This document shows positions 1 through 50,211 of a stretch of 50,211 nt of DNA, piece after piece (within the stretch, counting starts at the first letter, position 1; each line of letters opens with the position of its first letter). The DNA is from a virus (Duplodnaviria > Caudoviricetes): IMG/VR virus record IMGVR_UViG_3300021404_000018, positions 1 through 50,211 of that record; one strand, written 5' to 3'. The notes under the pieces were generated by a model that worked only from the letters and a program-made list of their open reading frames with translations, ran no database searches and was not told the origin of the DNA. The translations under genes and the position numbers were made by a program.

Positions 1-148
1 GGACGCCAATGGTTTGTGTGGTTTCGTGGTAGCACACCCGAGCCACATTCGAGCTGTCAGGTGTGTCAGTCCACTTCAAATCAGGTTGTGACATAGCCGT
101 CCCCTTGCTGTTGATAGAGCCCACGCTGACGTGGGTTCGACAAACAGT
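1..148. repeat. Terminal direct repeat, copy 1 (assembly circularisation overlap)
   Basis: Identical to 50064-50211 except position 22 (T) versus 50085 (G). It falls inside the KTSC gene and its leader, so it is probably not a biological terminal repeat. Confidence 0.93.
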
Positions 149-151
149 AAG
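104..151 (-). other. Imperfect ~22-bp hairpin, family B copy 1 (RNase III-like substrate?)
   Basis: Plus strand reads CTTGCTGTTGAT...GACAAACAGTAAG. The arms are complementary and homologous to 789-841. Confidence 0.55.
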
Positions 152-152
152 A

Positions 153-181
153 TGAGCCGTTTATAGACATGCTCAGGTCTA
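153..181 (-). ncRNA. H-type pseudoknot motif, family A copy 1
   Basis: Minus strand UAGAC-CUGAGC-AU-GUCUA-UAAACG-GCUCA. Stem1 is UAGAC/GUCUA and stem2 is UGAGC/GCUCA. Repeated at 570-650 and 49206-49233. Confidence 0.6.
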
Positions 182-187
182 AAGACG

Positions 188-448
188 TCAGGCGTCTTCT
201 TGGACGTTCAGCAGTTCCGCGTGATCGACCGCCGCGTCGCTGGTGATGCCCAACGACTCCAAGGTGCAGGTGTCGGGAACGGTCAGGGTGTCATAGTGGA
301 ACCCGTCGCCGTCCGTCCCGAGTTCGCCGCTCTCGGAGTTGTCCTTGGCCGCCAGGGCGTTCACGAAGTCCTCGTTGAACGTGTAGTTGGCCGAGTAGGA
401 CCCATCGCCGCCATCGGAGATGAGAACGAAAAGCTTCTTCGTGATCAT
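188..448 (-). CDS. Hypothetical early protein (86 aa, acidic)
   Basis: ORF with a GGAGA RBS and phage-like codon usage, co-oriented with its neighbours. Confidence 0.75.
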   Translation of the reverse strand: MITKKLFVLISDGGDGSYSANYTFNEDFVNALAAKDNSESGELGTDGDGFHYDTLTVPDTCTLESLGITSDAAVDHAELLNVQEDA

Positions 449-569
449 AGTGGTATCTCCCGATTGAGGACCATTCCTCAGGAGAACACACGCAAAGCAG
501 TCCCGTAGGATATGCTCTCACCTCATCCGCAATGCCGGTGTTGCAAACGTGTGTTCACCTCAAGAAAGG

Positions 570-650
570 TGAGCAGTTTTGCCAACCAACCTGGAGCTAA
601 CCAACGGGGCGGTGTTGGAAGGTCAGAAGGGTATTGCCATGCTCAGGGCA
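570..650 (-). ncRNA. H-type pseudoknot motif, family A copy 2 (with ~55-nt insertion)
   Basis: Minus strand UGCC-CUGAGC-AU-GGCA-[insert]-AAAACU-GCUCA. Stem1 shows a compensatory change relative to the other copies. Confidence 0.55.
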
Positions 651-653
651 CGA

Positions 654-682
654 GTGACGCCCAACAACGGGTGTTGAGCATC
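654..682 (-). other. Conserved hairpin, family C copy 1
   Basis: Minus strand GAUGCUCAAC-loop-GUUGGGCGUCAC forms 10 bp with two G-U pairs. The arms are identical to 49830-49855. Confidence 0.6.
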
Positions 683-788
683 CATGCACGAGTTCCGCTA
701 TGGGGGGACGTAGCTGCCACTCGCACATCACAACTCACACGTCAAAATAGACCCAACCTGCAACAGAGGGGCCAACAGGAGCGACGTG

Positions 789-841
789 CTTGCTGTTGAT
801 GAAGACCAACCAAAGCTGAGTTGATCTTGATAAACGGCAAG
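789..841 (-). other. Imperfect ~22-bp hairpin, family B copy 2
   Basis: Plus strand reads CTTGCTGTTGAT...GATAAACGGCAAG, homologous to 104-151. Confidence 0.55.
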
Positions 842-869
842 AGTGTCCAGATATTTGGACGAAAACACC

Positions 870-899
870 ACGCCACCAGCCCCGAAGGGCCAGTGACGC
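870..899 (-). terminator. C(UUCG)G-capped hairpin 3' of the 234-aa gene (terminator or mRNA stabiliser)
   Basis: Minus strand GCGUCACUGGCCC-UUCG-GGGCUGGUGGCGU, followed only by a weak U tract (GGUGUUUU). Confidence 0.5.
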
Positions 900-912
900 A
901 GCGCTTGCGGTC

Positions 913-1617
913 TTACTTGGACGCTTCGGCGACTTCCAGTTGCGCCTTGGCGAGCTGGTCGCGCGCCTGATAGACGTCCTTGGTGCTGTCGTTCCAGGCC
1001 ATCACCTCGCCCAGCGACTTGTCGAGCCCGTCGAAGAACTCTTCCATCTTGTCCAGATGGATGCCGTCGTAGAAGGGCTTCTTGATGTCCTTCGGACGGG
1101 GCGGCTGACCGGGTTCGAGCAGAGTGTTCTCGATGGCCGCCCGATATTCGCGGATGGCCCGCTCGACCTTGGAGGTCAGGTTGTCGCGGAACACGGGCCG
1201 AACGGCCAGCATTTCCCTCGCAGAGGCGAGGCTGGTGAACGGCGTCGTGTTGGCCTCCTCGATCTTGAAGGGCCGGCGTTCGCCGTCGATGGTGCCGCTG
1301 AGCGTGATGTTGTCGCCCTTCAGTTCCATCGGGCTGAACGCCCGCATCCAAGCGATGAGGCCCTGACGACGGTAGCCCGACTTCGCGTCCACGATATCGA
1401 CGAGAAGACGGCGCATCAGGGACGTGTCGCCGTGCTTGTCGGCGTGCAGAAGGCACTGCACCGCATTGGCGTGAATGCGAGCATCCAGCTTGATCAGGCT
1501 GACACGGATGCCGTCCTGATCCTTCTTGATGACCGACTTCTCCAACAGGGAGGGCAGACCTTCGACAGCCGTGGATTGCACGACGGCCAGTTCGCCTTCA
1601 ACTTGAGCAGTAGTCAT
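913..1617 (-). CDS. Hypothetical early protein (234 aa)
   Basis: Long ORF with strongly biased codons and an AAGGGA RBS. No family recognised. Confidence 0.85.
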   Translation of the reverse strand: MTTAQVEGELAVVQSTAVEGLPSLLEKSVIKKDQDGIRVSLIKLDARIHANAVQCLLHADKHGDTSLMRRLLVDIVDAKSGYRRQGLIAWMRAFSPMELKGDNITLSGTIDGERRPFKIEEANTTPFTSLASAREMLAVRPVFRDNLTSKVERAIREYRAAIENTLLEPGQPPRPKDIKKPFYDGIHLDKMEEFFDGLDKSLGEVMAWNDSTKDVYQARDQLAKAQLEVAEASK

Positions 1618-1643
1618 GATTAGGTTCCCTTATAGGTTCCATC

Positions 1644-1673
1644 CAGCGTTAGTGCTGGGATAACCCGCCGTGA
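1644..1673. repeat. 30-bp inverted repeat, arm 1
   Basis: 26/30 identical to the reverse complement of 1950-1979. Confidence 0.85.
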
Positions 1674-1675
1674 AC

Positions 1676-1927
1676 CTAACTTGCGAGCTTAAGACGCCGC
1701 TTGGGCGCTCTTGCACGACGATCCCGAAGGATCATTTCAGAGATTGTGCGCCCCTCTTGAACATTGAAGGGCTGAAGATGACGTATCGCCACCCAACCCC
1801 CTTTGAGAGGCGAGGGCAGCGATGCGACGAAGAAGTCACAGACACTCTCGGACACGAAAGGCCCGAAGTAGAGTATCTTGGACACTTTGCTGTCTTTGAA
1901 GCCTACGAAGTATTGCGTTGGTTTCAT
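1676..1927 (-). CDS. Hypothetical basic protein (~83 aa) enclosed by the inverted repeat
   Basis: ATG at 1927 preceded by AAAGGTG; the ORF track starts it at GTG 1939. Confidence 0.65.
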   Translation of the reverse strand: MKPTQYFVGFKDSKVSKILYFGPFVSESVCDFFVASLPSPLKGGWVAIRHLQPFNVQEGRTISEMILRDRRARAPKRRLKLAS

Positions 1928-1949
1928 CGCTGTTAACACCTTTCCGGCC

Positions 1950-1979
1950 TCACAGCGAGTTACCGCAGCACTAACGCTG
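1950..1979. repeat. 30-bp inverted repeat, arm 2
   Basis: Partner of 1644-1673. Confidence 0.85.
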
Positions 1980-2083
1980 CGTTCTGACCCATAGGTCCAC
2001 CTGTTCCCAAAAGACTTGGGTAACGGACAGAATTTCCCGGCTGGCCAGCGCTATTCATTCACGGATGCCATTACTGACAGCCG

Positions 2084-2230
2084 CTATTCTACGGCGAATA
2101 GCTTTTCTTGGAGGGTTGCTGCGTCTTCGCTACAGCTTGCTAGTGCTGCGTTGCGAATAGCCCCGATTGCTCTGGCCTGTTCCGGCTCACCCGGACTTAG
2201 ACGGTAATCGAGTACCTCCGACCGACACAT
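2084..2230 (-). CDS. Small hypothetical protein (48 aa, MCRSEVLDYRLSPGEPEQ...)
   Basis: Translated by hand. AGGT RBS before the ATG; below the ORF-track length cutoff. Confidence 0.4.
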   Translation of the reverse strand: MCRSEVLDYRLSPGEPEQARAIGAIRNAALASCSEDAATLQEKLFAVE

Positions 2231-2400
2231 GGTTACCTATCCCATGCATCTCACCAAGGCCCTAACAATGACACTCATTTGCACGGCTATTCGTCTAACC
2301 CGCAGCGATTGCTGAAGGCTTCGACTACTCGCCACACGAGCGTCACCAAAGGTGCGTATGCCCTTGGCCGGGTCCAGAACGGACCTCGTTTCAATATGAG

Positions 2401-2438
2401 ACAGCCCGACGCAACCCCGAAGGGTCACGCCAGTCTGT
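2401..2438 (-). other. C(UUCG)G-capped long hairpin 3' of the first early gene
   Basis: Minus strand ACAGACUGGCGUGACCC-UUCG-GGGUUGCGUCGGGCUGU, with several G-U pairs that form only on the minus strand. Confidence 0.55.
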
Positions 2439-2446
2439 TTTGCCCC

Positions 2447-2713
2447 TTACTTGGAGCCAAAGCGGTTCTTTGTGCCGGGACGTTGCACCTTGAGTTGGCC
2501 GCGAACGACCTTCCCCGGTTTACCACGTCCCTCCCAATAGGCCGGGCGAGGGGTCGCGTAGCCTGACAAGTGAATGACAGGCGACAGCGCGGACCTAACA
2601 CGGCCCTGTTGGAGTTTGCCAACATCGGACGCGTTGCCGTACTCTGCAAGGTCACGCCTAAGCGCGGCTTGCTTCGCTAGCAGACGCCGATGCGGGTTGA
2701 GGCGCTTGGACAT
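2447..2713 (-). CDS. Hypothetical highly basic protein (88 aa), first early gene
   Basis: AAGGAG RBS, directly downstream of the leftward promoter. Confidence 0.7.
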   Translation of the reverse strand: MSKRLNPHRRLLAKQAALRRDLAEYGNASDVGKLQQGRVRSALSPVIHLSGYATPRPAYWEGRGKPGKVVRGQLKVQRPGTKNRFGSK

Positions 2714-2790
2714 GCCAAGGCTCCTTCCGCGAGGGGCTACAGGCGGTCCAAGGGACCTGCCCGACTGGACCTATATGACCCAGTAACATC

Positions 2791-2819
2791 ATCCTACCAG
2801 GGCAGAGGGGCATGGTCAA
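2791..2819 (-). promoter_or_regulatory. Sigma70-type leftward (early) promoter
   Basis: TTGACC-17 nt-TAGGAT with an extended -10 TG. Confidence 0.65.
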
Positions 2820-3030
2820 CGTGAACGTAGGGTGAACATGAGGCATGATCTTGTTATGTTGTTATCGTTTATCGATATGTGGGGGCATATTCATGCTTTG
2901 CGACTCACTCGCAAGTGCATCTGCAACCGGGGGGTGTACGGGGGGGCCATGAAACCGAGGGTTGCAATCACGTTATTTAGGCTGGGTGGGTTGTTACATA
3001 AAAAAGTAAGCGTTCTCGTGTTTTTTGTGC

Positions 3031-3059
3031 TTGACTTGGGGGCGGGGAAATACTATAAT
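3031..3059 (+). promoter_or_regulatory. Sigma70 consensus promoter, rightward 1
   Basis: TTGACT-17 nt-TATAAT. Confidence 0.8.
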
Positions 3060-3185
3060 ATCTATAAAGAGGTTACATCTTAAAGATACAGATAAATATG
3101 ATAACAATATACTAATCTCTAAGAGGTACATTATAAGGTACATAGAGGTTTGGTTGTCTCATTCGCACCCGCAGGGTGTGGGAGC

Positions 3186-3214
3186 TTGACTTTGCATCTC
3201 CAATCGGGTATAAT
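3186..3214 (+). promoter_or_regulatory. Sigma70 consensus promoter, rightward 2 (upstream of terS)
   Basis: TTGACT-17 nt-TATAAT, 27 nt before the terS start. Confidence 0.8.
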
Positions 3215-3241
3215 GTAGTTAGTAGGGTAATGGAGTCCTGA

Positions 3242-3781
3242 TTGGCTTACCTAAGTATTAAAGACGACCGCATCGAATCCAACGCGTACACTGGCCGGAA
3301 GCTCACCCCCAAGATGCTTTCGTTCATTGACGCGTATTTTGGTGCGGCCAATTTCAATGCGCTCCGTGCCATAGAGCTTTCAGACTACAATTGCAAGACC
3401 AAGCACTCCATTCATCAGACAAGCGCCGAGTTGATGAACCACCCACTGGTGAAGGCCGAGATTGACAAGCGGCTCGCCAAGCGGGAACAGAAATCCGAAG
3501 TCAAAGCCGAATACCTGATCAACAAGCTTATCGAGATCATCGATAACCTGGGAGAGTCAGAGAAGACCGCTGACAGGCTTCGGGCAATCGAGCTGGCAGG
3601 TAAGGCCATCGCGCTCTGGAAAGAGCGTCAGGAGGTCACTGGGGCCGACGGCGGGGCCATCCAGCACGAACAACATGTAAAGGAATCCGTTGCAGACTTC
3701 ACCAGCCGAATTTCTAGCCTCGTTAAGCGAGGAGGAACGTCTAACGTTGTTAGCTTCCCTGAGCGAGGAGGAACAGGCTGA
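3242..3781 (+). CDS. terS: Terminase small subunit
   Basis: N-terminal LTPK..FIDAY....N...A helix-turn-helix pattern, RAIELAGK and EVTGADGGAI motifs. Lies before terL; TTG start with a GGAG RBS. Confidence 0.85.
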   Translation: MAYLSIKDDRIESNAYTGRKLTPKMLSFIDAYFGAANFNALRAIELSDYNCKTKHSIHQTSAELMNHPLVKAEIDKRLAKREQKSEVKAEYLINKLIEIIDNLGESEKTADRLRAIELAGKAIALWKERQEVTGADGGAIQHEQHVKESVADFTSRISSLVKRGGTSNVVSFPERGGTG

Positions 3782-5117
3782 GCTTAGGTGGCACTGGCGT
3801 TTCTGGGCTAGACCCAATCAAATCGCCCCCGAGGGCCAAGACTGGAACACCTGGATGGTTCTGGCTGGGCGGGGCTTCGGTAAGACCCGGATGGGGTCGG
3901 AGTGGATTAGAGAGAACGTCTGTGGAGCATCACCCCTTGCGCCTCCCCCCAGCGGATGGAAGCGAATTGCCCTTGTGGCTGAGACTGCCGCTGATGCGCG
4001 GGACGTTATGGTTCTCGGAGACTCAGGTATCCTGGCTTGTCACCCGAAGGACATGCGGCCCGAATGGTCGCCAACCAATCGCCGCCTAACGTGGCCCAAC
4101 GGGGTTGAAGCATGGGTTTATAATGCGACTGAACCAGACCAGCTCCGAGGCCCCCAGCATCATGCCGCTTGGGTGGACGAACTGGCGAAGTTCCGCTACA
4201 TGCAGGAAACTTGGGATCAACTCCAGTTTGGTCTACGCCTGGGGGACCATCCGCAAGCTCTCGTTACTACCACCCCGCGTCCTCTTCCCCTTATCAAACG
4301 GCTCATTAACGATCCAGACACTAGGGTCACGAGGGGAGCCACACTTGATAACCAGGCTAATCTTGCAGCAAATACCGTTAAACAACTTTACGAGCGCTAT
4401 GGTGGAACACGACTTGGTCGGCAGGAACTTGAAGGTGAAATCCTTCACGACATCCCGGGCGCTCTTTGGAACCGAGACATTATCGATGCCAGCAGGCTTC
4501 GGGAGGTCCCGGACGATCTAGAAAGGGTCTACGTGGCAGTTGACCCTGCAGTCAGTAACACCGAAAACTCTGACGAACATGGCATTATCGTGGTCGGTCT
4601 TGCCAGGGACCCGGAGGGTTACGCCAGAGGCTACGTTCTGGACGACGGTAGTTGTCGGGGTCAACCCGAAGAGTGGGCTCGAAAGGCTGTCAGTCTTTAT
4701 CGCACTTGGTCGGCGGACAAGATCATCGCCGAAAAGAACCAAGGTGGCGATATGGTTATGAGTACGTTGAAGGCAGTTGACCGGTCTATTCCTGTTGAAC
4801 TGGTGACAGCGACGAGAGGTAAGGTCGTTCGGGCCGAGCCGATCAGTGCCCTGTACGAGCAGGGCCGGGTTCACCATTGTGGTAGGTTTGACGTTCTTGA
4901 AGATCAAATGTGTCTTTTCTCCATCGACAATGTCCGCAACGCCTCCAATGGTAGCCCGGACAGGGTGGACGCTCTGGTTTGGGGTCTTACAAAGATTTTT
5001 GACAAGATCGTTGGCCGCCGTCTTATCGACACTAACACTGTGGACAAAACCAAACAACTGGAGGAGCAATATGCGCTGGACTGGGCCAAAGAATCGCCTA
5101 CCGGTTGGATGGCCTAA
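3690..5117 (+). CDS. terL: Terminase large subunit
   Basis: Walker A AGRGFGKT, LRGPQ, Walker B WVDE, coupling motif TTTP, nuclease AVDPA and SPDRVDA. Confidence 0.97.
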   Translation: MQTSPAEFLASLSEEERLTLLASLSEEEQAELRWHWRFWARPNQIAPEGQDWNTWMVLAGRGFGKTRMGSEWIRENVCGASPLAPPPSGWKRIALVAETAADARDVMVLGDSGILACHPKDMRPEWSPTNRRLTWPNGVEAWVYNATEPDQLRGPQHHAAWVDELAKFRYMQETWDQLQFGLRLGDHPQALVTTTPRPLPLIKRLINDPDTRVTRGATLDNQANLAANTVKQLYERYGGTRLGRQELEGEILHDIPGALWNRDIIDASRLREVPDDLERVYVAVDPAVSNTENSDEHGIIVVGLARDPEGYARGYVLDDGSCRGQPEEWARKAVSLYRTWSADKIIAEKNQGGDMVMSTLKAVDRSIPVELVTATRGKVVRAEPISALYEQGRVHHCGRFDVLEDQMCLFSIDNVRNASNGSPDRVDALVWGLTKIFDKIVGRRLIDTNTVDKTKQLEEQYALDWAKESPTGWMA

Positions 5118-5193
5118 GAAACCCACACCTGAGGGGTTCAATTCTCGGGACATTAAACGACTGATCAGACAACTACAACGAATGGAGAAGCTC

Positions 5194-5424
5194 ATGAGTC
5201 AACTTGATACCGATGTCGCAGCCCTGACGGCTGCAGTCGTAACTCTTACTGGTGTCGCCCAATCGGCTATTGATGCCCTGGGTCACATCGTAGACACCTC
5301 GGCTGACGAAGCTGCGGTTGAGGCTGCGAACGCGGCCATTGCGGACCTGACCGCGCGTCTGGCTGCCGCTATCCCTGCTCCTCCGGCTCCTCCCGTTGAG
5401 CCCCCGGTTGAGCCGACTGCGTAA
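5194..5424 (+). CDS. Ala-rich coiled-coil protein with Pro-rich tail (alternative start 5071)
   Basis: GGAG RBS at 5194; a second in-frame ATG at 5071 has GGAGGAG. Fills the terL-portal gap. Confidence 0.7.
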   Translation: MSQLDTDVAALTAAVVTLTGVAQSAIDALGHIVDTSADEAAVEAANAAIADLTARLAAAIPAPPAPPVEPPVEPTA

Positions 5425-5437
5425 CTAAAGGACTTCC

Positions 5438-7708
5438 ATGGCTAGTCAAGGCACACTAGAAGATAACGGTTCAGGTAAGAAGGTCTCGAAAGAGACTCAA
5501 AACCTGCGTCGTCCAGACCTCATCGAAGCGGAGCCCGTTGCTAAGGACTACGTTCCCGAGGGGTTTGATAGTGCTGAACAGTTTATCAACGACATGCGTT
5601 CTGAGTATCAGCATGACGTGGACTTTGACCGTATCAATCGATACGAAGCCATGGACGACCTGCGCTTTGCTGCTGGGGAGCAGTGGGACCCCGTTGTTCT
5701 CCAGCAGCGTAAGTCGCTCCCGTGCCTTACGATTAACACCATCCCCCAGTTTACAGCCCAACTTGTGGGTGACTGGCGTGAGAGTCGTAAGGCGATCAAG
5801 GTTGTTCCGTCTAACAACGAGGACACCGACGTCGCATCAATTCGAGAAGACCTCGTTCGGAACATTGAAATGCAAAGTAGGGCAGACCGTTCCTACGACC
5901 AAGCATTTGAAAGCATGATCCAGTGCGGCGACGGTGCCTTCAAGGTTACTGTCGAGTACAGTCGTGATGACGTGTTCGACCAAGACCTATACATCCGCCC
6001 GATTGAGGACGTAATGGCCACCGTTTGGGATCGCTTCTCTGTCGATCCTACTGGCCGGGACGCTCGTCGGGTGTTTGTGGATGATCGTATCCCCAAGGAC
6101 GAGTTCAGCCGTAAGTGGCCGAATGATGCTGGTGGGTCTAACCTGCTAGATGTGGACAAGATTGACCGCGTCACGATGGCTGGTTGGATGGATGAGGCGT
6201 CCTATCGAGTCACCGAGTACTGGCGCATGATCGAACGTCAGAAGACGCTTGCCCTCTTTGAGAACGGCAAGATGTACGAGATGGACGAGACCAATACCGA
6301 GCAGATGATCGAAGAGAATGGCGAGCCCGTTAAGACCCGTTTGGTCTGGTGCCGCTACGCTCAGATGCATTATTGCACTGGCTGGTCTATCTTGGCTGGT
6401 CCGTATGAGTATCGGATGAACCGCCTCCCCATCATTCGGATGTCTGGGCGTGTCGTCAACGTCAGTGGGCGTCGAGTGCGGTACGGCCTCGTGCGCTTTA
6501 TGAAGGACCCCTCCCGCCTGAAGAACTTCTGGCGGTCCATTGCTGCGGAGCAGCTCGGTTACGCCCCCAAGGCGCAGTGGCTGGCTACGCAATCGGCTGT
6601 CGAAGGACGACAGGAGGCATTTAGACGGGCTCACTTGACCCGTGATCCGCTACTGATCGTCAACGACGAGGCGGTTATCGGGCAGAACATCCAACGTATC
6701 GAGCCTCCAGCGGCCCAGAACGCCATCTTCCAAGAAGTGTCCATGAATACTCAGGACATGAAGGACGTGAGCGGCATTCAGGACGCTAGTCTCGGTATGA
6801 GGTCCAATGAAACCAGCGGCAAAGCGATCATGAATCGTCAGCACGAGGGTGACATTGCGTCCCAAACGTACTATGACAACGCAGACGCGGCCATTCTAGA
6901 GGCTGGTGACGTTATTAACCAGCTCATCCCGCAGATTTACGACGGTACCCGTGTGGTTCGTCTGATCGGCAAGGATGAGAGCATCAAATTCCAGCGTATC
7001 AACGACCCGATGGACCCTCATTCGGTCGATCTGGGCATTGGTATCTTCGATGTGGCCCTTTCCACTGGCACGTCTTACACGACTCGTCGGGTTGAGGCTG
7101 CCGAGGCTATGATGGACGCCATCCAGGTGTATCCGCAGCTCATGGAGATCGCGGGTGACCTGGTTGTGAAGGCTCAAGACTGGCCCGGGGCTGATGAACT
7201 GGCTGAACGTCTGCAAAAGACCGTTCCTCCGCAGTTCCTGTCTCCTGAGGATCAGCAAAAGCTTACTCCGCCCCCTGTTCCGCCGCAAGTTGTTCAGCAA
7301 ATGCAGCAGGCGCTACAACAATTGCAGCAAGAGAACCAACAACTCAAGCTGGACAAGACTCTCGACTTCAAGAAACTGGAAATCCAGTCGTACGAAGCCG
7401 AAACCAAGCGTATCACGGCCCTCAATCAGGATCGTGGAACCGAAACTCCGCCCGACATGACGGCTCTGACGCACCTTCTTGATGGTGCTCAGGCCCTTGA
7501 CGAGCATGATATTCAACGGGCTCAGCTCGAACATGGTGTGGTTATGGATCATGCCAAGCTCGCGCTTGAGAATAAGAAGTTGAATATCCAACAAGAACAA
7601 GCAGCCCAGTCACATGAGCTGTCTATGAAACAAGCTTCGATGCGACCCACGTCACCTGCGCCGTCTGGTGGGTCGAAGACATCGCGATCAGGCCGCGCAA
7701 ACGGTTAA
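5438..7708 (+). CDS. Portal protein, P22-like
   Basis: DLRFAAGEQW...PCLTIN motif, YGLVRFMKDP..LKN, Gln-rich C-terminal barrel, and position after the terminase. Confidence 0.93.
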   Translation: MASQGTLEDNGSGKKVSKETQNLRRPDLIEAEPVAKDYVPEGFDSAEQFINDMRSEYQHDVDFDRINRYEAMDDLRFAAGEQWDPVVLQQRKSLPCLTINTIPQFTAQLVGDWRESRKAIKVVPSNNEDTDVASIREDLVRNIEMQSRADRSYDQAFESMIQCGDGAFKVTVEYSRDDVFDQDLYIRPIEDVMATVWDRFSVDPTGRDARRVFVDDRIPKDEFSRKWPNDAGGSNLLDVDKIDRVTMAGWMDEASYRVTEYWRMIERQKTLALFENGKMYEMDETNTEQMIEENGEPVKTRLVWCRYAQMHYCTGWSILAGPYEYRMNRLPIIRMSGRVVNVSGRRVRYGLVRFMKDPSRLKNFWRSIAAEQLGYAPKAQWLATQSAVEGRQEAFRRAHLTRDPLLIVNDEAVIGQNIQRIEPPAAQNAIFQEVSMNTQDMKDVSGIQDASLGMRSNETSGKAIMNRQHEGDIASQTYYDNADAAILEAGDVINQLIPQIYDGTRVVRLIGKDESIKFQRINDPMDPHSVDLGIGIFDVALSTGTSYTTRRVEAAEAMMDAIQVYPQLMEIAGDLVVKAQDWPGADELAERLQKTVPPQFLSPEDQQKLTPPPVPPQVVQQMQQALQQLQQENQQLKLDKTLDFKKLEIQSYEAETKRITALNQDRGTETPPDMTALTHLLDGAQALDEHDIQRAQLEHGVVMDHAKLALENKKLNIQQEQAAQSHELSMKQASMRPTSPAPSGGSKTSRSGRANG

Positions 7709-7725
7709 AGGACCGCTAATACTAG

Positions 7726-8703
7726 ATGACTACCGAGACCGAGACTACTACTGAAGTCCAGTTCGACAATACGGATGATCTTGACGCCTTTACCGCTGAC
7801 TTCTTTGGCGAGAAGAAAGCGGATAGTGAGCAAGCCAAGCCCACAGCGGAACAAGATGAGCCTGAGGAGAAGACTCCAGAGGATGTTGAAGCTCAAAAGG
7901 ATGCTGACAATGAGGCGGACGAAGCTGAGCTGACGGAAGAAATTCCGGACAAGCCCAAGCGGAAGACGGTTCAAGACCGCATCGATGAGGTTGTACGTCA
8001 ACGTGAGGAACTCCGTCGTGAGAACGCGGCGGAACTGCAGAAGCTTCGTGATGAGGTTGCTGCACTAAAGAAGCCTGCTGGTGAGCAAGTGACTTCGCAA
8101 GAGGCCACGGAACCCAGTCCGGAAGCCCTGGACAAGGATGGCAACCCCATCTACGCCCTTGGTGAGTTCGATCCGCAATATATTCGGGACCTGACCCGGT
8201 TCACTCTTGACCAAGAGCGAGCGAAGGTGCAAGCCGAGACTGCAGAGTCTCAGCGTGTAGCGGATCAACAGAAGGTTCAGCAAGAGCTTCAATCGTCGTG
8301 GAACGAGAGAGTTACTTCTGCCACTGAAGAGTATCCGGACTTCGTTGAGAAGGGCCAGGAACTCCTGAACGGCTTTAATAATCTTGACCCGAACTACGCC
8401 GGTTACCTTAGTAATGTTCTTATGAACATGGATAAGGGTCCTGATGTCTTGTACTACCTCTCCAATCACCCTGAAGAAGCTGCTGCAATCGTAAACAGTG
8501 GCGCGCAGAAAGCGACCCTCGCCCTGGGTCGGATTGAAAGCCGCTTCCTACAGAGTGAACAGGACGCACCCAAGCCTAAGATTACCAAGGCTCCCAATCC
8601 TCCCGCTGTGCGGGCGCGTGGAACCAATGGTGCTTATACCGGTGTGGCCCCTGACACAGATGACCTCGACGCCTTTAGCGCGGAGTACTTCCGTAAGAAG
8701 TAA
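7726..8703 (+). CDS. Scaffolding protein
   Basis: Acidic coiled coil with VQDRIDEV, YPDF and GPDVLYYL motifs, between portal and coat. Confidence 0.85.
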   Translation: MTTETETTTEVQFDNTDDLDAFTADFFGEKKADSEQAKPTAEQDEPEEKTPEDVEAQKDADNEADEAELTEEIPDKPKRKTVQDRIDEVVRQREELRRENAAELQKLRDEVAALKKPAGEQVTSQEATEPSPEALDKDGNPIYALGEFDPQYIRDLTRFTLDQERAKVQAETAESQRVADQQKVQQELQSSWNERVTSATEEYPDFVEKGQELLNGFNNLDPNYAGYLSNVLMNMDKGPDVLYYLSNHPEEAAAIVNSGAQKATLALGRIESRFLQSEQDAPKPKITKAPNPPAVRARGTNGAYTGVAPDTDDLDAFSAEYFRKK

Positions 8704-8733
8704 GGCGTTTCACTAATATAGGAGCCCCATTCA

Positions 8734-10050
8734 ATGGCTGGTACTGTTACCGTTGATCAGGCAAAACTTGTCCTTAACTCGTTTGCTGCGATCTTCCAAA
8801 ATAACCTGACTTCCGCTGAGCTTGTAACTTGGCGTAAGTTCGACAACGAAATGAACGACCGAAACGCTTTGACCGTGGTCGAGCAGGTGGTCCCCCGTTA
8901 CGTTGTGACTAAGACCACCTCGGGCGTTCAAGACCTGACGACCCCGGGCACGCAGAATACCGTCTTCGGTTCTGAGCAGTACAAGATCGACACCGTCTTC
9001 GGGTCGAGCATGGGCTGGCAGGACTTCGTGAAGATTCGGGACATCGGCGCTGCGCGTGAGTCGGAAGCTCTGAAGGGTGCCGCTCTGAACCTCGCGGAAC
9101 AGATCGACGCTTACATTCTGGGCTTTGCGGTTAACGCGTCCAACAACTGGCTGGGTACTGCCGGTAACACCGTCCAAGCTTATGACGACGTGGCCTCTGG
9201 CTATACCCGTCTGAAGGAAGAAGGTGTTATGGACCAAGACCTGCGAGCCGTGCTCACGTACGGTGACAAGCAGGCCCTGGGTTCGGCGGTCGTGCAGGAC
9301 AACGCGTCTCTGACTGACATCGGTTCGGGTATCTTCCGGAACGGGTGGGAAGGCAAGATCGCGGGCATCCCGACGCTGTTCACCCAGCAACTCCCGACCC
9401 TGACTGCTGGTTCGCACAACAACCCGTCGAGCTTCACTGCCTCTGGCGGCACTAGCGTGCATTACTCGGACGTGGCTATCAGCCCCGCTCCGGGTCAGTA
9501 CATGACCCAGACTGTCACCCTGGACATCGGTGCGGGTACGGAAACCATTACTGACGGTGAAGTGTTCACCATCGCTGGTGTGTTTGCGTACGACAACCGT
9601 CTCCAAGCGGCCCTGGACCATCTCCAAGAGTTCCGCGTCATTGGTAACTACACGGCTACTGCCGGTAATGCTACCCTGGTGCGTATCTTCCCGGCGATGA
9701 TCATCCCGAGTGCCTTCAGCAACACCGCTCAGGTCAACAACGACACGGCTCACGCCACTGTCGCTCAGGCCCCGACCGATGGCGCTGCTGTTACTTGGAT
9801 TACGGGTACCTCGGCGGTTGTGAAGCCTCGTGCGATCCTGAACAAGGACGCTATCGTGGTTAACACGGCTGACCTGATCATGCCTGCGACCGGTATCGGT
9901 TCGCGCAAGGCGCTGACCAAGGTTCCGCTGTCCGTCCGTATGTGGCAGAACTCTGTCTTCAACACCGGTGAGCACCAAGTCCGCTTCGACGTGGCTCTGG
10001 CTGCTAACGTGGTTGACCGCAGGCGGATTGTCCGCATTAACGGTTCCTAA
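8734..10050 (+). CDS. Major capsid protein, P22 coat-like
   Basis: Size, position, strong codon bias, LAEQID and C-terminal VRFDV motifs. Confidence 0.92.
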   Translation: MAGTVTVDQAKLVLNSFAAIFQNNLTSAELVTWRKFDNEMNDRNALTVVEQVVPRYVVTKTTSGVQDLTTPGTQNTVFGSEQYKIDTVFGSSMGWQDFVKIRDIGAARESEALKGAALNLAEQIDAYILGFAVNASNNWLGTAGNTVQAYDDVASGYTRLKEEGVMDQDLRAVLTYGDKQALGSAVVQDNASLTDIGSGIFRNGWEGKIAGIPTLFTQQLPTLTAGSHNNPSSFTASGGTSVHYSDVAISPAPGQYMTQTVTLDIGAGTETITDGEVFTIAGVFAYDNRLQAALDHLQEFRVIGNYTATAGNATLVRIFPAMIIPSAFSNTAQVNNDTAHATVAQAPTDGAAVTWITGTSAVVKPRAILNKDAIVVNTADLIMPATGIGSRKALTKVPLSVRMWQNSVFNTGEHQVRFDVALAANVVDRRRIVRINGS

Positions 10051-10063
10051 GGGAGACTAACTG

Positions 10064-10264
10064 ATGGCTTTTACCCCGAAAGTTAACGCTAAACGTCCTT
10101 GGTTTGAAGCCAAGTTGAAGGCGGGTGCCATTTCTTCGGTAGCTGCGGCTACTGGTACCCCCCAACGGACTACGTTTGCTACTGGGTCTGTCACTCTTCC
10201 GCAGCTCGCGGGCGTTGTGATGGCCCTGCTTCAAGACCTCAACACTCGTGGGGTAGTGAAGTAA
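10064..10264 (+). CDS. Small virion protein (possible decoration or head fibre)
   Basis: GGGAGA RBS, co-transcribed with the coat gene before the terminator. Confidence 0.7.
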   Translation: MAFTPKVNAKRPWFEAKLKAGAISSVAAATGTPQRTTFATGSVTLPQLAGVVMALLQDLNTRGVVK

Positions 10265-10275
10265 TACAAAACTAC

Positions 10276-10307
10276 GGGGAGGGTCGATTGTGGCTCTCCC
10301 CACTTTT
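10276..10307 (+). terminator. Rho-independent terminator after the capsid genes
   Basis: GGGGAGGGTC-loop-GGCTCTCCCC followed by ACTTTT. Confidence 0.7.
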
Positions 10308-10327
10308 GCCAAGGGATATAGAAATCA

Positions 10328-10645
10328 ATGGCGACTAAGTCCTATCAAGTTGGCCCGCAAGATGGTTGGTTCAAGATCGTTACAGCCGGTCTGCTAGCCT
10401 CTCTGCGGGTTTCTGTGTTTCCGCACACCCACCCGTTCTTCATCTATGGTGATCCCACTGCCACGCCCAGCCTGACGGCTGATAATGGTGTGCTTGTGTG
10501 TCATCATCCCTTCAAGATTACCGCCGGTGATCGGAAGAACGCCGACGCCTTCTTTGTACGTATCAAGAACCCTCTCCCTGGCTCTACTGCCAAGGACGGT
10601 CGAGTTCGTATCGACGTTTATACGGATGGTGGAACGCTAGTCTAA
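10328..10645 (+). CDS. Hypothetical virion protein (105 aa)
   Basis: ORF coupled to the next gene by a TAATG overlap. Confidence 0.75.
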   Translation: MATKSYQVGPQDGWFKIVTAGLLASLRVSVFPHTHPFFIYGDPTATPSLTADNGVLVCHHPFKITAGDRKNADAFFVRIKNPLPGSTAKDGRVRIDVYTDGGTLV

Positions 10646-11424
10646 TGACCACTGTAGCCTCGATCATCAATGACGCTCTGCGGGAGACCAATCTGATCCC
10701 GCTCGGCGTTGATCCCACTACCGACCAACAAGCCGAAGCGTTTGGAAAGCTCCAGACGTTGGTTGCCAGTGTGCTTGGTAATGAGATGGGTGAGAACCTG
10801 AGCCCATTCCCGCTCGGTACACTCGATATCAATTCGCCTGCCGGTTACCCTTGGTGGTCTAATGAGCTGCCTGGGAACGTGTTCATTCAGACGAACTACC
10901 GTATCATGTGTAATCTCACTGGTCCTGGCTTGATCAATCTGTCCCCCATCCCTCATGATGGTGCCCGAATGGGCATTGTGGACGTTGCTGGTAACTTCAG
11001 CACCAATCCATTCACCGTCAACGGTAATGGTCGTACCCTGGAGGGTCTTCCCAGCCAGACGTACAACACGGACGGTGAGAAGCGTGAATGGATGTACCGA
11101 GGTGATCTAGGTGACTGGGTTGTTGTAAGCCCGATCACACTGGATGGAGACATGCCCTGGGGTCCCGAGTTTGATGACATGTTCATCATCCTCTTGGCCA
11201 TGCGCCTTAATCCCCGCTATGGGCAGGTGATGCATCCGGCTTCGGTTGAAATCCTCAAGGAGGTCAAGTCGAAGTTCACTGCTCGCTACAGCCAGAGTAC
11301 GACCCAAGTGGGCTCGGAGAATGCTCTGCTCTACACGACCAACTACTACAGGTACTTCGGTACGAATAGGCCGCCTTACGCTGATCCGAATGCGACCTTC
11401 AACTCTGGGTTCCCGTACATCTAA
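10645..11424 (+). CDS. Head-tail adaptor, P22 gp4-like, with an inserted beta domain
   Basis: N-terminus IINDALRETNL...PT.DQ..EAF..L and LAMRLNPRYG motif; position. Confidence 0.75.
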   Translation: MTTVASIINDALRETNLIPLGVDPTTDQQAEAFGKLQTLVASVLGNEMGENLSPFPLGTLDINSPAGYPWWSNELPGNVFIQTNYRIMCNLTGPGLINLSPIPHDGARMGIVDVAGNFSTNPFTVNGNGRTLEGLPSQTYNTDGEKREWMYRGDLGDWVVVSPITLDGDMPWGPEFDDMFIILLAMRLNPRYGQVMHPASVEILKEVKSKFTARYSQSTTQVGSENALLYTTNYYRYFGTNRPPYADPNATFNSGFPYI

Positions 11425-12740
11425 TGACTGCTGTTCCTCTAGGTAAAGGTGCGTACGAGCGTCTCTACGCTGGTGCCCCGATCATTGAACTTCTTAACCG
11501 TTGGTTGGAACAGAACCCTGCCAACCTGCGCGAAGGCACGTCTGTGCTGGCTCGCCCAGGTACGACCCAGATTGAAGGTCCTCTTGATCAGGGCACCTTC
11601 ACGGGTCTCGGGGCAATGCGTGGTAACTACACTCTGTCCGGTCTGTTTAACGACAGCCTGTTCGTTGTGTGTGGCTCTAATCTCTATAAGATTGGGCTGG
11701 ACATGAGTGTCACGCATATCCTCGGTACCATCTCTGGTACTGGCTACCCCGAGGTGGCTTGGCAAGCTGGTGCGGGTTATCAGCGTCTTTGGATTTCTGA
11801 CGGCCTGCTCCTGCAGTACTATCAGGGTCAGTCGTCCGCTTCTGGTACTCTGACCCAAGTTGGTACCATCGTTAACGGTACTGACAAGTTCGAAGTTGGT
11901 GGTGTGTTCTATATCTGGGGCACCACGTTTAGCCCCTCGGACGCGGGCACCAATGCGAACCCCTTCGTGGTAAACCCCACGAGTGTGAGCCTTGGGCTTG
12001 CTCCGCTGGACCAGCTTGTTCTGGCGATCATGAATACCGGTACTCCTGGTACTGACTACAGCAGCACGATTGCCGGGGCTAACACCCTCGTTAGTGCGGC
12101 CAATAACAGCGGTGACAGTCCGGCTACAGCCCTGAAGCTTAGCGCTCTACTGGCTGGTGTTGGCGGTGACTCGATCACCTTCACAGTTACTGGTGGTGCT
12201 GCTTTGACTGCCACGGGTACTGGCACGCTGGCTAATGGTGGACTTGAGGCTCTCCAGGGCTGCACAATGCCTGATGGCGTTGCCGCTGGTTCGGTGACCC
12301 AGGTTAGCAGCTATGTGCTGGTCAGTACTCCGCTTACTCAAAAGTTCTTCTGGGTCAATCCGGGCGAGACTTCTATCGACCCGCTCAACTTTGCCTCGAA
12401 GGAAAGCTCCCCCGACCCCATTAGTGTTATGCGCGCGGTGGGCGATCAGGTGATGATCATGGGAGAGAAGTCCACTGAGAACTGGTACGCCACAGGTAAC
12501 CTAGCCGCCCCATTCGCCCCCATTCAGGGTCGAGTGTATGCTCGTGGGGTTATCGCTGGAACACCGGTTGTGGTGGATGATGGGGTCATTCTCGTCGGTG
12601 ACGATGGCCGAGTGTACTCTATTGGCTTCCAACAGGGAGACGCTACCGATGCAAGTTGGGGTGTCAATCGAATTTCAAATAATGGGATCGAGGAGCGGGT
12701 TCGCTATCAGGTCCGTAGACAACAAGGACTAACACCATGA
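11424..12740 (+). CDS. Tail hub/nozzle, P22 gp10-like, N-terminal portion
   Basis: RPG...RG...LFVVCGSNLY, DPLNFASKESSPD, GEKSTENW, ending at RISNNGIEE. Confidence 0.75.
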   Translation: MTAVPLGKGAYERLYAGAPIIELLNRWLEQNPANLREGTSVLARPGTTQIEGPLDQGTFTGLGAMRGNYTLSGLFNDSLFVVCGSNLYKIGLDMSVTHILGTISGTGYPEVAWQAGAGYQRLWISDGLLLQYYQGQSSASGTLTQVGTIVNGTDKFEVGGVFYIWGTTFSPSDAGTNANPFVVNPTSVSLGLAPLDQLVLAIMNTGTPGTDYSSTIAGANTLVSAANNSGDSPATALKLSALLAGVGGDSITFTVTGGAALTATGTGTLANGGLEALQGCTMPDGVAAGSVTQVSSYVLVSTPLTQKFFWVNPGETSIDPLNFASKESSPDPISVMRAVGDQVMIMGEKSTENWYATGNLAAPFAPIQGRVYARGVIAGTPVVVDDGVILVGDDGRVYSIGFQQGDATDASWGVNRISNNGIEERVRYQVRRQQGLTP

Positions 12741-14911
12741 CTGCACTTCTAATGGACGGCTTCGACCATTATGGTCAGGACGCTGTGGGGGCTGCCAATA
12801 TGTCCCTCGGGGCGTACGCTGCCGTCGTTCAGGTGGCTCCCGAAATCCCCTCTTGGGGTCCTCGGACGGGCCTTTACGCCCTAGCGGCCAGTGGTGCTGG
12901 TACCGTTGGTCTGTCGTACGCTGTCCCCACTCCGGGTACGCACTTCTTCCAGTCGTTCGGCTACGCAGAGAGCACCTTCAACGCGACCTTTGGTCCGGTG
13001 ACGGCGACCATCTGCGAGTTCCGAGATGGTGGTGGTGCTCTGATCTGCTACCTTCAGCATACTCCTACGGGTGCGCTCGATCTGCTTGGCCCTACGGGTA
13101 CTGTCCTTGGTACCACTTCCGGTCCTGTAATCGTTCCGCAGAACTGGCACTTCTTCGAGATGGAAATCGACAGCTCGGCTCACACCTTCAAGTTGAGGGT
13201 GGATGATGCTGCTGCGGCTCTGAGTCCCGTCCTGAGTGTCACTAACGCGGCCATCACTGGCACCATTGCTCTGCTCACCTACCTGACCTCGGGTCGGGCT
13301 GGTACGCCTCCGCATTACATTGACGATCTGTTCGTCAGGGACGCGGCTGGTAGTGTGAACAATGGCTTCCTGGGGGATCGTCGGATCGCCACGCTGAACG
13401 CTAATGGTGACACCACGACTGCTGGCTGGACCCCGAACTACTACAAGAAACTAGGTGCTGGCATTCTGGACGTTCTGCCCACTGACATCCACGGCAACCT
13501 CAGTGGTGCCTGGGCTCTGGACAACTCGTCTCAGAACATTGGTTCTGGTGACTTCACTATTGAGAGCTTCGTGAGGTTCCAAAGCCTCCCGACAGGCTCG
13601 AACAAGGCTGTCATCTTCGGTAAGTACGATGAGACCCACAACCAGCGAAGCTACCAACTGTTCCTCGGCTCTCAAAGCCTGAACAACGGTAGTCTGTGCT
13701 TCCAGACCTCGACTGATGGTTCCGTGTCTACCGTGGCACAACCTATTGTTTATCCGTTCACTCCGAACCTCGATCAATGGTACCACTTCGCTGTGGTCCG
13801 TTCCTCGGGTTTCCTGTTCCTCTATGTAGACGGTCAGCAACTCGGCCTGCCTATTGCGGACAGCAACACGTACTTCACAGGTACGGCTCGATTTGGTCTC
13901 GGCTGCCAGCCCGATAATGCTGGTGGTCTGCCCATTCTTGCTGGTTCGACCTTCAATGGTTGGCTGGACGAGTTCCGTCTGACTGTCGGCTTTGCTCGCT
14001 ACATGGCGAACTTCACCCCCGCTACGGTTGAATTCCCTCGTGGTAGCCCGGCTGACCCTCAATGGACTGATGTTAGCCTCCTGGCTGGCTTCGATAGTCT
14101 GATCCAGGATGAGAGCCTGCACAACACGACCATGGCGTCCCAAGTGGCTGTCCAACAGACGGTTAATGATGGGCCGCTGATTGGTGCGTTCTCGACCATT
14201 GGTAAGGTCATTCCGGACGACAGCACCTTCATCGCTGCTCCGTTCCTGCCTGCTACTGGTACCCTGACTGCAACGGCTAACTTTGCCAACAATGAAACGG
14301 TTACTGTTGGTACCAAGGCTGCGGCTACGCCTGCGGTGTACACTTACAAGACCGTGTTGACTGGTGCCGCATTCGAAGTTCTGATCGACACTAACGTTCA
14401 GAACAGCCTGCAGAACCTGTTCAATGCGATCAATGCTGGTCCGGGTGTTGGTACTAAGTACGGTACTGGTACGACCGCCAATCTCGACGTTATCGCCAGC
14501 CAACTCCCGGCTGGGCAGATGCTTGTGACCGCTCTTACGGCTGGTACGGCTGGTAACAGCATTGCTAGCACTGAGACCGGGGCTAATAGTAGTTGGACTG
14601 GTACGACACTCTCGGGCGGTACTTCCATTCCCGGTCCGTCTAACTTCAAAATCCAGCGTCCTCCGCCCCGTACCACTCTCGTGAGTGCAATCCAGATCAC
14701 GACTAGGGCTCTGAAGTCTGACTCTGGTCTGGGTACCTTCAACACCGCTCTGGTTGGTGCTCTGGGTGGGGTGGGCACTGGCACTACTCACGCTCTGACG
14801 GTTGGTCCCAGCTACTACAGGGACATTTTCGAGATCGATCCGGACACTTCTGGCCCGATCTCTCCGGCCACCCTCGTTAACGGTGCGATCCAAATTAATC
14901 GGGACACCTAA
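12737..14911 (+). CDS. Tail appendage / receptor-binding protein with a LamG (ConA-like) domain
   Basis: GDFTIESFVRF, QWYHFAVVRS, LYVDG and FNGWLDEFRLT are LamG signature motifs. Confidence 0.8.
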   Translation: MTALLMDGFDHYGQDAVGAANMSLGAYAAVVQVAPEIPSWGPRTGLYALAASGAGTVGLSYAVPTPGTHFFQSFGYAESTFNATFGPVTATICEFRDGGGALICYLQHTPTGALDLLGPTGTVLGTTSGPVIVPQNWHFFEMEIDSSAHTFKLRVDDAAAALSPVLSVTNAAITGTIALLTYLTSGRAGTPPHYIDDLFVRDAAGSVNNGFLGDRRIATLNANGDTTTAGWTPNYYKKLGAGILDVLPTDIHGNLSGAWALDNSSQNIGSGDFTIESFVRFQSLPTGSNKAVIFGKYDETHNQRSYQLFLGSQSLNNGSLCFQTSTDGSVSTVAQPIVYPFTPNLDQWYHFAVVRSSGFLFLYVDGQQLGLPIADSNTYFTGTARFGLGCQPDNAGGLPILAGSTFNGWLDEFRLTVGFARYMANFTPATVEFPRGSPADPQWTDVSLLAGFDSLIQDESLHNTTMASQVAVQQTVNDGPLIGAFSTIGKVIPDDSTFIAAPFLPATGTLTATANFANNETVTVGTKAAATPAVYTYKTVLTGAAFEVLIDTNVQNSLQNLFNAINAGPGVGTKYGTGTTANLDVIASQLPAGQMLVTALTAGTAGNSIASTETGANSSWTGTTLSGGTSIPGPSNFKIQRPPPRTTLVSAIQITTRALKSDSGLGTFNTALVGALGGVGTGTTHALTVGPSYYRDIFEIDPDTSGPISPATLVNGAIQINRDT

Positions 14912-15765
14912 TGACTGCTCCTGCTGTCTCAGCCCGCCTCACTCAAGACGCTGTTCTTGCTGCTGAGGGCGGTGGAAAAGTAAATGCCCTAGCTTCGCAG
15001 GTGGTGACACTGTCTGCGTATGGGCCTGCACAGACTCCATTCGGCTACGCCACGCAGGACATGGCTCTTGCCGCCGTCTCGGCTGGTACTCGGAATTCAA
15101 CACCGAGTATCAGTCAGGCGTCCGTTCTAATGGCGTACGGTGAAGGTGTTCCTAGCACGGCTAGCCAGGCTGCCTGGACCTTCGTAATGGATGGTCACCG
15201 CTTCTACGTTCTGCCTCTCGGCCCTGAGGGTGACTGGGCCTACGACATGACGACTCAAGAATGGTGTCAACTCCAGTCGCAAGGCTTCCCGGGCATCAAC
15301 TTCACTCATGGGGTGATGTGGGGGCTTCGAGTTATTGGTGGTGACGCTCTGTACACCTATCTGTATGAGATGGACCCGAACCAACCTCTGGACGAGGCGT
15401 GGCGCGAAGTCCAGCATATGGTCACGGGTGGTGTCCCCACACGTACCCGTTCAGTTATCGGTGTTGCGAACTTTACTTTGACCGCTTCAGTTGATGATGA
15501 GAGTAGCATTGCACAACCAGTTAGTCTTGCGTTTAGTGATGATAATGGGAAGACTTGGTCAAAGGAGTTCGATATCCCGCTTACTGACATGGATGGGCAA
15601 AAGATTATATGGAATGCCCTTGGTTCCTTTAGCGCTCCTGGCCGTGTGTTTAGAATTACCGACTATTCTGGGCCTATTCGCCTGGATGGTGCGGACGTTG
15701 TTCTCACAGTAGGTACGGGGGCTGACAGTGGTCAGGAGTTTGACGGTCAACGGGACTACAAGTAA
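14911..15765 (+). CDS. Tail hub/nozzle, P22 gp10-like, C-terminal portion with four N-terminal repeats
   Basis: DGHRFYVL...WAYDMTTQEW, FSDDNGKTWS, IWNALGSF..PGRVFRI. Confidence 0.75.
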   Translation: MTAPAVSARLTQDAVLAAEGGGKVNALASQVVTLSAYGPAQTPFGYATQDMALAAVSAGTRNSTPSISQASVLMAYGEGVPSTASQAAWTFVMDGHRFYVLPLGPEGDWAYDMTTQEWCQLQSQGFPGINFTHGVMWGLRVIGGDALYTYLYEMDPNQPLDEAWREVQHMVTGGVPTRTRSVIGVANFTLTASVDDESSIAQPVSLAFSDDNGKTWSKEFDIPLTDMDGQKIIWNALGSFSAPGRVFRITDYSGPIRLDGADVVLTVGTGADSGQEFDGQRDYK

Positions 15766-16382
15766 TGAATGACACCGTTAAGGACACTGGGCCGCTTGAC
15801 TGGCGGATTGCCATTGTCAGCAAAGATGGCCGACCTACTCCTGAGTTCCAGCGTCGTTGGGCCACTCAGCGTGTCAATAACGGCCTCATCAGTGTTCCCA
15901 CGTTTGGTACTGGTACTCCTCCTGTTGATCCCGTCCCTGATGATGGGGCCGAGTTCATTGATCAATCTACCAACCCGTACACTATCTACGTAGCGATTGA
16001 TGGTAAGTGGCATCAGGCTAGCAACCCTCGCTTCTTCGGATTTGCCTATGATCGTCCCATTGCAAGTATTACCCTTAGTCAGCCGATTAGGTATGTGGAC
16101 GCTGGCATTCCGTGGACTATTCTATCTGCACCTTCCTTTGGTGCTCACCAAGCTCGCATTGATGGTGTAGCCCCCAGCAGCTCTACGACCTTTAACATTC
16201 AGGTCAACGCTGTGACCATTGGACACTTCACCTTTGGTGCTGCCTCTCTGACAGGTGTTTTCACAATTGCTGCGGACGCACCTGTAACGATCAATCAAAC
16301 GGTAACTATCGTAGCGCCCTCTAATCTGAACGGTATGACGGGCACCATCTATGGAACAATCTTGGGACGACGTGACACATGA
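15765..16382 (+). CDS. Tail protein (needle/fibre-anchor-like)
   Basis: IVSKDGRPTPEFQRRW N-terminal motif, beta-rich C-terminus, position. Confidence 0.65.
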   Translation: MNDTVKDTGPLDWRIAIVSKDGRPTPEFQRRWATQRVNNGLISVPTFGTGTPPVDPVPDDGAEFIDQSTNPYTIYVAIDGKWHQASNPRFFGFAYDRPIASITLSQPIRYVDAGIPWTILSAPSFGAHQARIDGVAPSSSTTFNIQVNAVTIGHFTFGAASLTGVFTIAADAPVTINQTVTIVAPSNLNGMTGTIYGTILGRRDT

Positions 16383-17407
16383 GTGCAACTGTTTACTGGG
16401 CCGGAACACAAGACATAGATTTCACGTTCTTCGGGTCTGCCATTGTTGATACAAATGCTGGTCGTCACCGTCCTGGTTTCGTCACAACGGGGATTAACCC
16501 CGGTAGTGCCATTACGACTGATTGGGTTGAGACGATCCCAGCCTTCAATCAGTCCACATTCTGGGTTGGTTTCCGGACTTGTAACAGCTTCGCTGCTGGT
16601 AATGTTACTAATGCCATTCCTCTTGCGCTGCTTGATAGTAGTAGAATTACCCGTATCCGACTAAGATTTACCTCAGGTGGCAATCCTAACAACATGGTTG
16701 TCGAGAAGGTTACGGCTGCCGGTGTGGCAACTACCTTGATTACGATCACCGGCCTCGTATGGGACATTCCTTCTACGGGTTTTGAAGCCACCAAGATGGA
16801 CTTGTTTGTCAACTATGCCGTTGCTGGTTCGATCAGCATCTATTACAAAGGTATTCTACTCGGCTCGTTCACCGGAGACGTGACGACTGACAGTGTGACT
16901 TCACTTGCTGCTGTTCGATTTGGTAACACTGGTTCAGGTAACTCGTACTTTGTCTCCGAGTGTATGGTATTGAATGTGGACACCCGTGCCTGCTCTCTCA
17001 ATGCTTTTCTCCCGGTGGCGAACGGTAACACCCATAACTTCGATACTGGTTCACCCGCAGCCGCTAACGTCAATGAAACTCCATTCAATGACAGCACTGT
17101 TGATGGTTCAACTACAGCTAACCAGATCGATCAGTACACTAATGCTGCTGTTGCCACTGGGTCTTTCTCCGTGCTCGCATTCGGTGTGGTGGCTCGCGCG
17201 TTGAAGGGCGTTAGTGGTCCAACGAAGATCGATTTGAATGTCCGTACAGGTGGCTCTGACTTCTTTAGCGCTGACATGCCACTAACTACCTTCTGGCAGA
17301 CCTACTCTAACTGGTGGTCTCAGAACCCCAACACGTCAGCCGACTGGACCACTGCTCAAATTGGTAATGCGTCTGGCTTCAACATCGGTGTTAAGAGTAT
17401 CACCTAA
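16379..17407 (+). CDS. Tail appendage protein, apparent paralogue of the 724-aa protein core
   Basis: Beta-rich and Thr/Gly/Asn-rich; C-terminal ARALK...PNTSADWT resembles TRALK...PDTSGPIS. Confidence 0.7.
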   Translation: MSATVYWAGTQDIDFTFFGSAIVDTNAGRHRPGFVTTGINPGSAITTDWVETIPAFNQSTFWVGFRTCNSFAAGNVTNAIPLALLDSSRITRIRLRFTSGGNPNNMVVEKVTAAGVATTLITITGLVWDIPSTGFEATKMDLFVNYAVAGSISIYYKGILLGSFTGDVTTDSVTSLAAVRFGNTGSGNSYFVSECMVLNVDTRACSLNAFLPVANGNTHNFDTGSPAAANVNETPFNDSTVDGSTTANQIDQYTNAAVATGSFSVLAFGVVARALKGVSGPTKIDLNVRTGGSDFFSADMPLTTFWQTYSNWWSQNPNTSADWTTAQIGNASGFNIGVKSIT

Positions 17408-18192
17408 TGGTTGCTTGGTCAACTACTGACAAATCGAACATCACTCTGAGTGGCAGTAATCTGACGGCTACAAAGAGTGCTGCGACTATCGGTGGCGTTC
17501 GATGTGATACGAGTTTTGCTGGTGGTAAGTTGTATTATGAGGCGTGGGTTGTTGTTGGAACGAACCACTGGGCTGTCGGTTGGGCGAATGCCAGCGAGGT
17601 GTTCACCAATCTAATCGGTAATGTGGCTAACAACAACTCTGTCGGTGGCTGGCCACAGCGTGGTGAAGTTCACTTTAACGCTGTTCAGACGAACATGCAG
17701 ACCGATCAAGGCTTGAACAATGTGTACACGGTTCGAGTGGCTGTGGATTTTACTGCCAAACTGATCTGGTTTGCGTTGAATGACAGTTTCTGGAACCTAA
17801 GTCCCACTGATAATCCTGCCACAGGAGCCGGTGGACGATCCATCTCTACGATCAATGCTGGACCTTACTTCCCAATCTTTGGCTCAGATGATGCTGGTTC
17901 AAGTTGTACTGCTCGCTTCGGCGCAGCAGACATGTGGTATCCTACTCCTGCTGGCTTCAGCACTCTTGATACCAATACCCAAGCGTTCATGGCCACCTCT
18001 AAGTTCGAAGGTGCGGCCATTCTGGCTCCCCCGCAACTTGCGGCTAACGTCAGTAAACTAGAAGCTTCGGCCATTCTGGCCCCACCTCAGACTGCTCTCA
18101 ATATCAGTAAGCTAATTGCGTACGCTATTCTACAAGACACCAAACCCCCACCGCGCTCACGATCCCGTGAGAACGTTTACTTGAGGTTCTAA
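17407..18192 (+). CDS. SPRY/B30.2-like domain tail protein with three C-terminal 18-aa repeats
   Basis: GKLYYEA, VAVDFTAKLIWF, YFPIFG, RFG...YPTPAGF; repeats SK....AILAPPQ. Confidence 0.75.
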   Translation: MVAWSTTDKSNITLSGSNLTATKSAATIGGVRCDTSFAGGKLYYEAWVVVGTNHWAVGWANASEVFTNLIGNVANNNSVGGWPQRGEVHFNAVQTNMQTDQGLNNVYTVRVAVDFTAKLIWFALNDSFWNLSPTDNPATGAGGRSISTINAGPYFPIFGSDDAGSSCTARFGAADMWYPTPAGFSTLDTNTQAFMATSKFEGAAILAPPQLAANVSKLEASAILAPPQTALNISKLIAYAILQDTKPPPRSRSRENVYLRF

Positions 18193-18196
18193 GACT

Positions 18197-18664
18197 ATGG
18201 GTAGACTCTACACCGTCTCATTCACCGATGTGGCTATCACTGCTGCTCAGGACTTGTTCGGCATTCTAGCGACCGCTAACATGGCCTTTAAGGTGCATGG
18301 AGTGGAGCTGGGCCAAAAGTCTCTGACGACCTGGGAAGCCAAGAGCCTGAAGTGGGTCCGCAACCCTGCGACTGCTACTGTTGGTTCTGGTGGTTCTGCT
18401 GCGACCCCGCGCCCCATCGTCCCGGGTGATGTTGCTGCGACCGTAACGGCTCGTGTGAATGACACAACTAACCAAACCACCTCAGGTACGCAGGCCCTAA
18501 TCTGGTCCCGCGACTGGGAGTTCTTGAACGGTGTGTTCTGGCTTCCAGCTCCTGAACAGCGACCTGTAATCGCACCTGGGCAGGGCTTCGCACTACAGCT
18601 CGTAACGGCCCCTTCAGCGTCTATGACTGCGTCTGGCTCGGTGATGATCGAGGAGCTGTTCTAA
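18197..18664 (+). CDS. Hypothetical virion protein (155 aa)
   Basis: GAGG RBS, beta-rich, in the tail module. Confidence 0.75.
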   Translation: MGRLYTVSFTDVAITAAQDLFGILATANMAFKVHGVELGQKSLTTWEAKSLKWVRNPATATVGSGGSAATPRPIVPGDVAATVTARVNDTTNQTTSGTQALIWSRDWEFLNGVFWLPAPEQRPVIAPGQGFALQLVTAPSASMTASGSVMIEELF

Positions 18665-18799
18665 GTGGAGTGGATTGCCGATCCTGGTGGTATCTTTCGA
18701 CTGGGTTTCGAGCCTTGGCTCTATCGTCCTCGTCACTACTTTAGCCCCTCTGCTCCGCCCTCTTATACGGGTTCTGTGATGTTGCTCTGGTGGGTCTAA
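18665..18799 (+). CDS. Small hypothetical protein (44 aa, MEWIADPGG...LLWWV)
   Basis: Translated by hand. GAGGAG RBS, fills the gap exactly, TAATG overlap with the next gene. Confidence 0.55.
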   Translation: MEWIADPGGIFRLGFEPWLYRPRHYFSPSAPPSYTGSVMLLWWV

Positions 18800-19212
18800 T
18801 GCGTACGTGGGACGCGATGAAAATCGAACCCGCAATTGCTTGTCTTCTAGGTAACAATCACTCTATCGATCCTATCGAATGGCTAGCTCGGGAACAGAAC
18901 ATCGTTCTTGAGAATAATGAGGGTGATCTAGCCCTATTCGAGTACGGATTTCCAATTAAGAAGGTGCATTCGGGGCACTACTATTTCAAGTCACGGGGCC
19001 GATCTGCGATCACCGCAGCCCGTGGTTTCCTTGACGAGCTATTCAATTCGTGTTATAATATACATGTATTGATGGGGTTCACACCGCTCCACCGTAAAGA
19101 CGCGCAATGGCTGAGCCGCAAGAGTGGCTTCACGTCTTACGGGGTGGAAGAGATTAACGATAAGCAGTATGAACTGTTCATCATAACTAAAAAGGAATTC
19201 AATTGTGAGTGA
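18799..19212 (+). CDS. GNAT-fold virion assembly protein (P22 gp14 / DUF2824-like)
   Basis: H..F..RGR.AI, G.TP...A...RK.GF..YG; position just before the ejection proteins. Confidence 0.7.
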   Translation: MRTWDAMKIEPAIACLLGNNHSIDPIEWLAREQNIVLENNEGDLALFEYGFPIKKVHSGHYYFKSRGRSAITAARGFLDELFNSCYNIHVLMGFTPLHRKDAQWLSRKSGFTSYGVEEINDKQYELFIITKKEFNCE

Positions 19213-19699
19213 CATTTTCGGTGGCTCCAAGCAGCAGAGTTCTCAGCAGTCCGTCTCCAATAACCAAGCGTTCCCGTACCTGCAACAGGCTCTCGGTGGA
19301 ACCATTGGCCAGGGTGGTGCTGCGGGTTCAATGCTCGGTAATCTACTCGGCCTGAACGGCGGAGACGCACAAACCCAGGGTTTCCAGAACTTCCGGAACT
19401 CTACCGGTTACCAGTTCGGTAAGCAACAGGGTATGGACTCTATTACCGGGGGCGCAGCCACTCAAGGTCTGCTCAACTCGGGGAGTACTCTGAAGGCTCT
19501 CGACACTTACGGTCAGAACTACGCTAACACGCAGTACGGCAACTATACTGGCCAACTGCAAAACCTGCTTAACTCTGGTCTTCAGGGTTCTGGTGTGCTG
19601 GCTGGTGCTGGTCAACAGAGCATGTCGAGTGGCTCTAGCAGCGGAAGTTCCAACAATGGTGGTGCTGGTGGCTTCATCGGCTCCCTTCTGGCGAAATAA
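19205..19699 (+). CDS. DNA ejection protein, P22 gp7-like
   Basis: Gly/Gln-rich; STGYQF..QQG and GLLNSGSTLKAL..YGQNYA motifs. Confidence 0.8.
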   Translation: MSDIFGGSKQQSSQQSVSNNQAFPYLQQALGGTIGQGGAAGSMLGNLLGLNGGDAQTQGFQNFRNSTGYQFGKQQGMDSITGGAATQGLLNSGSTLKALDTYGQNYANTQYGNYTGQLQNLLNSGLQGSGVLAGAGQQSMSSGSSSGSSNNGGAGGFIGSLLAK

Positions 19700-19701
19700 T
19701 C

Positions 19702-20910
19702 ATGGCAGCTTTTGACGACTACCTCCAAGGCGCTCCTGATCCCGGTCCTTCGGTTGATGAACTGACTGTGACCGCTGCTCCGAAGGCCCCGCCTCAAGAC
19801 CTTGGTCTTCAATCTCAACCCGTACTTGATCCGGGTCCTCTGACTACTGGTCTACCTGGTCCGGTTGATCCGGGTGCCCCGCAGACTGCTAGCCCTCCAG
19901 GTTTGAACTACAACAACAGTGGCGATGCTAGTGCTGTTAGTAATGCTCTGACGGGTGAACCTGCTCTCCGTGGTGGTATGGCTAATCCTGGTCTGTATGG
20001 TCTGCTTCCGTCGGGTCTCCAGCACGGCACCCTGCGAAACATGCTGGGCGCTCTTGGTGACGCATTTCTGGTTGGTTCTGGTCGTCAAGCCCAGTACGAA
20101 CCCCGAATGCAACGCCAAGAGATCGGTCAAGCGATGGCTGGATACGACCCCAACAATCCTCAGGCCGCTCAAGCCGCCATTCAACGGATCGCTGCCACTG
20201 GTGCTGCTGGGTCTCCCGAGATGGCTGACCAATTGCAGAAGAATTACAATGATACTCAACTGCGTAGGGCCACTATGCAGAACACTCAGATGTATCATCA
20301 GCAGACGATTCAGGCTCGCAATGACAACTTGTTCAATCGGATGAACTCGGTTGCTCAGGCTGATCTGGCTCAGGCTCAAACCCCCGAAGATTATCAGGCT
20401 CGTCTGTCTCGCTGGGACCAACGAGTGAAGGCTATCGACCCTAACACGGACGCTTCAACTCAGTTTGGTGTTCCGGACAAGTACACTCCTGGCGCTCTTG
20501 GTGCCACATCTGGTATGACTGCTCAGCAGATCAGCCAACACGGTGATCGTCAGTCGCAACAGCAGACCTCTATGCGTAACACTGATGTCAATGCCGCTAG
20601 CCGCGTTAAGGCTGCTGGTATTGGTGCTGGCTCTCGCAACTACAACACTGATGAGACTAACAACAGGCCGACTAGTGCGAATATACTGCAAGGTCTGATT
20701 GCCAAGCAAAACAGTGGTCAACAACTTACACCGGCTGAACAAGCCACCTTTGATCACATGACTGCGGTCGCTAAGAAGGGTCGTACTCTACCACCCGGCC
20801 TAACTACTCCCGGTGGTAAGCCAGCCCCCACGGCTGCTGACAGAGCCTATGTCCAAGCCCATCCCGAAACCAAAGGAGCCTTCGTGGCGCACTTCGGAGT
20901 TAACCCGTAA
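19702..20910 (+). CDS. DNA ejection protein (gp20 position)
   Basis: Gln/Ala/Pro-rich, between the gp7-like and the large ejection gene. Confidence 0.7.
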   Translation: MAAFDDYLQGAPDPGPSVDELTVTAAPKAPPQDLGLQSQPVLDPGPLTTGLPGPVDPGAPQTASPPGLNYNNSGDASAVSNALTGEPALRGGMANPGLYGLLPSGLQHGTLRNMLGALGDAFLVGSGRQAQYEPRMQRQEIGQAMAGYDPNNPQAAQAAIQRIAATGAAGSPEMADQLQKNYNDTQLRRATMQNTQMYHQQTIQARNDNLFNRMNSVAQADLAQAQTPEDYQARLSRWDQRVKAIDPNTDASTQFGVPDKYTPGALGATSGMTAQQISQHGDRQSQQQTSMRNTDVNAASRVKAAGIGAGSRNYNTDETNNRPTSANILQGLIAKQNSGQQLTPAEQATFDHMTAVAKKGRTLPPGLTTPGGKPAPTAADRAYVQAHPETKGAFVAHFGVNP

Positions 20911-20912
20911 CA

Positions 20913-23900
20913 ATGGCTGATGCTGTCCCTGATTGGGCTGCTTCTTCGGCTGCTCCTCAGCCTCAAGCCCCCGCTTGGGCCACTCAACCTGCGGCTCCGC
21001 AACGAGCCCCGGGAGCGACTGGTCTTGGCGTAATCGGTCAGACTTTCCACGATCTCACTAGTTCTGGGCCTGCTAACCATGCTCCGAATGCCCTTGAACA
21101 GGGGATCATGGACCTTAACAACAGCAAAGCGGTGGGCAGCCTTAGGGCCAACTACCAAAGTGCTGTTGTTAACGGTCTGTTCATGCAGCCTGTTAGGCAG
21201 GCCATGGAAAGCCTGGGTGTGGGCCGCCAACAAGGTGAGACTAATGCCGCGCTGCATCAACGGTACAATCAGGCCGTCCTCGCGGCGCGCCAAGATGCCC
21301 AGCAGCAGATGGATGCTAACCGCATCAATAGCGGTCCTGGTCGAGTGCTTCAGCAGGTTGGTAACGTTGGTGCGAATATCGTTGCCAATCCTGAGTACTT
21401 CGTTCTCCCTGCAATGGGTGTTGGCGGTAATGTTGCAACCCGACTGGCTACGGCTGGTGTGGGTAATGCCGCTGTTGGTGGTACCAGTGACGCTGCTGCT
21501 CAGCTCATGGATATGGCCGAAGGTGCTAAGAAGGACTTCGATGTCAAACAGAACATCGAGAACACTGTAACTGCTGGTCTCTTTGGCACCGCCCTGCATG
21601 GCGCTGTCGAGGTGGCTCCCTTCGTGTCTGATCTCTTCAAGAACCGGGGTATGGACACCAAGCCCCCTGAAGACCCTCGTACACAGTCGTCCCAAATCCA
21701 ACCGATGACGAGTGATCATGTCGCTATGAATGCGGCTGATCACACCACGTATCAGAACCTGCTTCAGCACGGTGACGTGGATGACATCAAGAACTTCTTC
21801 AAGGGTCGCCAAGGGCCTCAGCCGTCTTGGACTGATGTGAACACCTGGGTTGAACACCGCGACAATCCGCCTGTGACCACCAATGGTGTGCCCGGTCCGG
21901 ACCCGTCTCAGCAGCCTGATTTTAACTATCAGCAAGAGTACAACAACCATGCTGAGCAACAGTACCGCGCGCAGAACCAACAGGCCGTTCAAGACCATAT
22001 CGCCAATCAAACGGCTGGATGGAAGAACGCTCCTAATGTTGAAGTTGTACATAGTCCTGAAGACATCGCTGACCCCGCAATCCGAGATCAAATTCTAAAG
22101 GAAGACCCGAAAGGCGACGCTCTAGGGTTCCTCGGGGCTGATGGCAAGGTGCGTATGTTCAGTGGTCGGATTACTGATCCTGATACTGCTAACGCTGTGC
22201 TGTTCCACGAGGGCTTGGGTCATTTCGGCCTGGCCCAGAAGTTCGGTGACAGGCTCGATCAGACGATTGGCACTATGCTTGATCGAAATGTCAATCAACT
22301 GTCTAAGGACACTGATACGTGGCAGAAAGCGAACCCCGGGGCGTACGGCGGTGACCGCATTCGCGCGGCTGAAGAAGTCTTAGCGGAGGCGTCCCAGAAG
22401 GGTCGAGTGAAGGCCGGTTGGCAAGACGCTCTCACGTCCACTGCTCGGCAGTTCGGTCGTAAGATGGGTATGAAGTTGTCCTATTCGGACGGTGAAGTCA
22501 ACAATATCCTGTCTATGGCTCATGACGCTGTTATCAATGGTAAGCCGAACGCTGAGATGAATGGCTTCCGTGGTGCCCAACAAGACGGTACCAACAAGTT
22601 CATGAAGACCCAGACGTCTGGTGATCAACTGGGTGAGCAAGCTGACCATACCTACCGCGATCTTGTGTGGGGTGACACTCCGCAGGCCCGTCTTCTGCGT
22701 GCTCAACGTACCCTGGCGATGAATGGTGGTGTTCATCCTGAGGCTCGTATGGTGGCTGATCAGGCGTCTGAGCAACTGGGCTACCCGAAGATCGAGGACG
22801 TCACTCGTCAAGTCGATCAACCCGAGACGATGGCCGATCACTTCTTCAGCCCCAACTCGCCTGAGATCAATCCCGATGCTACGATCATGTCAGACCAAGC
22901 CAAGGCAATTGCTGAGGCTCGGGCTAACGGTCCCAAGTTCATGCGTGAAGACGCTATGGGTCGTGAGCAAATAGACCCTGAATTGTTGGATCACATCGAC
23001 CGCCTGAAGGCTGATCCCCGCTTCTGGGCTGATCCTGAGTACAGGTCCAATGTGATTGAGCTTGCTCGGTCTCAACAAGGTGTATCCGCCGGACCGCAAG
23101 AGAGTGCCATTCCCGCACCCAGTGGTTTCAAGTCCGAGGCTGAAGCCCGCGAGGCTCTCGGTGCTAACAAGTTCATCATGCGTCAACAGGCATCTGAACC
23201 CGGCTACCGTGCAGAAGACCTGGAAGGTATCTATAAGGACCTCGACAAGGGGTACACCCCGACTGAACGGACCTGGGAAGAGGATCGTCAGGCTGCCCTA
23301 GACGCAGGGTTCAGCCCCAGTCAGATCAAGGCCCTGAAGGAAACCAATCCGGGTGACCTCTCGACCAAGCTGTACCGTCTTCAGTCTGCCGCTAACATGG
23401 CTGATGGTAAGATCGCTGAGCTGAATGATAAGTTGGGTACCCCTGACTGGTCTGCTAAAGATCAGGCTGCCTATATTCAAACTCTGGCTGATCGTGCTTA
23501 CCTCGTCGCTCGGATTAAGGGTGAACGGGCTGAGATCGGTCGTGCCTTGAATGTGAGTAAGGCTGCGTCCAGCTATAACAATTCCACCATGGCTGCCGTT
23601 GCGGACTTGCTTCGTCAGGAAGGTTCTGGTCTCGCCGAGTTGGCTGATGACCCCACCAAATTCATGAAGGTCGCTACCCTCATCAAGAACCTGATGAACA
23701 ATCAAAACCCCGCTGGCGCTCATGCTGCCATGCAGGCGATTGATCAGCCGTACTGGGAACAGTATCTCACCGCGTTCCACTACAATGCCATGCTCAGCGG
23801 TCTCGCGACTCACGTCAAAGCCCCGCTAGACATGATGACTGGTATCGCCCACTCCATCATCGATCACGCTCTCGCCATGCCTATTGGTAAGGCTCGTCAG

Positions 23901-25577
23901 GCTATTGAGGGGCTCACGGGTCGAACCACGGCCCCTGGTATCACGGCCAATGAGATCACTGCTCGTCTGTTCGGCACTGCTCGTTCAGTCTTCGATCACG
24001 AAGTGTACGTCAAGACGCTGGAAGCCGCTAAGACCGGTGAAGGGTCTGCGGTACTGCCCTCTGGTGCGAGCGTTCCCACGAACCCGGCTAACAGCTATAG
24101 TGGCCTCAAGAACCCGCGACTGGGTCTTCTGTCCAAGCCCACCGATCTCATTGTGGCTCAGGACACGTTCTTCCGGTCTCACGCTGTCAGCCAAGCGCTG
24201 TATGGGTTGGGTGCTCGTGAGGCTGAGGCTCAGCTCAAGGCGTCTGGTCAACCGTACACGCGGGACGATGTGATGACCCTTGGGGCCACCATCGCAAAGG
24301 CTCCCCCGATCACCATGCTCACTCAGGCTCGTGCGGACGCGGAGAAGATGCTCTTGCTCAATCCCAACCGTCTGACGTCCTGGATTGACAAGGTTAAGGC
24401 TATTGGTCCTGGTGCGTCGGTCCCCGAGCGCTTTGGCAGTTTCGTGGCTAACAATCTCGCCCCCTTCATTCGTGTGGCGGCTAACAGCCTCACCACGCGT
24501 ATCATTGAGCGCTCGCCCCTGGCCGTCCTGAGTGCTGCCACTCGTAAGCAGTTCCTCGCTGGTGGGCCTGGAAGTGATCTCGTACTGGCTCGTGTGGCGT
24601 ACGGAACCGCTAAGCTCGGCCTTCTGTGGGCTGCTGCGGACGCTACGTACAACAAATTGACTGGTGAAGGTCCCACGGACCCGAACAAGAAGAAAGAGTT
24701 TGAGGCGTCTGGCTTCCGGCCCAATGCGGTGCATGAAGATGGTCGTTACAATACTGGTGGGACGCTGGCTATGTCCCTTAATCCATTCGATGTCCACAAC
24801 TCCACTGCTCAAATGGTTGCGTCCATGCGACAAGCCTATGAGAAGGGTACTAACGAAGGCCAGGTTGGTATCGGCCTAAAGCTTGCTCTCGGGTCCATCA
24901 TGCACAGCTTTGAGTCTGAGACGTGGGTGGATAGTGTTGCTCCGGCAGTTGAGGCTGCGTCTGATAATGGTGCCACTGCTGGGACCAAGGTCAATCAGTT
25001 CATTGGAGACGAAGCAAAAACGTGGGTGCCCAACGCCCTTAACCAGGTTGGCCGTATGACTAACCCCAATCAGGTGGACACCCGTGCTCCCACAGATGAA
25101 GTTGACCCCACTAATATCATCGGCTCGATTGCCAATAATGTTCAATCCGCAATTCCTGGCCTTAACCGTGGACTGCCAACTCGTTATTCAGTGTATGGCA
25201 ATCCTATTCCAAATGGGCAGAGTCTAACCGGCGTTCACACCATCATTCCTGGACTTCAGGGCAATGGTGTTGCGGAGACTACTGATCCCGCTGAAAAGGA
25301 ACTTGCTCGTTTGGCTGGTCTCACCAAGGCCGCCATTGTTACTCCCGTCCAGATGACTGTTAAATTGGACGACGGAACCAGTAAGAAGCTGACCACCACT
25401 GAGTTCCAGAACTATCAACGAGTGGCTGGCCGTGCCATTGTGGAAACGGTCCGACAGGAGATGAGTACCCCTGAGTGGCGTAATATGTCAGATCAAGATA
25501 AGGTACTTCAAGTAAGGAGCATTCAGACTGACATGAAAAAGGCTGCTAGGGAGGAACTGTTCAATGCCGGATCATAA
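20913..25577 (+). CDS. Large ejection / polyvalent protein with a zincin-like metallopeptidase domain
   Basis: 1554 aa, last structural gene; VLFHEGLGHFGL (HExxxH variant) plus downstream AAEEVLAE. Confidence 0.8.
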   Translation: MADAVPDWAASSAAPQPQAPAWATQPAAPQRAPGATGLGVIGQTFHDLTSSGPANHAPNALEQGIMDLNNSKAVGSLRANYQSAVVNGLFMQPVRQAMESLGVGRQQGETNAALHQRYNQAVLAARQDAQQQMDANRINSGPGRVLQQVGNVGANIVANPEYFVLPAMGVGGNVATRLATAGVGNAAVGGTSDAAAQLMDMAEGAKKDFDVKQNIENTVTAGLFGTALHGAVEVAPFVSDLFKNRGMDTKPPEDPRTQSSQIQPMTSDHVAMNAADHTTYQNLLQHGDVDDIKNFFKGRQGPQPSWTDVNTWVEHRDNPPVTTNGVPGPDPSQQPDFNYQQEYNNHAEQQYRAQNQQAVQDHIANQTAGWKNAPNVEVVHSPEDIADPAIRDQILKEDPKGDALGFLGADGKVRMFSGRITDPDTANAVLFHEGLGHFGLAQKFGDRLDQTIGTMLDRNVNQLSKDTDTWQKANPGAYGGDRIRAAEEVLAEASQKGRVKAGWQDALTSTARQFGRKMGMKLSYSDGEVNNILSMAHDAVINGKPNAEMNGFRGAQQDGTNKFMKTQTSGDQLGEQADHTYRDLVWGDTPQARLLRAQRTLAMNGGVHPEARMVADQASEQLGYPKIEDVTRQVDQPETMADHFFSPNSPEINPDATIMSDQAKAIAEARANGPKFMREDAMGREQIDPELLDHIDRLKADPRFWADPEYRSNVIELARSQQGVSAGPQESAIPAPSGFKSEAEAREALGANKFIMRQQASEPGYRAEDLEGIYKDLDKGYTPTERTWEEDRQAALDAGFSPSQIKALKETNPGDLSTKLYRLQSAANMADGKIAELNDKLGTPDWSAKDQAAYIQTLADRAYLVARIKGERAEIGRALNVSKAASSYNNSTMAAVADLLRQEGSGLAELADDPTKFMKVATLIKNLMNNQNPAGAHAAMQAIDQPYWEQYLTAFHYNAMLSGLATHVKAPLDMMTGIAHSIIDHALAMPIGKARQAIEGLTGRTTAPGITANEITARLFGTARSVFDHEVYVKTLEAAKTGEGSAVLPSGASVPTNPANSYSGLKNPRLGLLSKPTDLIVAQDTFFRSHAVSQALYGLGAREAEAQLKASGQPYTRDDVMTLGATIAKAPPITMLTQARADAEKMLLLNPNRLTSWIDKVKAIGPGASVPERFGSFVANNLAPFIRVAANSLTTRIIERSPLAVLSAATRKQFLAGGPGSDLVLARVAYGTAKLGLLWAAADATYNKLTGEGPTDPNKKKEFEASGFRPNAVHEDGRYNTGGTLAMSLNPFDVHNSTAQMVASMRQAYEKGTNEGQVGIGLKLALGSIMHSFESETWVDSVAPAVEAASDNGATAGTKVNQFIGDEAKTWVPNALNQVGRMTNPNQVDTRAPTDEVDPTNIIGSIANNVQSAIPGLNRGLPTRYSVYGNPIPNGQSLTGVHTIIPGLQGNGVAETTDPAEKELARLAGLTKAAIVTPVQMTVKLDDGTSKKLTTTEFQNYQRVAGRAIVETVRQEMSTPEWRNMSDQDKVLQVRSIQTDMKKAAREELFNAGS

Positions 25578-25809
25578 CATCGAGCGCCACTACGGGGTCA
25601 TGCCCGTTGGTGAACGCGTCAGTGCCCTAGAGATTAGGGTCGAACAATTAGAGGTCAAGATGGACTTGATCGTTACAAAGCTGGATGAACTCCTTGAGAT
25701 GAAACACAAGGGGATGGGTGCTATCGGATTAGCCTCGTTGCTAGTCGTGGGTGCGTCCGGCATAGCGGGGGTGATTACTTTTGTTCTTAACTTGCTTAGT
25801 CACCGATAA
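25564..25809 (+). CDS. Putative holin (coiled coil plus C-terminal TM helix)
   Basis: Hydrophobic C-terminal segment, directly upstream of the endolysin. Confidence 0.55.
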   Translation: MPDHNIERHYGVMPVGERVSALEIRVEQLEVKMDLIVTKLDELLEMKHKGMGAIGLASLLVVGASGIAGVITFVLNLLSHR

Positions 25810-26288
25810 TGGCGACCGTCAATAAAGTGACCGTTGGTAGTGCTGGGGGGCTTGCTGCTGCAATTGCTCTGATCTCCCCATTCATTCAGCAGCGGGAGGG
25901 GTACGTGCCACATCCCTATCGGGACATCGCCGGAGTCTTGTCTGTCTGCAATGGCCACACAGGCCCAGACATCGTCATGAAGACGTACACGAAGGATCAG
26001 TGTAACGTCCTCACGGAGAAGGACATCACTACGGCTGGTGCGGGTATCCTGAAGATCACTCCAGGTCTCGACAAGAAGCCGTACGTAATGGCCGCTACTA
26101 TTAGCTTTGCTTACAACGTGGGGCTGGGTACCTACGAGAAGAGTTCTGTTGCCCGTGACTTCAAGGCAAAGCAGTTTAAGTTGGGCTGCACTGACATGCT
26201 CAAGTATTCGTTTGTTGGTAAGATTTACTCAAAGGGCCTTGCGGATCGTCGTCAAGGCGAGTACAATATCTGTATGAAAGGTGCGTGA
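25809..26288 (+). CDS. SAR endolysin, T4-lysozyme-like (GH24)
   Basis: Gly/Ala-rich N-terminal SAR; catalytic E-x8-D-x5 spacing in EGYVPHPYRDIAGVLSVCNGHT (Ser at the usual Thr position); SFAYNVG and GLADRR. Confidence 0.92.
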   Translation: MATVNKVTVGSAGGLAAAIALISPFIQQREGYVPHPYRDIAGVLSVCNGHTGPDIVMKTYTKDQCNVLTEKDITTAGAGILKITPGLDKKPYVMAATISFAYNVGLGTYEKSSVARDFKAKQFKLGCTDMLKYSFVGKIYSKGLADRRQGEYNICMKGA

Positions 26289-26875
26289 TGTGGTTCACAG
26301 CAGCCCTCGGGTTTCTAGGTAAAATTGGTCCAGCCGTTACTGGAATTGACTTCAGTGCGGTTGGCAACGTTCTCAAGAACATTGGTGCTAGTATGCTTAA
26401 ATACTGGTACCTGTGGATTATTGGTGTTCTGTTGGCGCTCAACCTGTTCACGGGTTACGAGCTGAAGCATACGCGTGACAACCTCACGAAGGAAGTTGCT
26501 GCTCATGCCAAGGACATTCAAGACTTCAAGACCGCTCAAGACACTGCGAACGCCAACGCGCTTGCAGTTCAAGCCACTCTAGAAAAGGAGTCCAAAGCAA
26601 GTGCGGACCAAGCTGATAGCGACTACTCTGGTTTGCTTGCTAAGTACAGGGCTAATCTCCTGCGCTTCCAAGCCGGTCAAGGTGGTCCCGAGCAATCCAG
26701 TAATAATCAATTTCCAGCCGCCCAAGGCAGCGACGGACCCAGTGTCAGTTCCCAGTTTCCTAAAGGGATCGTGATCAGTGGGGCTGACGCGGACATCTGC
26801 ACGGTGAACACTGCTCGCCTGCAAGCTGTCCATGACTGGGCTGTTGGTCTGCCCAAGCAGGAGGCTGGCAAATGA
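26285..26875 (+). CDS. i-spanin (Rz-like)
   Basis: N-terminal TM, coiled coil, follows the endolysin and contains an embedded lipoprotein ORF. Confidence 0.8.
   Translation: MMWFTAALGFLGKIGPAVTGIDFSAVGNVLKNIGASMLKYWYLWIIGVLLALNLFTGYELKHTRDNLTKEVAAHAKDIQDFKTAQDTANANALAVQATLEKESKASADQADSDYSGLLAKYRANLLRFQAGQGGPEQSSNNQFPAAQGSDGPSVSSQFPKGIVISGADADICTVNTARLQAVHDWAVGLPKQEAGK
26601..26774 (+). CDS. o-spanin (Rz1-like lipoprotein) embedded in the +1 frame of Rz
   Basis: Hand translation MRTKLIATTLVCLLSTGLIS-C-ASKPVKVVPSNPVIINFQPPK...; AAGGAG RBS, GTG start, lipobox LISC, Pro-rich mature part. Confidence 0.82.
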   Translation: MRTKLIATTLVCLLSTGLISCASKPVKVVPSNPVIINFQPPKAATDPVSVPSFLKGS

Positions 26876-27084
26876 AGCTAGTGACACCGAACTATAGTCA
26901 GCGAACTCCAATCGTTAATGAGAGCTCGTTCAATGATCAGCGGATCGGCTCTGCCGACGACACATTCAATCCTGGTGCTAGTTCGAGCCCACTGCCAAAC
27001 GGCCCTCCCCGGTACATTCAGCCACCGGGTAAGAGACCGAATGCAAAGGGCCTGACAAACAAGCGCATCACAGGCAACCTCTAA
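26872..27084 (+). CDS. Hypothetical protein (70 aa)
   Basis: AGGAGG RBS and ATGA overlap with Rz. Confidence 0.65.
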   Translation: MKLVTPNYSQRTPIVNESSFNDQRIGSADDTFNPGASSSPLPNGPPRYIQPPGKRPNAKGLTNKRITGNL

Positions 27085-27125
27085 AAAAAGCCCCGCCGGG
27101 ATTTCTCCTAGCGGGGCTTCTCTTT
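27083..27125. terminator. Bidirectional Rho-independent terminator at the arm convergence
   Basis: A7-GCCCCGC...GCGGGGC-TTCTCTTT. Confidence 0.88.
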
Positions 27126-27195
27126 GATCTATCGGCTGTTACGCGTCAACTACTTGTGTAGCTGAGGTCTGCCCTACTCCGGTAGATCACGGCAG

Positions 27196-29088
27196 TTATA
27201 CGATCTCGCAAAAGCCTGCTGCACACGCGTACTCCTGTGAACCGGTTGTGTTGTCTGTGGCCTCGTACGCCTCCAGTAGCTTCCAATCGATCTTCTTTGG
27301 CATCAACCTCACCCAGGCGTCGTACTCTTCCTTGGTGATCTCCTGGTACGGAGCTTGCTGGTACGTGTGCTCACTATAGGGTAGGAATGCCACACCCGAC
27401 AGAATGTCGAAGTTGTCCCAGACCCAACTGCTAACCTTGACCCACTCGTCCTCCTTCACATTGACTGTGATGGACGGTTTGTGTTCACACCAGTGCTCTT
27501 GAACGTTTCGCCAAATCTCCAGGTGCTCTAGAGCTGTGATGTCCTCGCGACATAGAGCTGTTTCGGGAGCTCGTTGAGGGAAACTGAAGACAACTGTTGA
27601 TTGTGCTGCCATCCGATCCGCCTCGTACGGGACTCCTTGATCAATAAGGAAGGTGGTGAGAGGGTCCTTGATGTCTCCTCGAACGGTACGAATATAGTAA
27701 GGGCTCCAACGAGGGTGAATGCCACTGGCAGAGTCCACAAGTTGGGACACAGTACCGCTAGGCTTAACACAAGTAATAGCGACACTAGCCGTAATGCCAA
27801 GCTGTTTTGCAATCTCCGCATTAGTCTCAACGGCTACTTCTCGAAGGCGTTCAAGCCAGTCGCAACCCTCACCATTACGTCCGAGGATGGGGTGGTCGAG
27901 GATGCCGGTAAGACTGACGCCAAGTAGACGTTCCTCTTCTGTATTCTTCCGCCAGATATCCCTGAGATACTTAAACTTAGTGAGAGTGGATTGAAAGGTC
28001 CCAAGAATGGTGGCCAGTCGCACTTTGCGTTCCAGGGCTCCAAAGTCATCACCAGATCGTACGACAACTTCGGTGAGATTGCAGAATTGATTTGGCCTAA
28101 GAATGATTTCAGAGCAGGGATTGGTTCCAAAGTCTTGACCGGCAGTGAGTCGTCGCCCGTTTCGAGCAGCTTGTCGCACACTTGCTGCGCGATTGAATAT
28201 GCCTCGCTCCCCACTCTTACTGTCGTATAGAGATTGCCACTCCCGTAGAAACTCTCCGACGCTGGGTCTTCCCAGGTACACCGCAGAGTTATTAGAAAGT
28301 CCTCGTTGGGGGTTAACGTCCCACCAGCTTCCGTGTTTGGCATGTCGCATTTCCTCGCTTGGCAAGTCGCTCAGCGAGATCATTGCAGACCGACGAACAC
28401 CGCCGACAACCACGACCTCAGCAATCTTGCACATGATGTCATGGCATTCTAGGCTTGTTAGTTTACGTCCTCGGGCCTTTCCAATGACCTCAGAGACGTA
28501 GGTGAATAGCTCAACAAGTGGCGCAGGTCCGCTAGCACGACCTCCGAAAGTCTTAAGTCTTGCTCCCGCAGGTCGTACCTTACTAACGTCCCATCCCGGA
28601 GCATAGCCGTGATAGAGGTGACCAATGAGTTGTCTGAGAGCACTTGCCCATCCTTCCTTGCTGTCGCGAACCACTACAATCGGTTTGGGGTTGGTGTCCC
28701 ACGTGTCCTTGATAACAGGTAGTTGGTCGATGTACTTGGTCTCAACACTGAACCCAACGCCAGTACCGCACATGAGAATGTACATCGTCTCATCAAAGGC
28801 TCGAAGGCTATCGACAGTCAGGTACGCACAGTTGTAGCCAGCCACATGGGTTCGGTCGAGCGCTGGCCCAGCAGTCATCATACACCTCATGGAGGGCATG
28901 ATGTCCATGTTCTTGATGGCCTTCTCCAGCTCCAGCCAGTCCGAAGAACCTAGCTTAGCGCCACCAGTGTGAACATTCATCCAGTCGATATAGCGCTGAA
29001 CAATCTCATCCCAGCTTTCCCGTCGTCCCTCGTCTTCCAGCCATCGGCTGTACCTAGACGTGGCAATAAACTTCTGATAATCATCCAT
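27196..29088 (-). CDS. nrdJ: Class II (adenosylcobalamin-dependent) ribonucleotide reductase
   Basis: MPSMR, YNCAY, GGVRRSA, TNPCSEI, CNLTE, CVKPSGT, C-terminal CAAGFC; no beta-subunit gene present. Confidence 0.93.
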   Translation of the reverse strand: MDDYQKFIATSRYSRWLEDEGRRESWDEIVQRYIDWMNVHTGGAKLGSSDWLELEKAIKNMDIMPSMRCMMTAGPALDRTHVAGYNCAYLTVDSLRAFDETMYILMCGTGVGFSVETKYIDQLPVIKDTWDTNPKPIVVVRDSKEGWASALRQLIGHLYHGYAPGWDVSKVRPAGARLKTFGGRASGPAPLVELFTYVSEVIGKARGRKLTSLECHDIMCKIAEVVVVGGVRRSAMISLSDLPSEEMRHAKHGSWWDVNPQRGLSNNSAVYLGRPSVGEFLREWQSLYDSKSGERGIFNRAASVRQAARNGRRLTAGQDFGTNPCSEIILRPNQFCNLTEVVVRSGDDFGALERKVRLATILGTFQSTLTKFKYLRDIWRKNTEEERLLGVSLTGILDHPILGRNGEGCDWLERLREVAVETNAEIAKQLGITASVAITCVKPSGTVSQLVDSASGIHPRWSPYYIRTVRGDIKDPLTTFLIDQGVPYEADRMAAQSTVVFSFPQRAPETALCREDITALEHLEIWRNVQEHWCEHKPSITVNVKEDEWVKVSSWVWDNFDILSGVAFLPYSEHTYQQAPYQEITKEEYDAWVRLMPKKIDWKLLEAYEATDNTTGSQEYACAAGFCEIV

Positions 29089-29710
29089 TAATTAAAACTT
29101 CTCCTGGTCCTGGTACATCGATCCACTTGAATAGCGGGTTCTTTTGTTTCGCCTTCACCTCAAATCCCTTGAACTGCCAATCACCACCAATACGAGCAGC
29201 CTTCTTCTGTGCCCGTACAAACGACTTGGCTACCGCGTCTGGAGACTTGTTATTCGACACATAGGTGATGGTGTTAGTGTCCGATGACTGGAACACCTTC
29301 TTACTGACGAACATACCCTTAGTCGTGTATGACGCCAACGTCAGGCTGTGGTCGAAGTTTGCCAAATGCTTCAGAGGTTTGGCGTAGTTTACACCGACCA
29401 TCTGCACCTTGTGAGCGCCATCGACCAGGTACTCAATGACGCTGGAGATCGGATTATTACCAGCCTCGTCCACCCCTTGTAGGTACCATTCATCATGTTC
29501 CTTGACCCACACAGGATCATTAAAGTCAGCGTTTGTCATTTTCCAGTTATCAGGGAAGAGATGCCCCATGCCCGGATGATATGTGTAGAAGATGTCGTAA
29601 TCGTTAACGGGGATGCCAAGAAGATAATCAATAATGGCCCCGCCCATGAGAGCGGAGCCTTTCGGAGCAACAGCTAGTAGCTGGTCCCACAGTTGGGGGC
29701 TATTCATCAT
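29081..29710 (-). CDS. Nucleotidyltransferase (CCA/poly(A) polymerase head-like)
   Basis: GGAIIDYLLG...NDYDIF (GG...DxD) and NFDHSL motifs; start reassigned to the ATG with a GAGG RBS. Confidence 0.7.
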   Translation of the reverse strand: MMNSPQLWDQLLAVAPKGSALMGGAIIDYLLGIPVNDYDIFYTYHPGMGHLFPDNWKMTNADFNDPVWVKEHDEWYLQGVDEAGNNPISSVIEYLVDGAHKVQMVGVNYAKPLKHLANFDHSLTLASYTTKGMFVSKKVFQSSDTNTITYVSNNKSPDAVAKSFVRAQKKAARIGGDWQFKGFEVKAKQKNPLFKWIDVPGPGEVLING

Positions 29711-29879
29711 CGTCGTAGTACCTCTCATCGAGATAAAAAGTACCGTCATCATTATCGATCCGCTTCCTATCGGGGACGACACGTTGACGGTACTTTGGAG
29801 TTAGCAGGTCGCGGGCGATGTGATTACGCCTGCGCTGTTCACGTTTCTCCTTGTCGGAGAACTTATGCAAGCCTACCAT
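29700..29879 (-). CDS. 59-aa peptide with an ArfA-like core
   Basis: Hand translation MVGLHKFSDKEKREQRRRNHIARDLLTPKYRQRVVPDRKRIDNDDGTFYLDERYYDDDE; overlaps both neighbours and fills the gap. Confidence 0.65.
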   Translation of the reverse strand: MVGLHKFSDKEKREQRRRNHIARDLLTPKYRQRVVPDRKRIDNDDGTFYLDERYYDDDE

Positions 29880-30273
29880 TGACGGCTTCTAGGTCCTTAT
29901 TCTTGGCCTCGTACTCAGCCGGGTTCAGGTGCCATTCTTCCAGATCAAGAAAACGCGCTAGCCACAGTTCGGCATTAGCTCCCTTAGACTGGTCCCAGCC
30001 GGGGAGCAGCGCGATAGCGTCTGCGTGATCGATAATATAATCGAGGTCTTGCCGAATTGCGACGCGGCGATCAAAGACTCCCGTAGCTTCAGCCGCTTTG
30101 ATATCACCAGTCTTGGACTTCCACGAGATGCCCTTCGGGTCATGATCTCGATCCTTCTCAGCAGGGTTGAATACTTCATGTCCGCGAGACCGAAGGAAAG
30201 AAGCAGCCGCATCGAAGGCGGGGAAGTTGAAGTCTTTGATGCCCCTCATGGGGCCAGAGAGATACACCTTCAT
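29863..30273 (-). CDS. DUF4406 / nucleoside 2-deoxyribosyltransferase-like protein
   Basis: VYLSGPM.G...FNFPAF, NPAE, ADAIALLPGW..SKGA.AE. Confidence 0.88.
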   Translation of the reverse strand: MKVYLSGPMRGIKDFNFPAFDAAASFLRSRGHEVFNPAEKDRDHDPKGISWKSKTGDIKAAEATGVFDRRVAIRQDLDYIIDHADAIALLPGWDQSKGANAELWLARFLDLEEWHLNPAEYEAKNKDLEAVNGRLA

Positions 30274-30572
30274 ACGTGTCGTCCTACTCCATCACCTGTC
30301 TTAACCCAGGTGCGATTGCTGTTGATCTCCATCTTCTTGTCGAGTTCGTCTTGCATGTTGCCAGCAAGGTTGTCAACCAGTTGGTAGAGACAGAGCACAA
30401 CATCAGCCGCCTCTTCGAGAATTTTATCGACCTCTACATGCCCTTCGCCAAGGCATTCCGCTTCCAGTTCGTCGAACTCTTCACGGGCCTTGACGATGAT
30501 ACCAAGAGCATTCTCCGGAACTCCGAAGGTTGCTCGACCCCAATCAGCTATTCGCTTTTGATCCCAGGTCAC
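30270..30572 (-). CDS. MazG-like NTP pyrophosphohydrolase (DUF550-like)
   Basis: WG..TFG, EEFDEL, EEAADV, KMEIN..RTW. Confidence 0.82.
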   Translation of the reverse strand: MTWDQKRIADWGRATFGVPENALGIIVKAREEFDELEAECLGEGHVEVDKILEEAADVVLCLYQLVDNLAGNMQDELDKKMEINSNRTWVKTGDGVGRHV

Positions 30573-30873
30573 TTCTGATCCTTAGTTCAGCTCTCGCAAG
30601 AGCATTCCATGCTGTGTGTAGATCGTGGTGAAGGCCTGACTCAGGGTCGATGGGTTCACCTTCCGCCTCGTACATCATGTGCCGTACCATCGCGTCTGAG
30701 TAGCGGGCATGTCCATCAGGCACATGCAACCAGCCGTTCCAGGCGTACTTGGTGGCACCGAAGTCACTTACTTGGCTGACCCCTCGGATCGCTCCGGGGA
30801 AATAGGAGATGGCCCCACGAAAAACGGGGGCCTTTCCTGTGTCGTCCTTACGGGCACCGCTGATTTCAGTCAT
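30544..30873 (-). CDS. dATP/dGTP diphosphohydrolase (DUF5664-like)
   Basis: KDDTGK, FGATKY..NGW, RH, DPESGLHH..H.AWNAL; start reassigned to ATG 30873. Confidence 0.85.
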   Translation of the reverse strand: MTEISGARKDDTGKAPVFRGAISYFPGAIRGVSQVSDFGATKYAWNGWLHVPDGHARYSDAMVRHMMYEAEGEPIDPESGLHHDLHTAWNALARAELRIRSDLGSKANS

Positions 30874-31015
30874 CAGACTGGACACCCAGGAAGTTAGTCG
30901 GATCGTCGATAGGGACAATCATCAGATCAAGTTCTGTCAGACTGTCCTCAAAATCGTATCGGGGAATGCCGCGATCCGCCAGCCAATCATACAGGGCTTC
31001 AATTGGATCGTACAT
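30866..31015 (-). CDS. Small acidic hypothetical protein (49 aa)
   Basis: TAATG overlap with the upstream gene. Confidence 0.6.
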   Translation of the reverse strand: MYDPIEALYDWLADRGIPRYDFEDSLTELDLMIVPIDDPTNFLGVQSDD

Positions 31016-31725
31016 TAGCCCACCTTTTGCCTCGTTCCGGTTGACCAGCCGCCACACTCCTGACATTGCATCCGGCGAACCTTGAAGAACTTGGTACGAC
31101 GGAAACCACGGAACTGCATGTGATTAGACCCACAAGCTCCGCACTCATTCTTGTTGTCACCCAGATGCGGGTGGTTATCAATGAAGGGTAGGATGCGCTC
31201 GTAGAGACGAGTAGTGACCATCACATCTTGAATGCAATAGCGCTTCATACGCCTCTGGGCTTTGGGGTCTCCATCAAGGACGGATCGCCACAGACTGAAC
31301 CCTTCATGCTTCAACTTGTTACCGACACCGAGCAGAGGACCGACATACGCCAGCTTGTTCATGTCCAGACCAAACTGTTTGACAGTCTTGATCAGGTCAA
31401 TTGAAGTGGGCGGCGGAGGCGGCACGAGACCCTCAAGGATGAACTGTCCACGGAGCTTCGGAAGGTCGAACCGGTTGCCGTTGTAAGACACGACAGCGTC
31501 CGCTTGACTCAGAAGTTCGTGGGCCTTGGCGATCATAACATCATGTCCATCATCCCAGTCAGAATAGAACATGAACTCTTTGGAACCAACCCAGTGAGCA
31601 CAGAAGCAGATTGTACCGCCGCTGTCCACCACTTGTTCTGGGCTGATGTTGGTGTCGTACATCTGGAAGCTGTAAACTAGAGCGGGCTTCGTTTCAATGT
31701 CGAGAACAAGGATTTTACTATTCAA
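31015..31725 (-). CDS. RNase H-like / DnaQ-type exonuclease with a C-terminal Zn ribbon
   Basis: LDIET, YNGNRFD, YCIQDV and CxxC...CxxC; TTG start with a GGAGGA RBS. Confidence 0.85.
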   Translation of the reverse strand: MNSKILVLDIETKPALVYSFQMYDTNISPEQVVDSGGTICFCAHWVGSKEFMFYSDWDDGHDVMIAKAHELLSQADAVVSYNGNRFDLPKLRGQFILEGLVPPPPPTSIDLIKTVKQFGLDMNKLAYVGPLLGVGNKLKHEGFSLWRSVLDGDPKAQRRMKRYCIQDVMVTTRLYERILPFIDNHPHLGDNKNECGACGSNHMQFRGFRRTKFFKVRRMQCQECGGWSTGTRQKVG

Positions 31726-32230
31726 ACCATTCCTCCGGTATTTTACCATCTGACCATGGGAAGCCATTACGCTCGGCCCATTGGGCATGCGTGGTTTTAC
31801 TTCCGGGAATTTTCTTGTTGGCCATCATGAAGCAAAACCTGATGTCTAGTTCTGGATGTTGCTTCTTCACAGCGACCATCTTTCGTTTGCTATCTCGATC
31901 TAACAAACCTTTAGCCTCGATAATTACCCCATTAGGTAGGATAAAATCAGGCCAGTACGTACCATCGAGGGTATATTGGATAGGAAGTGTTTCGTACTGA
32001 AACTCAACCTTAGCCATCTTCATTTGATTTGCTAGTGTTCTTTCGAACCCACTTCTCATGCCATCCGCTCTTACTGCACCACGCTTTTTATGAAGTTCAG
32101 GTGGTATCGGTTTGTACGTTGCTTTGTGATGGGCCTTGGCACGAAGTCGTATTCGTTCTCTGTTGACCCAATAGTACTCGCGAGACCTAGCTTTGATAAC
32201 CTCTTTATTAGAGAGGTAGTATCGCCGCAT
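31718..32230 (-). CDS. Endonuclease I (T7 gp3-like Holliday junction resolvase) with an N-terminal basic extension
   Basis: RSGFE, Y.PDFILPNG.IIEAKG, HPELDIRF. Confidence 0.9.
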   Translation of the reverse strand: MRRYYLSNKEVIKARSREYYWVNRERIRLRAKAHHKATYKPIPPELHKKRGAVRADGMRSGFERTLANQMKMAKVEFQYETLPIQYTLDGTYWPDFILPNGVIIEAKGLLDRDSKRKMVAVKKQHPELDIRFCFMMANKKIPGSKTTHAQWAERNGFPWSDGKIPEEWFE

Positions 32231-32268
32231 GTCCTCACGAGCACTATCAGAGGTTACTCGTTTAGAAA

Positions 32269-32541
32269 TTAGGCTACTTCGACCTCTTCGTCATCATCCA
32301 CCATCTCCGCAGATTTAACTCGGATCAATGGGACAACTAGAGTAGGGACAGCACCCTTGCCGAAGTCCTTCATAATTGCGCAGTGATGCGGTGTAAAGAT
32401 AAGGAAGCCAGTACCGAAGTACTCTTCATTATCAATATCGACCACAATATAATTGTTCTCAGGGAAACCGTCACCGGTCTCGGTACTCGTCGTACTTGAC
32501 GCTTGAGTTCGCCCAAACGGCAAGACGTTATCGTTACTCAT
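32269..32541 (-). CDS. Hypothetical protein (90 aa)
   Basis: AAGGA RBS, in the replication operon. Confidence 0.7.
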   Translation of the reverse strand: MSNDNVLPFGRTQASSTTSTETGDGFPENNYIVVDIDNEEYFGTGFLIFTPHHCAIMKDFGKGAVPTLVVPLIRVKSAEMVDDDEEVEVA

Positions 32542-32551
32542 TTAGTTCCTT

Positions 32552-33403
32552 TCAGAAGGTGATTTCGCTGACTTGCGGTTCTTTCGCTACTTTTGTAAAA
32601 AATTTCGGGCCAGAAGAATAACGAAAGGTCCGCAGACCAATGCCGCCATTAGCATCGCTCCAACAACGGAACTTATGAGAGCAGTAAGAACAGTTCGTCC
32701 CCAACGTGCGGTTACCGGACTTTCCTTCTTCCTCGTCGTCGTAGCAACGGTCTGGAGCCACTTCCGAGTCAACGACCTGTTTGATGTGTTCGATACGCTC
32801 GACAACATCTACATTGGCCTTGAGTTCGTCTTTGGTGAAGGGAAGATAAGCAATGTGGCCATTCTGTTTATCAGCAGCGAGGAAAGCCCCATCTGTATCG
32901 CGAGCTTGGCAGTACCCTGCAAGCTGCTCGACATATCCGAAAGGGTCATCTTCTGCAAGAGTTCCGTTAGCAAACTTTCGGAAGCTGTGAGTCGATGCGC
33001 TTTTGGCATCTACCGTTACTCCGTCGATGTCCGCATCGATATGGCCTTTAATTCCGTCGATAGCCACTTCAGCTTGGCGAGCCGACACGCTGTGGCCAGA
33101 CATTCGGGCGAGGAATAATAGAAGAGACTCGATAAGGTCCCCATAGATGAACTTGAAGATAGTTGCTGGCGGAAGGACTTCATCTCTGCCGTACCTCTTG
33201 TCGTACCAAAGTTGGCGTCCACCCTTACCGATGTTACTCATGCGGAGGGTGAACTCACGGGGCGGCCCTAGTCGTTCTTCCAGCCGGTTCTTAATGAGGG
33301 AAGCAATCTCCAACCCGAATTCATTTGCTTCGGCGTCAGTGACTTCCTTACCCTCACTAAGGACTCGGTAGATATCCCGAACTAGGGGATGGTCTTCAGC
33401 CAG
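32552..33403 (-). CDS. PD-(D/E)XK, Cas4-like exonuclease
   Basis: LRMSNIG, GHID...DAKS, YVEQL.GY, C.YC..K..CW. The frame is open upstream to a CTG at 33403; the ORF track starts it at 33313. Confidence 0.85.
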   Translation of the reverse strand: MAEDHPLVRDIYRVLSEGKEVTDAEANEFGLEIASLIKNRLEERLGPPREFTLRMSNIGKGGRQLWYDKRYGRDEVLPPATIFKFIYGDLIESLLLFLARMSGHSVSARQAEVAIDGIKGHIDADIDGVTVDAKSASTHSFRKFANGTLAEDDPFGYVEQLAGYCQARDTDGAFLAADKQNGHIAYLPFTKDELKANVDVVERIEHIKQVVDSEVAPDRCYDDEEEGKSGNRTLGTNCSYCSHKFRCWSDANGGIGLRTFRYSSGPKFFTKVAKEPQVSEITF

Positions 33404-33625
33404 TTAGGCCGCAGCCGCCGGAGCGGTAGTGACGGACACGACAACCGGAGCAGCCGTACCAGCCTTGTGTTGGCCAATCGTGGTCAGCGTGTTGATGGCA
33501 TTCGCCTCAGCAGCCTTCAGACTGGCAATGGCCTTAGCCACAGTCGGGACGTTGTGAGCGCCAACAGCGGCCCCCACGACGAACGCGAAGACGCCGATAG
33601 CGACGTCAATAACGATAGTTTCCAT
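33404..33625 (-). CDS. Small membrane-anchored protein (73 aa)
   Basis: N-terminal hydrophobic helix; TAATG overlap with SSB. Confidence 0.7.
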   Translation of the reverse strand: METIVIDVAIGVFAFVVGAAVGAHNVPTVAKAIASLKAAEANAINTLTTIGQHKAGTAAPVVVSVTTAPAAAA

Positions 33626-34086
33626 TACGCGACTTCCTTTTCCCAATCGCCGTCCTGTTCAGGAGCAGCGTCGTTATCTTCCCTAGTCGGGAACTCAGCA
33701 CCTTCGTACGGCACAAGGTTCCAAACCTGGAGGCTCAGAATGTTGGCCGACTTTTGGTTCTTGCCGTATTCGTTGATGGCAAAGTTAACGTTCACCGTGC
33801 TGCCGTTACCGATCTTGGTACGCGGGTTCCACGGTTCGCCGTGATGATCGACCACACGAATAGGAGTATTCGGGCTGCCGTCAACCTTCAGCTCGCGACG
33901 CTTGAACGTCATGAACTTACCATCGCCCTTGTCCTTGATCTTTTCCTTCAGACCTTCGACTTCGAGCTTGTGAGCAGTTTCGTCGTCAATGAAAACGTCA
34001 ATCGACCATTCGCGATGCTTCTTCTCGAAGCCCCAAATGGGTTCACCGATAATCTTCGGCCACTTAGCCTTACCTTGGATCAGCAA
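33625..34086 (-). CDS. Single-stranded DNA-binding protein (T7 gp2.5-like)
   Basis: GKAKW, VVD..G.P....IGNGS.VNV and an acidic tail; has its own promoter. Confidence 0.8.
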   Translation of the reverse strand: MLIQGKAKWPKIIGEPIWGFEKKHREWSIDVFIDDETAHKLEVEGLKEKIKDKGDGKFMTFKRRELKVDGSPNTPIRVVDHHGEPWNPRTKIGNGSTVNVNFAINEYGKNQKSANILSLQVWNLVPYEGAEFPTREDNDAAPEQDGDWEKEVA

Positions 34087-34159
34087 TTCGCTGTTTCCTT
34101 TCAGTTGGTTGTTGTGATTGTAGTGGTGAGAAAGTATCTTCTCTTAACCCTATACTGTT

Positions 34160-34187
34160 ATTATACTCGATACGCGCTCTAAGTCAA
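34160..34187 (-). promoter_or_regulatory. Sigma70 promoter upstream of SSB
   Basis: TTGACT-16 nt-TATAAT. Confidence 0.7.
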
Positions 34188-34213
34188 CAACTAAATGTCA
34201 ACTTTCCGGCGCG

Positions 34214-36046
34214 CTAGTGGCACTCGGCCCAGTTGTCACCTTCGGCGTAGTTGCCCGTGAGCGGGACCTTGAAGCCGAGAGCAAGACCGGCATCGGTGAT
34301 TGCTTGAACACATACCTTGCCCACTTCGTCTGCGTCACGGGGATCACAGTCAAGTTGTCCTTCATCATGGATATTACCGACGAAGAACCCATCCAGTCCA
34401 CGCCGCTGAATTTCATTTCGTGCAATGATAGCAGCCTTCTTCATGACGATTGCTCCAGCGCTTTGGAGCTTATAGTTAAGTGCAGCGCTCTTGGAGTGGC
34501 AACGAACGAAGCCTCCATCAATAGTGCGGAGCAGTCCGCCAGTTCCTCGAAACTCATCTTGGATAGCTCCGACCAGTTTGGCCAGTCCGGGTGTGCCTTT
34601 TTCAAGGACTCCGCGAGCTTCTGCGCCGTACTCTTTAGCGGCAGGTCCTCGAAGCTCAGGTTTAAGCGTGACTCCGAGCTTTCCATCGCCACCTCCATAG
34701 AGATAGCAGTAAAATCCGTTTTTGACAGTGAGGTCACGCATTTCATCCGGGAGGCCGAGGTTTCGAGTATTAAGGAGATGGGGGTCCCCTGTAATGAAGA
34801 GAAGGGTGGCCTCGTCATTATTGAGATATTCAGCAAACATACGCATTTCAAGGCCACTGGCATCATATCCAACTTCTCGTCGGTTGGGTCGGGCCCGCCA
34901 AAGTCGCCTGCACTCAATTCCATACTTTACCTTCTTCTTAGCCTTGGGGATGTTTGCTGTGTTGGGCTGACTGTGGATCATCCGCCGAGTGGTGGCGGCA
35001 CAAGTCAAGACACGCCCATGCATACAGTGATCGTCATAGTCAACGTTATTCAACCACGTCTCAATCATAGACGACCGACCCTGGAGGACCAACCATTCTG
35101 CAATGGCAGTTGCTTCAGGTCGCCCCGACGTCTCAGCGAACGCTAGAAGGCTCTCTTCATCAACCTTGGGGAAACCCTTGGGTGTGAAGTTCTCTGGCTC
35201 CCAGCCAAGCTCTAGAAGTCTTTCCACTCTCTGCTTGGGGGACCCGATGTTGAACTCGATCCAGTCGAGCGTATCGTAGGTGCTTCCGTCTGGACTGAAC
35301 CGGAGTTCGGGATACTGTTCATTATGCCGTAGAAAACTGGCAAATTCTCCGCCATCTTTTCGCACTCTTCGTTGATACGTTCCAACAGTTGCCAGTCTTC
35401 GGGGGAAAAGCTCTCTGATTGGAGTCTCAAGTTCAGACTGCTCAGCGCGGAGTTGGCTGACCAAAGACTGTGCACCAGGAATATCAAAATACCAGCCGTT
35501 GCGTTGTTGTTCATCCAAGACCTCTCTGATCTCGTGCTCGATATTACATGACGTTTCGCTGAAGCCCATTCGCTTCATACGCTGCCATAGAGCACGAGCA
35601 ACCTTCTTACCTAGTCGTACGTCTTGTTGGCAGTAAAGGTCCATTTCTGGGCTGTAACCAGACCAGTCGTCGAACTTACCCTTAGGGTCTTTAAGACGCT
35701 CGCCCCAAGCTTCCAGGCTATGACCACCAGCCAGAGCGGGATCATAAAGATAAGACAGGACAAGAGTGTCAACAGTATTAGCAGTTGTAGCGAAACCCCC
35801 CGCAAGTCTCTGTGTATGGGGTCCATCATAACTGATCGAATTATGACCGACGAAATATACTTCTGTTCCCTTGATCTCATCGAAAAACCTTCTGATTTGA
35901 TCGTGACCGATAAAGGAAAGAACCTCGTCTCGATCCATTCGACTGGCACACATCATCCAGAGCTTGGACGGGTACAGGCTGTCAGCCTCTACGTCGATGT
36001 ACCAATACTTGTGATAGTCCTCCGGACCGGGTAGGTACACTACCAT
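34214..36046 (-). CDS. DNA polymerase, family A (T7 gp5-like) with 3'-5' exonuclease
   Basis: DVEAD, GHN..SYD, YCQQD; motif A DASGLEMR, motif B KNGFYCYLYG, motif C IHDE. Confidence 0.96.
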   Translation of the reverse strand: MVVYLPGPEDYHKYWYIDVEADSLYPSKLWMMCASRMDRDEVLSFIGHDQIRRFFDEIKGTEVYFVGHNSISYDGPHTQRLAGGFATTANTVDTLVLSYLYDPALAGGHSLEAWGERLKDPKGKFDDWSGYSPEMDLYCQQDVRLGKKVARALWQRMKRMGFSETSCNIEHEIREVLDEQQRNGWYFDIPGAQSLVSQLRAEQSELETPIRELFPRRLATVGTYQRRVRKDGGEFASFLRHNEQYPELRFSPDGSTYDTLDWIEFNIGSPKQRVERLLELGWEPENFTPKGFPKVDEESLLAFAETSGRPEATAIAEWLVLQGRSSMIETWLNNVDYDDHCMHGRVLTCAATTRRMIHSQPNTANIPKAKKKVKYGIECRRLWRARPNRREVGYDASGLEMRMFAEYLNNDEATLLFITGDPHLLNTRNLGLPDEMRDLTVKNGFYCYLYGGGDGKLGVTLKPELRGPAAKEYGAEARGVLEKGTPGLAKLVGAIQDEFRGTGGLLRTIDGGFVRCHSKSAALNYKLQSAGAIVMKKAAIIARNEIQRRGLDGFFVGNIHDEGQLDCDPRDADEVGKVCVQAITDAGLALGFKVPLTGNYAEGDNWAECH

Positions 36047-37650
36047 TGGTGATCCGGTGCAGAGCCTCCAGAGTTGTACTGATTGATCTGCTCGTCTGTA
36101 AGTTCGGTGAGTCGCCCTGTGTCCGGATTGTACGACAAATACGCACCTGGGCCAGTGCGGCCACAGAACCGGTTCTTCTCAACAATGAGTTTGACTACAT
36201 TCCGCCGCCAAGGGTCTTCTGACAGCTTCTCTCTATGGAGTTTGATCACAATATTCGCAAGCTGTTCAACACCAGCAGTGCCCCTAATTTGACCCTGCCT
36301 GTTCGTATGGATCACCGCGATCACCGCGATGTTGAGTTCCATACAAAGTGTCTTGAGCTTAGTAGCGATCTCATCAAGCTGCTTTCGCTCGTCGCCTGAC
36401 TGATCACTGACCACAATAGAAAGGTGGTCCAGAACAATGTACTTACAACCAAGGTTATGCATATGTCGGACTTTGTTGAGGATTTCCTGAATTGAATTAG
36501 AACCAAAGTGATCATAAACAATAAGCTTGTCAGTATTGATGACATGATCAAAGTAAGTTCTCAGGTCGTCCTTGTTGACCATCTCCCGGATGTCAGGAAG
36601 ATGCAACGGTAGACTTGCCTCGATTGACATGAGGCCCAGTGCCGTGTCCGCATTAGTTTCCTCCAGGTGCAGGAGTCCGATACCCGCATCTGGGTTCTGC
36701 TTACGGATGTTGTATTCGATCTCTTTCAGAACACTGGTCTTACCTACACCAGTCTCGGCGGTGAAGACCACAAACTCTGAAAGTCTGATCCCATACGTCT
36801 GGTAGTTCAGTTGCTCCCAGGGATACGGGACCGTCTCGTAGTTTTTGGGGACGCTGATTTCATCCCACATTTCCCGTCCGAGCTTAAGACCACTGGGGGT
36901 GAACCCAGGGGCGGCCCACCATTCACGGTTGAACTGTTCTCGCTTACCGGCCTTAAGATACTCATTCGGGTCCTTGTGGTCGGCAAGGGTGAGGATTTTG
37001 ACCTTACCAATAGGGAACATGCCAGCGACAGTAAGGGCCGCTTCTTGACCAGGGTAACGGATTTCACCAGTCTTTGGATTGACCTTCGCCTCGTCCTTGT
37101 CAAAGCAGATAACAATCGACCCGAAGGAGTTGAGGTATTCAAAGTTGTCGGCCACATCGCGTGCAGCACCATCAGCTCCGTTCCGGACAGAGACGACGGG
37201 CCATCTCGATCCCATAAGCTCAAAAGCAGCAGGTGCATCGTACTCGCCTTCGACGAGTGTAACAAACTTTGCACTTGCTGGAGGGAACAGATTGCTTCCG
37301 AAGAGTCCGGAATGTTTAAGATCGCCTTCCACAAAGAATTCTTTGTCCGGCAACCGAACTTTGTTCGCAAGGTGTTTTCCATCATTGAAGTAGGGGAAGT
37401 ACGTTGTGTCACCATCACGCCAGATACCGTACTTCTCAGCACTGGCCCTAGAGATTTTGCGATCTGTAAGCTCTACGAATTTAGTGGAGAGTTCTTTCAA
37501 GTCGTGTTCATTGTCTTGATCCTTCGGGTGAGTTGTTGCGCCACATGAAAAACAATGTGTGTGGCCATCGGTATAAAGGCTGTTCGCGTCTTTACTTCCG
37601 CAGTCCTCGCAGGATAGATGTTTAACGAACTTGCTTTTGGAACCATTCAT
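36040..37650 (-). CDS. DNA primase-helicase (T7 gp4-like)
   Basis: Zn finger C..CGS.DA...HCFSC, TOPRIM EGEYD and FDKD, Walker A TGVGKT, LDHLS, KNRFCG.TG. Confidence 0.95.
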   Translation of the reverse strand: MNGSKSKFVKHLSCEDCGSKDANSLYTDGHTHCFSCGATTHPKDQDNEHDLKELSTKFVELTDRKISRASAEKYGIWRDGDTTYFPYFNDGKHLANKVRLPDKEFFVEGDLKHSGLFGSNLFPPASAKFVTLVEGEYDAPAAFELMGSRWPVVSVRNGADGAARDVADNFEYLNSFGSIVICFDKDEAKVNPKTGEIRYPGQEAALTVAGMFPIGKVKILTLADHKDPNEYLKAGKREQFNREWWAAPGFTPSGLKLGREMWDEISVPKNYETVPYPWEQLNYQTYGIRLSEFVVFTAETGVGKTSVLKEIEYNIRKQNPDAGIGLLHLEETNADTALGLMSIEASLPLHLPDIREMVNKDDLRTYFDHVINTDKLIVYDHFGSNSIQEILNKVRHMHNLGCKYIVLDHLSIVVSDQSGDERKQLDEIATKLKTLCMELNIAVIAVIHTNRQGQIRGTAGVEQLANIVIKLHREKLSEDPWRRNVVKLIVEKNRFCGRTGPGAYLSYNPDTGRLTELTDEQINQYNSGGSAPDHQW

Positions 37651-38011
37651 GAAGTTTCTGAGTCTCCTCCTTAGAAGCATCACGTTTCAGGAGGTTTGCT
37701 CTCAGTGACATCCAGACAACATTGCCCGGCACGTATCCTTTGTCACCGATTACTCGGTCAAGCGATCCCGTGGTTGGATTGAATGCACCACCAGACCACA
37801 CCAGAGGTGTACCAAGGATTGGGCACACATCATGGGGTAGTGAGAGAATATAATCTAGAGTGATCTCAAAGGGAAGTCCACGCTTCCCAGATTGCCGTCG
37901 GCGTTCACGGAAGATTTGCTTAGCGGCCCAAACGAATGGGTCTTTAAGTTTTTGTCTTTTCGTGTACTCCGTGACGGATTTTGAGTGCTTGATGAATTTC
38001 GATAGGGCTAT
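37622..38011 (-). CDS. HNH-type (homing) endonuclease; start uncertain (ATA 38011 or GTG 37828)
   Basis: KRGLPFEITLD, CPILG, SLDRV...KGYVPGNV.W.S.RAN..K. The frame is open well upstream of the first canonical start. Confidence 0.75.
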   Translation of the reverse strand: MALSKFIKHSKSVTEYTKRQKLKDPFVWAAKQIFRERRRQSGKRGLPFEITLDYILSLPHDVCPILGTPLVWSGGAFNPTTGSLDRVIGDKGYVPGNVVWMSLRANLLKRDASKEETQKLHEWFQKQVR

Positions 38012-38489
38012 AGTCGGTGTGCTCCAAACTCACGCAAACGTAGCGCGGATCGTCGATCTTCTGGTAATGCAGGTGGCCGTGGATGTTGGTGCCATACCTA
38101 CCGATGGAGTCCGGATGGATCGGGATGTGACTCAGGATGACCTTGTTGCCGTCTTGATCCTTCTGAACTACGTACGCCCTGATGTCATCGAAAAAGGGAA
38201 GGTACTCATTCAACTTGAAGATGTCATGGTTGCCCTTGACTAGGACGAGCCGCCCGTGAAGGCGAGACAGAATGAACCGATTACGACGGTTGATACAAAC
38301 GTCACCAAGAAGGTAGACTCGATCCGCCGGATCAACGACGGCATTGTGCTTTGCGATGATTGTTTCGTCATGTTCCTCAATGGTCTTGAAGTCACGGAGT
38401 GGGGTTCCATCGTCTCGTTTGAACGTGAGAATATTGGAATGGCCAAAGTGATGATCAGCAGAGACCCAAGTCTTAGAAGACTTTGCCAA
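37944..38489 (-). CDS. Calcineurin-like metallophosphoesterase (start uncertain)
   Basis: DHHFGH, LGD, GNHD, SHIP, HGHLH. Confidence 0.92.
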   Translation of the reverse strand: MAKSSKTWVSADHHFGHSNILTFKRDDGTPLRDFKTIEEHDETIIAKHNAVVDPADRVYLLGDVCINRRNRFILSRLHGRLVLVKGNHDIFKLNEYLPFFDDIRAYVVQKDQDGNKVILSHIPIHPDSIGRYGTNIHGHLHYQKIDDPRYVCVSLEHTDYSPIEIHQALKIRHGVHEKTKT

Positions 38490-38697
38490 GCTTGCCGTCA
38501 CGTTCCATAGCATTGATTTGCTGCTTCGTAAAACCAAGCCCGATCAGGGCCATGTGAAGGTTCATCAGTTCGTTCCAGGTCTTCTGGAGATGCACGATAG
38601 CATCTTCCTTAGTACCTTCTTCGGCGATGACGTTGATGAACGCTGCCGGGTGTTGCTTCTTATTTGCCACGACTTCCGCGACCTCCGATTTGATCAA
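38473..38697 (-). CDS. Hypothetical protein (74 aa)
   Basis: ORF filling the operon gap; TTG start. Confidence 0.6.
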   Translation of the reverse strand: MIKSEVAEVVANKKQHPAAFINVIAEEGTKEDAIVHLQKTWNELMNLHMALIGLGFTKQQINAMERDGKLGKVF

Positions 38698-39163
38698 TGA
38701 CGCTACCTACGATACCATCAAAGAAGTCAACAAGAATGAGATGCTTTTCCATGTCCTCAGGGTGAGGATAGTCTTGAACGGCCTTGTACAGGTCAATATC
38801 AACGCTATAGGGCTCGTCGTCCAGCATGTGGTAACGAGTCACTTCGGGGTGCTGGGCCAGCCACTTAGCGACACGAGTGTACCGCCAATGGATTTCTCCA
38901 TCGCACCATGCGTCCTTGTGGAAATACTGAGGCTTCAGACCCTGCTCGATGCAATGGTCGTAAGTCTCCTGTTCGCCAAACACGCGAAGCCAGCTTGAAT
39001 GGATGACCATCCGCCAGCCCTTCTCTTGACACCATCGGTTCAGCAACCCGACAGCGCAAGGGTCAAAGGTCTTCACGAGGGGTCGGGTCTGATTGGCCAT
39101 GTTGTACGCACGGCCAGGGATCAGAGGCCCATCGATGTCGATGAAGAGTATCTTAGCTACCAT
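38660..39163 (-). CDS. HAD-superfamily protein (Swiss-Army-Knife RNA-repair-like HAD)
   Basis: FIDIDGPL, IHSSW, LDDE. Confidence 0.82.
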   Translation of the reverse strand: MVAKILFIDIDGPLIPGRAYNMANQTRPLVKTFDPCAVGLLNRWCQEKGWRMVIHSSWLRVFGEQETYDHCIEQGLKPQYFHKDAWCDGEIHWRYTRVAKWLAQHPEVTRYHMLDDEPYSVDIDLYKAVQDYPHPEDMEKHLILVDFFDGIVGSVIDQIGGRGSRGK

Positions 39164-39317
39164 TCAGCTTCCTTACCATGACTGCTAGATCACGAACCTG
39201 CCTTTGCAAGCGGATCATACAGTCGATCCTGGGGATCATTTTACCGCATTCGATAGCGGTCTTGTTACGGACCATATCATCTTCAAGTTCACGGATTAAA
39301 CGTTCAAGAGGAGCCAC
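39153..39317 (-). CDS. Small hypothetical protein (54 aa)
   Basis: Hand translation MAPLERLIRELEDD...; overlaps both neighbours. Confidence 0.5.
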   Translation of the reverse strand: MAPLERLIRELEDDMVRNKTAIECGKMIPRIDCMIRLQRQVRDLAVMVRKLNGS

Positions 39318-39472
39318 TAATCACCAACATCATCTAAAAGCAAAATGATTTCGATGATAGCTTTCCGCACATGAAGACCGACACTACCTGATGAAGGCTT
39401 CTTTGCCAATTCTTCATCAAGGATTTTGTCCCATCTCGTCAAAGCGTTACGCTGCTTTATTGTGAGCTTCAT
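39317..39472 (-). CDS. Small hypothetical protein (51 aa)
   Basis: MKLTIKQRNAL...; fills the gap after thyX. Confidence 0.5.
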   Translation of the reverse strand: MKLTIKQRNALTRWDKILDEELAKKPSSGSVGLHVRKAIIEIILLLDDVGD

Positions 39473-40091
39473 AACCGATTGCCTTCGCGATCTCGGGGAA
39501 CTCACGCAGGATGATCTCACGAGTTTGCTCAGCGATCAGCCTGTGTTCCTTCTGTGTTTCCGGGGCACAACGAGCGTCCCAATAGTGTATCCAGTTGCGG
39601 AGGTAACCGTTAACATAAATCTTGGTGGGAACGATGCCCTCAGGAAGTATCTTGCGGGCCAGTTCCTTTGCGATACCGCGCTTAAGTGCAGCTTGGTACC
39701 AAAAGTAGCAGAAGTCCCAGACCATCAACTGAACAGCGAACCACCAGGAGTGCAGGTCTCGGTCTTCGATTTCAATAGAGTTCTGTCGGTTCTTGTCGTC
39801 TTGGAGACGAGCTTCGCTGAACACGGGATTGTTTTCGTACTCAGCGTAGCGACCCGAGAACTCTTGGAACTTGAACGAATGTCGGAGGAGTTGCCTAATG
39901 ATGTCACGGGTGGAGTTAATTTCCACACAGGCGTTGACCATCTCGAAGGGCGACCAATGTTTCTTCCGCAATAGGAAATTGATCAGCCGAGATGTGGGGT
40001 CCTCAGGCTTTGCTTCAGGGTTCGAGACCCGAGCGAGGAACCCAACCAACTTGTCGCCTTCTGGCGTAGCCCAAATCAGTTTAGTCGTCAT
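39447..40091 (-). CDS. thyX: Flavin-dependent thymidylate synthase
   Basis: ARVSNP, HWSPFEM, RH-SFKFQEFSGRY, ELARKILP, TQKEHR. Confidence 0.93.
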   Translation of the reverse strand: MTTKLIWATPEGDKLVGFLARVSNPEAKPEDPTSRLINFLLRKKHWSPFEMVNACVEINSTRDIIRQLLRHSFKFQEFSGRYAEYENNPVFSEARLQDDKNRQNSIEIEDRDLHSWWFAVQLMVWDFCYFWYQAALKRGIAKELARKILPEGIVPTKIYVNGYLRNWIHYWDARCAPETQKEHRLIAEQTREIILREFPEIAKAIGYEAHNKAA

Positions 40092-40233
40092 CAAATTCCT
40101 TGTCTTCCGGTTCTTCGAAATCGGCCACGCACTCGGCGATGATCGCCAAGCAGACGGGGCATGGCCCAAAAGATTGTGTTGCCCTGTCGAATTGAATTTG
40201 ATCGTCCTGCTTGTCGCAGATGTAACAGTGCAT
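40081..40233 (-). CDS. Small Zn-finger protein (50 aa)
   Basis: CYIC...CPVC with an acidic tail. Confidence 0.65.
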   Translation of the reverse strand: MHCYICDKQDDQIQFDRATQSFGPCPVCLAIIAECVADFEEPEDKEFDDD

Positions 40234-40234
40234 C

Positions 40235-40411
40235 CTAATGCTTTCCCTTGTACAGGCAGACCGTGTAATGCTTAACCGGGAGTGGGGCCGCAGCGATGGC
40301 CTCTTCCGGACTGTCGAACTTGTCCGCCTCCATGGGATCAACACAGCTTCCGAACATCGCGGAAGACTTAACGAGAAGACCAGAGTTGTTGTGGCGTAGG
40401 TAGTATTTCAT
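40235..40411 (-). CDS. Small hypothetical protein (58 aa)
   Basis: Hand translation MKYYLRHNNSGLLVK...; TAATG overlap. Confidence 0.6.
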   Translation of the reverse strand: MKYYLRHNNSGLLVKSSAMFGSCVDPMEADKFDSPEEAIAAAPLPVKHYTVCLYKGKH

Positions 40412-40821
40412 TACAGCTTCCTGTCATGCGCGGGGAAGTTGTCGTCCATGAAGTCCTGAACGAACTGACGTTCCGCTGCGGGAAGGGTTTGGCTCATGTT
40501 GTGGAGACGGGTGCGAATGGCCTTCTCCTGGTTGTACGGATCAGGAAAGAAGTCAACGATGTTGTCACAGCGCTTCATCAGCTCGCTCTGACGAGTGGCC
40601 GAAATGCCCCCAGGGACGGGGAACAGAGGAACAACAGTGCCCTCAGTGGGCTTCGCGGGCAGCACCGGGCCGATGGGCTTCGGGCTGTACCGGAACGACA
40701 CGAACTGACCGTAGATGCGTTGCTCCACAGCGTAACCGTACTTGTTGCAAAGCTTGGACTCAAGATTGAAGGGCAACCCCGGCTTGAACTTGAGCACCCT
40801 GAGGCTGGGCTTACTGGGCAT
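40411..40821 (-). CDS. Hypothetical protein (136 aa)
   Basis: ATG at 40821 with a GGAG RBS, overlapping the ATP-grasp stop. Confidence 0.7.
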   Translation of the reverse strand: MPSKPSLRVLKFKPGLPFNLESKLCNKYGYAVEQRIYGQFVSFRYSPKPIGPVLPAKPTEGTVVPLFPVPGGISATRQSELMKRCDNIVDFFPDPYNQEKAIRTRLHNMSQTLPAAERQFVQDFMDDNFPAHDRKL

Positions 40822-41563
40822 TGGCGAGTTTCTCCAAGGCGTTTGCGTACGCTTCGACTGTTTGTCCTTCAAGCCCGGGCGCAGTATTGACTTCCAGGAC
40901 ATACAGATTTCCCTTCTTGTCTTCAACGATGTCAACAGCGCCGAAGTCCAGCCCGAGGGCCGCGACTGCGCTGATGGCGAGCTTGTCCCGAGCTTCGCTG
41001 GGTTGAATGTTGTTACGCTGAAAGATGAAACCGTTCGCATGGGAGCGAACCTTCCAAGACAAAGGCTCTTGGTCGGGGTCGCGAACCTTCCGCTGAGTGT
41101 CAATGACCTCAGTCTGAGTTGCGTGAACCCGGAACTCTTTGGTCTTGAAGATGTACTTGGTATAAAGAGGAGCCGTGGGTAGCTCGTCATTCTCTTCAAC
41201 TATAACGATACCATCACCGGAGTGTCCTGTCAAGACATTCCGGACAACAATCGTGTTGCCCTTAGCTTGCCATTCCAGAGCAACCGCCTTGTTCTGGGTC
41301 CACGGAACGGTGTCGATGTCCTCACCAGCGAGAGCTGTGAAAGTGTAAATCTTGTTAGAGGCGATGCCAACGGCGGCACAGTTGTTCAGGACCTTCTTGA
41401 AGGCCATAGTGTTGTTGTCTTTGCCTTTGGTCGTGCCCCAGTTCACCAGAACATCGTCCGGCTTGAAGCTCTTGCCCGTCACAAAACGTCTGAACCCCTC
41501 TCCTTGAGAGAGTTCCTTCGCGCTGTTGGACGGGCGTCCTCCGGTGTAAATCCAAATCTTCAA
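40811..41563 (-). CDS. ATP-grasp peptide ligase (RimK/YheCD-like)
   Basis: NWG, GHSGDGI, EFRVH, LDFGAVDI, YVLEVNTAPGL; TTG start overlaps the upstream TGA. Confidence 0.9.
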   Translation of the reverse strand: MKIWIYTGGRPSNSAKELSQGEGFRRFVTGKSFKPDDVLVNWGTTKGKDNNTMAFKKVLNNCAAVGIASNKIYTFTALAGEDIDTVPWTQNKAVALEWQAKGNTIVVRNVLTGHSGDGIVIVEENDELPTAPLYTKYIFKTKEFRVHATQTEVIDTQRKVRDPDQEPLSWKVRSHANGFIFQRNNIQPSEARDKLAISAVAALGLDFGAVDIVEDKKGNLYVLEVNTAPGLEGQTVEAYANALEKLANAQ

Positions 41564-42438
41564 CGGCGAGACCTTTCCGTCCAGGTGGAGCAGTAAGCGA
41601 GGTCTTGGGCGACCCGCATACCGTCCATCAGCATGTTCTCCATGCCAGGGATCGAGAGATATTTGTGGGAGAACGGGCCAAGGGCCAACTTGAGGAATTC
41701 CCGGGGACCACGCGAGCTGAACTGCCGGATGATCTCGGTGGGGTTGGTGTACGTCTTGGCGTGCTGCTTGAGATAGTCCAGCGTGCCAATCCAGTGCATC
41801 AGACGGCCCTCGTGCGTGGTGCACTCAAGCGACCTGAACTCGATGGACCCGAACTTGGTTAGGGAAGTGAAGTTGATCGAGCTGTAACGTTCGGCATTGC
41901 CGCCGAGTTGGAAGAATTGGTGACCACCCTTGATCGAGTTGGTCAGCATCAAGACCTGACCTAGAGCGTCCTTAGCCCGGAGACAGAAGTTGTTGCCAAC
42001 CCGGTGCTCACCGTTCTGGCTCACGAACAGCTCGTCAAGGATCAGAGCCAGTGTGATGAAGTTGTAGATGGTGCGGAGCTTCTCCGTCCCAAAGTTAACG
42101 TGGACGTGAACGGACGTCCGGTACGAGTTGTACACCTTCACCGTGGGTTGGTTCAGGTAGTCGAACAGCGTGGTGACCGCTTCTCTGACCTTTTCCAACG
42201 GCATCGGAGAACGGCACACGAACTCGTACGCATCGTCGCCGGGCTTCAGTTTGCGCAGCGAGTGGTCGTCGATGATGTTCCAGAAAGCGTCCACGGCGTG
42301 AGTGATGTTGCCGAGGTTCTTGCCCTCCACCTCAACCTCGACGCCGAAGCTGTCAGGGTTGTTGAGAGCTTCCCGCTGGATCGGGATGTGATCGGAAAGT
42401 CGCTGGTTCAAATCCATCAGAGCAGTGTATTGGTGCAT
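41560..42438 (-). CDS. Putative amidoligase (Amidoligase_2, glutamine synthetase-like fold)
   Basis: FGVEVEVEG, DHSLR, YEFV, RTSVHVHVN, RYSSIN, GSIEFR. Confidence 0.88.
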   Translation of the reverse strand: MHQYTALMDLNQRLSDHIPIQREALNNPDSFGVEVEVEGKNLGNITHAVDAFWNIIDDHSLRKLKPGDDAYEFVCRSPMPLEKVREAVTTLFDYLNQPTVKVYNSYRTSVHVHVNFGTEKLRTIYNFITLALILDELFVSQNGEHRVGNNFCLRAKDALGQVLMLTNSIKGGHQFFQLGGNAERYSSINFTSLTKFGSIEFRSLECTTHEGRLMHWIGTLDYLKQHAKTYTNPTEIIRQFSSRGPREFLKLALGPFSHKYLSIPGMENMLMDGMRVAQDLAYCSTWTERSRR

Positions 42439-43041
42439 CTAACCCAATGCCTCGTAGAGGGTTTCCTTGAGATATTCGGCTTGTGGGACCAGAACGACAG
42501 GCGTCTTACCACCCACAATACCGATCCCGTTTGCACGATAATAGAGAGGATACGTCTTGTCCTCAGCCTGATAGCCAAGGGCAAAGTCGCGATGCCAAGC
42601 CGCCGTGTGCGCTTTGCCGTCACGCACTTGCTTCTTAGCTTCCTCGAAAGAGGTGTAGTCGTTACGCAACATACTAACATAGCTCTTGTTAAATTGAAAG
42701 CCCGCCTTCGGGTTCACTCCCCAATCTCCGTTAAAGAACCGGAGTTGCTCGGCCTTAAGACCTTGCTGGTACTGCTTGGCGGGACGTCGGTACCACCACG
42801 TAGCAATTCCGGCATGATTGGCATAGCCGATGTTGTAATCCCGATAGCGGAACTGAGGATCGTGAAGATCAACGATCTCAGATGGCTGGTTCAGAGCCGC
42901 GACGGACAGACGAAACGCCTTAGCATCGTCGTCGTCGTGGAAGGCCGTCTTGACGTAGACTGGTTCGTCCTTGTAGTAGCAGATCGTGCCGACGAACTTG
43001 GCTGTGACGTCGTTCAGATTGTCGAACTTAGGCAGCGGCAT
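42439..43041 (-). CDS. Hypothetical protein within the ligase cluster (200 aa)
   Basis: ORF tightly packed between the two ligase genes. Confidence 0.8.
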   Translation of the reverse strand: MPLPKFDNLNDVTAKFVGTICYYKDEPVYVKTAFHDDDDAKAFRLSVAALNQPSEIVDLHDPQFRYRDYNIGYANHAGIATWWYRRPAKQYQQGLKAEQLRFFNGDWGVNPKAGFQFNKSYVSMLRNDYTSFEEAKKQVRDGKAHTAAWHRDFALGYQAEDKTYPLYYRANGIGIVGGKTPVVLVPQAEYLKETLYEALG

Positions 43042-43864
43042 GGAAAGGCAGCGGCTCCAGGTTCAGATCGCACCAGCCGAATTCTTCCGGCCAGTCCGTC
43101 TTGTTGTTGTCGATGACGTCCCTGGCGATGTCGCCATAGGTGTCCTCGGCCCACAGACCGGCGAAACCATCGGCGATGGCCGTTTGGAGGGTGTTATAGA
43201 CCCAACGCATCAGAGGTTCGCTGTCAAGCCAGCGGTTGGAAAGAACGCGGTACTCCAGGCCGTACGACTTGGGACGGAACGCCCCGGCCTTGCCGTACAG
43301 GGACCGGCGAGTGCCGTCCTTGTCCCAGAACAGGGAGTACATCCCGAGGTAGTAATCGAGCTGCCGAGCGACCTTGCAGCACAGCTTGAAGTGCTCGTGG
43401 TCTTCCGGGTCGAAGCCCTCACCCCAGCCGATGTGAAGATGGCCGCTGGCGGTCCGCATCGGTTCCCCTTGTGGGTCCGGGCGGGGGTTCACGTCCTCGG
43501 TCCAGCCGTTGAAGTCGGGCATACAGCCCAGCTCTTGCGCCGAAGACGGGACCTCGAACTTGAAGTAGTCCGCGTTGAAGCGGGCCACGGGCTCGGCGAC
43601 CACGTTGTAGCCGGGAACCATGTCCACCAGCGATTGGCGAACGGCGTGAATGTGATGAACGAACTCGTCAACGGACGTGGCGGGGTCGATGTTGAACTCC
43701 AGCGCCGTGCCATCGACTTGCACAGCGCCGTAGGGCACCTTGAACGGCTCCCACTTGGTTCCGGGGATGCGATCATGGGCGGAAACGAAGTCACCGTTAT
43801 CCGGGTGACGCATGAAGAGTTCGGGATCAGCGCCCACGAGGACGCGATTGGCAGTCACTTGCAT
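43028..43864 (-). CDS. phiEco32-like COOH-NH2 ligase type 2
   Basis: GADPELF, QVDGTALEFN, GCMPDFN, RTASGHLHIG, RRSLYGKAGAFRPKSYGLEYRVLSN. Confidence 0.92.
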   Translation of the reverse strand: MQVTANRVLVGADPELFMRHPDNGDFVSAHDRIPGTKWEPFKVPYGAVQVDGTALEFNIDPATSVDEFVHHIHAVRQSLVDMVPGYNVVAEPVARFNADYFKFEVPSSAQELGCMPDFNGWTEDVNPRPDPQGEPMRTASGHLHIGWGEGFDPEDHEHFKLCCKVARQLDYYLGMYSLFWDKDGTRRSLYGKAGAFRPKSYGLEYRVLSNRWLDSEPLMRWVYNTLQTAIADGFAGLWAEDTYGDIARDVIDNNKTDWPEEFGWCDLNLEPLPFHAAA

Positions 43865-43873
43865 CGGAGTTCC

Positions 43874-44965
43874 TTATGCAACCCACTTGGTGTATTCGTA
43901 TGTGTCAACATCATTGTAACAATCTTCACAAGCGTAAGGAGTATGTTTGTCGATGTGGTGGCCCATCACCTTGATGAACTCACCCCAATTTTGACCGTTC
44001 GCACCGCAAAAGCAGCAGCCTTCTTGCACCATCTGGCTGAAAGCGTCTTTCTTCAGGACCTTGCCACTGATGTCCTTGTACGGAGGACGAAACTTCTTAG
44101 TCGAAGGGCGGGCCATAAAAGGGATTTCGTTGTCCATGTAGTCGCCATAGGCGTAGTCGGTGGAACGAGTGTCCTTCACACCACGCCAGACGGTCGTTGA
44201 ACCCCAGTTCGCGGAGTGCCAGGTCTGGCCTTTCATCTCCACCCGCTCGGGGCTGTCGAACTGTGTCGCGATGGACTTGGGGATTTTCCACGAGTAGTGA
44301 GTGTCCGCCGTGACACTGAAGATGCCGGTGGCACCCTCCTCGGCGGGGATGAACATCTCCTTGTTCCGGCGCGACATAACGTATTCGAGCATCTTCGCTT
44401 CAGACGCCCAGATCAAAGTGCAGCGATCCTTACTGTAGCAGTAGTGCAAGGGGCGAGCGGAGTTGCGCAGGAAGTTCAGGGTGCCGTCCCGTTTGTCGTA
44501 CCAGATCAGGGCCCAAGCGCCGGCGATGATCTCCAGCGTGGCCTTGGCACCGATATCGTTAATCGATGCGAAGATGGCCTCGCTGTCCGTGCCGTACTTC
44601 TCATAGTCCTTGAGCCGCTTCAAGGCCCAGGAGTCGAGGGTGCCGTTGTGCATCCCCACGACATGGCTGAACTTGAACGGGTGGGCGTTAGCCTCGTTCT
44701 TCTCGCCCACGGTGGCGTAGCGGTTGTGGCCGAACAGAGCCTTGACCGAATTGTTCGTCGCGGTCATCTTGTCATACGCCGCTGTGGCGAACAGCTCGAA
44801 CGGATTGCCCGGCCTCTTGGCCAGCTCAAAGATGTCCTTCTCGCGGCTGATCGAGGCTGCGCCGGTGGAGTGCGTACCACGAACGCTGTCCACCATCAAC
44901 AGTTCAGTGAAAAGGTCTTTCCAGGTGAGGTTGCAGTCGCCTGCAATGCCGACTAGTCCGCACAT
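43874..44965 (-). CDS. Class II (Ntn) glutamine amidotransferase with a C-terminal Zn finger
   Basis: MCGLVG (Cys2), RG.HSTG, GHNRYAT, HNGT, TDSE; CCFCG...CEDC. Confidence 0.92.
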   Translation of the reverse strand: MCGLVGIAGDCNLTWKDLFTELLMVDSVRGTHSTGAASISREKDIFELAKRPGNPFELFATAAYDKMTATNNSVKALFGHNRYATVGEKNEANAHPFKFSHVVGMHNGTLDSWALKRLKDYEKYGTDSEAIFASINDIGAKATLEIIAGAWALIWYDKRDGTLNFLRNSARPLHYCYSKDRCTLIWASEAKMLEYVMSRRNKEMFIPAEEGATGIFSVTADTHYSWKIPKSIATQFDSPERVEMKGQTWHSANWGSTTVWRGVKDTRSTDYAYGDYMDNEIPFMARPSTKKFRPPYKDISGKVLKKDAFSQMVQEGCCFCGANGQNWGEFIKVMGHHIDKHTPYACEDCYNDVDTYEYTKWVA

Positions 44966-45330
44966 TAAAGTTCAGTCCTCAGGTCTTCGAAATAGACGGA
45001 GTAAGGGATATCACCCTTATAGGAAACGACGCCCCACTTACGCACATCACCTTCTTCTTGGTGAATGGCGATTAGTGTACGGGGCAAAGTATTGTCGGCG
45101 TACAGTTTGTTACGCCCCTTCGTGTAAACGATATCGCCGACCTTCGGGATAGGTGGCGGAGCCGGAATGATCTCGTTAATTCGGTTGATGCTAATTGAGT
45201 GCATGAACCGACCAGGAGAGTCACAGTCAATGAAATTGAGCTTCAACGTGTCAAATGAACCCGACTTATCAATATCAGCCACAATGGCATGAAGAATAAC
45301 TTTGTCGCCTACCTTAGGCAGTGGCAACAC
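44965..45330 (-). CDS. Hypothetical protein with two PKVGD (KOW/SH3-like) repeats
   Basis: LPKVGDKV and IPKVGDIV. Confidence 0.65.
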   Translation of the reverse strand: MLPLPKVGDKVILHAIVADIDKSGSFDTLKLNFIDCDSPGRFMHSISINRINEIIPAPPPIPKVGDIVYTKGRNKLYADNTLPRTLIAIHQEEGDVRKWGVVSYKGDIPYSVYFEDLRTEL

Positions 45331-45973
45331 GTTGCGTCTCCTTCTGGTAGTGGCGGATCAGCTCGATGCTGAAGTCCGCAAAACGGGAGCCGGGGATGTA
45401 TTCGGGATGTCCCTGAATGCAAAGAGTGGACGTCTTGGGGTACCAGACGATCTCCGTGTCCTTGTGGTGATCGTCGTAGCGGAACTCGGGGAAGTGAGCA
45501 CGTTCGGCGTCCTTCCGCGTGGCAACATCAGCATAGCCCAGCACGACGCCCTCAACACTGGGGCGCATCATCTGGTGGTGCGTTGACGTCACCTCCATCT
45601 GCTCGCCTGTGGGCAGGAACGTCATGAGGTGCGACTGGCCGTGATTGTTCACGTCCTGCCACAGCGTGCCGCCGTTGAGACAGTTGAGAAGCTGAGCCCC
45701 ACGGCAAATCCCCACCTTGAGAACGGCTGGGTCGTGGAACTTGGTGAACACACCGATCTCAGTGGTGTCCCGCTGAGACTGTTCTTCGGGAATGAAACGG
45801 CTGATGGGCTTCTCGCCGTAAATCTTAGTGCCGATGTCAGCACCACCGTTGAACACGATCACCTCGGCGAGTTCCGGGTTGTCCACCGAAGTGAAGCCCG
45901 CCTCTTCGAGTAGTTCCTTCATGCCAGGGTCGGCACCGAAGCGAGTGATCGAATGAAAGGTGATGCTAGTCAT
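45314..45973 (-). CDS. Class I glutamine amidotransferase (peptidase C26 / PuuD-like)
   Basis: GGADI, GICRGAQ (Cys nucleophile), STHHQ, QGHPE (His-Glu); start reassigned. Confidence 0.9.
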   Translation of the reverse strand: MTSITFHSITRFGADPGMKELLEEAGFTSVDNPELAEVIVFNGGADIGTKIYGEKPISRFIPEEQSQRDTTEIGVFTKFHDPAVLKVGICRGAQLLNCLNGGTLWQDVNNHGQSHLMTFLPTGEQMEVTSTHHQMMRPSVEGVVLGYADVATRKDAERAHFPEFRYDDHHKDTEIVWYPKTSTLCIQGHPEYIPGSRFADFSIELIRHYQKETQRVATA

Positions 45974-47000
45974 CATCGTCGAAGTCAGGGAAGTCGTATT
46001 CATCAATGTCCCAATCCGGGGGTTGAGGAGGTTGAACGGGAGCAGCATCGATCTGCTGTGGGAAAACGGGAGGAATGGCATTAAGGTGAACACCACCAGC
46101 CTGCTGATTGGCGATGATCTGAGCCCACGCACCAGCCAAAGGCTGAGGCATAGGATCAACCGCAGGAGCCGCTCCGACCATCTCGTCGTGAATGGCTTGA
46201 TGAAGAGCCTGCCCAGCTTCAATGTCATAAACGTACTTCTTCATCAAACCAGCCTCAGGCGTGAGCCGCTTGCGAGGCTCGGGCTTGGGCTTCAGCTTGA
46301 TGTCAAAAATCTCACCCACCTGACTGTCAGTCAGACGAGCCAACTTGTAGTGAAGATCAGACTTGCCCCAAATCACATTGGCTGGTGTTGTGTTCCAAGG
46401 TGCGTCCCTGAAACTCTTCACCGTCAGATCGGGTGAACCGGCTAGCAGTTTGTGCCAGTCGGCAGCCGGATCGAACCAGAAATGATTGTGGCACGGGAAC
46501 TCGCGCTCCTTCTTGAAGGGCTTGCCAGCCGTGCTGTACGACAGCAGAAAAGAAAAGAACTCCGGATAGCCCTCTTTGACCAGCTCTCTCCAACGCTCGA
46601 AGAGATACGGATACTCGATGGGCACACGGCTAGCAATGCAGAAGTTGAACAAGACATTCGCCGGCCACTTGTCCAGGTGATCCACCTGAATGTAGTAGTC
46701 GTGTTTGTGCTTCTTCAAAGTGATGAGATCGCCGAACGCCCTGAACGGGCCGTGGATGAGCATCCGAATGTAACGTATACTGATCTCGTCGCGCATCGGC
46801 ATGGCTGTGACCAGATGATCATAACCAGCACTGTGGAACCGCATGTCGGCGTGGCACACGGACGCGAGCCGAAGTTTCGGGGGAATGCCCGTATCTTCAG
46901 ACCAAACAAACCAAGACGAGGGAGCAAGGTCCGTCAAGCTTGGGTAAGAAGCGATTAGTTGAAGTAACTCTTTCTCGGGGGGATTGATTTCGTCTGCCAA
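45966..47000 (-). CDS. Hypothetical protein (344 aa), first gene of the ligase operon
   Basis: TTG start with an AAGAAGG RBS downstream of the promoter; Pro-rich and acidic C-terminus. Confidence 0.8.
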   Translation of the reverse strand: MADEINPPEKELLQLIASYPSLTDLAPSSWFVWSEDTGIPPKLRLASVCHADMRFHSAGYDHLVTAMPMRDEISIRYIRMLIHGPFRAFGDLITLKKHKHDYYIQVDHLDKWPANVLFNFCIASRVPIEYPYLFERWRELVKEGYPEFFSFLLSYSTAGKPFKKEREFPCHNHFWFDPAADWHKLLAGSPDLTVKSFRDAPWNTTPANVIWGKSDLHYKLARLTDSQVGEIFDIKLKPKPEPRKRLTPEAGLMKKYVYDIEAGQALHQAIHDEMVGAAPAVDPMPQPLAGAWAQIIANQQAGGVHLNAIPPVFPQQIDAAPVQPPQPPDWDIDEYDFPDFDDDD

Positions 47001-47050
47001 TTAATGGCCTTCTTTGACGGAGTTGACTCAATCTCTAACATCAAAGGAAG

Positions 47051-47080
47051 ATATGTAATGATATGTAATGATAAGTAGTG
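47051..47080. repeat. Tandem 10-mer x3 (ATATGTAATG, ATATGTAATG, ATAAGTAGTG)
   Basis: Read directly; lies in the AT-rich leader. Confidence 0.8.
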
Positions 47081-47117
47081 TTACTTATAGGTATCTCTTA
47101 GGGGACCTCTTAAAGGT

Positions 47118-47145
47118 ATTATAACATGAAATCGGTTGAGGTCAA
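47118..47145 (-). promoter_or_regulatory. Sigma70 promoter for the ligase/replication operon
   Basis: TTGACC-16 nt-TATAAT with an extended -10 TG. Confidence 0.75.
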
Positions 47146-47166
47146 CCCCTAAGTCAGCCGCGCCGT

Positions 47167-47613
47167 TTAGGCTGTGGCTTTTTCGGCCGTTTCGGCGCGT
47201 TCCTTGGCCGGCGCCTTTTTGTTGCCGGTGGGGTTCCAGGTCCCGCTGGTGTCGCGCAGGAAGAAGCCCTGATCGCCGCCGCGCGGACGCCCACGACCGA
47301 TCTCGAAGAAGCCGGCCCGTTCGATGGCCGCCATGATCCGCGCCGACGACATCTGGCCGCTGTTCAGCGTCAGGAACGTGAACTTGGGCTTCATCTGCTC
47401 GCCGTTGAAGACCTGGAAGTCCGGTCGAGCGACCTCGCAGGCGTTCTTGATGGACTCGTCGAGTTCCGCGTCGGACATGCCGTTCACGGCCTTGAAACCG
47501 CTCAGGATGGACGCACCGCAGCACAGCGGCCACAGTTGACGCCGCATTTCCGACGGAAAGTCGCCATTGAAGGTGGGACCGAACGTCGAGGGGAGAGCCT
47601 TCTTGGTGGTCAT
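47167..47613 (-). CDS. Hypothetical protein (148 aa, PLCCGA motif)
   Basis: Strong codon bias; ATG overlaps the upstream TGA. Confidence 0.8.
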   Translation of the reverse strand: MTTKKALPSTFGPTFNGDFPSEMRRQLWPLCCGASILSGFKAVNGMSDAELDESIKNACEVARPDFQVFNGEQMKPKFTFLTLNSGQMSSARIMAAIERAGFFEIGRGRPRGGDQGFFLRDTSGTWNPTGNKKAPAKERAETAEKATA

Positions 47614-47720
47614 TGCATGACCCTTTCGATGATAGAGTGGATCAGATGCCATATCAATAGCCATCCAGCGGCAGATAGGGCACCAGCGAGTGTGAGTGAA
47701 AATCCCAAACTACGGAACAT
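47610..47720 (-). CDS. Small membrane peptide (36 aa)
   Basis: Hand translation MFRSLGFSLTLAGALSAAGWLLIWHLIHSIIERVMQ; GGAG RBS and ATGA overlap. Confidence 0.55.
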   Translation of the reverse strand: MFRSLGFSLTLAGALSAAGWLLIWHLIHSIIERVMQ

Positions 47721-47733
47721 AACGTGAACTCCG

Positions 47734-47913
47734 TTATTCAGTTATGGGGAACCAAACATCCTCGTAGTCGTAGAAAACAGCCACGTTGTACATCAGCATA
47801 AGATCAACGTGAGTTCCAAGCCACATGATGTAACTCTTGTGGTCCTTGTGGGACGTGAGGAACTCTTTGAACGACCCGTCAGGCTGCTTGCAGCGGACGA
47901 GTGCGGCGATCAC
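47734..47913 (-). CDS. Small hypothetical protein (59 aa)
   Basis: Hand translation MIAALVRCKQPDGSFKEF...; GTG overlaps the upstream TAG. Confidence 0.6.
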   Translation of the reverse strand: MIAALVRCKQPDGSFKEFLTSHKDHKSYIMWLGTHVDLMLMYNVAVFYDYEDVWFPITE

Positions 47914-48158
47914 TAATAGTCGCCGGAAGAGCCGCCGCCCCCGAAATCACCACCACCGCCTGAGAAGTCGGACGACGACGTGTCAGAGGAAGAGGACGAA
48001 CCGGAGTCGAAGATGGACGCGACAGCCTCACCGACAGCGAAGCCAACAGCGGCGCTCGTTGCCGAGTCACCATCATCGTCATCGTCATCATCTTCGGCGA
48101 GCATGCGCCTCCGATTGAACTCTTCGTCCGTCTCACCAGCACGACGAATAATCATCAC
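47913..48158 (-). CDS. Low-complexity Asp/Ser/Gly peptide ending FSGGGGDFGGGGSSGDY
   Basis: GGAG RBS and GTGA overlap; 81 aa. Confidence 0.75.
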   Translation of the reverse strand: MMIIRRAGETDEEFNRRRMLAEDDDDDDDGDSATSAAVGFAVGEAVASIFDSGSSSSSDTSSSDFSGGGGDFGGGGSSGDY

Positions 48159-48397
48159 TTGATCTCCGTTATGGTCACGTCGTTATTGACGCGGACCTTC
48201 CGCTCTACGCGAACTTCGTAGAGAATGTCACCGTCGTCGAAACGTTTGACGTCTTCGGGACGGATCATGTGTAAGCCGCTGCACTCGTAGTAATCGTCGC
48301 GGCCAGTGGTGTAGAAGATGTCACCACGCTTCATAGGGTCTGGCTTCACGGCGTTCGCCACCTGTTTAGCCGCTTTGTTGAGCTTCTTACCGAGCAT
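48155..48397 (-). CDS. Hypothetical protein (80 aa)
   Basis: ATG at 48397 with an AAGG RBS and TGATG overlap. Confidence 0.7.
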   Translation of the reverse strand: MLGKKLNKAAKQVANAVKPDPMKRGDIFYTTGRDDYYECSGLHMIRPEDVKRFDDGDILYEVRVERKVRVNNDVTITEIK

Positions 48398-48552
48398 CAC
48401 AGTACCTTTCTTGCGATGAGACACAAAAGCCAGATCACATCGTTCTGGAACGACGAACGAGCCCAGTCAGTCCTCGGATCGGGACCACGCTCAATCTGAT
48501 CAAGCTTCAGCCGGACGTACTCTTCCTTGAGTTGTATCGGGTGCTTGGGCAT
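48397..48552 (-). CDS. Small hypothetical protein (51 aa)
   Basis: Hand translation MPKHPIQLKEEYVRL...; TGATG overlaps at both ends. Confidence 0.6.
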   Translation of the reverse strand: MPKHPIQLKEEYVRLKLDQIERGPDPRTDWARSSFQNDVIWLLCLIARKVL

Positions 48553-49181
48553 CACTGCCATCCTGGAGCGTTTATGCGAACCAACGTCCGTTTACAGGCC
48601 TCAGGGAACGGTAAAGACTCGTGAAGAAAGCTCACGTTCCCGATGTACGTTTGATGGGCCTCAAGCTGAACCTCAGCGAGACTAGAAAGATCGACCTCAG
48701 AAGCGTCACCGCCGTCATGAATGGGACCATTGAACTCGCCCACAAATCCACGACAGCCCTGAATGTTAGAAGCAAGGATGATGGCCTCGGGCTCCTCGAA
48801 TGTCGCGTCCTCCCAGCGCTCAGTAGCGGCGCTATGGAAGGGTGAACGCCCAGGAGTATGAACGGGCTCAACGGGAATATGACGTGGTGTGTGACGCCCA
48901 CCGCCACCATTATGCATTGACAGCCCCGCGCTCCAATAGCCATCAATATGCACACCCGGACGGCGCTGAGGCTGTCCCGCCTGAACCACACTCTGATCGA
49001 CCATCAGGTACATGCGTTTACCGGTGTCCACGCCCAGGAGCATCTGATCAACAGTGCTCTGCCAACGCCTCAACTCAATCGGGAGGCGGAGTTCCTTCCA
49101 GAACTCAAGCATGTACACCCGTTCATGGGTGAAATGAGGGAAATGAGTGACGATGTTGCCCTCTTTGACACTTGACAGCAT
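48552..49181 (-). CDS. 2-oxoglutarate/Fe(II) dioxygenase-like protein
   Basis: RPGVHIDG (HxD), LHESLP (distal His), RTLVRI (2OG-binding Arg). Confidence 0.72.
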   Translation of the reverse strand: MLSSVKEGNIVTHFPHFTHERVYMLEFWKELRLPIELRRWQSTVDQMLLGVDTGKRMYLMVDQSVVQAGQPQRRPGVHIDGYWSAGLSMHNGGGGRHTPRHIPVEPVHTPGRSPFHSAATERWEDATFEEPEAIILASNIQGCRGFVGEFNGPIHDGGDASEVDLSSLAEVQLEAHQTYIGNVSFLHESLPFPEACKRTLVRINAPGWQ

Positions 49182-49205
49182 GATAAACCCCTATTTTGAA
49201 TGAAG

Positions 49206-49233
49206 TGAGCAGTTTACTGACATGCTCAGGTCG
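49206..49233 (-). ncRNA. H-type pseudoknot motif, family A copy 3
   Basis: Minus strand GAC-CUGAGC-AU-GUC-AGUAAACU-GCUCA, 24 nt upstream of the dioxygenase ATG. Confidence 0.6.
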
Positions 49234-49326
49234 CACGTTTTAGCGTCTTGCTCGTGACGGCACCGATTTTAAGGCATCTGGTGCGACTACCTATCTACGT
49301 CGGCATTACCCGTTACGTGGCGGGAG

Positions 49327-49710
49327 TTACGCCGCCTTGGCGTTGAACTTGGCGGCCAGGGCCACCTTGGACTGCGCCAGATAGTTCTCGATCTCGGTGG
49401 GCGTGGCCACGTTGGTTTCGACGCAGTGGCCGTTGTGCATGGCCCACCAGTGATGGTTCTGGAGCCAGTTGCGCGTGCCGAAGTGGTACATGTCCACGAC
49501 ACGCTCGCCGACCGTCTTGCCCTCGACGTCGAAGGTCTTGACGCTGATGAACAGGTTGGACGGGCCGTTCGATGTGGGCGGTTCCGGGGCCTTGGCGGTC
49601 GCCGGCGTGGTCGTTTCGGTCTTCTGGGTGGGGATGGTGCTGATCTCAGCGCTCGGGGCGGTGCCCTCGATGGTCGTGGTCGCGCTGGCCTTGACTTGCT
49701 TGGTGGTCAT
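49327..49710 (-). CDS. Hypothetical early protein (~127 aa, Thr/Pro-rich N-terminus)
   Basis: Strong codon bias; start at 49710 or 49722. Confidence 0.8.
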   Translation of the reverse strand: MTTKQVKASATTTIEGTAPSAEISTIPTQKTETTTPATAKAPEPPTSNGPSNLFISVKTFDVEGKTVGERVVDMYHFGTRNWLQNHHWWAMHNGHCVETNVATPTEIENYLAQSKVALAAKFNAKAA

Positions 49711-49829
49711 TTTCGTTTCCATAAACTGGATTGGGATTTTCTTGGCGATAACGGGTCAGCAATGCCCGCTCTTCAAAGCAAGTCAGGTTGGAAGGACCCC
49801 CCTCTTTCCCGACGAAAATATGATGCGTT

Positions 49830-49855
49830 GTGACGCCCAACTGGCGTTGAGCATC
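49830..49855 (-). other. Conserved hairpin, family C copy 2
   Basis: GAUGCUCAAC-GCCA-GUUGGGCGUCAC, with arms identical to 654-682. Confidence 0.6.
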
Positions 49856-49884
49856 TCTGAGCCGTTCTAAGGGCTCTTATTTTG

Positions 49885-50157
49885 TTACTTCTCGGCCTTG
49901 ATGGCGAGATAGTTGGAGAATTCCATTTCACTCTCCCAACGAGTGTAAGGGAACGCCTTGACCACTGCATTCAGGTATTTCCCAATGCTAGGGGCGTGGA
50001 CAAGGTTCTCATAGACCTCCTCGGGAGCCCCGAGATAGGAATACAGTCCACCACTGACGAATTGGACGCCAATGGTTTGTGTGGGTTCGTGGTAGCACAC
50101 CCGAGCCACATTCGAGCTGTCAGGTGTGTCAGTCCACTTCAAATCAGGTTGTGACAT
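49885..50157 (-). CDS. KTSC domain protein
   Basis: SSNVARVCY...VQFVSGGLYSYLGAPEEVY..L..APSIGKYLN; AAGGGGA RBS. Confidence 0.88.
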   Translation of the reverse strand: MSQPDLKWTDTPDSSNVARVCYHEPTQTIGVQFVSGGLYSYLGAPEEVYENLVHAPSIGKYLNAVVKAFPYTRWESEMEFSNYLAIKAEK

Positions 50158-50211
50158 AGCCGTCCCCTTGCTGTTGATAGAGCCCACGCTGACGTGGGTT
50201 CGACAAACAGT
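50064..50211. repeat. Terminal direct repeat, copy 2
   Basis: Matches 1-148 with one mismatch. Confidence 0.93.

What the first reader, a model, noticed from the sequence alone, without database searches (positions are those of the whole stretch)
153..181. Three copies of a covarying H-type pseudoknot in early-gene spacers (153-181, 570-650, 49206-49233)
Seen: the minus-strand consensus is [stem1]-CUGAGC-AU-[stem1']-linker-AAAC(U/G)-GCUCA. Stem1 is UAGAC/GUCUA, UGCC/GGCA and GAC/GUC in the three copies, which includes a compensatory A-U to C-G change. The loop UGAGC always pairs with the downstream GCUCA. One copy carries a ~55-nt insertion in the linker. All copies are intergenic, on the transcribed strand and within about 1.5 kb on the circle. 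Inference: a functional RNA module, such as a nuclease roadblock, processing signal, protein-binding site, or small ribozyme or aptamer. I do not recognise it as a named family.
Basis: partly seen in the sequence, partly recalled or inferred. Interest (0 to 1): 0.8.

Follow-up and report, generated by a model that had tools for sequence, protein, structure and literature searches.

The report
Widespread gene-end RNA pseudoknot in phages
The three repeats are real copies of a tiny, very conserved RNA knot that many unrelated phages, and some bacteria, place just behind the ends of genes; it resembles a plant-virus element that stops RNA-degrading enzymes and ribosomes, and it is in no RNA catalogue.

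Summary
Observation confirmed. The window is a complete, circularly permuted phage genome. It holds two canonical copies and one split copy of a ~30-nt H-type pseudoknot on the transcribed (minus) strand.

- **Consensus:** variable 4-5-bp stem 1 closed by C-G; loop C-UGAGC-AU; linker N(U/A)AAAC(U/G); then GCUC(A) pairing with the loop.
- **Catalogue status:** no Rfam hit at the motif.
- **Covariation:** stem 1 covaries heavily. In an unbiased scan for the loop variant UAAGC, 58 of 83 hits had the compensating GCUU and 6 kept GCUC.
- **Placement:** the motif is co-oriented with genes. It sits just after stop codons, with almost no cases nearer than 8 nt to the closing C, which keeps the knot just outside a terminating ribosome. 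It also lies 3-13 nt before tRNAs, and a G-poor tail follows it.
- **Excluded:** no recoding signature and no enrichment of terminators.
- **Closest known:** the coremin / Watson-Crick-coremin xrRNA of eukaryotic RNA viruses. They share the C-G closing pair, a pyrimidine L1 and an AAACU linker. The required second hairpin is absent family-wide, though it is present after window copies 1 and 2.

Best reading (about 0.45): a cis-acting mechanical roadblock or RNA-end cap at cistron ends. The target enzyme is unknown. The same scan found this motif before in two other genomes.

The parts
153..181 (-). Copy 1 of the pseudoknot. S1 181-177/168-164 (UAGAC/GUCUA); L1 C176; S2 175-171/157-153 (UGAGC/GCUCA); L2 A170 U169; L3 163-158 (UAAACG). 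The stop codon of the upstream 86-aa gene (188-190) ends 10 nt before the closing C177.
   Evidence: Sequence read. CM hit at 150-183, 44.3 bits, E 5.5e-10; this copy was in the model's seed alignment. ORFs.
104..152 (-). Imperfect long hairpin that starts 1-2 nt after copy 1. It occupies the position of coremin's second hairpin (hp2) and ends at the Shine-Dalgarno of the KTSC-domain gene.
   Evidence: strand folding: -19 kcal/mol, z -2.24, 4 of 200 shuffles fold as well. Direct repeat D3. KTSC domain.
632..651 (-). Copy 2, 5' half. Hairpin UGCC-C-UGAGC-AU-GGCA: S1 650-647/638-635, loop 646-639.
   Evidence: CM local hit at 632-651, 17.6 bits, E 0.005.
570..580 (-). Copy 2, 3' half. AAAACU (580-575) followed by GCUCA (574-570), 54 nt after the hairpin. 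The partner of the loop is displaced by an insertion in the linker.
   Evidence: CM hit at 567-597, 16.6 bits. Joint hit at 567-653, 20.3 bits, E 0.013. The insert is not more structured than shuffles.
470..570 (-). Long hairpin (23-nt arms 570-548 and 492-470) that starts at the last base of copy 2. It looks like an hp2 or an RNase III-type processing hairpin.
   Evidence: the repeat finder I2. Strand folding: -45 kcal/mol, z -5.02, 0 of 200 shuffles fold as well.
49206..49232 (-). Copy 3. S1 49232-49230/49221-49219 (GAC/GUC); L1 C49229; S2 49228-49224/49210-49206; L2 A49223 U49222; L3 49218-49211 (AGUAAACU). It ends 24 nt before the ATG (49181) of the 209-aa phrog_8970 gene. No hairpin follows it.
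   Evidence: CM hit at 49203-49236, 42.4 bits, E 1.7e-9; this copy was in the model's seed alignment. Downstream fold z +1.22. Gene family.

Best explanation
The motif is a self-contained, ~30-nt H-type RNA pseudoknot of the coremin / luteovirus type.

**Proposed fold**
- A variable stem 1 closed by a conserved C-G pair.
- A one-base pyrimidine L1.
- A 4-5-bp stem 2 (UGAGC/GCUCA).
- An A-rich AAAC(U) linker, presumably lying in the minor groove of stem 1.

**Proposed action**
It acts in cis on the polycistronic message as a compact mechanical roadblock at the end of a cistron. It is placed so that a ribosome stopping at the upstream stop codon just touches it without unwinding it, so it stays folded.

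**Proposed effect**
It halts or slows processive machines on the RNA, such as exoribonucleases, scanning or non-terminated ribosomes, and possibly RNase E-type scanning or Rho. This would define and protect RNA ends and uncouple the stability of neighbouring cistrons and tRNAs.

**Shown versus inferred**
- Shown: the structure (covariation in both stems), the strand, the placement, the wide distribution, and the absence from Rfam.
- Inferred: the A-minor / triple contacts, the roadblock action itself, and which enzyme is stopped and from which side.
For: 1. **Structure.**
   - Stem 1: four pairs covary massively. The covariation score is 0.370 against 0.091 +/- 0.009 in shuffles, and 0 of 500 shuffles reach it. 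Slid controls give 0.047-0.073 (137 sequences).
   - Closing pair: C-G in 127 of 137, with 2 G-C swaps.
   - Stem 2 among model hits: G-C 112 / A-U 4 / G-U 2; G-C 120 / A-U 1; C-G 110 / U-G 6 / U-A 1. No unpaired cell occurs in the four inner pairs.
   - Unbiased test: a scan fixing only the variant loop UAAGC and AAACU gave 112 distinct hits. Of the 83 with stem 1 paired, 58 continue GCUU and 6 continue GCUC.
2. **RNA, sense strand.**
   - Of 138 hits outside heuristic ORFs, the upstream neighbour is a same-strand CDS in 125 and opposite-strand in 6.
   - The downstream neighbour is a same-strand CDS in 105 or tRNA in 15, and opposite-strand in 11.
   - Wobble pairs in stem 2: G-U 11, A-C 0.
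3. **Placement behind stop codons** (distance from the end of the stop to the closing C).
   - 0-7 nt: 4 of 144 phage cases and 5 of 75 bacterial cases.
   - 8-12 nt: 52 of 144 and 31 of 75.
   - With a 4-nt 5' arm, the minimum puts the first base pair about 11 nt from the first P-site base when the stop is in the A site. I recall this as the position of the ribosomal helicase entrance; no call checked it.
4. **Likeness to coremin and its Watson-Crick variant** (PMC6546385, PMC10321173, PMC10520033, read as passages or sections).
   - Shared features: a loop-closing C-G pair that cannot be flipped, a pyrimidine L1, essential A15-A17 C18 U19 in the linker, and GAG/CUC pairing.
   - Those elements stall Xrn1 and scanning ribosomes and stimulate -1 frameshifting.
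   - The Watson-Crick variant keeps its frameshift stimulation without the second hairpin.
5. **Soil metatranscriptome contigs**.
   - None of the 14 laid pieces bridges a motif copy.
   - One piece ends at 573, inside GCUCA of copy 2. Another ends at 632, just after its hairpin.
   - Contig depth drops from 20.3 to 3.3 across copy 2.
6. **tRNA adjacency.** 15 copies end 3-13 nt before a tRNA 5' end. RNase P cutting there would leave the knot at the new 3' end of the upstream message.
7. **Persistence.** Copies are kept at the same syntenic gene ends within phage lineages while the stem 1 sequence changes.
Against: - **Weak stems.** In AT-rich phages stem 1 is mostly A-U pairs, so nearest-neighbour stability is modest. 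A plain exonuclease barrier is normally a strong stem.
- **Unexplained conservation.** A purely mechanical role does not readily explain near-invariance of stem 2, the loops and the linker across phyla. That pattern is also typical of ligand or protein sites.
- **No second hairpin.** The hp2 that coremin needs to stop Xrn1 is not enriched here. A hairpin starts within 3 nt in 77 of 267 cases, against 94, 122 and 113 of 267 in three controls.
- **No common exonuclease.** Bacteria have no Xrn1. By my recollection, not from any call, hosts such as Vibrio and Erwinia also lack RNase J.
- **Many copies are far from a stop.** In 39 of 144 phage cases and 18 of 75 bacterial cases the motif is more than 40 nt from a long ORF's stop. 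This includes 2 of the 3 window copies.
- **Stops inside the knot.** In 8 phage and 8 bacterial cases the loop UGA itself is the stop codon, so the ribosome must unfold the knot.
- **Low copy number in bacteria.** Each of five bacterial genomes gave one match (only 150 first-look candidates were scored per genome). That is odd for a generally useful stabiliser.
- **Direction unresolved.** Contig ends suggest 3' ends at the knot, whereas the coremin analogy predicts a 5'-to-3' block.
- **Contig evidence is weak.** Contigs cannot show true RNA ends.
Confidence: 0.45

Rival explanations
1. It is a specific binding site (aptamer) for a universally conserved partner. The partner could be a small molecule, a ribosomal or RNA-metabolism protein, or an immune signal or defence protein that mobile elements need to sequester. 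The pseudoknot junction would form the pocket.
For: - The conservation pattern is that of small pseudoknot riboswitches: a freely covarying stem 1, with the closing pair, L1, L2, stem 2 and the AAAC(U) linker nearly invariant across very different hosts.
- It sits in early or establishment regions next to DUF932 and DUF3768 genes of mobile elements.
- Phage records carry 4-8 clustered copies, as a sponge would.
- A G-depleted single-stranded tail of about 7 nt follows it.
Against: - There is no consistent downstream gene class. It precedes unrelated genes and tRNAs, and it can lie in a 3' UTR before a terminator.
- No conserved expression platform or flanking sequence exists.
- No protein family is shared by most loci; the maximum is 23 of 120.
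- The window phage lacks DUF932 and DUF3768.
- It matches no riboswitch family in Rfam, even at E up to 10.
Confidence: 0.22
2. It is a processing (punctuation) signal. On this view the knot is a minimal tRNA-like or otherwise recognisable structure that a universal endonuclease, such as RNase P, cuts at or next to, separating cistrons.
For: - 15 copies sit 3-13 nt before tRNA genes, like a further member of a tRNA array.
- Stem 2 GCUC/GAGC followed by A resembles the commonest tRNA D-stem, and a coaxial 9-10-bp stack with a single-stranded A-led tail resembles an acceptor mimic. Both comparisons are my recollection, not a test.
- RNA contigs break at the motif.
Against: - CCA does not follow GCUCA more often than composition predicts. 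I counted about 11 of 137 by eye on the rows, against about 6% expected from the frequencies.
- One contig reads through the loop of copy 2 (record 7).
- ARAGORN was run, but its calls were never compared with the motif positions, so whether it calls any copy tRNA-like is not tested.
Confidence: 0.1
3. It is a recoding or termination-modulating signal. The knot, lodged at the ribosome entrance when the stop codon is decoded, would promote read-through or frameshifting, or would tune termination and re-initiation.
For: - Spacing from the stop codon peaks sharply at 8-9 nt.
- The architecture is that of luteoviral frameshift knots, and coremin-type knots give up to about 30% -1 frameshifting in vitro (PMC10321173, passages).
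- In 16 cases the stop is the loop UGA, preceded by UCC in the tiny-ORF examples.
Against: - Of 107 non-redundant cases with a stop 7-14 nt upstream, none has an X XXY YYZ heptamer before the stop.
- All three frames close quickly after the stop: median 8, 3 and 6 codons.
- Many copies are far from any stop or lie before tRNAs.
Confidence: 0.05
4. It is a DNA-level element: a protein operator made of inverted TGAGC/GCTCA half-sites, or a folded single-strand recombination or priming site of gene cassettes.
For: - TGAGC-N16-GCTCA is an inverted repeat two helical turns apart.
- A related ATGCTCA word occurs in the other orientation nearby.
- The element follows ORFs much as integron attC sites do (from my knowledge). 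It occurs beside DUF932 and DUF3768, which by my recollection are typical of plasmid leading regions (one search shows only the domains).
Against: - Stem 1 varies freely in sequence but stays complementary. An operator would not need that.
- Orientation follows the gene strand in about 95% of cases.
- G-U wobbles occur 11 times against 0 A-C in stem 2.
- The linker tolerates 3-11-nt changes, and a 54-nt insert in copy 2.
- Gene order around the copies is conserved rather than shuffled.
Confidence: 0.04

Closest known systems
Coremin motif (xrRNA-C) and its Watson-Crick variant (xrRNA-WCC) of plant, fungal and invertebrate RNA viruses (Dilweg et al. 2019 PMC6546385; 2023 PMC10321173, PMC10520033)
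   Same: - A small 3-5-bp first hairpin whose loop-closing pair is C-G and cannot be flipped.
- The first loop base is a pyrimidine that acts as L1.
- After about two variable bases comes an essential A-A-A-C-U stretch (A15-A17, C18, U19 in their numbering).
- The loop pairs with the sequence after the linker, GAG/CUC(A) in the Watson-Crick variant.
- Candidates with loops of 5-8 nt were seen in nature.
- Both occur in 3' UTRs and intergenic regions, often in several copies.
- All of this comes from passages read, compared.
   Different: - The loop here is 8 nt (C-UGAGC-AU), not YGAD or YGNNAD.
- Stem 2 is 4-5 bp, and its 3' strand starts after the U, not on C18-A20.
- A 2-nt L2 is present.
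- The second hairpin required for Xrn1 resistance is not enriched, although it follows window copies 1 and 2.
- The hosts are bacteria, which have no Xrn1, and the carriers are DNA phages and bacterial chromosomes.
- No functional assay exists.
Luteoviral -1 frameshift pseudoknots (BWYV, PLRV type)
   Same: - A compact H-type knot of about 28-30 nt with a 1-nt L1 cytosine and an A-rich linker ending in AAAC.
- It works as a mechanical obstacle to the ribosome.
- Source: description in PMC10321173, plus my recollection of the BWYV structure.
   Different: - It is not preceded by a slippery heptamer.
- No frame stays open through it.
- It sits after the stop codon, not inside an overlap.
preQ1-I / SAM-II type pseudoknot riboswitches
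   Same: - Small size and H-type topology.
- A variable P1, with a conserved junction and an A-rich tail.
- This comparison is from my recollection.
   Different: - No Rfam match at E up to 10.
- No associated gene class.
- The Shine-Dalgarno sequence is not part of the fold.
- It lies behind genes rather than in front of a regulated gene.
REP elements and T7-type intercistronic RNase III hairpins (functional analogues)
   Same: - Intercistronic or 3' structures, co-oriented with genes, that set segmental mRNA stability.
- For REP elements, closeness to the stop codon matters to the ribosome.
- This comparison is from my recollection.
   Different: - Those are long, stable hairpins that are species-specific in sequence and have no pseudoknot.
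- This is a 30-nt knot with a nearly universal sequence, and each of five bacterial genomes gave one match.

Membership tests
Coremin / xrRNA-C (incl. xrRNA-WCC) | First hairpin of 3-5 bp with a C-G loop-closing pair (U-A tolerated, G-C not) | tested here: met
   Stem 1 has 4-5 bp. The closing pair is C-G in 127 of 137 and 120 of 122. The feature is taken from PMC6546385 passages.
Coremin / xrRNA-C (incl. xrRNA-WCC) | Loop 1 follows YGAD (4 nt) or YGNNAD (6 nt) | tested here: not met
   The loop is 8 nt, C-U-G-A-G-C-A-(U/C/A). It starts with a pyrimidine and ends A-N, but G is third rather than second, and C occurs at the last place.
Coremin / xrRNA-C (incl. xrRNA-WCC) | Conserved spacer with essential A15-A17, C18, U19 about two bases after hairpin 1 | tested here: met
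   AAA is invariant, C is present in at least 90% and U is the majority base, 1-2 (up to 8) bases after stem 1.
Coremin / xrRNA-C (incl. xrRNA-WCC) | Loop-spacer (pseudoknot) interaction | tested here: met
   Compensatory changes in 3 of 5 stem-2 pairs. 58 of 83 UAAGC loops are followed by GCUU. The register differs from that of xrRNA-WCC.
Coremin / xrRNA-C (incl. xrRNA-WCC) | Second hairpin directly after the spacer, required for Xrn1 resistance | tested here: not met
   A hairpin starts within 3 nt in 77 of 267 cases, against 94, 122 and 113 of 267 in controls. It is present after window copies 1 and 2 (z -2.24 and -5.02) and absent after copy 3.
Coremin / xrRNA-C (incl. xrRNA-WCC) | Stalls a 5'-3' exoribonuclease or ribosomes in assays | not testable with these tools
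   Needs RNase J1 / Xrn1 digestion, toeprinting and frameshift reporters.
Any Rfam 15 family | Score at or above the family's gathering threshold | tested here: not met
   0 matches in the whole window. Nothing at the motif at E up to 10 in 1-1000 and 49100-50000.
Programmed -1 frameshift / read-through stimulator | Slippery heptamer or leaky stop 5-9 nt upstream, and an open extension frame | tested here: not met
   0 of 107 cases have X XXY YYZ before the stop. Median extensions are 8, 3 and 6 codons.
Intrinsic terminator | G+C-rich hairpin followed at once by a U-run | tested here: not met
   The motif has no U-run. The tail is G-poor, with C and U mixed. Terminator-like sites within 120 nt downstream occur in 6 of 145 viral and 4 of 65 bacterial cases. 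The filter in that call dropped the 3-bp-stem group, which does carry terminators.
Riboswitch (pseudoknot classes) | Aptamer upstream of a coherent gene set, with an expression platform | tested here: not met
   Neighbouring genes are heterogeneous, the flanks are not conserved, and the motif is anchored to the upstream stop. Ligand binding itself was not testable.

The most novel reading that the evidence does not exclude
This is the first prokaryotic counterpart of the eukaryotic-virus xrRNA / coremin class. On this reading it is a protein-free, knot-like RNA roadblock shared, by descent or by convergence on one minimal fold, between DNA phages, mobile elements, bacteria and RNA viruses of plants, fungi and invertebrates. 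It would be used to sculpt polycistronic messages by stopping processive enzymes and ribosomes at gene ends. A bolder variant that the data do not exclude: the clustered copies in early transcripts act as an RNA sponge for a conserved host factor or immune signal.
Probability: 0.3. Interest if true: 0.85.

Novelty: new variant of a known kind. Interest (0 to 1): 0.75.

Why it matters
- **Scale.** It has apparently escaped cataloguing: there is no Rfam hit, and full-text searches found no paper.
- **If it is a roadblock.** It would give bacteria and phages an equivalent of viral exoribonuclease-resistant RNAs. It would explain how phages tune the stability of single cistrons and tRNA precursors inside long early transcripts. 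It would also provide a portable, tiny insulator or stabiliser part for synthetic operons.
- **Link to coremin.** The likeness makes a long-standing question directly testable, namely what the minimal determinants of a directional RNA roadblock are. More than 250 natural variants are available as a mutational data set.
- **If it is a binding site.** The conserved partner would be of broad interest.

Tried and rejected
**Checks that found nothing or argued against a reading**
- **Rfam:** no family at the gathering threshold or at E up to 10.
- **Close relatives of the window:** DNA search against phage records found only an unrelated 75-nt match. Twelve loci encoding relatives of the gene downstream of copy 3 gave no model hit, so the motif does not travel with that gene.
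- **Promoter idea:** no conserved flank. -10-like words occur in 20 of 145 cases upstream and 12 of 145 downstream.
- **Terminator idea:** not enriched. The first version of my terminator finder was too strict and was replaced. The stem filter excluded the 3-bp-stem bacterial group that visibly carries terminators.
- **Recoding:** rejected.
- **Second hairpin family-wide:** rejected.
- **Shared partner protein:** none. DUF932 is often the upstream gene: 20 of 23 members of that cluster are followed by the motif, in one syntenic lineage, plus bacterial loci. It is absent from the window. The DUF3768 search of the window is uninformative, because its control rang nowhere.
- **boxA / nut-like reading of UGCUC:** dropped, because stem-2 variants change that word in a compensatory way.
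- **Ribozyme:** nothing points to it. The motif has no conserved partner strands beyond 30 nt.
- **Tiny-peptide family:** no NCBIfam match.
- **Staphylococcus matches:** they cover only the first 25 query bases inside annotated genes, so I treat them as chance.
- **Metatranscriptome:** parts of the stretch without cover (1-190, 462-572, 2776-3000) are not used as evidence.

**Literature**
- Full-text searches for the motif words, for DUF932/DUF3768 with RNA motif, and for pseudoknot + bacteriophage + tRNA terms found no description of this element.
- One preprint on noncoding clusters was searched for terms and does not mention it.
- Supplements were closed. Catalogues of candidate phage RNAs that exist only as supplementary tables could hold it.
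- PMC11702639 was seen as outline and abstract only and concerns another xrRNA class.
Full report
**What is in the window.**
- The 50,211-nt window is a complete phage genome. Its ends overlap by 148 nt with one mismatch, and CheckV rates it 100% complete.
- Structural genes lie on the plus strand at about 3.2-26.9 kb. They include the terminase, a P22-like portal and the major head protein.
- A long minus-strand block runs from about 2.85 kb through the window ends down to 27.2 kb. It includes a family A DNA polymerase, a DnaB-type helicase, endonuclease I, a ribonucleotide reductase, ThyX and an amidoligase/GATase cluster.
- I found no phage RNA polymerase among the ORFs I scanned.
- The three sites of the finding lie in spacers of the first 3.7 kb of the minus-strand block.
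  - Copies 1 and 3 are canonical.
  - In copy 2, a 54-nt insertion in the linker separates the hairpin from its downstream partner. The insert is not itself structured (z -0.22).

**The motif is not a chance repeat of this genome but a very widespread family.**
  - Of the 129 matches, 91 had the same 6-nt gap, which chance would not give.
  - The bases flanking the fixed words were complementary in nearly all.
- An alignment of 137 copies gave the consensus N4-C-C-UGAGC-A-U-G-N4-(N)-(U/A)AAAC-(U/G)-GCUC-A.
- For the four inner stem-1 pairs, all four Watson-Crick types occur at the three variable pairs. The covariation score is 0.370 against 0.091 in shuffles (0 of 500 reach it) and 0.05-0.07 when the partner is slid.
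- The pair closing the loop is C-G in 127 of 137 copies.
- I built a covariance model with stem 1 only.
  - In the window it finds copies 1 and 3 at E about 1e-9 (both were in its seed alignment).
  - It finds the two halves of copy 2 at E 0.005-0.01.

**Stem 2 is real.**
- My first scan fixed both strands of stem 2, so it could not test that stem.
- Lower-scoring model hits in the fetched loci showed variants: UAAGC with GCUU (8), UGAAC with GUUCA, UGAGU with ACUCA, and many U-G wobbles. There was no unpaired cell in the four inner pairs.
- I then ran an unbiased test: a scan for CCTAAGCATG-N5-AAACT with nothing specified after it.
  - It gave 112 distinct hits.
  - Of the 83 whose stem 1 pairs, 58 continue GCTT (compensating) and 6 continue GCTC. 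Of the other 29, 16 continue GCTT.
- G-U wobbles outnumber A-C mismatches 11 to 0 in stem 2, and 10 to 4 or 16 to 7 in stem 1. So the fold belongs to the sense strand.

**Where it sits.**
- *Orientation.* Of 165 copies found by a relaxed pattern, 138 lie outside my heuristic ORFs.
  - The upstream neighbour is a same-strand gene in 125, against 6 opposite.
  - The downstream neighbour is a same-strand gene in 105 or a same-strand tRNA in 15, against 11 opposite.
- *Copy number.*
  - Five viral records carry 4-8 copies each, clustered within a few kb on one strand.
  - Three cultured phage genomes carry one each: Paracoccus phage ParMal1, Mycobacterium phage Labelle and Lentibacter phage ICBM3.
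  - Synechococcus phages S-EIVl and S-RIM4 also have it, in spacers between hypothetical genes.
- *Flanks.* They are not conserved, with one exception: the 7 nt after GCUCA are depleted of G, at 3-10% against 21-22% background, in both viral and bacterial sets.
- *The anchor is the upstream stop codon.* I measured the distance from the end of the stop to the closing C, in non-redundant sets.
  - It is almost never 0-7 nt: 4 of 144 phage cases and 5 of 75 bacterial cases.
  - It peaks at 8-9 nt: 28 of 144 and 23 of 75.
  - It then tails off.
  - The distance to the next start is broad.
- With a 4-nt 5' arm, the minimum leaves 4 nt between stop and stem. The first base pair then lies about 11 nt from the first P-site base of a terminating ribosome. 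That is where the ribosomal helicase begins to unwind; this figure is my recollection of the literature, not a call.
- So the knot is packed as tightly behind the gene as it can be without being unfolded, or without blocking termination.
- A separate class uses the loop UGA as the stop: 8 phage and 8 bacterial cases.

**Not only phages.**
- The strict 20-base pattern occurs in 98 loci of one-genome-per-species bacterial contigs (596 Gb). About a quarter of the rows shown are Saccharibacteria or other Patescibacteria. Others include Nocardia, Nostoc, Planomicrobium and many MAGs.
- The same pattern hits the 120-locus limit in the far smaller viral set.
- Five bacterial genomes gave one match each (only 150 first-look candidates were scored per genome).
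- Neighbours include DUF3768 and DUF932 genes, a histidyl-tRNA synthetase and an SNF2 helicase.
- At least 14 species from several phyla carry a stand-alone tiny gene.
  - It has its own promoter-like words and a strong Shine-Dalgarno sequence.
  - It encodes 18-23 codons with a conserved ..P-[RH]-x-A-H-C-x-x-[GC]-[CG].. peptide.
  - Its stop is the loop UGA, or lies one base before the closing C.
  - In many of them an intrinsic terminator follows.
- In one phage lineage the motif follows DUF932 (20 of 23 genes), two small genes and, in another lineage, Hsp20. These are conserved syntenic positions, while stem 1 changes.
- The window has no DUF932. The DUF3768 search of the window is uninformative because its control rang nowhere.

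**What it is not.**
- There is no Rfam family.
- Recoding is unlikely: 0 of 107 cases have a slippery heptamer, and all frames close within a median of 3-8 codons.
- Terminators are not enriched.
- There is no shared partner protein.
- There is no promoter signal.

**RNA evidence (weak).**
- Three soil metatranscriptome runs hold the stretch as assembled contigs. I laid them on window 1-3000.
- The pieces are 1982-2775, 573-1640 and 191-461 (X1); 1917-2770, 1738-1939, 944-1579, 644(632)-810 and 218-379 (X2); short pieces in X3; and four unlike fragments.
- No piece bridges a copy.
- One piece ends at 573, inside the GCUCA of copy 2. One ends at 632, just after its hairpin.
- Contig depth falls from 20.3 to 3.3 across copy 2.
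- This fits RNA 3' ends at the knot. However, contigs cannot prove ends, and DNA carry-over is not excluded.

**Comparison with what is known.**
- Two earlier reports of this same scan, on other genomes, had reached a 'coremin-like gene-end pseudoknot' reading. I took this as a lead and read the sources.
- In BNYVV-type coremin (PMC6546385 passages; PMC10520033 sections 3 and 11):
  - The first hairpin has 3-5 bp.
  - The loop-closing pair is C-G; U-A is tolerated, and G-C kills function.
  - The loop is YGAD or YGNNAD.
  - The spacer is U13 U14 A15 A16 A17 C18 U19 A20 C21, with A15-A20 essential.
  - A second hairpin follows directly and is required to stall Xrn1.
- The Watson-Crick variant pairs loop GAG with spacer CUC(A). 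It has a one-base L1 that cannot be changed. It keeps about 30% -1 frameshift stimulation without the second hairpin (PMC10321173 passages).
- The phage motif shares the C-G closing pair, the pyrimidine L1, the two-variable-bases-then-AAACU linker and a GAG/CUC core of stem 2.
- It differs in several ways.
  - The loop is 8 nt and there is a 2-nt L2.
  - Stem 2 is 4-5 bp in a shifted register.
  - Family-wide it lacks the second hairpin (77 of 267 against 94-122 of 267 in controls).
- In this window, copies 1 and 2 are each abutted within 1-2 nt by a significant hairpin (z -2.24 and -5.02), and copy 3 is not.
- I therefore do not file it as a coremin member. I call it a new prokaryotic variant of that kind of small roadblock pseudoknot.

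**Mechanism and its uncertainty.**
- My best reading (0.45) is a cis-acting roadblock or end cap at cistron ends.
- For a 5'-to-3' block speak the coremin analogy and the ribosome-exclusion spacing.
- For 3'-end protection speak the contig ends and the position 3-13 nt before tRNAs. RNase P cutting there would otherwise expose the upstream message.
- Against a purely mechanical role stand three points: the weak A-U-rich stems in AT-rich phages, the near-universal sequence of stem 2 and the loops, and the low copy number in bacteria.
- These points keep a specific binding-site reading alive (0.22). Processing, recoding and DNA-level readings are less likely.

**Verdict.** The element is a real, widespread, uncatalogued RNA family. 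This scan had seen it before on two other genomes.

Noticed in passing
bacterial loci L151, L154, L168, L185, L194, L198, L204, L229, L156, L161, L182, L197, L211, L219 (and L133/L140/L142/L191 with a related 21-aa peptide 34 nt upstream): These loci carry a stand-alone tiny gene of 18-23 codons. It has a strong Shine-Dalgarno sequence, and most have -35/-10-like words. It encodes a conserved His/Cys peptide (..P-[RH]-x-A-H-C-x-x-[GC]-[CG]..). Its stop is the UGA inside the pseudoknot loop, or lies one base before the knot, and a terminator often follows. Synonymous differences between phyla suggest that it is translated. It has no NCBIfam match.
   Followed up: partly
viral loci such as L093, L099, L067, L039, L068; bacterial L176, L217, L143, L213: DUF932 genes are very often the gene just before a copy: 20 of 23 in one phage lineage, and also in bacterial MAGs at exactly 8 nt. 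DUF3768 genes of Patescibacteria likewise. Both families have no known function. The window lacks DUF932; the DUF3768 search of the window had a silent control.
   Followed up: partly
family-wide, 7 nt after GCUCA: G is depleted to 3-10% (background 21-22%) in the first 7 bases after the motif, in both the viral and bacterial sets. I have no tested explanation.
   Followed up: partly
window 104-151 and 789-841 (minus strand): A second repeated element: two related long imperfect hairpins that share UCAACAGCAAG. One abuts copy 1 and reaches the Shine-Dalgarno of the KTSC gene.
   Followed up: partly
window about 655-690 and about 49825-49866 (minus strand): A third repeated word: GAUGCUCAAC followed by a small GC-rich hairpin (..GCC..GGGCGUCAC). 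It occurs directly upstream of copy 2 and after the KTSC gene. The second site is preceded by AACGGCUCA, which resembles a 3' half of the motif.
   Followed up: no
window 470-570 (minus strand): A very stable 100-nt hairpin with 23-nt arms (-45 kcal/mol, z -5.0) directly after copy 2. It looks like a T7-style RNase III processing site, and RNA contig depth drops across this spacer.
   Followed up: partly
window 1644-1673 and 1950-1979: A 30-nt inverted repeat (87% complementary) brackets the 87-aa ORF 1676-1939. RNA contigs of two runs break near 1640 and 1982.
   Followed up: no
window 643 (loop A of copy 2): One metatranscriptome contig (X2, depth 16.6) lacks this single base, 11 letters from its end. 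It could be an assembly or reverse-transcription error at the structure, or a strain variant.
   Followed up: no
window 1-148 and 50064-50211: A terminal 148-nt overlap with one mismatch. The record is a circularly closed or terminally redundant genome.
   Followed up: yes
window 41560-46228 (minus strand): A cluster of amidoligase, COOH-NH2 ligase, class-II glutamine amidotransferase and peptidase C26-like genes, next to ThyX and a HAD domain of 'Swiss Army Knife' RNA repair proteins.
   Followed up: no

Follow-up and report, generated by a model that had tools for sequence, protein, structure and literature searches.

A conserved, covarying long-range RNA helix encloses a small gene in the predicted early transcript of an uncultured soil phage

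Introduction

Long-range helices are textbook elements of rRNA processing: in bacterial rrn operons, leader and trailer sequences pair around the 16S and 23S rRNAs and the resulting helices are cut by RNase III. The same enzyme acts on phage transcripts, including the early mRNA of the T7 group (R0.3, R1.1 and other sites) and the N-leader of phage lambda, and to our knowledge phage RNase III sites take the form of local hairpins between genes. A further type of end-to-end pairing is the fold-back (fbi) pairing of hok-type type I toxin mRNAs. More recently, long-range processing helices have been mapped in cellular mRNAs; the RNase III targets reported for Bacillus subtilis in PMC11780869 include long-range intramolecular duplexes spanning hundreds of nucleotides. 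In the Staphylococcus aureus icaR mRNA, a single-gene message, the 5′ and 3′ ends are reported to pair, covering the Shine-Dalgarno sequence and repressing translation, with RNase III involved (PMC3868564).

The locus described here lies in the window, the whole 50,211-nt stretch of viral DNA that was analysed, and shares features with each of these systems. As in rrn operons, the sequences flanking a whole unit form a helix that would loop it out of a longer transcript; the length of this helix suits RNase III and its pairing is kept by covariation. Unlike in rrn operons, what is enclosed here is not an rRNA but a gene of ~0.25 kb that codes for a protein, the outer half of the helix is predicted to be refoldable into two local hairpins, and no boxA-like signal was found between 1980 and 2790, none of the 18 matches in the window to TGCTCTTTAACAA (the E. 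coli consensus, ≤3 mismatches) falling there. As at the T7-group and lambda sites, the helix would lie on an early transcript of the host polymerase directly upstream of an early gene, it has an irregularity at its centre, and the proposed cut would produce RNA ends bearing hairpins. The likeness to the T7 group extends to the downstream 234-aa gene, a member of an early gene family of T7-like phages, and to Caulobacter phage Cd1, which has a local hairpin of ~23 bp at the same place, ending 31 nt before the ATG of its distant 234-aa homologue. In contrast to such local intergenic hairpins, the stem encloses 205–690 nt with one or two genes.

As in hok-type mRNAs, a 5′–3′ helix closes a small single-gene message; unlike in these, the helix would lie within a polycistronic transcript and not at the ends of an mRNA, and the protein it encloses is no membrane peptide. 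We know of no antisense partner for the enclosed gene. With the B. subtilis targets (PMC11780869) the locus shares intra-mRNA pairing over hundreds of nucleotides, and with icaR (PMC3868564) the pairing of the ends of a single-gene message; from icaR it differs in that both ribosome-binding sites are outside the helix. The cases in these two reports are cellular mRNAs, whereas the helix presented here belongs to a conserved phage module.

Results

A long-range helix in the window

The helix and the gene within it are made up of the following features.

1949–1979, minus strand: 5′ arm of the long-range helix (inverted repeat and fold; covaries in 22 distinct relatives)
1644–1674, minus strand: 3′ arm of the long-range helix (inverted repeat and fold; motif upstream of the 234-aa gene homologue in 38/40 loci)
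1676–1927, minus strand: enclosed gene for the 83-aa protein P0001 of the YFGPFVS-motif family (family alignment, AlphaFold2, profile search)

The repeat listing gives arms of 30 nt that are 87% complementary and separated by a 276-nt spacer. A first-pass annotation of the sequence had reported that 1644–1673 and 1950–1979 match at 26 of 30 positions as DNA and pair at 29 of 30 on the minus strand only, and a recount following the inverted-repeat search bore this out. With an added 31st pair, a G-U (1674/1949), the minus-strand helix comprises 26 Watson-Crick pairs, four G-U pairs and a single C-C mismatch (C1965/C1658); the same 30 positions read on the plus strand give 26 pairs and four mismatches. 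The helix is present in the minimum-energy fold of minus-strand RNA 1995–1630 (−160.1 kcal/mol, z −7.75, 0/100 shuffles as good), compared with −131.2 kcal/mol and a z of −4.42 for the plus strand. In a scan of both strands of the window for gapless helices with loops of 100–1300 nt it was the sole helix scoring ≥17 (score 25.5), the maxima of six mononucleotide shuffles of the window being 14.5–17.0. Rfam returned no match at the gathering score for the whole window and none at E ≤ 1 for 1500–2900.

The loop contains a ribosome-binding region, the ORF and its stop codon, as the first-pass annotation had stated, and so encloses a whole functional unit: the ORF runs from 1927 to 1676 and its stop lies 2 nt before the 30-nt arm. 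The 22 nt between the 5′ arm and the ATG include a purine-rich AAAGG, and the ATG at 1927 with its preceding purine-rich stretch is in the loop, 9–22 nt outside the 5′ arm. An alternative GTG start at 1939 would extend P0001 to 87 aa.

The predicted surrounding transcript

Further features place the helix within a predicted leftward transcription unit.

2791–2819, minus strand: sigma-70-like promoter TTGACC-17-TAGGAT, with TG ahead of the second hexamer (sequence match)
2447–2713, minus strand: first gene of the transcript, for an 88-aa basic protein with an arginine-rich N-terminus (tblastn)
2132–2149, minus strand: upstream leader hairpin with loop ..UAGCAA, gcagc-ACUAGCAA-gcugu (conserved loop)
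1618–1641, minus strand: conserved leader of the 234-aa gene, UGGAACCU...AAGGGAACCUA...AUG, from the 3′ arm to the start codon (alignment A3)
913–1617, minus strand: downstream gene for the 234-aa protein P0002, phrog_1448 (249 relatives)

The promoter is likely the start of a leftward early transcript. Both arms are downstream of it (2819–2791) on the same strand, and a minus-strand search of the interval from promoter to helix returned no terminator-like site. The 88-aa protein was detected by tblastn (E ≤ 0.003) in nine of 21 other upstream regions, and a leader of ~470 nt separates its gene from the helix. Within this leader, 15 of 22 relatives have, 100–165 nt before the 5′ arm, a hairpin whose stem varies and whose loop is (GAU)AGCAA. 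On the other side, 26 nt separate the helix end from the start codon of the 234-aa gene.

Distant homologues of the 234-aa protein are early-region genes of Autographiviridae. A genome-collection scan for the 234-aa family gave no locus, deposited phages contained no close DNA relative for 900–3300, and no long-range helix was found upstream of the gene in four cultured Autographiviridae with a distant homologue. End-repeat matches in RSB1 were considered as a long-range helix and rejected as GT-rich low-complexity sequence.

Conservation and covariation of the arms

A total of 40 loci were examined, comprising the window and 39 related loci. Both arms are present in 35 of these and the 3′ arm alone in three more, whose 5′ arm falls past the contig end; the remaining two are without upstream sequence, and thus every locus with enough upstream sequence has the element. 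At minimum, the 3′ arm is found directly upstream of the 234-aa gene homologue in 38/40 loci. Among the 22 distinct full elements the loop ranges from 205 to 690 nt and the helix from 25 to 35 bp. All 22 contain a mostly regular duplex of 22 bp or longer, the length criterion described for the E. coli enzyme (PMC3867540).

Over a fixed core of 26 positions, 537 of 572 cells are paired. Sliding the partner by 1–3 positions reduced core pairing to 30–48%, and the observed value was reached in 0/2000 column shuffles; for the inner 14 positions alone, 283/308 cells are paired against a shuffle mean of 183.5. As the related sequences are not independent of one another, these binomial and shuffle figures overstate significance. 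Pairs were counted in an anchored gapless register, the MAFFT alignment A3 having a 5-column gap in the 5′ arm of the window. The two halves of the arms are conserved differently: the inner half keeps complementarity without conserved sequence, and the outer 13 bp are conserved in sequence (CGUUAGUGYUGCG). Non-Watson-Crick pairs in the core, read on the coding strand, consist of 32 G-U (12 positions) versus three A-C (two positions), or 41 versus one when counted within the detected helices. The minimum-energy fold retains 23–33 of the 25–35 arm-arm pairs in all 22 elements, and the fold with these pairs is better than the best fold without them by 2.6–30.1 kcal/mol.

Covariation and the 32:3 asymmetry between G-U and A-C in 22 distinct relatives argue that selection acts on pairing of the coding-strand RNA and not on a DNA site. 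The first-pass annotation had proposed this on the window alone, in opposition to a recombination site, and the comparison upholds it. Conservation of the outer 13 bp goes beyond what RNase III alone would explain, and this stretch might be a binding site of another factor. A scan of viral contigs with the arm motif gave 27 loci, only one of which, the already known relative, has an inverted pair; the other 26 matches are single copies, which is about the number expected by chance on a rough estimate. The motif was accordingly rejected as a widespread repeat.

The enclosed gene family

The first-pass annotation had proposed checking whether relatives carry the same arms around different cargo genes. 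At least 20 of the 22 elements enclose the same YFGPFVS-motif family, on the coding strand in 20/22 and on the opposite strand in 0/22, with one extra ORF beside it in 7/22. The family proteins are 57–106 aa in length. The stop codon of the motif ORF is 1–20 nt ahead of the 3′ arm in 19/20 elements, and in short-loop forms the start codon follows 9–25 nt past the 5′ arm.

The AlphaFold2 model of the 83-aa protein has a beta-beta-alpha-beta-alpha arrangement with a basic tail and a mean pLDDT of 91.8; with the family alignment, it indicates that the enclosed protein is conserved and, as modelled, soluble and confidently folded. A profile search with the protein retrieved 81 cluster representatives at E ≤ 0.001, as compared to five with a word-index search, and a search with a back-translated pattern retrieved no relatives. 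Pfam and PHROGs gave no match at E ≤ 0.1. In a structure search with the model, the best PDB E-value was 1.1 and the best viral matches, at E ~0.03, were uncharacterised phage proteins.

A central mismatch and two local hairpins

Three further features concern the middle and the outer half of the helix.

1965, minus strand: central mismatch, C1965 versus C1658, the candidate cleavage region (helix reading)
1964–1981, minus strand: alternative local 5′ hairpin CGCAGC-GUUAGU-GCUGCG (span-limited fold)
1643–1658, minus strand: alternative local 3′ hairpin CCAGC-ACUAAC-GCUGG (span-limited fold)

The C1965/C1658 mismatch is positioned where the conserved outer half meets the covarying inner half. 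Counted from the G of GYTRC, 16 of the 22 helices have a mismatch in the corresponding stretch (+4 to +8), which accounts for 19 of the 27 mismatches present in the full set of 22. The local 5′ hairpin is composed of the outer half of the 5′ arm and the flank bases 1981 and 1980, which are outside the long helix; the local 3′ hairpin combines the outer half of the 3′ arm with flank base 1643. Equivalents with energies of −6.6 to −12.9 kcal/mol (5′) and −6.1 to −9.7 kcal/mol (3′) were each found in 20/22 relatives. The flank bases can pair with the outer half of the arm, and the two covary (GCAGC/GCUGC, GCAAC/GUUGC, GUAAC/GUUAC), which the long helix alone leaves unexplained and which a refolding step would explain.

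Contigs from public RNA-library runs

Contigs from public RNA-library runs stop just outside the 5′ arm at 1982 (X1) and 1990 (X3) and just outside the 3′ arm at 1640 (X1), with no loose ends at these stops, and three RNA-library runs have upstream stops at 2775, 2770 and 2747, close downstream of the predicted promoter. The stops beside the arms agree with processing and are a weak hint of it, as contigs cannot show RNA ends and RNA libraries may contain DNA. They fall at the outer helix base, ~18 nt further out than the predicted central cut, an offset that is explained only if terminal hairpins are additionally assumed to be recovered poorly. The X2 contig (1917–2770) crosses the 5′ arm into the loop, so that uncut or differently cut molecules exist, if it is RNA at all. 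The DNA-like run X4 is without a contig here and hence does not continue past the stops, as a DNA run would have to for them to count in full as a weak hint. Stretches without RNA-run cover, namely 2776–3490, most of 1641–1981 in X1 and, for every piece listed, the 3′ arm, carry no weight. Depths in X1 are 49.6 (1982–2775), 20.3 (573–1640) and ~4 between them, each being one figure per contig that cannot rank parts of a transcript.

No joint is listed in the RNA-run contigs, and thus no sign of inversion, splicing or a circle, with the proviso that contigs drop rare forms. Circularisation of the enclosed message, an option raised in the first-pass annotation, consequently gains no support, and neither does DNA inversion, against which the absence of the motif ORF from the opposite strand (0/22) also speaks.

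Discussion

The reading that we prefer, with a probability of roughly 55%, is that the helix is an RNase III stem cut centrally, the outer halves of which refold into caps, so that three messages are separated. On the leftward early transcript, the arms would pair and loop out the YFGPFVS-family gene, and host RNase III would cut both strands near the central mismatch C1965/C1658. Of the three RNAs produced, the upstream leader RNA would refold at its 3′ end as the local hairpin 1981–1964, the small-gene mRNA would have its two ends held clamped by the inner 12–13 bp, and the downstream mRNA, with the 234-aa gene first, would refold at its 5′ end as the local hairpin 1658–1643. Refolding would let the products separate and leave terminal hairpins on the flanking RNAs, of the kind that slow exonucleases and 5′-end-dependent RNase E. 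RNase III is put forward because helix length and central mismatch fit: in PMC3867540, the idealised E. coli substrate is described as a twofold-symmetric helix of 22 bp with central cut sites, and mismatches at target sites as leading to single-strand cuts, with 3′ ends as determinants of stability. Cleavage itself, the enzyme, the position of the cut, the refolding and the stabilising effect are all inferred from sequence and predicted folds.

A broader version of this reading can be advanced only tentatively. It describes a self-resolving cassette, in which the central cut makes the outer halves swap into capping hairpins, the excised message stays closed and the loop serves as a protected gene slot; together with the stems of relative L004, it would represent an undescribed, widespread early-operon design of rRNA-like excisable units. 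L004 has three abutting one-gene stems, and the 7/22 relatives with an extra gene are cited for the loop as an insertion slot.

Another possible, if doubtful, explanation is that the helix is left uncut and acts either as a clamp joining the ends of the small-gene message or as a switch between the two local hairpins and the long helix. A clamp could bring stop codon and ribosome-binding site side by side, shield the message or keep its folding independent of that of its neighbours; the short distance from 5′ arm to start codon in short-loop forms (9–25 nt) is in keeping with this, as is icaR, in which 5′–3′ UTR pairing controls translation (PMC3868564), but neither Shine-Dalgarno region is within the helix here. 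For a switch, each local hairpin is a conserved alternative fold of the outer helix half, and the stop codon 1–20 nt before the 3′ arm in 19/20 elements means that a terminating ribosome should melt inner pairs. Set against this, the long helix is favoured by 2.6–30 kcal/mol in 22/22 elements, and by the 22-bp criterion a regular duplex of 26–35 bp is an expected RNase III substrate that would require antideterminants to escape cleavage. It is improbable that another nuclease or factor (RNase E, or a protein binding the loops GUUAGU and ACUAAC) cuts at both helix bases and frees the stem-loop. Such cuts would suit the sequence conservation of the local hairpin loops and the X1 stops 1–3 nt outside the local hairpins or helix on both sides (1982, 1640), with the X3 stop 8 nt further out, yet contigs cannot show RNA ends, the motif is tied to no known enzyme and a search of Rfam gave nothing even at E ≤ 1.

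Explanations in which the arms act as DNA, whether in recombination or inversion, as paired operators for DNA looping or as inverted repeats at the ends of a small mobile cassette, are very unlikely. The outer 13 bp are conserved and partly palindromic (GCAAC-N7-GUUGC), like the binding site of a dimeric protein, and the extra ORF between the arms in 7/22 elements would suit a cassette. However, the excess of G-U over A-C on the coding strand (32:3), with a mismatch pattern that is asymmetric between strands, and the complementarity of the inner half without conserved sequence are at odds with a DNA site, as is the single copy pair per genome, with no further copy in the window. The constant orientation of the motif ORF (coding strand 20/22, opposite 0/22) counts against inversion, and a mobile cassette is contradicted by the lack of any empty site, all loci with enough upstream sequence carrying the element. 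We give least credence to a type I toxin-like fold-back, in which 5′–3′ pairing would silence a toxic small gene until the RNA is processed. This had been the alternative offered by the first-pass annotation, and a 5′–3′ helix around one small ORF does resemble hok-type mRNAs. The analysis does not support it: the enclosed protein is predicted to be a conserved, soluble beta-beta-alpha-beta-alpha fold of 57–106 aa (pLDDT 91.8) rather than a short hydrophobic peptide, the Shine-Dalgarno region is outside the helix, and a same-strand −10/−35 match within the ORF (1936–1909) scores only 9/12.

A limited literature search found no printed report of a gene-enclosing helix of this layout in phages. 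What is new here is the central mismatch in 16/22 helices and the local folding of the outer arm half with the unpaired flank. The locus places a whole protein-coding gene inside a conserved, covarying stem of an uncultured soil phage's predicted early transcript, and the central mismatch with refoldable outer halves suggests that one cut could separate three messages and protect their ends. The analysis also flags two conserved early protein families, YFGPFVS and phrog_1448, whose expression would be tied to the element. If confirmed, the element would constitute a defined RNA family, absent from Rfam, a marker of early-region boundaries in uncultured phages, and a compact natural part for setting gene stoichiometry and stability within one operon.

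The enclosing helix in the window

The first-pass annotation had described an inverted repeat around one early gene, which was borne out: the arms are 30 nt long, complementary at 26 of 30 positions and separated by 276 nt. Three of the four arm differences form G-U pairs in minus-strand RNA, as had also been proposed, while all four are true mismatches in plus-strand RNA. An extra G-U pair extends the minus-strand helix to 31 positions, leaving a C-C (C1965/C1658) as the sole mismatch. The helix is present in the minimum-energy structure of the minus-strand RNA (z -7.75), the plus strand being weaker (z -4.42). Its score was 25.5, compared with maxima of 14.5-17.0 in six shuffles of the window, and it was the only helix scoring ≥17 on either strand when the whole window was searched with loops of 100-1300 nt. 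The 83-aa ORF sits in its loop together with the ribosome-binding region, and the stop codon ends 2 nt before the arm, again as annotated. The enclosing helix is real and beyond chance.

The window is a complete IMG/VR virus record of 50,211 bp, and the helix lies at the start of its leftward (minus-strand) gene block.

Features of the early region
2819-2791, minus: sigma-70-like promoter heading the leftward block, TTGACC-17-TAGGAT, with TG before the second hexamer
2713-2447, minus: 88-aa basic-protein gene, first after the promoter
2132-2149, minus: leader hairpin with a conserved (GAU)AGCAA loop and a variable, covarying stem, found in 15 of 22 relatives
1981-1964, minus: predicted 5' local hairpin CGCAGC-GUUAGU-GCUGCG
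1979-1949, minus: 5' arm
1927-1676, minus: enclosed 83-aa gene
1674-1644, minus: 3' arm
1658-1643, minus: predicted 3' local hairpin CCAGC-ACUAAC-GCUGG
1617-913, minus: 234-aa gene, next after the helix and enclosed gene

Conservation and strand of selection

Searching a large protein collection with the 234-aa protein recovered 249 relatives at E≤0.001. Loci were fetched with an alignment built from 28 members of the family, 20 on viral contigs and 18 on metagenome contigs; the same alignment recovered no loci from the genome collection. One locus located separately and the window itself bring the total to 40. A long-range helix ending just upstream of the 234-aa gene homologue was found in 35 of the 40. 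Three others, on contigs too short to reach the 5' arm, carry the 3' arm motif, and the remaining two have no upstream sequence. Removal of identical copies left 22 distinct elements with loops of 205-690 nt.

When the 22 elements were anchored gaplessly on the conserved outer motif, 537 of 572 cells in a 26-position core were paired, a level reached by none of 2000 column shuffles (mean 398.6, sd 6.7), although the shared ancestry of the sequences means that such figures overstate independence. With the 3' arm shifted 1-3 positions out of register, pairing fell to 30-48%. The inner 14 positions show no sequence conservation, yet 283 of 308 cells pair (shuffle mean 183.5), with four or five different standard pair types at several positions. 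Read on the coding strand, the core contains 32 G-U combinations at 12 positions versus 3 A-C at 2 positions; since A-C on the coding strand is G-U on the other, this excess marks the sense RNA as the paired strand. Minimum-energy folds of the whole element retain 23-33 of 25-35 arm-arm pairs in all 22 cases, each beating the best fold with arm-arm pairing forbidden by 2.6-30.1 kcal/mol. These sequence comparisons indicate that pairing is maintained in the sense RNA, a direction that is clear despite the kinship of the sequences, and we estimate a probability of about 0.9 that this is a conserved RNA element under strand-specific selection.

The outer 13 bp of the helix are conserved in sequence (CGUUAGUGYUGCG), while the inner 12-13 bp are variable and covary. 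A true mismatch lies at the helix centre, just 3' of the GYUGC element, in 16 of 22 helices, and 19 of the 27 mismatches across the 22 helices fall on three adjacent central positions. The outer half of each arm, together with a few flanking bases outside the long helix, is predicted to be able to form a local hairpin, and the central mismatch falls where these hairpins end. In 20 of 22 elements the equivalent hairpins have predicted energies ranging from -6.6 to -12.9 kcal/mol on the 5' side and from -6.1 to -9.7 kcal/mol on the 3' side; the remaining two were mis-anchored in this comparison. The 5' flank covaries with the arm (GCAGC/GCUGC, GCAAC/GUUGC, GUAAC/GUUAC).

The enclosed gene

The suggestion that the same arms might surround different genes in relatives did not hold, as 20 of the 22 elements carry a coding-strand loop ORF with the motif [FYT]GP[FY][VA][ST], and none has the motif ORF on the opposite strand. 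DNA alignment revealed a variant (…IGPFAS…) in locus L042, and the loop of L004 contains only a short, doubtful ORF. In 19 of 20 elements the motif ORF terminates 1-20 nt short of the 3' arm; the exception is L057, at 38 nt. Enclosed proteins are 57-106 aa long, align well around YFGPFVS and have 81 cluster representatives in a profile search (E≤0.001). The AlphaFold2 model is a confident beta-beta-alpha-beta-alpha arrangement (pLDDT 91.8) with no significant structural match, and no family was found in Pfam or PHROG. Seven of the 22 elements (L032, L040, L048, L049, L056, L057 and L067; loops 412-690 nt) have within the loop, ahead of the motif gene, an additional ORF of 51-91 aa, so the stem tolerates gene insertion.

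Genome setting

Packaging and structural genes, including the small and large terminase subunits, occupy the plus strand from 3242; one ORF we take to be the portal, by position and size only. The minus-strand replication and nucleotide-metabolism block encodes a family A DNA polymerase, a DnaB-like helicase and a ribonucleotide reductase, and no T7-type RNA polymerase was found among the window ORFs scanned. A thymidylate-synthase homologue adjoins a cluster of two glutamine amidotransferases, a COOH-NH2 ligase, an amidoligase and an ATP-grasp enzyme (39447-47000, minus); in some phages, genes of this kind are found alongside hypermodification of DNA bases. The AT-rich gap ahead of the small terminase gene contains two near-consensus sigma-70 promoters, TTGACT-17-TATAAT (11/12), at 3031-3059 and 3186-3214 (plus), divergent from the early promoter.

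The 88-aa protein has an arginine-rich N-terminus (MSKRLNPHRRLLAKQAALRR...), is kept in at least nine relatives and recalls N-type antiterminators; it had no match in Pfam or PHROG. It is followed by ~470 nt without a convincing ORF before the helix. The (GAU)AGCAA-loop hairpin lies 100-165 nt upstream of the 5' arm in related loci and could be a protein-binding (boxB-like) site. The 234-aa gene leader (1618-1641, minus) reads UGGAACCU..AAGGGAACCUA..AUG, contains GGAACCU twice and is near letter-for-letter the same in distant relatives L061 and L063. Short repeated inverted repeats with a shared motif (…TGTGTTCTC..GAG… / GAGCACACA) occupy the spacer that follows the 234-aa gene, both in the window (470-492/548-570) and in many relatives (L004 4887-5962, L032 6303-6695 and others).

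A candidate processing mechanism

The idealised E. coli RNase III substrate has 22 bp, twofold symmetry and central cut sites; target-site mismatches or loops permit single-strand cuts whose 3' ends are stability determinants (PMC3867540). A regular 26-35 bp helix with a central mismatch fits this substrate, and a central cut by host RNase III is accordingly proposed. The remaining outer half-duplex, ~14 bp, would join the 3' end of the upstream RNA to the 5' end of the downstream RNA until both outer halves refold into local hairpins and the products separate. After refolding, the leader RNA would carry a 3'-terminal hairpin and the 234-aa gene mRNA a 5'-terminal one, while the ends of the small-gene message would stay paired through the inner half. 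Beyond helix formation, we infer every step.

Parts of positions 1-3300 are present as contigs in three public metatranscriptomic runs, X1 (573-1640 and 1982-2775), X2 (1917-2770, passing through the 5' arm) and X3 (starting at 1990). Contigs of all three stop beside the predicted promoter (2775, 2770 and 2747), and none was reported with loose ends or joints at the helix. The X1 stop at 573 adjoins the window copy of the TGTGTTCTC/GAGCACACA repeat. The stops at the helix are at most a weak hint of processing, and an incomplete one, as the DNA-like run X4 has no contig there; the RNA libraries may also contain DNA. They sit at the outer base of the helix rather than its centre, and a rival reading is that another enzyme cuts at the base; they fit central cutting only if terminal hairpins are poorly recovered. 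Refolding explains why the flanks are conserved, whereas the long helix by itself does not. Among the candidate mechanisms, processing by RNase III at a stem whose ends refold has the best support, and we give it slightly better than even odds.

Relation to known systems

The nearest known kinds of element are the leader-trailer helices of rRNA operons and the RNase III sites of T7-group early RNA and the lambda N leader. Also close are the long-range RNase III targets of B. subtilis mRNAs (PMC11780869) and the icaR 5'-3' UTR pairing (PMC3868564). No Rfam family matched, and a boxA-like motif was absent upstream of the window helix. Distant homologues of the 234-aa gene occupy the first or second early position in cultured Autographiviridae (RSB1, Cd1, Paso and P. 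putida phages), and none of the four examined has a gene-enclosing helix. In Caulobacter phage Cd1, a ~23-bp local hairpin topped by 49 nt (1385-1479) ends 31 nt before the homologue; it resembles a T7-type RNase III site and shares the geometry of the window element, but has no gene in its loop. Locus L004 has three more coding-strand helices, abutting 2 nt apart, with one small ORF inside each.

Additional gene-enclosing helices in L004
996-1023/1250-1277, plus: helix 1, 26/28 paired
1280-1306/1684-1710, plus: helix 2, 26 Watson-Crick and one G-U pair over 27 positions
1713-1737/2152-2176, plus: helix 3, 25/25 paired

A terminator-like hairpin follows them at 2490-2537. Our literature search turned up no description of conserved stems that enclose genes in the early operons of phages.

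What the first reader, a model, noticed from the sequence alone, without database searches (positions are those of the whole stretch)
40811..47000. Promoter-led operon with two glutamine amidotransferases and three amide/peptide ligases
Seen: gene order is promoter, 344-aa unknown, class I GATase (C26), small protein, class II GATase, COOH-NH2 ligase type 2, 200-aa unknown, amidoligase and ATP-grasp, with the signature motifs intact. Established: similar clusters occur in phiEco32- and LUZ24/PaP3-type podophages; to my knowledge the product is uncharacterised, and cell-wall or peptide modification has been proposed. This version has a class I GATase and no gamma-glutamyl cyclotransferase that I can recognise. 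Inference: a phage biosynthetic pathway of about 6 kb (12% of the genome) making a gamma-glutamyl/amidated peptide, metabolite or protein tag. It might serve superinfection exclusion or anti-defence.
Basis: partly seen in the sequence, partly recalled or inferred. Interest (0 to 1): 0.75.

Follow-up and report, generated by a model that had tools for sequence, protein, structure and literature searches.

The report
Known phage amide-ligase gene cassette
This is an intact copy, in a complete uncultured 50-kb phage, of an enzyme gene cassette that hundreds of phages carry and that was recognised from sequence in 2009, but whose chemical product is still unknown.

Summary
On the minus strand, behind a near-consensus sigma-70-type promoter (47145-47118), lie nine overlapping or abutting genes (47000-40411).

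This is the PA11/TC6 (Zobellviridae)-type arrangement of the phiEco32/LUZ24 amidoligase cassette. TC6 has the same order, class I amidotransferase included. I found no paper that identifies a product. The scan has already noted this cassette 374 times on other DNA.

New here:
- All 21 records compared carry C26, GGCT or both (13, 4 and 4).
- X is a large unnamed family, found next to C26 in 14 of 17 C26 records.
- Y gets only weak complex-prediction support, apparently resting on Amidoligase_2.
- The promoter position recurs in relatives.
- The cassette always sits beside the replication genes.

Most likely it builds and trims a gamma-glutamyl-type amide or peptide in the cytoplasm; this is inference. 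Verdict: a new member of a known kind, of modest interest.

The parts
47118..47145 (-). Sigma-70-type promoter-like site TTGACC-16 nt-(TG)TATAAT, 118 nt upstream of the first gene
   Evidence: 11 of 12 matches with TG; sequence read. 12/12 sites lie at a similar distance upstream of the X homologue in L002 and L016. This is a pattern match only; no transcript data.
47051..47070 (-). Tandem 10-nt repeat (CATTACATAT x2) between the -10 box and the ribosome-binding site; possibly an operator
   Evidence: Read directly; not tested further.
45966..47000 (-). X, 344 aa: confident alpha/beta N-domain (1-245), disordered Pro/Gln linker and an acidic, aromatic C-terminal tail (DWDIDEYDFPDFDDDD); family of unknown function
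   Evidence: No Pfam match. AF2 pLDDT 81.9. No PDB fold match at E<=0.001. BFVD hits to CVT22, CW02 and PA11-like proteins. 346 representatives at E<=0.001. Invariant C49 H50 P113 R125 E129 H173 P206 W211 over 43 members. hhalign 96.5-98.5% to TC6_056, CVT22 gp67, BA6 and phiM6_80.
45314..45976 (-). Class I glutamine amidotransferase-fold enzyme of the Peptidase_C26 (gamma-glutamyl hydrolase) type, 220 aa
   Evidence: Pfam 2.9e-13; phrog_7218 1e-32. Aligns with Lin1909 3fij and chains 7d4r/7d53/7d50 ('Probable glutamine amidotransferase'), with the Cys conserved. QGHPE; start.
44965..45330 (-). 121-aa ORFan with an internal PKVGD..V duplication; GTG start behind AAGGAG; an accessory insertion
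   Evidence: No Pfam or PHROG match. Only 2 other clusters in 5.8 billion proteins. Absent from the other 20 records compared.
43874..44965 (-). Ntn (class II) glutamine amidotransferase domain (1-245) plus a Cys/His-rich C-terminal part, 363 aa
   Evidence: GATase_6 1e-17; phrog_4736 2e-69. Cys2, HNRYAT, NAHP and HNG aligned with GlmS 1xff.
43028..43864 (-). COOH-NH2 ligase type 2 (glutamine-synthetase/GCS2-fold carboxylate-amine ligase), 278 aa
   Evidence: PF14395 1.5e-08; phrog_3815 1e-74. tblastn finds 318 phage records. 93 invariant columns in 9 sequences.
42439..43041 (-). Y, 200 aa: mostly beta protein with the conserved motif WWYRRPxKQYQQGL; always lies between the two GS-fold ligases
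   Evidence: phrog_11055 4e-25. Alignment A1. AF2 pLDDT 89.3. Only weak Tudor/SH3 and EF-P-like PDB rows. Detected in 18 of 21 records. Weak complex support.
41560..42438 (-). Amidoligase_2 (glutamine-synthetase-like ligase), 292 aa
   Evidence: PF12224 2e-11; phrog_7469 4e-62. 271 phage records. Invariant E34 E36 E38 H111 H113 R146 E200 R202.
40811..41563 (-). RimK/Ddl-like ATP-grasp ligase, 250 aa, TTG start overlapping the Amidoligase_2 stop
   Evidence: RimK 2.6e-08; phrog_2599 3e-75. Best solved matches are Ddl and RimK. Start.
40411..40821 (-). 136-aa conserved downstream gene of unknown function, overlapping the ATP-grasp stop by 11 nt
   Evidence: Homologues directly after the ATP-grasp gene in 7 IMG/VR genomes. 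No Pfam or PHROG match. Start.

Best explanation
What it is (about 0.95): an intact copy of the phiEco32/LUZ24/PA11-type phage amidoligase cassette, in its PA11/TC6 (Zobellviridae)-type arrangement. It sits in a complete 50-kb uncultured podophage and is probably transcribed from a host-type promoter together with the downstream nucleotide and replication genes.

How it most likely works (about 0.4; inference from family chemistry):
- All nine proteins are soluble and act in the infected cell's cytoplasm.
- The two glutamine-synthetase-fold ligases and the ATP-grasp ligase each activate a carboxylate with ATP and join it to an amine. Together they build a short amide or isopeptide chain on one small acceptor, such as an amine, an amino acid or a peptidoglycan-precursor-like peptide.
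- At least one of these bonds is gamma-glutamyl.
- The Ntn amidotransferase takes ammonia from glutamine to amidate a carboxylate.
- The C26 enzyme, working with its constant neighbour X, removes or trims a gamma-glutamyl group. In other phages GGCT does this step.
- Y is a non-catalytic partner of Amidoligase_2.

What is shown: the genes, their motifs, their conservation and their co-occurrence. What is inferred: substrates, order of steps and product.
For: Family assignments and intact motifs.

Tight packing: overlaps of 1-17 nt, or gaps of 0-9 nt, between all nine genes.

Same gene order in TC6, KZY1, phiM6, CVT22, BA6 and 8 IMG/VR genomes.

Co-occurrence:
- The four enzyme families are present in 21 of 21 records. 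The cr108_1 Amidoligase_2 match is weak (4e-05; Pfam 2.9e-06).
- Genus counts for COOH-NH2 ligase and Amidoligase_2 are nearly the same: 318 and 271 phage records.

Gamma-glutamyl chemistry:
- C26 is the gamma-glutamyl hydrolase family.
- Every one of the 21 records has C26 (13), GGCT (4) or both (4), and none lacks both.

X lies directly upstream of C26 in 14 of 17 C26 records and in 0 of 4 GGCT-only records.

Y with Amidoligase_2: complex prediction gave weak support. Median score 0.60 (runs 0.69, 0.00, 0.60), best of 3 controls 0.00. That mark was reached by 58 of 80 solved complexes and 2 of 110 mismatched pairs, but a score of 0.60 or under by only 7 of the 80 and by both mismatches. Partner pLDDT was at least 78 and run agreement at least 0%. 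The control that replaced Amidoligase_2 scored 0.00.

No 19-residue window is hydrophobic enough for a membrane segment, apart from one stretch in the ATP-grasp at 1.91.
Against: - No product, substrate or phenotype is known for any copy, and I found none in print.
- The Iyer et al. 2009 paper that defined the cassette is not held. I know it only through citations and recall.
- The C26 match covers only profile positions 60-138 of 219. A glutaminase that feeds ammonia to X cannot be told apart from a gamma-glutamyl hydrolase.
- X and Y have no known fold relatives.
- The complex result is weak by the tool's own calibration, and one of its three runs scored 0.00.
- The 21 records fall into only some 6-8 lineages, so the C26/GGCT pattern rests on few independent events.
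- Y was not detected in 3 of 21 records.
- X was not detected in 3 of 17 C26 records.
- The constant position beside the replication genes would also fit a nucleic-acid target.
Confidence: 0.55

Rival explanations
1. Protein tagging. The ligases add glutamate or a short peptide to a protein, as RimK does to ribosomal protein S6 or PafA does with Pup. Candidate substrates are Y, the acidic tail of X, or a host protein. The C26 enzyme would trim the tag.
For: - The ATP-grasp's nearest named families are RimK and Ddl.
- Y is a small, conserved, non-enzyme-like beta protein lying between the ligases, with an invariant Gln-rich loop (QYQQG). It gets weak predicted binding that depends on Amidoligase_2.
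- X in this lineage ends in an acidic tail.
- PMC4431377 argues that phage ATP-grasp ligases may modify proteins (passage read).
Against: - The acidic tail is missing from most X relatives. Many representatives are only 200-260 aa, and 11 of 15 distinct X proteins in my loci lack it.
- The C-terminus of Y is not conserved.
- Three different ligases plus two amidotransferases are more than known tagging systems need.
- Similarity to RimK is confined to the ATP-binding core.
Confidence: 0.2
2. Nucleotide or DNA modification. The cassette builds an amino-acid-type adduct on a base or on a nucleotide precursor, coupled to replication.
For: - The cassette lies directly upstream of the primase/helicase and polymerase genes in every record examined. 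In the crAss-like phage cr108_1 it sits between the primase and uracil-DNA glycosylase.
- In the window there is no convincing terminator, and no strong promoter, between 47145 and 34187. ThyX, primase/helicase and polymerase may therefore be co-transcribed with it.
- Lee et al. [quoted passage not shown]
- X's tail is acidic with aromatic residues, and about 11 of 37 relatives end in DF. From memory, this resembles SSB and T7 gp2.5 tails.
Against: - The genome has no HMUDK_hel match.
- Pfam scans of 28 minus-strand ORFs between 29,081 and 50,187 found no kinase, glycosylase-like or transglycosylase family.
- DNA of the cassette-bearing LUZ24-like phage U17 was sensitive to 11 of 16 restriction enzymes, the most of the four phages tested (PMC11945000, passage read). 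This is indirect and concerns a distant relative.
- In small podophages all early genes lie in one arm, so adjacency means little.
- The phage's own gp2.5-like SSB does not share X's tail.
Confidence: 0.12
3. Cell-wall modification for superinfection exclusion. This is the 2009 proposal as later papers cite it: the ligases make unusual peptide bonds in the peptidoglycan stem peptide.
For: - PMC10580990 and PMC11945000 attribute this proposal to Iyer et al. 2009 (passages read).
- The ATP-grasp matches D-Ala-D-Ala ligases as well as it matches RimK.
- Stem peptides contain a gamma-glutamyl bond and an amidated carboxylate (textbook knowledge).
Against: - There is no experimental support in any paper I found.
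- The cassette holds no Mur-ligase, transpeptidase, flippase or membrane protein.
- It occurs in strictly lytic phages, where lasting wall remodelling has little time to act.
- It overlaps the main explanation, which allows a wall precursor as the acceptor.
Confidence: 0.1

Closest known systems
Amidoligase cassette of Pseudomonas phages PA11/TC6 (Zobellviridae, Paundecimvirus), TC6_056 to TC6_048
   Same: Same gene order: X-family protein, C26 amidotransferase, Ntn amidotransferase, COOH-NH2 ligase, Y, Amidoligase_2, ATP-grasp. No GGCT in the whole record. Lies upstream of the primase/helicase gene.
   Different: Proteins are only 25-54% identical. There is no DNA match. X is recognisable only by profile (tblastn found nothing). 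TC6 has two other small ORFs where the window has the 121-aa ORFan, and a 449-aa gene where the window has the 136-aa gene.
phiEco32/Kuravirus and LUZ24/PaP3/UFV-P2 (Bruynoghevirus, Vicosavirus) cassette; Pfam PF14395 is named after it. Iyer et al. 2009 is known to me only through citations and recall.
   Same: COOH-NH2 ligase, a roughly 190-205-aa protein, Amidoligase_2, Ntn amidotransferase and ATP-grasp on one strand, upstream of the primase/helicase gene.
   Different: These phages have GGCT and no C26 in the whole record, and no detectable X. The amidotransferase follows the ligases, and their enzymes are larger (486-563-aa amidotransferase, 291-400-aa ATP-grasp).
Bacterial gamma-glutamyl amine pathways that pair a GS-like ligase with a C26 hydrolase (Puu/Spu type; recalled, not tested)
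   Same: A glutamine-synthetase-fold ligase occurs together with a Peptidase_C26 enzyme. The solved matches to the window's C26 enzyme, after Lin1909, are chains named 'Probable glutamine amidotransferase' (7d4r and relatives).
   Different: Those are catabolic pathways with oxidoreductases. The phage set has three ligases, an extra Ntn amidotransferase, and X and Y. No substrate is known.
RimK (ribosomal protein S6 glutamate ligase) and D-Ala-D-Ala ligase
   Same: ATP-grasp core with the Mg/ATP motif LEVN.
   Different: Similarity is weak (E about 4e-4 to 1e-3) and limited to about 45 residues. Nothing indicates the same substrate.

Membership tests
phiEco32/LUZ24/PA11-type phage amidoligase cassette | COOH-NH2 ligase type 2 (PF14395) gene | tested here: met
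   34.7 bits against a cut-off of 25; over the cut-off in the genome search.
phiEco32/LUZ24/PA11-type phage amidoligase cassette | Amidoligase_2 (PF12224) gene on the same strand, separated from the first ligase by a roughly 200-aa gene | tested here: met
   44.6 bits against a cut-off of 22. Y lies between them, and this layout is seen in 18 of 21 records.
phiEco32/LUZ24/PA11-type phage amidoligase cassette | Ntn (class II) glutamine amidotransferase with an N-terminal Cys | tested here: met
   GATase_6 at 64.7 bits; the protein starts MCG and aligns with GlmS.
phiEco32/LUZ24/PA11-type phage amidoligase cassette | RimK-like ATP-grasp ligase | tested here: met
   RimK at 34.1 bits against a cut-off of 21; phrog_2599 3e-75.
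phiEco32/LUZ24/PA11-type phage amidoligase cassette | Gamma-glutamyl cyclotransferase (AIG2/GGCT) gene | tested here: not met
   No match in the whole genome. This feature is optional: 13 of 21 cassette-bearing records lack it, and all 13 have C26 instead.
phiEco32/LUZ24/PA11-type phage amidoligase cassette | Position in the early/replication arm, upstream of the primase/helicase gene | tested here: met
   Primase/helicase at 37683-36040 and polymerase at 36046-34214 lie downstream on the same strand.
Peptidase_C26 / class I glutamine amidotransferase | Cys-His-Glu triad | tested here: met
   Cys in GICRG aligns with the Cys of 3fij; QGHPE is near the C-terminus. Activity cannot be tested here.
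Peptidase_C26 / class I glutamine amidotransferase | Acts as a gamma-glutamyl hydrolase and not as an ammonia-donating subunit | not testable with these tools
   The match covers only profile positions 60-138 of 219. Constant adjacency to X (14 of 17 records) would fit either role.
Thymidine hypermodification clusters (5-HMUDK plus aGPT-Pplase) | 5-hmU DNA kinase (HMUDK_hel, PF18723) | tested here: not met
   No match at E<=0.1 in the complete genome. The aGPT-Pplase families were not searched, because the accession I recalled turned out to be another family (ADDT), which is also absent.
Zobellviridae (taxonomic placement of the phage) | Shared core genes and genome layout with members | tested here: inconclusive
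   The best COOH-NH2 ligase hits, and the same cassette order, are in Zobellviridae records. No capsid, portal or terminase tree was made.

The most novel reading that the evidence does not exclude
The cassette works on DNA or nucleotides at the replication fork. X together with the C26 enzyme would be a new two-subunit amidotransferase: X would be the acceptor subunit, with the invariant Cys-His...Arg...Glu...His site. In this lineage X would be tethered to the replisome by its acidic, aromatic-tipped, SSB-like tail. The three ligases would then build an amino-acid-type adduct on a base or nucleotide.
Probability: 0.07. Interest if true: 0.85.

Novelty: new member of a known kind. Interest (0 to 1): 0.3.

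Why it matters
The cassette takes up about 13% of this genome. Its COOH-NH2 ligase is found in 318 of 50,697 phage records, from E. coli, Pseudomonas, Vibrio, Aeromonas and Proteus phages to crAss-like gut phages. No paper I found identifies what it makes. Solving it would probably reveal a new phage-made metabolite or modification.

This window adds no new kind of system, and it is less convenient for experiments than cultured relatives such as PA11/TC6, CVT22, LUZ24 and phiEco32. The comparisons made here do narrow what to test:
- C26 and GGCT look like alternative ways of doing one required step.
- X goes with C26.
- Y may go with Amidoligase_2.

Tried and rejected
Searches that found nothing:
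- Near-identical DNA in the phage collection: none.
- tblastn of X against phages: no match at E<=1e-5. X homology to TC6, CVT22, BA6 and phiM6 shows only by profile.
- Foldseek against PDB for X and Y: nothing at E<=0.001. Y has only weak Tudor/SH3 and EF-P/eIF5A rows, which I do not rely on.
- ESM Atlas: uninformative, because its own models of both proteins are poor.
- Pfam on 43 X-family members, and a PDB profile search: nothing.
- Profile searches of the PDB with the two GS-fold ligases: only chance rows.

Ideas rejected or left unsupported:
- 'C26 simply replaces GGCT' is rejected as stated. CW02, phiM6, QDWS535 and one IMG/VR genome have both. What survives is the weaker 'at least one of the two'.
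- 'X is universal in the cassette' is not supported. hhalign finds no X in UFV-P2, PAA2, Paul, Aeromonas 4_4572, cr108_1 or QDWS535. Foldseek against BFVD does list weaker hits to Aeromonas and Cronobacter phage proteins.
- X's tail as a copy of the phage's own SSB tail: the gp2.5-like SSB ends differently.

Other:
- Sequencing runs: no RNA holder listed. Three soil-metagenome runs hold 5-9% of the sampled words. I did not lay reads on them, so they say nothing about habitat.
- Supplements of papers were closed. Figure S3 of PMC11945000 (restriction digests) and the annotation tables of several phage papers could bear on the DNA-modification rival, and I did not see them.
- Rows dropped before counts: IMG/VR contigs 3300029993_000022, 3300031233_000027 and 3300029951_000120, whose cassette proteins are identical to those of G001 or G002. 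Loci L019-L023 duplicate other loci.

Full report
**What the window is.** It is a single virus record of 50,211 bases that CheckV rates 100% complete. Its last 126 bases repeat positions 23-148. Structural genes (terminase, portal, scaffold, capsid and tail) lie on the plus strand up to about 26.9 kb. Replication and nucleotide-metabolism genes lie on the minus strand from 27.2 kb to the end: ribonucleotide reductase, polymerase with a separate exonuclease, primase/helicase, Cas4-like nuclease, ThyX, endonuclease I, a dATP/dGTP pyrophosphohydrolase pair, and a DUF4406 protein that PHROGs calls a nucleoside 2-deoxyribosyltransferase. No tRNA was found.

**The observation.** On the minus strand, in order:

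| Gene | Coordinates | Size | Assignment |
|---|---|---|---|
| X | 47000-45966 | 344 aa | no Pfam match |
| C26 | 45976-45314 | 220 aa | Peptidase_C26-type class I amidotransferase |
| S121 | 45330-44965 | 121 aa | ORFan |
| GAT2 | 44965-43874 | 363 aa | Ntn (class II) amidotransferase |
| CNL | 43864-43028 | 278 aa | COOH-NH2 ligase type 2 |
| Y | 43041-42439 | 200 aa | unknown |
| AL2 | 42438-41560 | 292 aa | Amidoligase_2 |
| AGR | 41563-40811 | 250 aa | RimK/Ddl-like ATP-grasp |

- I revised two starts by comparison with relatives: C26 at ATG 45976, and the ATP-grasp at TTG 41563, which gives MKIWIY... like the relatives' MTIWIY.
- Neighbouring genes overlap by 1-17 nt or are 0-9 nt apart. 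This is what translational coupling in one transcription unit looks like.
- Catalytic signatures are intact:
  - the C26 Cys in GICRG, and QGHPE;
  - Cys2, HNRYAT, NAHP and HNG in the Ntn enzyme;
  - LEVN in the ATP-grasp;
  - invariant acidic, His and Arg columns in both GS-fold ligases.

**Promoter and transcription unit.**
- A TTGACC-16 nt-TGtTATAAT site (11 of 12 matches) lies at 47145-47118, in the 166-nt gap before X.
- Promoter-like sites as a class are not enriched in the region (6 against 5.2 expected).
- Perfect 12/12 sites lie 117-130 nt upstream of the X homologue in two related IMG/VR genomes, and about 1 kb upstream in a third. The position is therefore conserved.
- Between this site and the next strong minus-strand site at 34187 I see no convincing terminator. 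The unit may run on through ThyX, primase/helicase and polymerase.
- All of this is pattern evidence. No RNA run holding the region was listed.

**Relatives.**
- There is no near-identical DNA in 50,697 phage records.
- By protein, record counts in that collection are:
  - the COOH-NH2 ligase in 318 records and Amidoligase_2 in 271, with almost the same genus counts (Escherichia 94 and 93; Vibrio 22 and 21; Aeromonas 11 and 11; Proteus 8 and 8);
  - C26 in 56;
  - Y in 20 at E<=1e-3;
  - X in none at E<=1e-5.
- The best ligase hits (about 54% identity) are Zobellviridae: PA11/TC6/O4 and oyster-metagenome phages.
- TC6 has the same gene order, class I amidotransferase included.
- I compared 21 distinct records in detail: the window, 12 named phages and 8 IMG/VR genomes. 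I used iterated profile searches over all ORFs and whole-record family searches.
- The four enzyme families are present in 21 of 21 records; the cr108_1 Amidoligase_2 is weak. Y is present in 18 of 21. It was not detected in cr108_1, nor in UFV-P2 and PAA2, which have an unassigned 186-189-aa gene at the same place.

**Literature.**
- Searches found no experimental identification of a product.
- PMC10580990 and PMC11945000 (passages read) repeat the proposal of cell-wall modification and superinfection exclusion, and attribute it to Iyer et al. 2009. That paper is not held.
- PMC3890496, PMC6209634 and PMC3517423 (passages read) only list the genes.
- The scan's own notes hold 374 earlier findings of this cassette in at least 322 genomes. 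One is a Zobellviridae-type copy with the same verdict.

**What the comparisons add.**

1. *C26 and GGCT.* The window has no GGCT anywhere. Across the 21 records, 13 have C26 only, 4 have GGCT only, 4 have both and none lacks both. C26 is therefore not a simple replacement for GGCT, but some gamma-glutamyl-cleaving enzyme seems to be required. The records fall into only 6-8 lineages, so this is suggestive and not a statistical result.

2. *X goes with C26.* X lies directly upstream of C26 in 14 of 17 C26-bearing records. A BFVD fold hit points to a 503-aa CW02 protein outside my locus. X is not detected in the 4 GGCT-only phages.
   - X belongs to a sizeable unnamed family: 346 representatives at E<=0.001 among 1.84 billion proteins.
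   - It has no Pfam or PDB relative.
   - Its N-domain is confidently predicted.
   - C49, H50, P113, R125, E129, H173, P206 and W211 are invariant over 43 diverse members, which looks like an active or metal site.
   - In this lineage only, X has a disordered linker and an acidic, aromatic tail.

3. *Y.* It is confidently predicted (pLDDT 89.3) as a mostly beta protein with no clear fold relative. Complex prediction with both GS-fold ligases gave weak support. The median score was 0.60 (runs 0.69, 0.00, 0.60) against a best control of 0.00. By the tool's calibration, scores this low are more often wrong than right unless the pairing was likely beforehand. The control that replaced Amidoligase_2 fell to 0.00, which points to that ligase as the partner.

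4. *Accessory genes.* The 121-aa ORFan is an insertion peculiar to this phage, with only 2 other clusters in 5.8 billion proteins. The 136-aa downstream gene is shared with 7 IMG/VR relatives.

5. *Position.* The cassette always lies next to the replication genes. In a 101-kb crAss-like phage it sits between the primase and uracil-DNA glycosylase.

**Mechanism.**
- The family chemistry is established: GS-fold and ATP-grasp ligases form amide bonds through acyl-phosphates, Ntn amidotransferases release ammonia from glutamine, and C26 and GGCT enzymes cleave gamma-glutamyl bonds.
- From that, and from the absence of membrane segments, I infer cytoplasmic, stepwise assembly, amidation and trimming of a gamma-glutamyl-type amide or peptide on a small acceptor. 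I put this at about 0.4.
- Protein tagging (about 0.2) fits the RimK likeness and the scaffold-like Y. It is weakened because X's tail and Y's C-terminus are not conserved.
- A nucleotide or DNA target (about 0.12) fits the genomic position and the remark of Lee et al. 2021 that genes matching amidoligase and glutaminotransferase domains accompany thymidine-hypermodification genes. Against it:
  - the genome has no HMUDK_hel;
  - the 28 minus-strand ORFs scanned hold no other modification family;
  - DNA of a cassette-bearing LUZ24-like phage was cut by 11 of 16 restriction enzymes.
- The 2009 cell-wall idea (about 0.1 as a specific claim) has no experimental support, and no wall-enzyme partner lies in the cassette.

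**Verdict.** The finding is real and was read correctly, but it is a new copy of a known, widespread and still unsolved cassette, in an arrangement already present in cultured phages. Novelty: a new member of a known kind. Interest is modest at 0.3. The open question is old and worth solving, but this window makes it no more testable than cultured relatives do.

Noticed in passing
window 41205-41233 (-); L002 12510-12538; L016 11802-11830; L026 15741-15769: A promoter-like site (TTGACA-17 nt-TATCGT/TATTGT/TATTAT, 10-11 of 12 matches, mostly with TG) recurs inside the ATP-grasp gene, about 400 nt before its stop, in the window and in three relatives. It could be an internal promoter for the downstream gene, or only a by-product of conserved codons.
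   Followed up: partly
window 47051-47070: Perfect tandem 10-nt repeat (CATTACATAT x2, minus strand) between the -10 box and the ribosome-binding site of the first cassette gene; a possible operator.
   Followed up: no
window 29863-30918 (-): Three adjacent small genes: dGTP_diPhyd_N (7e-20), MazG-like/dATP-dGTP pyrophosphohydrolase (1e-4) and DUF4406, which PHROGs calls a nucleoside 2-deoxyribosyltransferase (4e-18). Together they form a purine dNTP-handling set. No PurZ-type gene was looked for.
   Followed up: no
window 1-148 and 50086-50211: The last 126 bases repeat positions 23-148. IMG/VR classes the record as linear, and CheckV rates it 100% complete. This may be an assembly overlap or a short terminal redundancy.
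   Followed up: partly
window 33625-34086 (-): A 153-aa protein with a weak match to Gp2.5-like ssDNA-binding proteins (phrog_112, 1.6e-05), preceded by the only other 11/12 promoter-like site on the minus strand (34187-34160).
   Followed up: no
window 44965-45330 (-): The 121-aa ORFan contains two copies of a PKVGD(K/I)V... segment, so it may be an internal duplication of a small beta domain. It is inserted between the two amidotransferase genes in this phage only.
   Followed up: partly
L011 (Aeromonas phage 4_4572) 14043-17181: In this phage the cassette is followed by genes annotated as ribose-phosphate pyrophosphokinase and nicotinamide phosphoribosyltransferase. From memory, this pair resembles a phage NAD+ salvage route. 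The adjacency may be chance.
   Followed up: no
window 47913-48158 (-) and 49885-50187 (-): An 81-aa ORF made of Asp runs and Gly/Ser-rich low-complexity sequence, and a KTSC-domain protein (6.5e-17), lie among the early genes upstream of the cassette.
   Followed up: no
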